A DNA stretch of 64,000 nucleotides from Bugula neritina. Lineage: Eukaryota > Animalia > Bryozoa. The notes beneath the pieces were generated by a model. The model made no database searches. It saw only the letters and a list, made by a program, of their open reading frames with translations, and had not been told where the DNA came from. Shown in pieces: positions 1-64,000 of this stretch. The translations under genes were made by a program, and so were the position numbers. The DNA is taken from the NCBI GenBank assembly GCA_964035545.1, contig OZ037765.1:7202698-7266697 (forward strand), in the 5' to 3' direction. Numbering within the stretch: position 1 is the first letter of the stretch; every line of letters starts with the position of its first letter.

Positions 1-152
1 TTTCAAAATTCAAACTTAATACAAAACAAAACCTTTAACTATATTTGTAAGTTTTATAACATCTCAAAAATAAAATACTGTCTGTATAGACATATAATAT
101 GTCGTACATATTTTAGTTTATAGATATGCATTTTCAACTGCTCTATTTTATT

Positions 153-346
153 CAAGGGAGCAGCCGTGGTCTAGGGGATAGAGCGATGGCTTAATAAACA
201 CGAAGTCATGGGTTTCATTGGTGTTGCTAAAAAGAACATTTAGTCATCCTTTGCCACAATAATGAAACCGTCCTTAGCCCACTTTAAAAAACACTTTCTA
301 TCAGGGTTTCCCACAGGGACAGCGACTATAAACTCACGCGAGTTTT
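153..346 (+). mobile_element. tRNA-derived SINE, copy 1, internally deleted; in an ANAPC4 intron
   Basis: Head gggagcagccgtggtctagggg (A-box-like). Body colinear with the minus-strand copy at 47179-47407: cacgaagtcatgggttt, cattggtg, ttctatcaggg, tataaactc.cg.gagttttt. Confidence 0.7.
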
Positions 347-525
347 TGTACATCAAATTCAAATAAAAATAGGTAAAAGCTAAATAAAACGAGCTTTAGT
401 AGCTGATCAACGAATGCGCCAATTTCATATATTACTACAGTTTACTTGTTCAAGCTATCATATACATTGCACGGCATCTGTATATCATAACTATCAGTCA
501 TACTAAACCTAGAACTAACACATAC

Positions 526-3500
526 CCTTGCATTTCATTTATTTTCAGTCTCAGGCTGGCACACGCATACAAAGCAGACTCCACGCTGTCGGTGTTTAAC
601 CCTATGACGCCGAAAGTGTCCGTCCATTGAGAAAGGCCGTGCAGGTCATTCAGATGGTAAAATATTGCCTCTACAGCACTGTGGATATAAAAACAAAATA
701 TCTATCTAAATAGAAGACCATAACATTATCTAAGTTGATAAATGACAGGCATTTTATTGGAAAATTTAATGCTTTGTACATATTTTTTATCAAGTTCAAT
801 AATACCTCAATTCATCTTACTCTATTATGTAAAGTATAAAAGCTACCCAATAAATATGTAATTCAAGCCTCAATATTATCTTAATACTTTTCAAGTATAG
901 AACAATATTAATTAATACAACTTTAAAAAAAAGAGAAAGTGGTCTAAACAATCACAACTAATGCATATGCCTGAAATAGGCATCAAATTGTGGCGAAAAT
1001 AAATTGCAGTAATCTAGAAGAAACAAAGTTATGCATTAACAAACAGACCACATTGAGCAGTAAATTTAAATTTTAATAAACGGTGAAACTATGACATCAA
1101 ACTACAACAATACACAAAACAAAACTAGTTAGAATAGAGAGTGGGTGTACCCCTGCATGTTTACGGTTAGTAACTCCTGCATAGTCTTGTAATACGTCTG
1201 CAGAGTAACTCCTAACTTCTTCATACCCCTTTCAGTGATGGTGTCGGTTAGAAAAACCTTCAACTCTTCACTCGGGGTGCCAAAGAGCAGCAGCTCTAGA
1301 AAGTCGTTCAACACTGTTCCTTCCCCTGCAAGCTAATACAACAACACATACTTTTATCATGCTTTATTCATTGCAGCTCATGATAACATAACTATAGTGC
1401 ATATCACATTATAGCGCATATCAAACTATAGCGCATATCACATTATAGCGCATATTACATTATAGCACATATCAAACTATAGCACACATCACACTATATC
1501 ATGCTGCACATTTTATTCAACTAGAATCTAGATATTAAAACATACTAAATATTACAGCACAGCAAAACCTTTCCAAACATTAATAAACTATATACTTGCA
1601 ACTATGCAAGACTCAGAGATTGCTTTTGGCACTAACTCACCTGTTTTTGTGTAGAAAAATGATTGAGTTTGCGGTCTAGCTCCAACAAACCATCTTCCCA
1701 AGCTTCAGTCATCTTTGTAATGCTGGCATCACAATGCTAACAATTGTATTACCAGGTGAGCTAACAATATGTAGTACCAGGTGGGCTAGCAATGTGTATT
1801 ACAAGGTGAGCTAACAATGTGTATTACAAGATGAGCAAATTACATGTATGAGTGTATATGAGTGTATATGAGTGTATATGAGTGTATATGAGTGTATATC
1901 TTCGTATTAAGATACATAAAACATGCTGCAGAAGGCAAAATTCTATCAAGCCAATCTGACCACAAATGAATGAACACCTATTTCACTAGTAGTAGTATAA
2001 TTATTGTCACCACATTGTCTATATAGAAGTGCATACATAACTGTAGGCCAGTTCAATAATGGCAAATATTCTAAACCTAAACAAGCATATATGGTCACAT
2101 GGCATAAATAAGCTATAACGCACTAAAAACCAACATTTTTAACCCTGGAAATACTTTGTTTACTAACACATATTTTGGATAAAGTGACAAGACTGCACAG
2201 GAGTGATTTACCTCCAAGAGACTGATAATTTTGACAAATTTATCTGCAATAGTTCTTATCTCTTCCCTTCTGTTAGATAGGAGATTTGTCTTCAACTGTA
2301 GAATACAGAATATGTGTAAACAATACAAAATTATTTGAAAACAGTGAATGATTTTGACAATAACAAGGGTAGAAAAATCCAGAACAAACAAGAGAGTAAG
2401 TAACTACCTTCCGCAAAGCGTATATAATAAGCATATCTCATACTTACAGCAGACAAGTAGATCTCTCCAACACTGTCTTCCAACACAGAGACCAGGTGGC
2501 TGCCAGAATTTGTTAAACACGAGGAGTAAACAGTCTTTTCCTGTAAAATTATTACCAAATAACTTCTCTGCATACACAAGACCTAAATAGCTGTGCAAAA
2601 TATACGAGTAAGTTTTATTACAAAGAAAATAACTAGAAGCATAATACAATGTTTAATATAACATATATCTGTTGAACTAGCCATAAAAACTTGAAGTCTG
2701 AGAGATATTTCAGATTTATATTTGACGTATAACTGCATTAGAATTTTTGACCGATTGCAAGCATGCTTACTTGTAACCTTCCCGTGTCCTTATCAATAGA
2801 GGCTATTAGCAGCAGTCCATAGACGTAGATATTCAACAAGCCAGCATCACCCGACACAACCAGGTAGTTTAATCTGTAACAAAATGCTTGGATCACAAAA
2901 GTTATATAGAACAATAAAAAAACATATTCGTGGTTTAACTATATAAGATCCAGTAAACAAGATAACTAGCAACTCAGCAAGAAACTACAATTAGATCATA
3001 TAAATATAATAATGAATACCCTTCACGGTTGATCATCTTGAAACTAGGATCCATTTCAGTTCTACAAGTAGATAAATAATGGCTTAAATCGATGAAGATA
3101 TGTATAGAATTCTTGAGTTGACACATAAAACTGTACAATTATATGCTTATGCACACTAAAAACTCACATATATCATTTATTGTTGGTGCACTCATTGCAA
3201 AAACTATAACTGAAAATATATGTACTTGTTAGTATATATAATGATGCACATGAAGCACATCAAACAATTAGTAAATAAAAATCATTGAAAACATTAATAT
3301 AGCACAATATTCCCATGAAATACTCCTGAATTTATCATTGTCATCACCTAAAACCAACACTAGTGAGTGTAGAGTGATATTAAATAACAAATCATCAATG
3401 AGATCACTTTTAAGTCACATACAGCCCATCACAACAGTTCTTTCCATTACTGACTATGTAAATAATTATCATACACTCAGAGAGAAGCATTGTTTGCAAG

Positions 3501-4163
3501 AGCAATAAGTTTTCTATCCCTATAACTTTCAAGTGAGTAATACAACTTTTTTCAGCTATCTCTATAGCTGACACGCATACTAGTCAATGTGATAATTATT
3601 TTTTACTTACTCTCTTTGAACTGGAGGTAACTTTGGTAACATCTGTTCACTTTCATCCTTAAAACATGATATGTTTTCATGATGATTGGCTTCGCCAACA
3701 GATAACCATGTAAGTTTTCTTGGTACTGACGATGTACTGTGTGTATATAGCACTGTGGCTTTCTCAACAGCAAGTATAATCACTTGGTTATTGGTGTAAG
3801 CTAATGCAATACCTATAGAAAAACAAAAAAAACTACATAACAAATAATAACATTCAAGGTGATAATAGTAGGTGCAAAACATTTACCACATTAGCTTAAC
3901 TAACATTTTCCTATTGGATCCCACACTAAAGATGTGACTTTAGCACCCTCTGTTGGAGGAGAATAAGTCCACATCTTTTTCAGAGCGTGAAGTCGGTAGA
4001 GGACAACTTCACTTAAATCTGCTAGACCTATGGCAGCTACAAGATCCATCTTAGGAGACCAGATCATTTCCCTCATCTCTGACGCTGCAAGCTTTTCATC
4101 TAGTTGTTTTATACCTGTGCCCAGCTTGGAACACCGTGAAGTGTTTAGTTCATTTGTATCCAT
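526..4163 (-). CDS. ANAPC4: Anaphase-promoting complex subunit 4, 5' part; gene continues past the left edge. Exons: 4163-3905, 3812-3611, 3061-3020, 2873-2771, 2540-2448, 2295-2212, 1736-1641, 1332-1151, 678-526
   Basis: WD40-type N-terminus WSPKMDLVA...VLYRL...VTSLVWDPIG, then LNYLVVSGDAGLLNIYVYG, MTEAWED..L and FLELLLFGTPSEELKVFL, which match APC4 from memory. All exons have GT-AG boundaries with consistent phases. Confidence 0.88.
1393..1500. repeat. Minisatellite, ~17-bp unit (tatagcgcatatcacat), ~6 copies
   Basis: Direct tandem repeat in an ANAPC4 intron. Confidence 0.85.
1736..1836. repeat. ~25-bp tandem repeat overlapping an ANAPC4 splice acceptor
   Basis: Unit gctaacaatgtgtattacaaggtga, ~4 copies; reverse complement ends ...ttgttag|c. 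Confidence 0.75.
1845..1898. repeat. (tatatgagtg)n 10-bp repeat
   Basis: About 5 direct copies. Confidence 0.9.
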
Positions 4164-4299
4164 TTCCAGGTGCTCTTTTACTAACCTTAAGAATTTCTAC
4201 AAGACCATTGTGAACTTGATTATCACTTTATGGGTTATTCACATCTTATGTGATTGTAAAGTACTAACAGTGACAGACGGACAGCATTAAAGCTTTCTA

Positions 4300-5000
4300 T
4301 TTTCATTATCATTATTATTACTATTAATCAGTGTTATAGTATTGGCATTACTATCAGTATTAGTCATGACTATTAGTATTATACTTAGTGCTGTCAATGA
4401 TATAATTATATAATTATCAATATGAATATAAATATTAAATATAAAATTAAATAATAAAATATTCTTATAAACTATAACTATATAAGTATAAGACTAAGTT
4501 AAGGCTTTTTTAAAATTTTAAGCATTTATTTTAATTACTAAAATATAAATAGTAATAATAATATCATTAATATTAATTTTAGCAATATCTAATTTTATAT
4601 TTATAATAATAATAATATAATTATAAAATTAATTACATTTATTGATCTTATAATACTTTAATATTATTATTAACATTTAATCATCTTTATTTTAAGCTAT
4701 ATTTATAATCTTATATTAGATTTAATATCTAATTTCACAGCTAGTGTTACACTTTGACTTACTGTTACTGTTACTAACACTAATACTAACAGTGTTGGTG
4801 TTACACTATTACTATTACTATTAGTAATAGCATTAGTATTACTATTACTATTAGTATTAATATTAGTTAATGTTATTACTATTATTATTAATAATAGTAA
4901 TACTAATACTTACTAATACTATTACTATTACTATTAGTATTACTATTAGTATTAATATTATTAATAATAATATTAGTATTACAGTATTAGTACCACTAGT
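4300..5000. repeat. AT-rich cryptic simple sequence with 3/6-nt periodicity (ttactattagta-like), upstream of the ANAPC4 ATG
   Basis: Degenerate NTA-type triplet/hexamer periodicity visible directly. Confidence 0.7.
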
Positions 5001-8000
5001 GGAGAAAAATGGTTTAAAATTTCAGTAAAATCCAAATATCAACAAATTCTTATTTAAAAATTGACATATGTAATAAAATTACCAAGAATAAAACAATATT
5101 CAATGAATAAGATAAACTTTCATTTTGTAGCACCTTGAACAGTTGAAGAAAAATACCTGTTTACCGGAAACGAACATTAAAAAAATTAAGTTGATACCGT
5201 ATATTAGCTAAAGATTAATGGCTAAATTACGGGTATTAAGGTTAGATAACTCCATTTACTATAATTCGGCCAAGATCGCAGAGTTCAACATAGCAAGTTG
5301 TACTTCTGTATCATATTATGGAGATGAGATCGAATATTTTTCGGATATAGGTATTAAGTACTTCTAGAAAGTATCTATAGCATGACAAGTTGCTTATTTG
5401 AGAAAAAAGCACTCATTCTCCAAGCTCATACCCAAACCAAAAACATTCGATCTAAGCTAATTATAAATAAGAATATCTGTGCTCAACATAGAAAACATGA
5501 ATACTTTTGCAGCTAGGAAGAGAGTTTTAGTTGTTGTCAAGATCCTATAAATACCGAATAGAGCTACAGTTAAAATAAGTATCTTATATTGTTTTAATCA
5601 ACTGGTTATTGTTTTGTGTGGATAGCCGATAGCTTATAACTTACATCAGACTGGTGAAATGCTGATGAGTGAAAGTATCTCTTTAGTCTTTCTTACATTT
5701 ATCCAGGTTATGTAATACTAGGTCATAAGGCAGGGCGAAGCAGTCTACATAATAAATTATATTAGAAAAGCAAATGGGCATTTAGGTTATAAAATTTTGT
5801 AGAATTATACCAACTCTCCATATGCTGCAAGTGAATGACTTCCCTTTTTGCGGGACAGTTGATTGTTTTCAAAATGTCAAAGTTGCAACTTGCTTATTAT
5901 CCTGTCCATCAGTATTTGTTACACTCGATCATTCAACAGTCATAAACGCAGCGAATGCTACAGAAAGATATTATATTTCAATTTATCTTATAAAGGCTTT
6001 ACAGTGTACACTATAGTGTGTATTCTTCACAGTCTAAAAGTTAGAAATAAGTTTTAAATTGAAAACTTTCCAAGTCTGTTATGAAAATTTCTAAGCTAAT
6101 AGTTAAGATTAAAATCAGAACCAACCTCAATATTTTAGTTTTTAGCTTTACTTTTATTTGCAAACATCATACTCTAGAAAAGCTGAACTGGTCAGAAAGT
6201 ACATCTCTTATGAAACAAAAACATGAATATGTAATATAGATATATTCATCATGGAATTAAAGCTGCTGCAGGCTATATATACTCAAAACAACTGGCAAAT
6301 AAACACAAGAAAAATTGGTATAACTGATAAGCAATTTATTTGACAGAGTTCATTTTTATTCTGTTTATATAGCAGCAAATTTCAGCAATAATTAATTTAT
6401 TGAAGATCAAAAACTAGAAGGAAAAAATCTATTGAATTTCAATGAATTTTAATTAAGCAAGCATAATTTTCTAATTTGATTTTGGTTATTCACAATAGTT
6501 TCATGCGTCTAGACTTTTTGAATACTAACTGACGTGCATAGCAGCACACAGCTTAGTAAATTATGGACTTGAATTCCTTTTTGCACCCATATTTATAATC
6601 ATTTATCGTTCAAGTCTAGTTAAACCTGTGACGTCCTATATAATATAATCCTTTTGTTATAATATTTTGCGTCAATTTGGGTTTACGTGAAGTTTATTTG
6701 CAAGAGTATTAGGCTGTCATAACAAACCTAATCAGATTATCTGAAGGAATTTAGTATATAATGTAGCTATATATAGGTATGTAACTTTTAGGCACTTGAG
6801 TTGTAGCAGTCTTGCATTACATTTATATACAGTAGTTAATCGTCTCACAACTTTCCGATAGAAATAATTGAAACTAGGTTGATTGTTCCTAATCCAAAAA
6901 GTAGATGTTTAATTTTAAATCATATATCGATAAGTCACAAAAATAGAGCAGAGGCAATTTATAAAAATTAAACTATACTATGTACTATTTCTTGCAACCT
7001 GCCATATTTACTTGGCTATCTACAATTTGCTACGTATTATAGTGTGCATAGGCAGGTGTTTATCTGGTAGAGGCATGCACCTACACGGGTTTAGAGATGA
7101 TACACATCTGATCTCTTGCCGATAAGAATACTGACAGTTGATGCTTGAGAATGTTATTAACATAGCCACTGACTACTGCATGTTTCGGATAAGTTCTTAA
7201 CTATATAAACTAATATTGTTCCAATGGTTAAATATTATATTACAGTATTGTTTAATTTAAATGATTTAATTTTTTGTCAATATTGATAAATGGAAGAGTA
7301 TATACTTTGCAACAATTTTGCTCTCTTGTATTGAAATGGAATGTAGAATATCAATAATTACATTTTACTTATAAATACGCTAACATTTATTATAAGTGTC
7401 TTTATTTTTAATGTCAATTTCTAACATGCTTTCTTTATAGATGGGTGACCTAATTAAGCACATTAATGCCTACTACATTTCATGTCTAAAACTTTTTTTT
7501 TGTTAATATGCAGCATACAAAACTTGAAGAAAATATTATTGTTTTTTATTTATTACTAGTATTATATATTCATAGTACACTTTCAATAAAGTTTGATCTT
7601 ACATAAAGTATAATAACTGTGTTGACATTCTTGTTTTATCCTATTTATTGTTTATGCTTTGATTATATTAATATTATATTATTCAAAGTGATGTATGGTA
7701 AATTAAGGCAAAATAAAAAGACTGTTTTCCATTTCTGTATGTTACGGCGAAGGTCTGTCATCTCACGTTGAAGTAAATAAATTAAGTCAGTATATATTGC
7801 AAGATTCTTCTCTGTCTGAGATATGACGGTATTTCTCCAATATAAAAGATGACAGGCAGGGGCATTAGTAAGTGACACTGGAACGTGGTGTTTCTATTCT
7901 TTCTAGAATTTATACTGTAAGAGCGATTTAGTTTACTAGGTCAGGCATATCTAACTTAAATGAATAAACTATATTGAATTTATATATGTGAATGTATAGT

Positions 8001-8851
8001 TACAATTATTATTGTAAAACATTGTGCTTTGCATAGCTTAATTTAAATAAACATCTACAAACACATATATACTATTAAAGAACATTGAAGAACAAAATTA
8101 AATGTAAGTCTTTGGTAATGCATCTAACGATGTTAAACAGAGAACGCTCAAACTGTGCTTGAAATGCTAGATTAGGATGTATTAGAACTGTCTTATTAGA
8201 AATCATTCTTCTTGTTAGTCAGATGGTTTGCTTATAAGAGCAGTTTTGCCATCTAAGTGGGGTCATTGTGTAGATTAAGTTACAATAACCTATCTTGATT
8301 ATTACTATATACAATATTATATATGCTCATCTGATCTAAATACTATCATATATGTGCTACAGCAATACTCTGACACTTATAACGTTTTCAGATAATTTGA
8401 GATTAATAGAACTGATTGGTACTATTTATTATGCACATTTATAGTTTAGAGAAGACAACTCTAGTCTCAGTCCTCCATTACCTTAGCTGGTGCAGAGTTT
8501 ATTTTACCATTATAATATATAAGATATATGAAATAACTATATAACACAATTTATAAAACTGAAGATTTTATGACATGATAAGTTTCAAGAGTTATTGTAG
8601 CATGTACAGAGTGTGTCACCATACAGCACAAGTATAAATGAGTTCAGTTACTAGGATATATCAGTTTGAAATTAATTTTATACTTATTAAAATAGTCAAA
8701 CTGACAAAATATGAATTTTAATCCCTGACACACTTTGGTGATTAAAGAATAAGTAACTTTCTACTACTATTATAGAGGATTTAAACTTTGAAACTCAAAC
8801 AAGATTTGAGAGTTACTAAACAATTATCAGCACGGAGAGTACAGCACATTG

Positions 8852-9149
8852 AACTACACTACACTACACTACACTACACTACACTACACTACACTACACT
8901 ACACTACACTACACTACACTACACTACACTACACTACACTACACTACACTACACTACACTACACTACACTACACTACACTACACTACACTACACTACACT
9001 ACACTACACTACACTACACTACACTACACTGCACTACACTACACTGCACTGCACTACACTACACTACACTACACTACACTACACTACACTACACTACACT
9101 GCACTACACTACACTACACTACACTACACTACACTACCCTATGCTACAC
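8852..9149. repeat. (ACACT)n pentanucleotide microsatellite, ~300 bp
   Basis: Near-perfect run with occasional gcact variants. Confidence 0.98.
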
Positions 9150-12100
9150 TGGGTTGCTTATTAAAAATTTTGGAACTCTAAAAATTGTTTCACTTTTATC
9201 TTATCTTTATGGTAACTTTGCCTGTTTTTATATTCACTAAATTGCAAATTACATGCCCAAAAGTTAAAGCAATAAAGTACAGATCTATACCAAGTCCCAA
9301 AACAAGAAAGCAAATATAAATGTTTATTTACAAATTAGAACATATGCATGCAGTTGGCTCAGTCTTTGGGGGGAAAGAAATTGTCATGGAAAACGTAACA
9401 CAATACACTGACTGTAAGTTCAAATTAGCAAGGTAAACAACAAATAGCGGAATCAAGTATTTGCTTTAAGCTATCACAAAAAGCAGTTGGTTAAACAAAA
9501 TTTCCTCTCAGCATACTTTCTTACGTTTACCTCTTCAATACTTTGACATAATAGTCTATATTCTAAGTTATAATGAAAGCATATCTCAGTTTGTACCCTA
9601 AGACTTGGAAGTAAGCCAGTAATCAATACTAGAGATAGAATATAAGCATCGGCTACTGCATACTACATTCATTATTCATAATAACTAGATGCGAATAAAT
9701 GCTGTTATAGATATAAAGAAAGTTCTATGCTATACTTTCTATTAACAGATTTTGCTATCTTTTCCAATTAAAAACGTGAAGGTTTGTAATTCAAAAGACG
9801 TTTTCTTTTAATGAGGTAAGAGTATTATATTAGTGATTATAAATGCAAATTAATTTGAAGAACTGTTGTGAGACTAAACATGAACTTTCCTGCGAGTATC
9901 ATCTTACTTTAGCTTATTTTTCTTGTTGTATAATACTTTAATGCAGGATATTATTACATTGTTGCCATGCTAACTTGGTTCCCACAATTTAACAACATTC
10001 TTTTGTATTATTGGTTATATAACACCAACAACAAAAAAGCTTTTTAAGCATTACTACAGTTGATATTAATCAAGTTTAATATTAGCAACCTGTAAAGTGA
10101 AAATAATGGTGTGTGTTATGACATTAGACACTTTAAAAACAAAAAAGTACTGTGTTAATAGCACTAATGAATGACCATAATAACACGCATATCCTTTATA
10201 TTCACATGGCATGATTATGAATATTATGTAATTTAAATACGAATATCATACAAAGCATGTCACTTATTACTTGATTTAACAGACACAACTATGCTGTGTA
10301 AAAGAGAGAATAACTTACTTCAGTAGTCAACTTTATTAATGGAAAACAATCTTTAATAAATATTCATGATTTAAATAGTTATGACAAGAACCACTTTATA
10401 AAGCTACTCAGGTCTATTTCCTTCAGGTATTTATCTTTCTTATCTTCTATTATTCTGCTGAAATTGAAGTCAATATAACAAGATTTAGGACTGTAGCTAA
10501 GTTGTTCCTGTTTAATTCAACTTTTCAATTTTCTGCTTGGAGTTTTTATATCATAAAAGAGCTTAAAATTTACAAAATCTTCGAAATTTGACAATTTCTA
10601 TGCATTGAAAAGTGATTTCAATAATATAAAATATAATGATGATGAAATACTTTTTTACATAAGGCTAGTTGGTCATACCTTTCAGAATGCATGCTTGCAG
10701 CATACAACTGGTTAGAATCAATGACTTTCTTGCTTTCTAATAGTATATACAGCTTTAAGCATATTAATTATTAAAAGGACGAAGTTCTCAGCTACATATG
10801 AAATACTCTACAAGTAGCTAAGTTTTTCCTTCAACCCTCTTTTTAGTGGCTAACAATATATAATCATTACCGAATGTACAGCTCTTAATAAATTAACAAT
10901 TCCTTACAATAAATAACAGCAAACAATCAGATATCAATTTGTTTTAATTATTTATGTCATGTGATTTACTTGAATCAACCTGTGAAATGTAATTTAATAT
11001 TGCAGAGTCACAAGGTTACAGCTGCTCATACAATTAAATCAAAAGTCTAATACTCTGGCATATTGTAAGCAAATACAAATGCAAATATACAATATACAAA
11101 TCTCAGTGTTTACACTAACAGCAGAGGTCATCTTAATGCAACTATAGAATTCTCCTGAATATCGCTCACACTCTAATCGGTTACAGCTAAAGCTTAATCG
11201 AATATAGCCCGCTGTCCCTCGTAAAATTGTTTCAAGATTAGAGCAGTAATCATCTGCTCCAGTAATTGTTGTTTTAGATTTTGGGCTATAGTGTTGGTGA
11301 AACTAAACACAACTGGTGCCTGTGAAGCAGGTAGTAAAAGGCAGCTGGGTAGAAGGCGGTGCATGCCAGGATGCTGTGTTGTACTAGAGACTCAGCTCGC
11401 AGTGAATAATAGAACAGACTGGACGTAGTATACCATAAACAAGGTGAGACAAGATAAACTGTTTATAATTACTGTGGAGTGAAAAGTGTAGAAACACAAA
11501 CTACAAAAGAGTATCAAGGTTAATGAGTGTGCTGCTTTAATAGGCATCATTTAGAGAGATCATCCACCTGTATATATATATACTGTGATGTGCTGAACAA
11601 TACAACCGAGTACATTGAAACCTAAAGTGTTTGGATAACCACACCTTGGGATGTAGCATCAGACTGAATATACCTTAGAGAGCTAGTCGATTTTTCTATA
11701 TCCCAAATCAAATATTACAAGTGCTATACGCTATATGAATGGGCACCTTAAAAACTTTTATTATCATACAGTAACTTTTAGTTTTGAAACATGTTACATA
11801 ACTTTCAATGCATAATCGGTATTTTCTATGTCAACTTGAGGTGGTTGGATGAGTACTGAAAATATTATCTTTTTTGAAGCAGATTCTAAACAGGAAAAAT
11901 TTCAGTAAATTATAAATAATCTCCCAAATTATTATTGAAAAACTTACATCTACACTAAGTATTATGATATTTATTCCTTGAAGAGCAGTTTTGAACTTGA
12001 AAAAGGCAAGTTGCAAAAAATAACTTGCTTGTTTGTTAGCATAAGTTTTAGCAGTTGCTCACTATATTTTAATAAGTATATGCTAAGAACCGTGTCTGCT

Positions 12101-12538
12101 ATAGACCAAATTGTTCATTTATCCTATATTTTTAATTCACAAGTTTAATTCCCTATAAGTTTGTGAATATAATTGTTTTATTATTTGCTTTCTGTTTCCA
12201 TAGTTCATGGTCATACAATTTTTAGTTTTGGGAATACTACAATCATCTTCTATGATTATACCTAAAAGCTTACAGTTTTCAAATTAAGAGCTATTATAGT
12301 TACATCTATGTAATAATCTACCTACAATAATTTTTATATAATACAAGCATGCTGTATGCACTATGTTCAGATAGACTGGTTAGTTTTTATATGCATTCGT
12401 ACAAACAACTATGAGTTATATAATTAATTATATTTAACCAGGGTTTATAAATCAGTGGCAGCAAGTGTTTGAAGTAGATACTTTATCACAGATGTTATAT
12501 ATGATATTTTATTAGGATAATTGGTACTCTCTGATAGT

Positions 12539-12541
<3 letters not shown>

Positions 12542-12606
<65 letters not shown>
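12542..12606. repeat. (TA)n microsatellite
   Basis: Direct reading. Confidence 0.98.
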
Positions 12607-12608
<2 letters not shown>

Positions 12609-12676
12609 CATTCAACTTTTTAATGTAAAATAGCTGTAGGACTCATATCATATCTAATAAAATATTTTGCAGGTTT

Positions 12677-15600
12677 ATGGCATCTGCTACTGCGTGGCTA
12701 CCCTTAGCAAGGGCCTCGGCTATAGGCTGGGTACCTATAGCAAAGTGTCCGATACCTCCAGCCCCAACAACTAGTAACAGTCACAGGTCAGATCTGAGGC
12801 TAAGAATCAATGTTAGTGGTAGAGAGTTTGAAGTGTGGAGAAATACACTAGAAAACTACCCGGACACATTATTAGGATCGAATGAACGAGACTTCTTCTA
12901 CTGTGAAGAAACTTGTGAATATTTCTTTGATCGTGATCCTGACATATTCAAATATATACTAAATTATTACAGAACTGGAAAACTTCACCTACCAAAGTCT
13001 GAGTGCATAGCAAGTTTTGATGAAGAATTGTCATTTTTTGGAATTATGCCAGATGTTATTGAAGATTGTTGTTTTGAAGAATATAGAGATAGAAAAAGAG
13101 AAGCGCAAGAAAGAACCACTGAAAAAGATACAGAAACCGTAGACTTTCCATTGAACCAATTAAACACATTTAGACAAAAGATGAACAAGTCTTTTGAAGA
13201 CCCACATTCTAGTACTGCTGCTCTAGTGTTTTATTACGTCACGGGATTCTTTATTGCTATATCTGTGTTGGCCAATATTGTGGAGACAATTCCTTGTGGA
13301 CTAAATGCTGTTACGAATCAGAACTTGAGTTGTGGAGACCGTTACGTAGAAGCATTTTTCGTTGCAGATACGGCTTGCGTCATGATATTTACACTGGAAT
13401 ACCTGCTAAGGCTTTATGCATCATCTAACCGCTGCAAATTTCTCAAAAGTATTATGAGTCTAATAGACATAGTGGCCATTTTACCTTACTATATTACCTT
13501 GATGATTAAAGAAAATGACGACGTGAGTGGTGCGTTTGTAACTTTACGAGTATTCAGGGTGTTCCGAATATTCAAGTTTAGCCGACACTCTCAAGGACTA
13601 AGGATTCTGGGCTACACACTGAAGAGCTGCGCTAGCGAGTTAGGCTTTCTCCTCTTCTCTATCAGCATGGCTATTGTTATCTTCTCCACAATCATGTACT
13701 ATGCTGAGAAGAATGTTGGAGATACCAAGTTTATAAGTATTCCTGCGGCATTCTGGTACACCATAGTCACTATGACCACATTGGGGTAAGTTACTGTAAA
13801 TTATAACTCTTGAAAAGTAAAGTTAGCCATTGCTATGCTATCCTCTATTGTTACTTTTAATGTTCTTTATTGAATATTCAACACACATACATACATAAGA
13901 TGCTGACTGGTAAATGAACTTTGACTTGTCTGACATCACCCACACCTTATATAATAGTCACTGGACATGCTGTGGAGGGAAATAATAACTGCTTGTAAAT
14001 TGTCAGACTTCCTATAGACTCTTTTATCCTAAACTATGCCAGCAAAAACTTACAACTTTGACTGGATGTGTTTGATGTTACTAACAATCCGTATAGAATT
14101 CTAGCTACTGGTCAAACATGACATGTTTAACAAGTGCCCCCTTTATATTCTGCAATTAGTCAATCTTGCGTGTATACTAACATGCATGACAAAACAGGGT
14201 AAGTTTTAGAGCCAACTGCTGTGTTGGAGTTATACAAATATAAATATCAGCAAATAGAATGAATTAGTAGCCAACATGGTACGTATTTAGCTCCCCTCTA
14301 ATACTTTATAAAAATTAAAGAGGTTAAAACACCCATACCAGGTTTACTATCCGATTAATTAATATAAATATAATATCCCACACAGCTTGCAGTTGCGTCA
14401 TAAAATGAAATCTTATACTTATACCAATGGATTAAAAATTGCTTTAAAAATCAATATTTGGATGGAAGATTATCAAAAGAGTAAGATTTGAAGAAAATCA
14501 AAAATAACTTTGCTAATGCTATGAGGTGTTAGATGACTATAGCACTGACCCGCATTAATACTTGAGAGTCCAAACAATATTGATTGCAGATACAAAGTAT
14601 ATTAATAGTCGAAATGAATGCCTGCTATATTCAAGCCGTGAAATGTAATAAACATTCCAACAGTATAAAAAGTTGTTCTCTTAATAAAAACTTAGCAAAG
14701 CACCTTCCTAGTGCAGCTGTTATGTAAATTGTGCAAAATGGTATATACATCATGATATTCCGTGACTTGTGAATGCAGAAGGCATGATGGCAGCATTAGA
14801 ACAGTAACTGTGACCAGTGCTTTAAAAGTTGCAAAGTCAACATAAACCCATTATTACAAACCATAAAGAGCATGCACATTAAATTGCCTCTATAACGAGT
14901 AACTATATTACATTTTATGCATTTCCCCAGATGATTATTTGTGTGAAATACAATCAACATAGCGATGGCTTTCCACTTATATACACTACAAATCTATAGA
15001 GGATTACTCTGGCATTATTGTAGTTATTAAACAGATGTAGAAGTACACAAATATATTGTTTGTGGGTTCAAAAACATTTTCATATTACAAGCATTTGGGA
15101 ATGGAGAGAATTTGTTAATTATCTAGACTTTAATAAAAAGATAAAAAAATATTAATTCTTATAGTTCAATCATTCCAATGGATAAAAATAGATAAAAAAA
15201 GTTGTATTTGTTTATCATGAAATATTTACACACTGTCAGCATGTTTAGAGGCTAGACTTTATAAGCAAGTTGCACTAACTTATAACTGGGTATCATTAAA
15301 TAATATCATGCAGTTATAAAACTTAATTTAAATTCTAAATCTTTGTGAGAGTTCTAAATGTAAAGCTTAATTATGCCTCAAATCATACTGGAGGCTGGTT
15401 TGGGGGACAGGAGCATTATGACCAATGTTTTTCTGATGTCACCAACATCTCTGCTAGAGTCAAGGACACTGACTCACAAGGCTAAGACTGCTGCCTAGAT
15501 AACAAAATCAGGTAGTCATGACTCTCAATTAAAAATATCTAAAAATAAGCTGCTTCACACTTGACCTTTCATGTCATGTTGAATCAAGGATGTATGTAAC

Positions 15601-17633
15601 ACCATGTCTATATTAAGAAGTGTCTGTCTACAGCATGGAGGCTATCTATTTGTTAGATATGGTGACATAGTACCAAGTACTATACCTGGTAAGCTGGTTG
15701 GCAGTCTATGTTCGCTCAGTGGTGTTCTAGTAATAGCCTTACCAGTGCCTGTCATTGTATCAAACTTTAGCAGAATCTATTCTCAAAGTCAAAGAGCTGA
15801 GAAGCAGAAGATACAAAAGGTACTCAACCATACGGCACTAAGACTTTTGTATCCACCATTCATTGAATATGTTGACCATGTGTGTAATTGTTACAGCTAT
15901 GGTGATATGACACCTAATACATATATGGGTAAAGTATTTGGAGGTATGTGTGCACTCTGTGGGGTGTTGGTCATTGCTTTACCTGTACCGGTAATTGTTT
16001 CCAACTTCACTAGAATACTTGCTCAGAACCACAGACAAGAGCAAGTCAAGTCTCACAAGGTAGTTTCACTGCAGGCGTTGAGTGAACCACGGTTGAAGGA
16101 GTGTGTGTGTGACCTGACATTAACCCCAGCAGTTCTTTCAATTTGCACTTTCACACCTTTGCTAGACATGATTAGATTTAATTGTAAACCAGACTGGCTG
16201 ACTAAAGAAAAATGGTGTAATTTTCTCTAACAGTGAAACACTTGTAACAAGCCTTCTTAAACACAACATTCCACTCACAGCCTATAGATAGTAGGCTCCC
16301 TGGTTGCTAGAACGGTCTTCCCTGGAATATAATTGTTTTGCTACTAGTCAGATAGATACAATATGATACGTTGCAGATGTTGGAGCACAACAATTACTGA
16401 ATGCTTAACTGGATAATTGAGTTAATAAATTACCATAATTATCTAGGTGCTATAACTTTGCTACAGATAATTTTAATGGTATCAACAACACTAACATTGC
16501 TTTATACATTTTATCATAGTTACATAAGTGTTACTTCTTCTGCGTAGAAAATTCGATTAGCTAAAATAAAGATGGCAAAACTGGCAAGCAACCAAGCATT
16601 CCTTAAGGCAAAGAAAGAGCTAGCAAACATGGAGTATGCCAGGGCAAATGGGCTGGAGAAGGAAAGCTTTGACGAAGAGAAAGATGCTTTTGATATGCAA
16701 CATCATCATCTTTTAACATGTTTAGAGGAAACAACAGTAGGTTCAATAGATTAGGAATACTATGTGGAAATTTTGCATTAATGAGCGTATATAAAAATGG
16801 AATGATAACTCCTTAACGATTATTTTAGGGACATGAGTTTACAATGGCTGCTTCCATACCAAATGAGAACAAATTTATGCAGCCTCCACTTTCTACCACA
16901 CCTCTAATGTCCTGCAATGGCTCTCTCACTTCCGTAGACACGTCTTGTTGCTGCAAAACTAGACGTAATAAATCCCAGGTATATCTAATAATCAATTGTG
17001 AGTCGTTGTAAATTATAGCTAATTTCTTCAAGATATTTGTTTATAAGCTAAATGAGGTGCACAATGATGTAGTCTTTGTTAATCGACTTGCACATATAAC
17101 TTTTAGTTCAGCATTGGCACGTTAAAAAGCAGATTTATATAATAGTTTATGTTTGCATTTGATTGAAACTTTGATTCAAATTAAATTTGGTATGTTAATA
17201 TAAAATTGTAGCCAATAATTGTCTACACTGATATATCATTGTGTTTAAAGATAATATACTTTTATATACATACTTTTGAACAATCAACCAATAATTTTCT
17301 AGCCGCATCGCCCTGCTTAGCTCCTGATATTTATGATTTGATAAGGCAACTATTGTTGAAGAGTGGCAATATATTACTTTTTAGATCCGTCACTTAAAAA
17401 CACATCAAGGTGATAATGGAATTTCTCTAATACACACCATCAACAACAATCTCAAACAGAGCAATTTAAGAGATGAAAAACTATCCTCTACCACAGATAT
17501 CCATATCACGCTGGATGAGAAAGAAGGAGATTACCATGGCAACCATCTGTACCAAACTGACCAAAACCAGCCTTATAAGGTAATAGAGCTGACCGACAAT
17601 GGTGGACCTTCGCATACATTCACGATGCTATGA
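12677..17633 (+). CDS. Shal: Voltage-gated K+ channel Shal/Kv4 (KCND family). Exons: 12677-13785, then 15657-15819 OR 15897-16059, 16548-16736, 16829-16978, 17385-17633
   Basis: Kv4 N-terminus [16 protein letters not shown]1 domain [11 protein letters not shown]4 [15 protein letters not shown], pore TMTTLGYGD, S6 PVPVIVSNF and C-terminal [13 protein letters not shown]. The predicted end ...FTML* resembles a class I PDZ ligand. The last exon is less certain. Confidence 0.95.
15657..15819 (+). CDS. Shal: Kv4 alternative pore/S6 exon A (163 nt)
   Basis: tgttag|a tat ggt gac...caaaag|gtactc; encodes [54 protein letters not shown]. Confidence 0.9.
15897..16059 (+). CDS. Shal: Kv4 alternative pore/S6 exon B (163 nt)
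   Basis: ttacag|c tat ggt gat...cacaag|gtagtt; encodes [54 protein letters not shown]. Confidence 0.85.
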
Positions 17634-17972
17634 AAACTCATGAGATCTGAAAGATACAACTTATTTTATATTTTAACTTTTGTACTTTTCAATAGAATAA
17701 ACAACATTTTATTCATACATTTAATTTATATTTATTCTTGGCTGGTTTCATTTATATTAAACATACACAGCACTAGTATAGATTATATTCTCTCAAAGAT
17801 TATGTCTCATGAGATTAGAAATCAATATTAGCTTTTAAATTGGTTGCAAAAAATATATACTTATCTTAATTTTCTGAAATTCAATATTTATTAAATCCAA
17901 TCTATATATTGTTTAACAACAATCTATTCATATACAGATCTGCACAAAAGTAAACCTAAAAAGTTTGGTATG

Positions 17973-20900
17973 TCATAAAAACCTAGAAATTACAGCAGCT
18001 AACCCAACCGCTGCAAATCCAAATACTGCAGTTTTTATTATTTTATGTTCTATGCTATCTAATTTATGGTCAATTAGCGCAAGGATTTCAGTTTGTGTGT
18101 CAACATTGTTGTTGAAGCTGAAGTTAGAAGAGTCTGGTTCAGCTAACAGTTGTTTGTTTATTTCGTCAACACATGACTCAATGCTATCTAGTCTGTCGAC
18201 AACTAGCAAACTACTTGACTCTTTTGAAGTCACAAGATTCTTGAGTTCTCTCATTCTAAATCTGTTGTTTAAAGTTGTACCTGCAAATAGAAGCTCCAAA
18301 AGTAATAGCATCAAAATCTAAAGGTAATATTCACCTTTACTATTGACATGATAGGTGATGCAAGGTACAGCTGGAATTAGTGTCCAGGTAGATTAGATTA
18401 TAGAGCTAAATTGTCATCAACAGATAGGAAAAATAACTACTGCCACATACAATATAGCAGCACAAGCTTTAACTATTCATATGCCTTCCACAGTTTACCA
18501 TTTCAATAGCATATCAGCCAATAAGGATTCACTATACATACACAACTAATTATAGCCACATTATTTACTTTACAGAAAGCATTCTCTATGGAATAGCTAA
18601 AATATAAATATTGACATTTTAAGTGCCAACGAACTATTGTGGGAAATTGATAATTGTATGTGTTTGATAGAATTTCATCAGGAAATGAACATATCGCAAT
18701 TTCAGCAAACTCTAAGCACAATACACAACTTCATGTGAATCAATTAGTAGCTTTAGATTAAAGCAGTTTTTTGCTAATTAAATTCAAAGCGCAGTACTGA
18801 CTGATACACATGTACTAATTCATTAACAAGTTTTACCAAAAATTAAATTTCTGATAAAAATTATGATATGGCACTTCTTAAGCATGATAATACTATTAAA
18901 CCACACATTGTATGTTTTACTAACTCAACGAATCTGCTATAATTACATGCTAACCATTAATGAAATAAATTATCAGCTTAAAGCAAAAACATGATAACGT
19001 ACAAACGATAGATTAAAATTTGTTGTATTGATTTAAATTCACAAATTAATAAATGAACTCAGAAAAACTTTATAAAGTTTACAATACAACTAGATAAACT
19101 GTAACCTTCACAGGCCTGCTATCTGCATATTTCAAGTTTATTACTCCAGTGAGTGTACAGCATTATACTGTGTTTAAACTAGTATTACTTCTCACCTAGA
19201 CAACTAAATAACAAACCTAATATACCGATACAGGCTCCTAAAACGGAACCAGCGACAGACCAATATTTTGTTTTCTCTGCCTGTGCACTTTCCTTTTCGT
19301 GAGAATCCCTCAGGGCAGTAGATAGCAGCATAAACTGCTGTCTCTCCTTATTTTCCAGCTCTTCAACCTGCATAGCAGAAGTTGTATTCATCACTCATAA
19401 CCTTAAATGTCAGAATCGGGTGAGGACAATTCCCAAGATAAATCTCGCTAATTAAAACGCTAAAATAACACCAGTGATTAGTACATCATCATCCTGAAGG
19501 ACAACAATTACTCAGCTATGTTAATTTGAAACTAAATACAAGACAAGGCAAATCATAGATTTGCTGAAAACTAACATAAAATATTATTAATGTAAAAAGA
19601 GAATATAGTAAATATTATTGACTGCAGATATTTGTAACTTAATAAGTGTACAGGGTTTGACCCCCCCCCCGCCAGGATATGTATAGAATTTTTTTAGATT
19701 TTAAAATTGTGATTAAAAACTTTTTATTAGTGTTATGCTAAATTGATACATGTAGTACTTTTCATTATCACTGCCTGTATCAACTAAGTATGAAAATGAT
19801 AGCAATAAAAATTTTGAATCAAAATTTTAAACATCATCTAATTTTATTTTCTTGCTCTATTCATATAGGCCAATCTATGGGTCAACTCTGCAAAAGTTGT
19901 ACATACTAGGAACTAACAACTACACTTGGTTAAACTTGACAACACCAATAATTTCCCATTTCATCTCACCTCATTACTTAAAACTTGCTCTCCTTTTATT
20001 ACAGAATGCTCCTCTGTCAGCAACTGCAAATACCTGTCATCAGTTCTCGGTATTTTTTCTAACTCTGAGTTCAATTTTTTCAATCTGTTTATAAACAAAT
20101 ACCGAATAAATGAGTTATTTACTATCGCATATTTGATAGAAAATTTTTAGTTTCTCAAATCGCAATAGTGTTACCTTTTATGAATTTGAGATAAATTTTG
20201 TTGCTTTGTTCTACGTTCTTCCTGAACCTGCAGGAAATCTGCTTCTGCCTTCAAAAATTAGCAATCGTATTATATTTATTGATAGTTAAACTTCGTCATG
20301 AACAATTTACCTACCAAACTCATGTCTACTCAGCAACAGTAGTATTCCATTATTTGATTAAAAAATATTTCGAGTACTAATACTATAAGATTTGCTATGC
20401 ATTAGCAAAAACACAATGGCATAGGAGAAAATATGAATGAGTGGATAATATCAACTTTGACCAGCATTGTTAAGAACTGGTTAAAAAATCCAAAACTAGA
20501 AAAACGCAAGGGTAAACATAATCATACTCTGCAGGAGAATAGAGGCCAACAGTCAACATTTCTCAAATAGGACCCAACATCGAAAATTGAAATTGGACGA
20601 TATACAAGAACTTAAGGTATTTTGATTAAAAAAGTAACAAACATATAACAATATTTATAATGATGAAGGAGGCAAAGTTTCAAGAAAGTTTGACAGTGAA
20701 TCATCATCCTAACATACAAAAATGGTATGCAAATCGGTTAATCACCTCAATAACATGTTTCTGTGCTTGTTTAACAACAGTTAGTCCCACAAAATCTTCA
20801 TATGCTCTCATCAGTTTTTGAAGCCTATTAACTACTGACAAGTCCAATGATGTAGTTGTAGTACTAGCACTACTAGTAGAGTAATACTTATATTCTTGCC

Positions 20901-20994
20901 CAAAAAAACTCGCATTCGGCTTTAGTTTTGCAATAGATTGAGATTTATTTAAAACTAGATTTACAAAAGCAGAATGAATGTTTAACCATCTCAT
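17973..20994 (-). CDS. CCDC51: CCDC51 / mitochondrial potassium channel MITOK homolog. Exons: 20994-20746, 20248-20175, 20084-19970, 19367-19217, 18280-17973
   Basis: Basic presequence-like N-terminus, YEDFVGLTVVKQAQKHV, R.DDRYLQLLTEEH, ALRDSHEKESAQAEKTKYWSVAGSVLGA.IGILGTTLNNRFRMRELK, and a C-terminal TM helix. Phases are consistent. Confidence 0.88.
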
Positions 20995-23042
20995 TTTTTA
21001 TTTTAAACAGCTTCAAATTGATTTGACTGTTTATGTTATAAATTAACAAATAAATTTAAATTATCAATATCAATATGAATATGCAGATTGAAAATCAATA
21101 TGAAATTGAATGTAAAATTAAATATTCACATTGAATTTGATATTCACTTTCACTTTCAGTTGACTGATAGTGATACTGATTGACATTATTTTGAATTTAT
21201 AATAATAATACCAATAGAATTTTCACTTATTACTGTAGCTAAAGTATTTCAAATTATCAATGTTGATATAAAGTCAATTAGTAATGCAATTTATGCTAAT
21301 CTGGTAAAAAAATTCATGGGCATGGGCAAGATTAGGGTGTCTGTCACCAGACCTAGATTGATGTGAATTTTAATAGGAAATTAGTAAGAGTGTAAATTAA
21401 GGAGCTCGCTAGTCTCAATTACAAAAGACTAATTTTCAAACACGAAATTTATAATAATTATCCGACATAATAGTTGCAACAACCGGCGTGTAATTAGATA
21501 TTAAAAAGACAACTCTTAAGATGTTAGCCTCTTTTTAAAAGTTACTTTGCTGTTGAGTTTGACACCAACTAAAGTATTGTAATATCAAAACACTGAATGA
21601 ATGCTTATAATTATTAATTTAAATAAACGCTATATAGATCATGCCTAAATCAAAAGCAAGCAAACATACATCAGTTACATGTAAAAGGCTTCCTAGTCAA
21701 CCAAGAGGCCTAAGAATTTTATTTGTTATTGATTGCTACGAAATTGCTACTGGTACGTTATGGAATTGAAATTGCCAAAAAACGTTAAATTGTAAATTGT
21801 AGCATATATAAAATAGCTTTGCCAGCTAAAAAGTAAATTTATGTGATCACTGCATGATCAGCTTATTCTTCAATTGTTGTTATATCTAGCAGATAGTTGA
21901 TAGCTTTTTGGAACATCTAGAATTTTGAAAATAAAACAAAGGTTTTATTGTCTTATTACATTACTACCTTTATTACCTTATTTTCAAATGCTCTTTTGCC
22001 TTTGGAACTCTTGGTAAATATTTTGCAGTTTGATAATGCATATAATATATGTTATAAAATATTAGTTAAAGTACTATGAGCATGGATATGAAACTAAAAC
22101 TAGCTGTCATAACATTTTAGCTCATAATATGATTGTGGGAAGTTTAGAATAATAAATGCTGCTTTGAAGCTTTAAAAGAAGTTGTGGTTTAGTAATCAAA
22201 ATGGAGGGCCTAAAAATCGCATAGGTTATAGAGGTCATAGGTCATAGAGTGGTTACAGATGTCAGGAAAAACATTCATTCATAATTGCTTCTGTGCTCCA
22301 AACATCAGCCCTCTCATAATAGAATGAAGTAAGCCTGCAAGGTAAAGGCCACAGCCGGCTTAAAGAGATGGATATTTTAAACAAAAAAGAGTGCCTTTAG
22401 ATCATCGATTGACACAAAAATTAATTAGAGATATAAGCTGGTTTCTAAGGAAACCAAATTGGTGTAATAAGTAAATTGAGAAAATCTAAACACCAAGGAA
22501 AATAAATAAAGTTTATTTTTGATGACTGTAGAGCTTAAAGTGTTGAAGTAACTGCAGTAGTGAAGAAATTGAAAAGAGACCTTCGCTTGATATTAAAAAT
22601 GTAGCAAAAGCAGTTATGTTCTTGCAAGAATTTTAACCTGTGCCAAACCAAAATTTATTAAGAAAATTAAAGAACTTAGGCTAATAGAATTTCTTCACTA
22701 CCTCAGCTATATAAATGAAGACTCAAGCATTTCAAAACTTCTTTGGCTGCTGTTTAATATTTAAATAATGAGATGGGTTATTGATTTTGTTATCAAATGT
22801 AATCCTATGTCACTGAATACAATATAGTAATGAATATTAATGTGCTCTTCATTTTAGAACAATAAAGCAACTTGATTATTAACATATACAACTTCACACC
22901 ATCCTCCACTCTACCACAAAGTATTTCAGGTTATAAACAACTAACTCTGTTGTCATCTCGACCCTCATGAAGTGATTTCTTTTATTAAAATGTCCTGAAG
23001 AATGTGACAATGTTTTGCTGTCCTTTGGCAGGTTTTCTAAAG

Positions 23043-26000
23043 CTATGCACTTTCAACACTACCTGCACCAATATCTCCAAAAAACTGCCAGGTTCTATGG
23101 CTTTGCTTAATACTATTCAAGACATACTGCTGAATAGTCCTGACTTGTGGTGTTGGCCAATTTCCTGACTCATCTCTATTTATTATCTGAGTCATGAGGC
23201 GTCTAATTCCTCGGAATCTTAATATATAACCGGCAGCATCGTTAAGGTGCCCTGAAACGTCTAGAGTATCGTCATCCCGCAAAAGGATGCCACAAGGATA
23301 AAAGAAAGGTTTCAAAATAGTCTGATTGCGTATAATGGGAGAAGAGTTTATCCAAACCGGATCATAATCTATATTTCTACTAACATATACTATTCGCCAA
23401 GGTTCCACTGACATTACTATAATGTTGGAGTTGTATACACTATAGTTGACATGAGGGTATTTGGTCACTACGACGTTATGTCCGACACTAATGTAGTAGG
23501 GGTACTTGTAAAGAACCCAGGGAGTGCCACCTCTCAAATGATCACTTGAATATACAAAAGGGTGTCTAGATGATTCCGCCTGTTGGTAGACAAACTCACA
23601 TGCAGCAGTGGCGGTATTGCATTTCATGACCTTCAAAGGGTCAAGGCTGTATGTGTAGTATAACTGTCCATTGAGATCTAAAGGGATCCAGTTGATCTCT
23701 GTTCTGAGGAGATTGCCATCTAGTTTCAGTTTCATTTTTATGTGTCTGTCCATATCGTAAAGGTGTAATCTACCAGTCATACGGTGGTTGTACGTTGAGT
23801 CAACCAGCCAAGTATGAAATGATAGATAAGTCTCATTTCCAACTGTGAAAAGTCTAAAAGAAAATACAAATTATTCTAGTTTTGCACAACATGGCAGCAG
23901 CTGGCACAACTCTCTGTTCTAAAGACATGTGCTCTTTGAACTTATTAACATATTATTTGTAATGAATACAAAAGATTTAGGAACAAACATAGAAAATCAA
24001 GCAAAAGTTAAAAAAATATTGACTATTTATTTGTACCTGCTAATATTTTATTAATTTAGAGCAAAAACATATGCATTAGCAGCTAAATTGTGAAAAATAA
24101 CAAAAGGCTAGAGATATCGATTGTGTACTAAATCAAGTAAAAAGACCCATGATCATAATTTTGGCACAGACAATTTCTACAGATGATGACAAATAGTGTA
24201 GCATATTAAACTCTCAGAGTACGCCTAGGGCCACACTGTGCGCATTTTCGCATGCGAACATTTAAACCACGAGTAGCAAAGGTGTCCACTGTATGCGTTG
24301 AGAAAACATTCGCACTTGTCGCTCAGTTTTTGAGCGCAAGTGCGAATCGTCTCTGTCGTCGTCACCTGGTAGTTATTTAACGAGCCCAATTCTTTTATTT
24401 TAGTGCTATATTCCAGTAAATTGCGTTTTATTAAAAGCAAGTGTGATTTTAAAATGACGGTTTTATTTATCACGCATCGCTGACGCTACAGTGGACACCT
24501 TTGCTACCCGTGGTTTCAATTTTCGCATGCGAAAATACGCACAGTGTGGCCCTAGGCTAATAAATATAATGCACATCATATTTTCAAGGTTCACCTGGGG
24601 TCCATTGGTCCGTCACTTTTATATGTATAGGCAGCATTAGTAGTAGTTGGAATACCCATGATGCTGCCTGCGTCTATTTGATTGTACTCTTCATCCAGAT
24701 GCAACTGATAGAGGTAGTTCTCCTGCCATGTGTTCTTCCACGCATACACCATGTCATGCATATTTTTACCTGCAGTTGCATAATAAAACAGCAAGTGAAT
24801 CTGACATTACAAAGTGTACGATATAGTATAAATATATTCTATGATTAGTTTAGCAATTTATGCCGGATTGCTAGGTGATAATTCATGCGAATTTATAGGA
24901 GGAGGCAATTTCTACAGGTTGCCTTTCTATTTTGTTCTATACTTTACTGTGTATTAGGGTGTGTTACTTTAACTTTAACTTATTTAATAATGATTAAGGT
25001 TTATAAAAGTAAAAAGATAAAAAGTAGACGAGATGAACAAAATATAGTAACCATACTTCTAGTAATAGGTCCATGATCACTTACAGAGTCTAATTAAAGT
25101 GATTAGGCGCTTCAAAATATCATAAACTGAATTTGCACTTTAAATACATTTGAATAATGATCTGTTCTTTAAAATAGAAACAAACATAATTTTGATTATG
25201 CAAAATGATCAATGCTGCATGGAAGGGTGGATTTCAGTTATTCTCCATTTTCTAGTAGCTATAAATTATGCTGATAAGTAATTTACTGTAATAAAGATGT
25301 TATATTAAGCTAATAAAACGGATCATTAACTGTCATTAACAAACAATTACCTTATTTTAACTACTATTATTTCAGAGCCACCTATAATAATTATTGTAGT
25401 ATCAATTGTTACAAAGACTGAGGTAGCAGTATAGTATGCTGCACTAGGCTGTATTTGGTGACACAATAGTCATTGCTAAATGGAGATTATATAGCCAGTT
25501 ACAGTTTACTGTGCTACTGGAATTCTGGTTTAGCAAAAGATCAAACTTATTTACAATCTCTGTAACCTGATAATAAGGTAATGAACTTCGCAGTGAATTT
25601 GAAATGAAGTCCTTTTAACAATATAATTCTTGCGTTTGCCGTGATAAACCAGCGCCTCTATCAACTTGAACCGCATTAGTCCTGAATATTCTACACTGAG
25701 ACACATAATATGTAATAATCTCAACTTCTACTAATGCTGCTTATATAAATAACAATATAGAAAAAACTTTCAGCTCTAATAGTAAACGTACCATGCCATT
25801 TTTATGTTTTTATGGTGTGAATTTTCCACATTGTGTTTTCAGCCTTAGAAAAAAAGTAAGATTAAGGCTACGCAATGACTATAAAATTAGTTAGCATGAA
25901 ATCCAAAGTGCTGCAGTCTTTCTGTGCAGCACTAACACCCACCCTTAAATAATAACATACTCACCAGCTTTTTTATATTGTGTAGACAACTTCTCATACT

Positions 26001-27319
26001 GTGCCAACCATATTCTCTGAACAACTTCAACTCTACCGTTTCTTCTTACCATGGCCGGGAGAGTTGCATAGAACATGCACTCCTTGTACTCATCGTTGAA
26101 TATTTTTCTTACATGCTCCTCAACAGAAGGTGAGAATGACTTAACCTGCATATGTATGTAAGCTAAATAAAAGTTGCTACAGAAAACATCTTAAATCTTT
26201 AACAGCAAGGGAGCCCAGCATTTGATCAAAAACATAATAATCATTATATATTAAAGTGAAACCTTGATAACTGATTTTTAGATTTTAACAAAATTTAGAG
26301 TAACACACCCTGATCATAGAATATAGTTATACTATATTATACACTTTGCTATGAAGATTTTAATGTGATTAAACTAGATATAAATATAAATATTTCCACA
26401 AGTGATACTTCCTAAATGAAGCAGTTACATATCTGCCTTCACACAATGATGACCGTTTATAATATATATTATACTATTACTATAAGTTATGCATTGCAGT
26501 GTTTTAACATTTCCTAAGCAACTTCACAACATTTTAAGCTTTTAACTATCATTTCTTTACATCTTGTAAGAATCTAAAACTAAATGCAGGTAGTATTAAG
26601 GAAGGCAAATATTAAAATAATAAAGGTAACATATTTTATATTCAAGCAAATAATATATAAACATAGTAATGTGCAAGTATAACTGTACAAGCTAATGCAA
26701 TAATATTTCTATTGTTCTACAAGAAAGGGGGATTACGGTAGGCTAATCAACTGGTACTTAACACTTGTGAAGTACTTGGGCTAACTGAGGTGCAGGTGGA
26801 CCCTCTTGTTGTTACATAACTCAGCTTATGCAATATCCTTAATCTAGGCAGATAATCCTTTGCTAACTAGTAGCTTCTAATTAACCAGCATTATCATTTC
26901 TTCTTTTAAAACAATACACAAAATGTTTAACCTTTTAACCTTAAATTTGAATTTCTGTTTATAAACGTAAACTTATAATGACTCACCACTGAAATAGTGA
27001 TTCTCACGTCAAACTCTTCTTTACTGTAGTTTTGGTTGATTCTAGTTATATTAGTAAATACTAATCCTCTCAATACAGATTTTCTCTTATTTAATCCATC
27101 TGCTAATTGATGATTTGAAATGTTAGCAGTAGTTATGGCAGCAGTATTCGATGCCGAAGAAAATTTCTCTGTTTCAAGTTGTAGATAATTGCCACCATTA
27201 AATCGTCCAAAGCTGAAGTCTTTTACCAGAGTCACACTGGATAAACCGAGTAAAAGATATACACCAATTGTCAGCAGCAATGCTACTTGTAAATATCGAT
27301 GCTTTCTTATAGGCTTCAT
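23043..27319 (-). CDS. Uncharacterised type II membrane protein with a probable five-bladed beta-propeller glycan-processing domain. Exons approx. 27319-26987, 26145-25965, 24769-24595, 23853-23043
   Basis: Short basic N-tail plus TM (MKPIRKHRYLQVALLLTIGVYLLLGL), stem with N-glycosylation sequons, motifs GPMDPRLF, EINWIPL, YSLDPLKV and HLRGGTP. Four ORF-track fragments splice in frame. Confidence 0.75.
24223..24557. mobile_element. PIF/Harbinger-like MITE with ~75-bp terminal inverted repeats
   Basis: gcctagggccacactgtgcg...ggtgtccactgta and tacagtggacacc...cgcacagtgtggccctaggc; flanks tac/taa (3-bp TSD, 1 mismatch). Intronic. Confidence 0.8.
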
Positions 27320-28560
27320 AACTAGTAATGACGGTAAGTTACATAATGAAGGGTTTTTACTGGTTACCTTACAAAATAAATCTGGTTGTAACAAAACCAA
27401 CTATTAGCCAATAGACATTGTTACTCTGGTTCACTGGATTAGACAATCAGTAAAATGGTTAAAAGCAAACATAATGGTATAAGCCAGTGCATATACTGCA
27501 TGGGCAATTAGCTAAACGAGGTGTGCCATGAACACGTATAGTCATCATGCACCAGTAATCTGCAAACCACTACATTTAACTTCCACATGGTAAGGAACCT
27601 TCAGTACAATGATATAGTACAAAAATATATAACTACTAATTCACCTCAAGTCAGGTTATCTTTAGAATTCAGTGAGTAAAGTTGACTGTAGATTTCCAGC
27701 TTGTTATTAGATAGTTTTGTTGCTATAGTGAGTACTTATAGTATGAAAACTTGTCTGGTTTTTGAAAACAAACATTTTAAACCTAAAAATGTCGTTCTAC
27801 AACTGTGAAGTCTATGCTCAACAAACAGCTACATCTTTTTACACACAGATTGTAACCTGTAGGTTAATTCACCAAACCCTGATAATAAATTCATCAAACT
27901 TAGACACATGCAGACCAACTTTTGCATTTGAAAACGTATTAATTACTGATTCCATACAATATATTACATGTCAGAGTCATTTCTTATGCTATTCACATAG
28001 TAATCCTATGTTTATAACTTATACTCTATTAATACAACTTTGGTAACCCATGAATTTACAAAAGCATACAACATTTTCAGCCTAGTTATAAATTTATGAA
28101 AAATGCAGTGCATGCAAGGCAGTTTTTTAAAAAAGCATAATGTGTTCTGCCTTTTAATATAAATTCTTCAAAACATAGTAGTGTTGACAACAAACAGACG
28201 CCAATTGCCTTATATAAATTGACTTGCAAAAAATTGATCATTAAAATTCAATATAATATCATTAGAACAGTTTACATGGAAGTTCACTCCCCTTTTATCT
28301 GCCTCACGTAGCAACACAGAAAATAATCATTTTTTTTCAATACTTTTGCTTGAACTATTTGTTTATAAAACCATTTTCTTAGTTTAAAGCAAAAGTGCAG
28401 CTAAAAAACTAATTAAAACCTGCAAATCATTAAAATCTGAGCACAACACGAGAGCATAACATTTATACTTACGAAAGTCGTAGGTACTACATTTTCTGAA
28501 TAGAACTTCAATATGTATCTGATAATATTAGACCACCAATAAAACTACCAAGTGTCAGTA

Positions 28561-28682
28561 TCTAAGTATATACTACTACATTAAGTATCAACATGTCATA
28601 ATATTAAGTATCAACATATGATAATACTAAGTATCAACATGTGACAATACTAAGTATCAATATGTGACAATATGTGACAATA
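28561..28682. repeat. Minisatellite, ~23-bp unit (taagtatcaacatgtgacaatac)
   Basis: 4-5 degenerate tandem copies. Confidence 0.75.
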
Positions 28683-30253
28683 TAAATTATTGACGTTTGT
28701 TTTGAAACGTGCACATAAAATAGTTTTGAGAGATTTTTTATTCAACTTTCCAATAATAATTTTGTTTCAACATAAGCAATGGTTCACGGGCAATTATTAA
28801 TTGAAAGTGATGATATATCAGCCATTTAGTCATGCGTATATACACGTCATGCACATTTTTGCTAGCTCCGGATGATTTTGATAAATGAATTAACCCAGTA
28901 TGGCCGCTATTCATACTGTGAGAGCTTGATATGCTCACTGGAACAAGCAGCTTAATGAGTTGATAAGGGTGCATGCATTACCAACACATTACTCAGAAAG
29001 AAGTTGCTGTTTGTAACCATGGTAACCATGGTGCTCGTAATCATCAAACACGGCCAAGCATAAGGAATATCCTTTTCAGAAAATGGATTTATGTTTTACG
29101 ATAAGAGGCTAGAACTAGTGTCAAGTACAACATAGTATTTTAGAAAATTATTTTTCAGCGTTTTGCTTTATGGAACTGCATAGCATGAAAATCAGAATCT
29201 AACAATCCTTACATTTTAGAGTATATTGTAAAATAAACAAACACTTTGCAACTAGTTCTTTAACAGCTCACCTCTCCAAATACATAAAATTTGAAATAAA
29301 ACTCATCATTGAGAGACTGTCAAAGTGATTGAAACTTACCAATACCTATAAAATATGAGAGCAAAAAAGTGGAAAGTTTATACAGTCTTTAAAAAACTTT
29401 GGTAATTGGTAAAGTCATCTCGATCCCAGGACTCTTTTGAACTCAACAACTTATATATTGTAAAGCAGGTAATGCAAAAGTTTACCAACCTGAAAAGGTA
29501 AAATAAAATATGAAAAAAATTTGAGCTAGAAAGCAGCAGTAGTTGGCTATAAATATATTTAATGACAACATTCATCTTACACAGACCGGCTTATTCATCA
29601 AAGAAGCTGCATTATTGTCCATATAATATAAATTTAGTATGTCTATCCTGATAGCTGATGGTGCCCCTTAGTATGGAGTTATGTGCACAAATATAATGTA
29701 GTGATGCTAATATGAAATCTTAGTATGCTTAGTGACCGAACAGACCATAACTGAATATTCTTCTGTGCTTCATTAGGTTAACTTATTCACTAGAAGTATA
29801 GAACGTATTCATAAGAAAATGGTGACAAATATTACTAGTAGATGCCACAATAAAAAAATTTATGTGAATAATGTATTTTTTTCAAATATTTTGTGATAAC
29901 TTACAGCAAATATTTAGAACTAAAACATTTCAATATGGTTGGTGTGCAGACTGTGAAGGATAAGAATACAAATTTTGTAGTTTTCCATTACAAGTATATT
30001 TCATGTCAAAATAGTTTCAAATAACATTATCTACAGTTTTCAAAATTATTTTTTGTAACAAAAAATTCACAAATAATAAGTCATTCTAAACCCTATCCCT
30101 TGGCCTATAATTTACATATAAACATATACATAAGATTTATATAACCAGACGCAGTTGTCTCCTTTTTTATACACGAGCACATAACTCAGAGTGTTATACT
30201 ATGAATGTCAAGTTTTTTGAGTTATAATTAGATACTTGGCATAACAATTTTTG

Positions 30254-47596
<17,343 letters not shown>

Positions 47597-48399
47597 ATGC
47601 TAGAAAAACAATAAAATATAGTTACATTAACTTTATAATTACATGCAACTGTGACAAGAAATCACACTTTACTGGCTAAAAGACAGGCAATCAAAATTTT
47701 TAAATATGCCAACACGAAAAATTGAATAGATTGAAGCTTTATATTGGGATGGATGTTTTTCTAGAATTGGATTGGTAAAAATGTTAATAGAACTATTAGA
47801 TGATTAATGACGCCTCACGTGTATTTGTAAGCCTTAAAAAAATGATAAAAATTAGCATGTTATCATTTGCTAATTTTGGGCATCTGTTATTATTGTGATA
47901 AAAAGGTATGTCACCATTACTACGGTCACAGAACAACTTTTCAACATTATCATTACATTTTTTGGAGATGGCAATCATATTATAGTCACAGGAAATTAAA
48001 GGATTCCATCACTGGGCCACATTAAATGCTTAGCTTATTTACATTTCCATCTATCAAAAGTTCTACGAGAAAAAACAGAAAATCCCTTTAAATTTGGAGT
48101 TGCAGTCAGTATAATTTCCTGGCTAACATTATAGTTTACAGCTATTGACATAATTCAGTTATAAGATAATTCAGTAAAGACAAGCTTTATAGCCCATGGT
48201 TGCCATTGATGCCTATCGAATTTAGTATGAGTATCCTTTATTGTCTTAGATTAAAAAAGTTTTACACACTTTAGAAGTTGACAAGAACAGACCCTAACAT
48301 TAATTACATTTTTGTTATTAACTTGGAGACATATTCAAATAGTAACTACCCTCTGCTGCCCCTGAGTATGATTTTATTTTCTGTAGACAGTGGTAGTGT

Positions 48400-49440
48400 A
48401 GAGCCTCTAGACTCTAGGACTAGAAACAGACTCAGAGTGAGTTTAGACACCAGAAACTTACAACTACTACTAGTACGAGTACTACCAGTAATACTAACTT
48501 TAAGTGTATTGGTAAGTGGTAACACAAGTTTTCAAGATTAGCATAAGACTGATAATCATACTTGAATAAAAATGTAAAACTAATTTTTTTAAATAAAAAT
48601 TATGACTTATTAGTATAAGTATAAGTATTACTATTAGTATTAGTAATTTAGTAATACTAAATCTAATCTAATAGCAATACTAAAAGTAAAAGTGAAAAGT
48701 AAAAGTAATACTAATACTATTACTATTAGTAATAGTAACACTGATAGTTGCACTAATACTAATAGTAATACTAATAGTCATACTTATAGTAATGGAGTTA
48801 TACTTATACTTATAGTTATAGTTAGTAACTAGTGTAAGTGTAAGTAACCAAGTTACTTACACTTACGGTGATACTAATTGTAATACTATAACTATCACTA
48901 CTATAAGTATAACTATTACTATGTAATATTATTATTAGTACTATTTCTGTTACTGTTAGTATTACTATTAGTTTTAGTTTTACTACTAGTATAAGTTCTA
49001 CTACTAGTAGTAGTACTACTAGTATATCACTATATGTATAGTGATAGTCATAGTGTATTGGCATTGCTAATTCTAATTGATATTACTATAACTATAAGTA
49101 TAACTATTAGTATTACTGAGTACTAGTAATAGTTGGTATATTAAATTTAGTAATACTAATGTCATGAGTAATGCAGTAATGCTCAAATAGTTTAACTAAT
49201 ACTTATAGTTATACTAATAGTAATAGTAATACTATTAGTATTACTATTAGTATTACTATTAGTATTATTATTAATATAACTATAAGTATAAGTATAACTA
49301 CAAGTACAAGATTAAGTATAACATCAACTGTATAACTATAAGTATTAGTATAGCCATAGGATTATGATTATCATTAATTGTAACTTCAAGACAAAGTGAA
49401 AGTGAAAGAGTTACTGTTAGTGTTAGAGTTAGAGTAAGTA
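48400..49440. repeat. AT-rich cryptic simple sequence between the ERCC3 5' end and the dsRBD gene
   Basis: Degenerate tattag/tatagt/actaat periodic tract. Confidence 0.7.
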
Positions 49441-50775
49441 CGAATACGGAATAGGGGTTTAGCGTTTGGACTCCGAAAAAAAGGGTTTAGACAGTAATAA
49501 ATTATTTAATGAGATTTATAATATAACAATAGTATTTAATATTATATCTCAATCTATTTTGATAAGTATTGGCATTTGCCTTCGGTGACTTTGACATAAC
49601 CACGCTGGATTTAGGCATTTCAGAAAGCGAGGTTGTATAACTTCTAAGTGAATAATTATACTGGACATGTATAGTTTCAGTATAAAGATAGAATCAAAGG
49701 GTTAAAGGTCATGTATCCCGTATATCGCTCTGCCTATACAGCATGCCGTTATTTCACAACTTTATTATTATTATAATAATTATTTCCCGTCAAACAAAGA
49801 GGAAATAACTTGAATTCAAGTCATAATATTCTAGTCCGAGGTAAGGTACTCTACCGAGATTTCGATTGCAGGTTAATTATTACATGATCATCATATATGA
49901 TGAAACTATCCCTTTCAGTTTTTGTTTCTGAAAAGAAAGCACATTTGGGGTTTGTGATTAAATGCCCAGTCGGGCAATTTTAAATCATAAATGTAAAGTT
50001 AAACATTATATTATTAATTATAAAAGTTGTAATTATGCCTTCTATTTAGTCTATAACAGCTAGTTCTACGTGTGCTTCACATTTTTGCAATTGTCACCAG
50101 CGTGTGTTTTTTCTGATGAAGATAAAAAGCTAGAGATCACACCCCTATATTCTTGAAATTCCTTGTGCTTGTGAATGGCTACGGTAAGTTCAAGATCGAC
50201 TTTTACTCCTACTAGTAATATTTTAGTATTTGCTTTTAGAATTGGTACTTAACTATGCGTATAATGTCGAAAATTAGATTTTTAGCGCTTATTCAGCTAG
50301 GCCTAGTGTTAATGTTTATCATTATGTTATGCATATTCATATCGATTATCGGTATTGAATTTTCATTTTGTGTTCAGACTTCAGAGAGTGAGACTGAGAG
50401 TAGTGTTAATTAATATTAATATTATGATTATATTTTTTGATTTATCAATCACAATGACAATCACAATGATTTCATGTTATTCATTATAATAGTGATTATG
50501 ATAATTATTAATGATTATCATAAACTGATAAACAGTTTGAGTTTATAATGTAATGGCTGGTGGAAGTGTAACTACGGTGCACATTCAGTTTCACAGGTCC
50601 CCGTATTAGGATGTGGAGGCACGATAGACTATAGGAGTCTCCAATCACGTTGAGGCACGTGATTACCCCCCCCCCCCCCCAACTAAGCAGATAGCTCTCG
50701 GACAGTTAGTTAGGAAATGTAGTTGATAGCACAAGGACCACGTTTGTACAGTATTACCCTTTTTCCCTACATTAA

Positions 50776-51216
50776 GTGTAGGGCCACACGACGCGTTTTA
50801 CAATGAGCGTGAAGTGCAAGAAATCCCATTTAGCCCAAAAATTGGACATTGCGTGCGGATTTTCAAGCGTCTAACATGCTGAGCGAGAAGTGCTAGACGC
50901 TTGTGCGACACAGTTTGATCTAATTGGCTTATTACCATGTAGTATTTAGCTAGCACATTTTTTATTTTAATTTATGATTCAACTTCTAGCGAGCTGAATT
51001 AAAACAGTTTTATATAGTTTGCGTTTCCGCTTTTATAATAGCCAAATCCGATGACGTAGTTTAAAAACAAACGTCTGTAGGCGAGCTGTAAAGTTTAACG
51101 CTAACATCATTGGCTAATAAATTTTTGCACTAGTAACACATGCAATGTGTGTGGCAGGTCACTAGCGTGTATTCTAATGGGATTTCTCGCACGTCACGCA
51201 TCGTGTGGCCCTACAC
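50776..51216. mobile_element. PIF/Harbinger-like MITE
   Basis: TIRs gtgtagggccacacgacgcg / cgcatcgtgtggccctacac with a perfect TAA TSD (50773-50775, 51217-51219); internal subterminal IR agaaatcccatt / aatgggatttct. Confidence 0.85.
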
Positions 51217-51464
51217 TAAGCCAGATTAACTAGATGTCATCTGTTTATATATTTGTACGAAATATACTTACTCTTCTTCACGGTAAAAGCTTGCATAGTT
51301 TCTACTAAGTTACGCAATTGGACTGATACAATAATTGCACACATTAGAATCCACCTCAATATAATAATCCTGGAAATTATTACAATAATGAAGTGATAAT
51401 GATTATGCTGTAAATTATTATCAAAAGTAAAATTGTGGCTTGTAATGCTGCCCAAGACTTTCAA

Positions 51465-51905
51465 AAATACACCTTGAATGGTTTTAAGCTCTAACGCGTA
51501 AATAGTACCAAATACCTCGCAGTGCTAATTAAGTCTGATTGTAAGTTTGATATACATATTCATGAGAAAGTTCCAAAAGCAAATAGACAACTTGGAGTGA
51601 TTAGAAGAGCACTATACTCTGTGCCACAGCATGCTTATTGGCTCGCATAATAAACTCTCTGTTTACCACATCTTGTGCTGTCTGGGACCCAGTTTGTAAA
51701 AGCGACATTGCCAGCTTGTAAAGTGTTTAGTTAGATGCTGTTGTTTGCTTCATATGCAGCTTAAAAGGGCGGACAAATTTAAATTTGTCTATGGAAAAGC
51801 TTGGAATAATACCGCTAACACCCAGAAAAAGAAATAAACGCGTCTGTTTGCTTCTCTAGATTTTAGCCGAAGAGAAATACCACCCAGCACTCGTCAAATC
51901 ATATT
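51465..51905 (+). mobile_element. Decayed non-LTR retrotransposon (CR1/L2-like) ORF2 C-terminal fragment
   Basis: Hand translation: KYTLNG..L*RV..KYLAVLIKSD.KFD.HI..KV.KANRQLGVIRRAL...LA**TLCLPHL / AVWDP, the usual post-RT signature, with stops and a frameshift. Confidence 0.8.
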
Positions 51906-53332
51906 GTTATACTTTTCAGATTTTAGTGTGGGTATTCATGTATAATCCAATTAGCGCATTGAAGACAATTAAATAATCAACTCCACAGGTTTATTGCATG
52001 AGAGTAAGAAGTAAATATATTTATACCACAAGATACAATAATAAGAAAACTTTTCATGAGTCCAGAAGGTCACACAATTATCTACACAAGTCTTTACTGT
52101 TCATCCAACCGGTGCTTTCTGACGCGGGAGGATCCTTCCCCTCGTTATCACAGGCTGGCCTTCATCCTGATGGGAGAATTAGGGAATAGTCAACATCACC
52201 AGCCACGTGGTCCCCGTATAGCAAACGGGGGGGGGGAATATAGAGGAACGCCATGACCAGTCTCCAGCCGCGATATGCGTTAGCAGGAAAAGGAGGAAAG
52301 GAACAAGTCCCTCCCTCCGCTTCGGAAGTCCATGAGCCATTACAATATGATCACCTGGTTAAACAAGCATCGTCAACAGTTCATACTAGGTCTCAGGCTT
52401 AAAGAATGTCGAGATCAATCAGTGCCAACCAAAATAAATATTGCAATAGTTTACTACCACAGACAATTAGAAATTTGAACATTGAATCAACTACGGCAAC
52501 TACAGCGCAGTCCCATACTGCACTCTTGCCACAGACAGGCTAAGCAGGCCTGTTTTGCATCCATTGTACATTATTTTTAAATATATCTTTACTGACCACA
52601 AGTACAAACATATAACCCATGATTGAAAATGAGGCACACCCCTTCTACCCAACAGGGTGATTTAGTGGGAAGTAAATTCGACAGGTATATATTATATATA
52701 AAGAAAGGAAATATGAATATTATTAAAAATAAATCGTTACTTTTCTTTTGATGATCACGATGTTCCAGATCTAAGCACATAATGAAAATTCTAATAGGCA
52801 TAGCTGGATAATTAGCGTAACTATAATTATTATAACTGCTAAAAATACTTGCTCTTCATTTTAAGCTACTACTTTATAATTAGGTAATACTTATACTAAT
52901 TTCCAAATCACTTTAATCAAGTGATGCTGTTGGTGTTGTTCCTGCAGCAGTCATTCTGAAAGTAATTATGCACATATAGCATACTAGTTTTGTTTTTCTT
53001 TAATATTAAGGGAGATAAAGACTGGTTGATATAAAAGTATAATATTATTCATTTTTGTTACTATAAATATATTATGGTAGTAATTATAATTGAGATACTA
53101 GTAGCAATATGAATATTTTAACAATATATACATAATAATAATACATCTCCATGATCACCATTCTCATCATAATGATTATAATTATGTTCAAAAAAGCCAT
53201 AGATTAAATAGACGTATTCAACATGAAAAAAATTAAATGCTATTCAGTAACAGCATTATCAATTTATTGATATCAATTAAAGTTTTATATAAATCAGTCC
53301 TTGCTTCTCTTAGTATATATATATATATATAT

Positions 53333-53541
53333 GGTCACAAACTCAAGCTGCTAGCATTTTGCAATGCTCGTGACTCCTAGGTGACCCCTAGAGTCACTTG
53401 AGCACTCTGGCTTGAGTTTACACACCTTTTAAATATGCTTTAGTAAAACTATAAGTTTTACAATTGCGAAGGTGTGGGCCATGGTACTCTGTTCTGTGCT
53501 GATGAGGGGACAAATCCCGAAACAGCTGCTGTCCACAGATT

Positions 53542-53544
<3 letters not shown>
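53333..53544 (+). mobile_element. Retrozyme-like structured element (~212 nt) flanked on both sides by (TA)n
   Basis: Several long stems plus a 3'-terminal hammerhead; GC-richer than its surroundings; (TA)n at 53314-53332 and 53545-53602. Confidence 0.65.
53487..53544 (+). ncRNA. Type I hammerhead ribozyme
   Basis: Stem I tctgtg (53493-98) / cacaga (53534-39); core CTGATGA (53499-505); stem II gggg-acaaa-tccc; GAAA (53519-22); stem III acag-ctg-ctgt; cleavage triplet GTC (53531-33). Confidence 0.88.
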
Positions 53545-53605
<61 letters not shown>

Positions 53606-53949
53606 GTAAACAAATCTAATATAATTATTTTTCAAATATTTTAACTTGATTGTAGATTTGATTTAAGTAATTTGGGAATTGCTCAAATTTAAACTAGCAA
53701 AATTTACAGCTTGTAAAATAAAATAGAATAATGGTATATTGGTGTGATTACCAGATTCGATTTTATTGAAAACTTGCATTGGATGCCGTGAAACATGTAA
53801 ATTTTGAATCTCTTCTGGACGCTGGTGCATAAGCTAAAAATTTTAGTTTATTAATATGGACTAAATTATGGAAGAATGTGTGTTATGTAAAAAGCATTGC
53901 CCATATATGTATTTCGCAAATATGTTGAATTGTTGATACAGATATCACC

Positions 53950-56900
53950 ATGACTGACCTAGAGCAACTACTGAATGGCAAAACTCCAGTGAGTGTCTTG
54001 CAGGAGTACTGTTCAAAACATAAACTAACAGCCACTTACGATGTGCTTGCAAATGAGGGTCCAGTACATGAACCGGTTTTTGTGATGAGAGCGCAAGCAG
54101 GAGATTTTCAAGGTGAATGTTTATCTCAGCTAATTAGCTATTCTCTGGTACAGGGCTGTCCAATAAGAATCTCCAGGCCCTCAGCCTACATTTATATGAC
54201 CTTCAAAGGCATAAAAATAAAATTATTTTGCATACATATATGAATTAGAGTTGAAAAACCACCTTTTTAATGCCTTATAAATTTATATACACGAACAAAA
54301 CATACAGCCTGCAATAGTTATTGGGATTTCATTGTGTAATGATACATGGACACTTCTTCGCTTAGTACTACATACAAATATATCAACAACATAAATTTGC
54401 ATTTTTATTATATTTAGTCTTTTGTTTGCTCAAAATATCATTAGCTACCCTTGTTTCAGTATTATTTTGTAAACCATTTTGTTGAAAGATGAAATTAAAG
54501 TAGTGTAATTGTTTTTTAGGAACAGGGAAGGGATCAAGTAAGAAAAAGGCTAAGCACAATGCCGCCTCCCAGTTACTGTGTGCTATGCATGGTATCAAAT
54601 GTGAGTTAGAAGATGAAGGGACATCATTTAGTGTATCTAATGTACCCAGCGAGTCCAGGAATAACTATGCAATCACTGAGTAAGTTGTGTGTGTATGCCA
54701 CACTCTGTTATTTCATAGTTGAAGATATTGCTTCTTTTTTTGCTCTTGAGATATTATGCAACTGTTGTTGTCAGTGGCTTTAGATTTTTTAAACTTGTTT
54801 GGCTTATTGTTATATCATTGCTAGTAAACTCATGTTTCAACATAGCCTATATGCTTTGCAATATTGTTTATTCCATAAACTTATATGGTTCATTGCAAAA
54901 GCATTTATATTCGGTGAAATTAATTTAAAAAAAGCATCTGTTTACTTATAAACAAAGAAATAAGCAACATAAATATTGAAGTTGGATAAGTCATTAAAGG
55001 CGATTTAGTCATTCAATTTTTCTATGTAAAGCATATTCAGATCACATCATGTTTTGTGTATTGAGTCTATATTGTGTGTGTAGCACCAAACTGAATGCTA
55101 GTGTGATTGACGGGGACATGCAGGGTAATCCTATTGGTGAACTTCAGGAGTATACACAAAAGAACTTGCTACGGCCTCCACAATATCAGTTTATCGGGGA
55201 ACAAGGACCGCCCCATGCTAGAGAGTTTGTCTGCACCGTAAAATTGGCTAAACTACAAGAAACTGGTAATTATTTAAAGTTCCGTCATGTGATCAGAATT
55301 GTCAGTAGTTAGCTGGAATTGGTTATGGTATGAAACTCTATATTTTTGACATAATATTTAGGTTTTTACGTTGTCTATGTGCTAATTTACAGCAGTGGGA
55401 AAGTCTAAGAAAATAGCTAAAAGAGCAGCAGCTAGCAAACTGCTGCAGTCTGTCAGACAACTACAAAATGATAATACTGGGACAGCTATGTTAGATGAAG
55501 AAGAAGAGGAATTGTCACTGGTTAGTGAGTAGCAGTAAATAACAAGAACAATATTCATGTAGGTCCATAGTTCAGTTGAAAAAAGTTAATCTGTTGTTGT
55601 TGCTGGTTGATTTACATGGTTTTATGTTATGTTAGAATTTAAATGAAAGAATAAATAAAATATATTGCATTATTGTTTTACTTTTTGCTTTTAGAGTCAT
55701 TTGTATGGTCATTGTTAATACAATATTGGTTGTATTTCACGAAAGTTATTATTTTGTAGCCATTAGAATTACAACAAATAGGAATTCGAACTAAAAATAT
55801 TAAAACTTTGACAGCAGAAGATGCTAAGAGAGCGCAGGAGTTTTATGATAGGTTAAAGTTCAGCAGTAAAGGCATGTATATGTTTATTTAACACCAGCTG
55901 GTGCTGTGCTGTAACTTGAATTATTCAATTACTGCATAGGATACACTTTACTGTGTATTACTAACTTGTGTTGTAACCAGTTATTCTATAAACATGCTTT
56001 TCTTTACCATTTTACAGCTCCGGGGAGTTGTAGAAGTTTACAAGGTCTTAACTCGGACAACATCAATTCAGTCAAGTTGTTGGCTGAATTCGCAAAAGAA
56101 AAAAAATTTATGGTGAACTATTTTGAGATTAAAGAAAAGTCCTACTCAGGTAAATGAAGTACACAAGAAGGATGCAGTACGTCTTTAAGAAATTGTAATT
56201 AATTGGCTACCGGTGAATATCAAACCTACTGGGGGGTTATAAATGTAAAATTCAACTTCAGGTTTCAAGAAAATTATTCATTAAAACGTTCTTAAATGTT
56301 CCTTCATAGCTCCTTGGTCTTAGAAAACTTGGCTACTGTTTGACTAGATTATATCACTAGGTTTAAGGATATATTGCAGAGTCTTATTTTAAATGTGCTT
56401 TGAATTTTTTACGCTGTAGGAGTTTGTTGATTACGAGAACTTATAGTTATAAGCTATTTGCTAAGCTTATTCCTTTGCAAATGTGTTGTTTTACTAAATA
56501 TTATCTCTTGTTACAGTCACTAAGCAGATTGGTTTCTAAGTCATGGATTTTGAAACTTGGAGTTTTTCACTTGTCATTTCAAAACGCCTGAGCTATTCTC
56601 AATAAGCAGAGTTTTTTACGACTTCAACCCTTGGGTGATGCAATCATATACAGCCAATTGATGCACTCCAGCAATCACTCATTTTAAATAAGTTTGTGAA
56701 AGATGAGTGCTGCCATTAGATCATTCAAAATTTATTTTAAATTCAGTAAACATATTTATAACTTGTGTTTGTCTTTGCTTGTAAAGAAACAACTGTTTTT
56801 ATTTATTGCTGGAATTATTCACACTGCATGCCAGGAAATCTATAATGTAGGTAGTGCTGTATATGGTTTGGTCATGGTATTTTGTTAGTCCAACATCATG

Positions 56901-57060
56901 AGTGTACTATCATATTTTAGGTCAATACCAGTGCCTTGTACAAATTGCAACCAGTCCAATCGCTGTGTGTTACGGCTCGGGAATGAGTCCTGAAGATGCC
57001 AAGAGCAGTGCTGCCCAAAATGCCCTACAATATTTAAAAGTTATGACGACAGAAACTTAA
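53950..57060 (+). CDS. Three-dsRBD protein of the PRKRA(PACT)/TARBP2/loquacious family. Exons: 53950-54112, 54520-54679, 55084-55265, 55393-55520, 55760-~55871, 56018-56149, 56921-57060
   Basis: dsRBD1 [31 protein letters not shown]; dsRBD2 [28 protein letters not shown]; type-B dsRBD3 [21 protein letters not shown]...[12 protein letters not shown]. An upstream exon is possible. Confidence 0.92.
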
Positions 57061-58034
57061 TTTTTTTCAAGTTTGGCATTTTTTGAAAATTGTTATGGTG
57101 ACTATCATGAAGTATTATTAGTTTGTTTTTACAAATTTATACACAATTGTTTTTTCCACCAGTTGATGTTATTAAACTATAAACAGCTTTTCATTTTTAT
57201 AACTTTTAGGGCAAGAGTAAAAATGGATCCAACAATCTCACTTTAAAAATCCTAATCTAAATTCTATATATTGTCTCAATACATGAACATTTGACAAAAC
57301 TCACTTTGTACATCTTTACTCCGAAAAGACATGCTGATTATAATTTGACAAAGAAAACTTGTGCATTTGAAATTATTTCAATAAAAAGCAATCTCGAAGT
57401 TTCATCAACAAAATTTGTGACCTTATTTTTGTCATTATTTCATTTGATTATGAATGATGGTAACAAAATATCGGGAATATTCTATCTACCAACTATTGTT
57501 ATATTGTAACTTTGTTGTCATGCAGTCAAATGTATATTTCCAGATCCTGTTCAAGCTGCTATTAAATGGAGAAATGTATAAGAATGAGGCTTTTAGTAAT
57601 CATTTTTTGTCTAAATATTATATTTATAATAACTTTTGCAGTCAGAATTTTTCCTTTTAAGATTACAAACAGCAAGATTCATGTAACAAACTTGTTTTCA
57701 GTCAAGTTATGTGATCGTTTTATTTTAAAATATTACATTTTGAAAGTTTCTTTCTATTTAAAAACTCAACTATGTTTGTGGTGAACTAAGACATTAAGAA
57801 ACTTGGCAGGTTAAATTAAATTTAATCACGGTGAAATTAATTCCCTTTTGTGTTATAAGTTGAAAAATTTCAAATTTGTTTTAAACTATCCAATAGAAAT
57901 TGCAATTGGCACACTTGATAAAACTATGGTAATATGAAATTATTGCATTAATTATGTTAAATAAAGGGTTTCGCTAAAAAAAACTAGTTCATTAAAAAAT
58001 ATACAGTATATATACACACATTAACAACAATAAA

Positions 58035-62475
<4,441 letters not shown>

Positions 62476-63099
62476 TGAATTTGATGAGCTTAACTTTAAA
62501 TTTAATTTTCAACATGAAATTTAAATTAAAATAGCTTATGCGGATTTACTCATTTAGGTTAAAACGGCTAGTATTATTGAATATTGTTCAATTCAAGTAA
62601 AATAATTAACTTAAACAATTATTATAAATAAATATCTACAATTATCAATTTAAAATTTAGTCGATACGGATAATTAGATTTAAATGGTCACAGCCATCAT
62701 TATCATTTACATTATGATTATAACTTGAAGAAAAACTTCCATCATTGATTTGTTTTAATTTTAGCTGGTAACCAGGCATTTCTACCTTACATAGAAAAGA
62801 GCACGCTATAAGGTCATTAAAATATCCTTGACCGAACCTTCATACGCCTTCCACTTCCGCTTATTATTTTAGTCTAAAAGTCAATGTTACAGTAAAACAT
62901 GTTTAGTTTTGTACTTATAGTTAAACATCATCAAGGGCAAGTGAGAATTTTCGAACGTCGAAGTAAAAGCAAGAACACATAATTCATAAAAAATGATAAA
63001 TAATCATTTTGCTTACCTAGTCTTGTGATTAACTTAGAATTTTAGCTAAGCTTAAGTCAAAATCAAATTGACTGAACAATTTGAATTATAGTAATAATA

Positions 63100-64000
63100 T
63101 TTATAATAAAATTAAATTTATCATCATAGTCATAATCATAATGTTAATGATCATTTATAATTGTGCATAATCATGACGGAATAAAGTTAATTTTAATATT
63201 TTTATTTTAATTTAATTTTATCTTAATTTATCATATCAATAATTTATAAAAATAATCAGTATGATATTGATACTGATAGTCATAGTGAGTATGACTATGA
63301 GTATGAGTTTCAGTAATCTGTAATTCTGCTTACTTACCTTAGGCTTATCATTGTTATTATGGGCTATGCTTATGGTGATGCTGTTAGACTAAAATTTAGT
63401 GTTACTGTTAGTGTTGGCAATATGAATATATATTTATAACCTGTCCAAACAATCTACCTAAATACTAATAGATGCTTTTTATCATATTTGAACACAGATT
63501 GCAAGGAAGTTCTACCTTATCTGATCATTTGACATTTTTATTTAGTGACTTAGTATTACATTTACAGTGTATCATTTGGTCATAGTGTTAGTCACACTCG
63601 CAGTCAATGTTACACTTAGTCTTATTGACTAACACTTGCAGTTACATTTGCTCTTAGTTTTACTAACTAGCAATAACAGTGATTTATTACTAGACCTGGT
63701 GTTTAGACTTACAATTACTGATACTCATGAACTTATAGTTATAGTTAGTCAGTAATAGTAATACTAACTTGCTCTTAAAGTTACAGTGCAGCCTTAGTCA
63801 GATAGTCTTATGTCTCATCAATTACTATTACTATTAGTATCACTATCTGATTTAGCAGTAGGCCACTGTTAAAGTTAATCTTATCACTTATGATAGTCAT
63901 AGTCATATGTTTATCACTATGAGTATGAGTTATGTTTTAGTATTAGCATTATGATTATCAAATTCAATAGGAATGTAAAATTCAATGTCTTTACTCCTTA
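63100..64000. repeat. AT-rich cryptic simple sequence upstream of TUBE1
   Basis: Degenerate hexamer periodicity (tagtca/tatgag/gttact). Confidence 0.6.

Follow-up and report, generated by a model that had tools for sequence, protein, structure and literature searches.

The Shal/Kv4 gene in the window, i.e., the whole 64,000-nt stretch of Bugula neritina DNA analyzed here, very probably contains a tandem-duplicated pair of mutually exclusive exons, referred to as exons A and B. Each mRNA would take either A or B between exon 1 and exon C, and the products would be two α subunits with the same voltage sensor, filter, and PVP gate. Exclusivity at the protein level would arise from the 163-nt length of the exons, by which inclusion of both or of neither would lead to a stop within four codons; in some loci, steric hindrance by a very short A–B intron may contribute as well, and the choice may be regulated via a GCAUG (Rbfox-type) motif in that intron. 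A wider reading is more tentative and falls a little short of an even chance: both Shal genes throughout a deep lineage, probably Bryozoa, would carry this splice switch, exchanging the usually invariant S6 and intracellular S6 helix for a second version conserved to the same degree, with B as the commoner form and A for particular cells, perhaps under Rbfox control, and the two isoforms would differ in closed-state inactivation or in KChIP coupling. Interchangeable tandem exons are known from voltage-gated channels, where they recur, and the Kv4 case is new in the literature searched, in which no such pair was found described for the pore or S6 of Shal/Kv4.

The exon pair and its gene

The gene is located on the plus strand of an AT-rich window (approximately 33% G+C) and is assigned by its domains and motifs to the Shal/Kv4 (KCND) voltage-gated K+ channels. 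Family and structure searches were run with single exons. In Pfam, exon 1 matched PF11601 (Shal N-terminal motif; E 4.6e-08) and PF02214 (BTB_2, T1; E 1.3e-27), PF00520 (Ion_trans) was found on exon 1, A, and B, the two alternative exons each forming the last part of this domain, and PF11879 (DUF3399, the Kv4-specific C-terminal domain) was found on the exon at 16548, i.e., exon C, which holds the start of that domain. The GYGD filter (TLG + YGD) and the PVP gate were read directly from the sequence. Among solved structures, human Kv4.2 was the best match of exon A (80 bits, followed by Kv1.2 at 60) and of exon B (64 bits, followed by Kv2.1 at 54), in both cases over residues 373–426; the top matches of both exons were KCND2 and KCND3, and both exons reached E ≤ 1e-16 against Kv4.2.

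Exon 1 encodes the Shal N-terminal motif, the T1 domain, S1–S5, and the pore helix, and its 3′ end consists of TMTTLG and two bases of a Gly codon, followed by the donor gtaag at 13786. Exon A spans the outer pore loop, S6, and the proximal intracellular S6 helix, equivalent to Kv4.2 residues 373–426. Exons A and B are in the same phase: the first base of either completes the open Gly codon of exon 1, and both end in phase 0. The acceptors read ttgttag for A and gttacag for B, and the donors gtactc and gtagtt, respectively. Two 163-nt exons, 77 nt apart, of equal phase and with good splice sites, had been described in the initial annotation, and this description was borne out by the sequence, as were the peptides quoted for A and B, which are exact. 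Nucleotide identity between the two exons is 62.6%, and 33 of 54 residues are common to both, among them those of YGD and of the gate motif PVPVIVSNF. The exons had further been said to encode the selectivity filter and the S6 gate; this stands for the S6 gate, and it does not stand for the filter, since only its YGD end lies in A and B and is identical in both, so that the filter itself is not varied. The exons and introns are listed in the table; the exon D donor, gt at 16979, was taken from the sequence alone, with an open frame.

Exons and introns around the pair in the window's Shal/Kv4 gene
Feature	Position	Strand	Remarks
Coding exon 1	12677..13785	+	PF11601, PF02214, PF00520; RNA contigs over 12674-13780 in four runs
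Intron 1	13786..15656	+	1871 nt to exon A; 13786-15896 if exon B is chosen
Exon A	15657..15819	+	163 nt; canonical Shal version; groups with relatives' A exons
A–B intron	15820..15896	+	77 nt
Exon B	15897..16059	+	163 nt; derived version; on long RNA contigs
Exon C	16548..16736	+	PF11879; joints into 16548 and 16736>16829 in RNA
Exon D	16829..16978	+	150 nt; common exon; 16736>16829 joint in X1

One open frame of 215 codons (window 15583-16227) runs through exon A, the 77-nt intron, and exon B, as 163 + 77 is a multiple of three, and a transcript retaining the window's A–B intron would encode, in frame, a protein with S6 twice. The open frame is probably a coincidence, judging from the paralogous gene (163 + 150), which is without such a frame. 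It was the sole reason for considering that the pair might be an artefact of assembly or annotation, or an open frame arising by chance next to the real exon; no support was found for this reading, which is almost certainly wrong: the copies are only 63% identical, both exons are present in independent assemblies and in RNA, and both match Kv4.2 at the E values given above. The reading as a pseudo-exon or artefact was ruled out by the Kv4.2 matches, the RNA, and the independent assemblies.

Some further repeats and channel-like sequences were noted in the same genome. A tandem repeat with a unit of approximately 15 nt (window 8785-9237), located approximately 3.5 kb before the start codon of Shal, is open in all three plus-strand frames and would encode long runs of the peptide unit TTLHY. 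A search of the window's own genome with exon B gave three weak K-channel pore-like matches within 15 kb (G000:C4:17224262-17239747, minus strand) and two matches 4 kb apart (G000:C2:495283-499626, minus strand), and the C4 and C2 clusters may represent either genes in tandem or additional cases of pore exons duplicated within other channel genes. Candidates for a third Shal copy in this genome (L004, L006, L008, and L009) were rejected as un-Shal-like, being Shaw- or Shab-like on reading of their sequences.

Reading frame, transcripts, and exon choice

The exon length of 163 nt equals 3n + 1, and therefore inclusion of both exons or of neither shifts the frame. In the frame set by A, exon B meets a stop at its third codon, as expected from the earlier statement that including both exons shifts the frame, and exon C read directly after exon 1 meets a stop at codon 4. 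Because this early stop lies upstream of further junctions, aberrant mRNAs would be non-functional and likely substrates of nonsense-mediated decay, and we infer such decay for both the A + B and the skipped forms.

RNA data were available as assembled contigs from four probable RNA runs (X1–X4) of four studies, aligned to window positions 12500-18400 and approximately 97% identical to the window. The joint of exon 1 to B is present in all four runs. It was output by the aligner as 13780>15896 with four unplaced letters, which, on reading of the sequence, is the junction of 13785 with 15897 in a strain that has a synonymous Leu codon there. The joint of B to C (16059>16548) was found in X1 and in X3, and loose ends in X2 agree with it. 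The joint of A to C (15819>16548) was found in X1 only, in a single junction contig of 58 nt, 28 of which belong to A. All joints listed are at GT..AG boundaries. The joint of exon 1 to A (13785>15657) and the body of exon A were absent among the contig pieces listed for the four runs; the exon-1 contig of X1 stops where exon 1 stops, as a contig would do at a branch, and this is the sole hint of a joint of exon 1 to A. Thus, of the four junctions predicted initially, 13785>15897, 16059>16548, and 15819>16548 were all seen in RNA contigs, and 13785>15657 was not among the joints listed. The possibility that only one exon is ever spliced in had also been raised, and A and B were both found joined to exon C, so that exon A is used in at least one sample. 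In exon B, the RNA strain differs from the window at two positions, 15939 and 16008, both third codon positions.

Exon A is the canonical animal form and exon B the derived one, and in all four runs the long contigs contain the derived B, not the canonical A, which was unexpected. In X3 and X4, the exon-1 contig continues directly into B, indicating that A is at most rare there. These observations, together with the recovery of A by one short junction contig of one run, favor an unlikely alternative in which only B is functional and A is a relic spliced in as noise, leaving effectively one channel; its main difficulty, the intactness of A among relatives, is considered in the following section. 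A second alternative, less likely still, is a switch of quantity, in which frame-shifted A + B or skipped transcripts tune Kv4 output by decay and the protein differences are secondary. The 163-nt length, which makes both aberrant forms premature-stop transcripts, and the A–B introns of the paralogue (150 nt) and of L027 (176 nt), which are of spliceable size, are compatible with such tuning. Against it, no joint of A to B and none of exon 1 to C was listed in the contigs of the four runs, which is weak evidence, as assembled contigs lose rare variants and give no abundance ranking; furthermore, over seven loci A and B are set apart by five fixed differences, a pattern pointing to selection for two separate proteins.

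Under mutually exclusive splicing, the choice between A and B may be imposed in several ways. The A–B interval is 46, 59, 76, 77, 92, 102, 150, or 176 nt in the eight loci described below. Steric hindrance as a general cause was rejected on account of this range of 46–176 nt and of the 92-nt intron that is spliced in the window gene; a steric block may act in the loci with the shortest A–B introns. For competing RNA pairing of the docking/selector kind, an inverted-repeat scan of 13786-16547 gave only short pairs with 71–92% complementarity, which were judged ordinary for AT-rich DNA, nothing looking above background. The core of the Rbfox site, GCATG, occurs six times in five of the eight A–B introns against 0.9–1.3 occurrences expected (P = 4e-4 with the local background and 2e-3 in a first-order Markov simulation, both uncorrected, with four motifs scripted and only GCATG counted). 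The window's A–B intron is without GCATG, and a single copy of the motif is located 24 nt before exon A. In Caenorhabditis elegans, the exclusive choice between egl-15 exons 5A and 5B is steered by FOX-1/ASD-1 via UGCAUG in the flanking intron. The over-representation of GCATG in A–B introns resembles that system, whereas the likeness here consists of a motif count and does not extend to the A–B intron of the window; control of exon choice by GCAUG/Rbfox is taken as a lead only.

Two further sequences were noted. The pentamer TCCTA is present in five of the eight A–B introns (the paralogue, L015, L020, L027, and L028), often as AGTCCTA near the exon A donor; its position is inconsistent between loci, and it may be a branch-point-like or regulatory element. 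In X4, a 1180-nt contig matches window 17861-18282 at approximately 95%, with unrelated sequence on both sides, and this segment downstream of exon D looks like a transcribed repeat or an exon of another gene rather than part of Shal.

Conservation, age, and distribution of the pair

The second Shal gene of the window's genome (G000:C2, ~20.872-20.881 Mb) has the same exon order, with A and B of 163 nt each and 150 nt apart, as read from DNA anatomy alone. Contigs of relatives were reached via short open frames of public assemblies that match exon B, and an A-type exon followed by a B-type exon was found in six loci, i.e., L015, L020, L023, L027, L028, and L029 (L020, L021, and L022 are the same locus, as are L023 and L024, and L015 and L016 share sequence). 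In all eight loci (window, paralogue, and six relatives), every exon is 163 nt long with ag/gt sites and an open frame, and the pairs of the relatives are flanked by Shal exon 1 and the DUF3399 exon wherever the contig reaches. One further Logan contig has an equal layout at the level of called genes. The initial annotation had considered that one of the exons might be degenerate or absent in relatives; the eight loci keep both. The second exon of L015 (L015:12541-12703) is aberrant: it follows the first after 46 nt and has the usual 163 nt, ag/gt sites, and open frame, is 41–48% identical to every other A or B exon, and has TVP in place of PVP. It may be decaying or strongly re-purposed.

In the exon 1 tree, the pair-bearing loci form one clade with a support of 100 and a long stem, set apart from outgroups comprising molluscs, Lingula, an annelid, a nemertean, and arthropods. 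In the exon tree, the B exons form one clade (91/86; core 99/97), and the A exons form two separate clades (95/89 and 81/89), which mostly track the genes; L023 is an exception, as its A exon groups with that of the window and its exon 1 with the relatives of the paralogue. Since the B exons are one clade, the exon duplication is older than the divergence of the two Shal genes. For corresponding exons, dN ranges over 0.09–0.19 and dS is saturated (undefined or above 1.7); ω was computable for some pairs only (0.04–0.17), dS being saturated or undefined in most. The exon trees and the low dN at saturated dS agree with the old duplication under purifying selection proposed at the outset. The same data bear on the view of A as a relic: A is canonical Shal and intact with good splice sites in eight loci despite saturated silent sites, a span over which a relic would not survive, and the A exons are on average more conserved than the B exons, with a mean pairwise identity of 86% for A and 80% for B. 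Retention of A and B as two working alternatives remains the preferred reading, and the lineage has kept, at silent-site saturation, a second version of an otherwise almost invariant S6 region.

The exon-pair event is confined to one lophotrochozoan lineage. We infer that the pair-bearing relatives are bryozoan and that the trait is bryozoan-wide. Among 52 full-length Shal proteins from other phyla, only the canonical type and no B type was found; Kv4.2 residues 390–421 are almost invariant in these 52 proteins, which range from amphioxus to insects and molluscs. An exhaustive comparison of exon B with 1.8 billion representative proteins gave approximately ten B-type fragments and then a plateau of canonical exons, and no full-length B-type protein among the matches.

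Several candidates for pairs elsewhere were rejected. The proteins P0152 and P0154, each matching in two stretches, have pore motifs that are Shaw-like by eye and unlike exon B. L025 and L026, from other organisms, each contain only one such exon, 163 nt long and identically bounded, and no pair. These single exons (L025:7988-8150 and L026:7991-8153) have an SLCG motif in common with the B type and with the flatworm proteins P0135 and P0137, and they adjoin the B clade in a tree of the 54 residues; the likeness to B may be convergence or long-branch attraction.

Known exon switches and the residues that differ

In Shaker (Kv1), splice variation in S6 and the pore, with effects on inactivation, was reportedly described by Hoshi and colleagues in 1991 and by Kim and colleagues in 1997. 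As in the present gene, S6 or the pore of a Kv α subunit is varied by splicing in Drosophila Shaker, through alternative 3′ regions, and in lobster Shaker, through alternative pore exons. Shaker, however, belongs to another subfamily (Kv1), and the Drosophila alternatives are choices of 3′ end and not an internal pair of the same size. A closer layout is found in CaV1.2 (CACNA1C), whose exons 8/8a (IS6) are likewise a tandem pair swapping S6 with one exon per mRNA, the choice being regulated by a splicing repressor (PMC3060452). CaV1.2 is a vertebrate channel of a different branch with four-domain subunits, whereas the bryozoan Kv4 subunit would be present in four copies per tetramer; furthermore, the bryozoan block, unlike exons 8/8a, also takes in the post-filter loop and the intracellular S6 helix. 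More generally, tandem duplicated exon substitutions are ancient homologous exons of the same length, as here (Copley, 2004; Martinez-Gomez et al., 2022, PMC9741552), and such substitutions are over-represented among voltage-gated channels and have independent origins in different lineages (PMC9741552). In the main text of that human/Drosophila survey, neither Shal nor KCND is mentioned (PMC9741552).

No general principle is changed by the present case. Kv4 joins the channel families that gained swappable S6 exons independently, and, if the lineage-wide switch is true, it would be the first Kv4 pore/gate exon switch and a natural mutagenesis of the gating interface. An animal with only two Shal genes could, by the predicted transcripts, make four A-type channel subunits.

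Diagnostic positions were scored in Kv4.2 numbering over seven loci, with the aberrant second exon of L015 left out. Five positions part A from B with no overlap, namely 386 (V in A, F in B), 393 (S in A, C in B), 413 (Y in A, L in B), 414 (S in A; A, C, or G in B), and 422 (K, Q, or R in A; I, M, or V in B), and position 419 is often altered too; human Kv4.2 has F at 386. The PVP gate and its flanks (395–409) are identical save one A/S change at 399. In human Kv4.2, an alanine scan of distal S6 indicated that its interface with the S4–S5 linker underlies closed-state inactivation, with a strong effect of I412A and mild effects of S410A and Y413A (PMC2638201); positions 410–413 of the exon block lie at the end of the scanned stretch. 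Positions 413–426 form part of the intracellular S6 helix, which is in contact with the T1–S1 linker and bends at A419 unless kept straight by KChIP1 (PMC8566240). Since several of the diagnostic positions lie in distal S6 and the intracellular S6 helix, the isoforms would differ in gating or coupling rather than in selectivity, i.e., in inactivation, recovery, or auxiliary-subunit coupling; the mild effect of Y413A counts against this reading. The pair may serve as an evolution-tested set of substitutions for probing closed-state inactivation and KChIP modulation. In the post-filter loop (376–386), changes are inconsistent between loci, and a difference in toxin sensitivity via this loop is possible.
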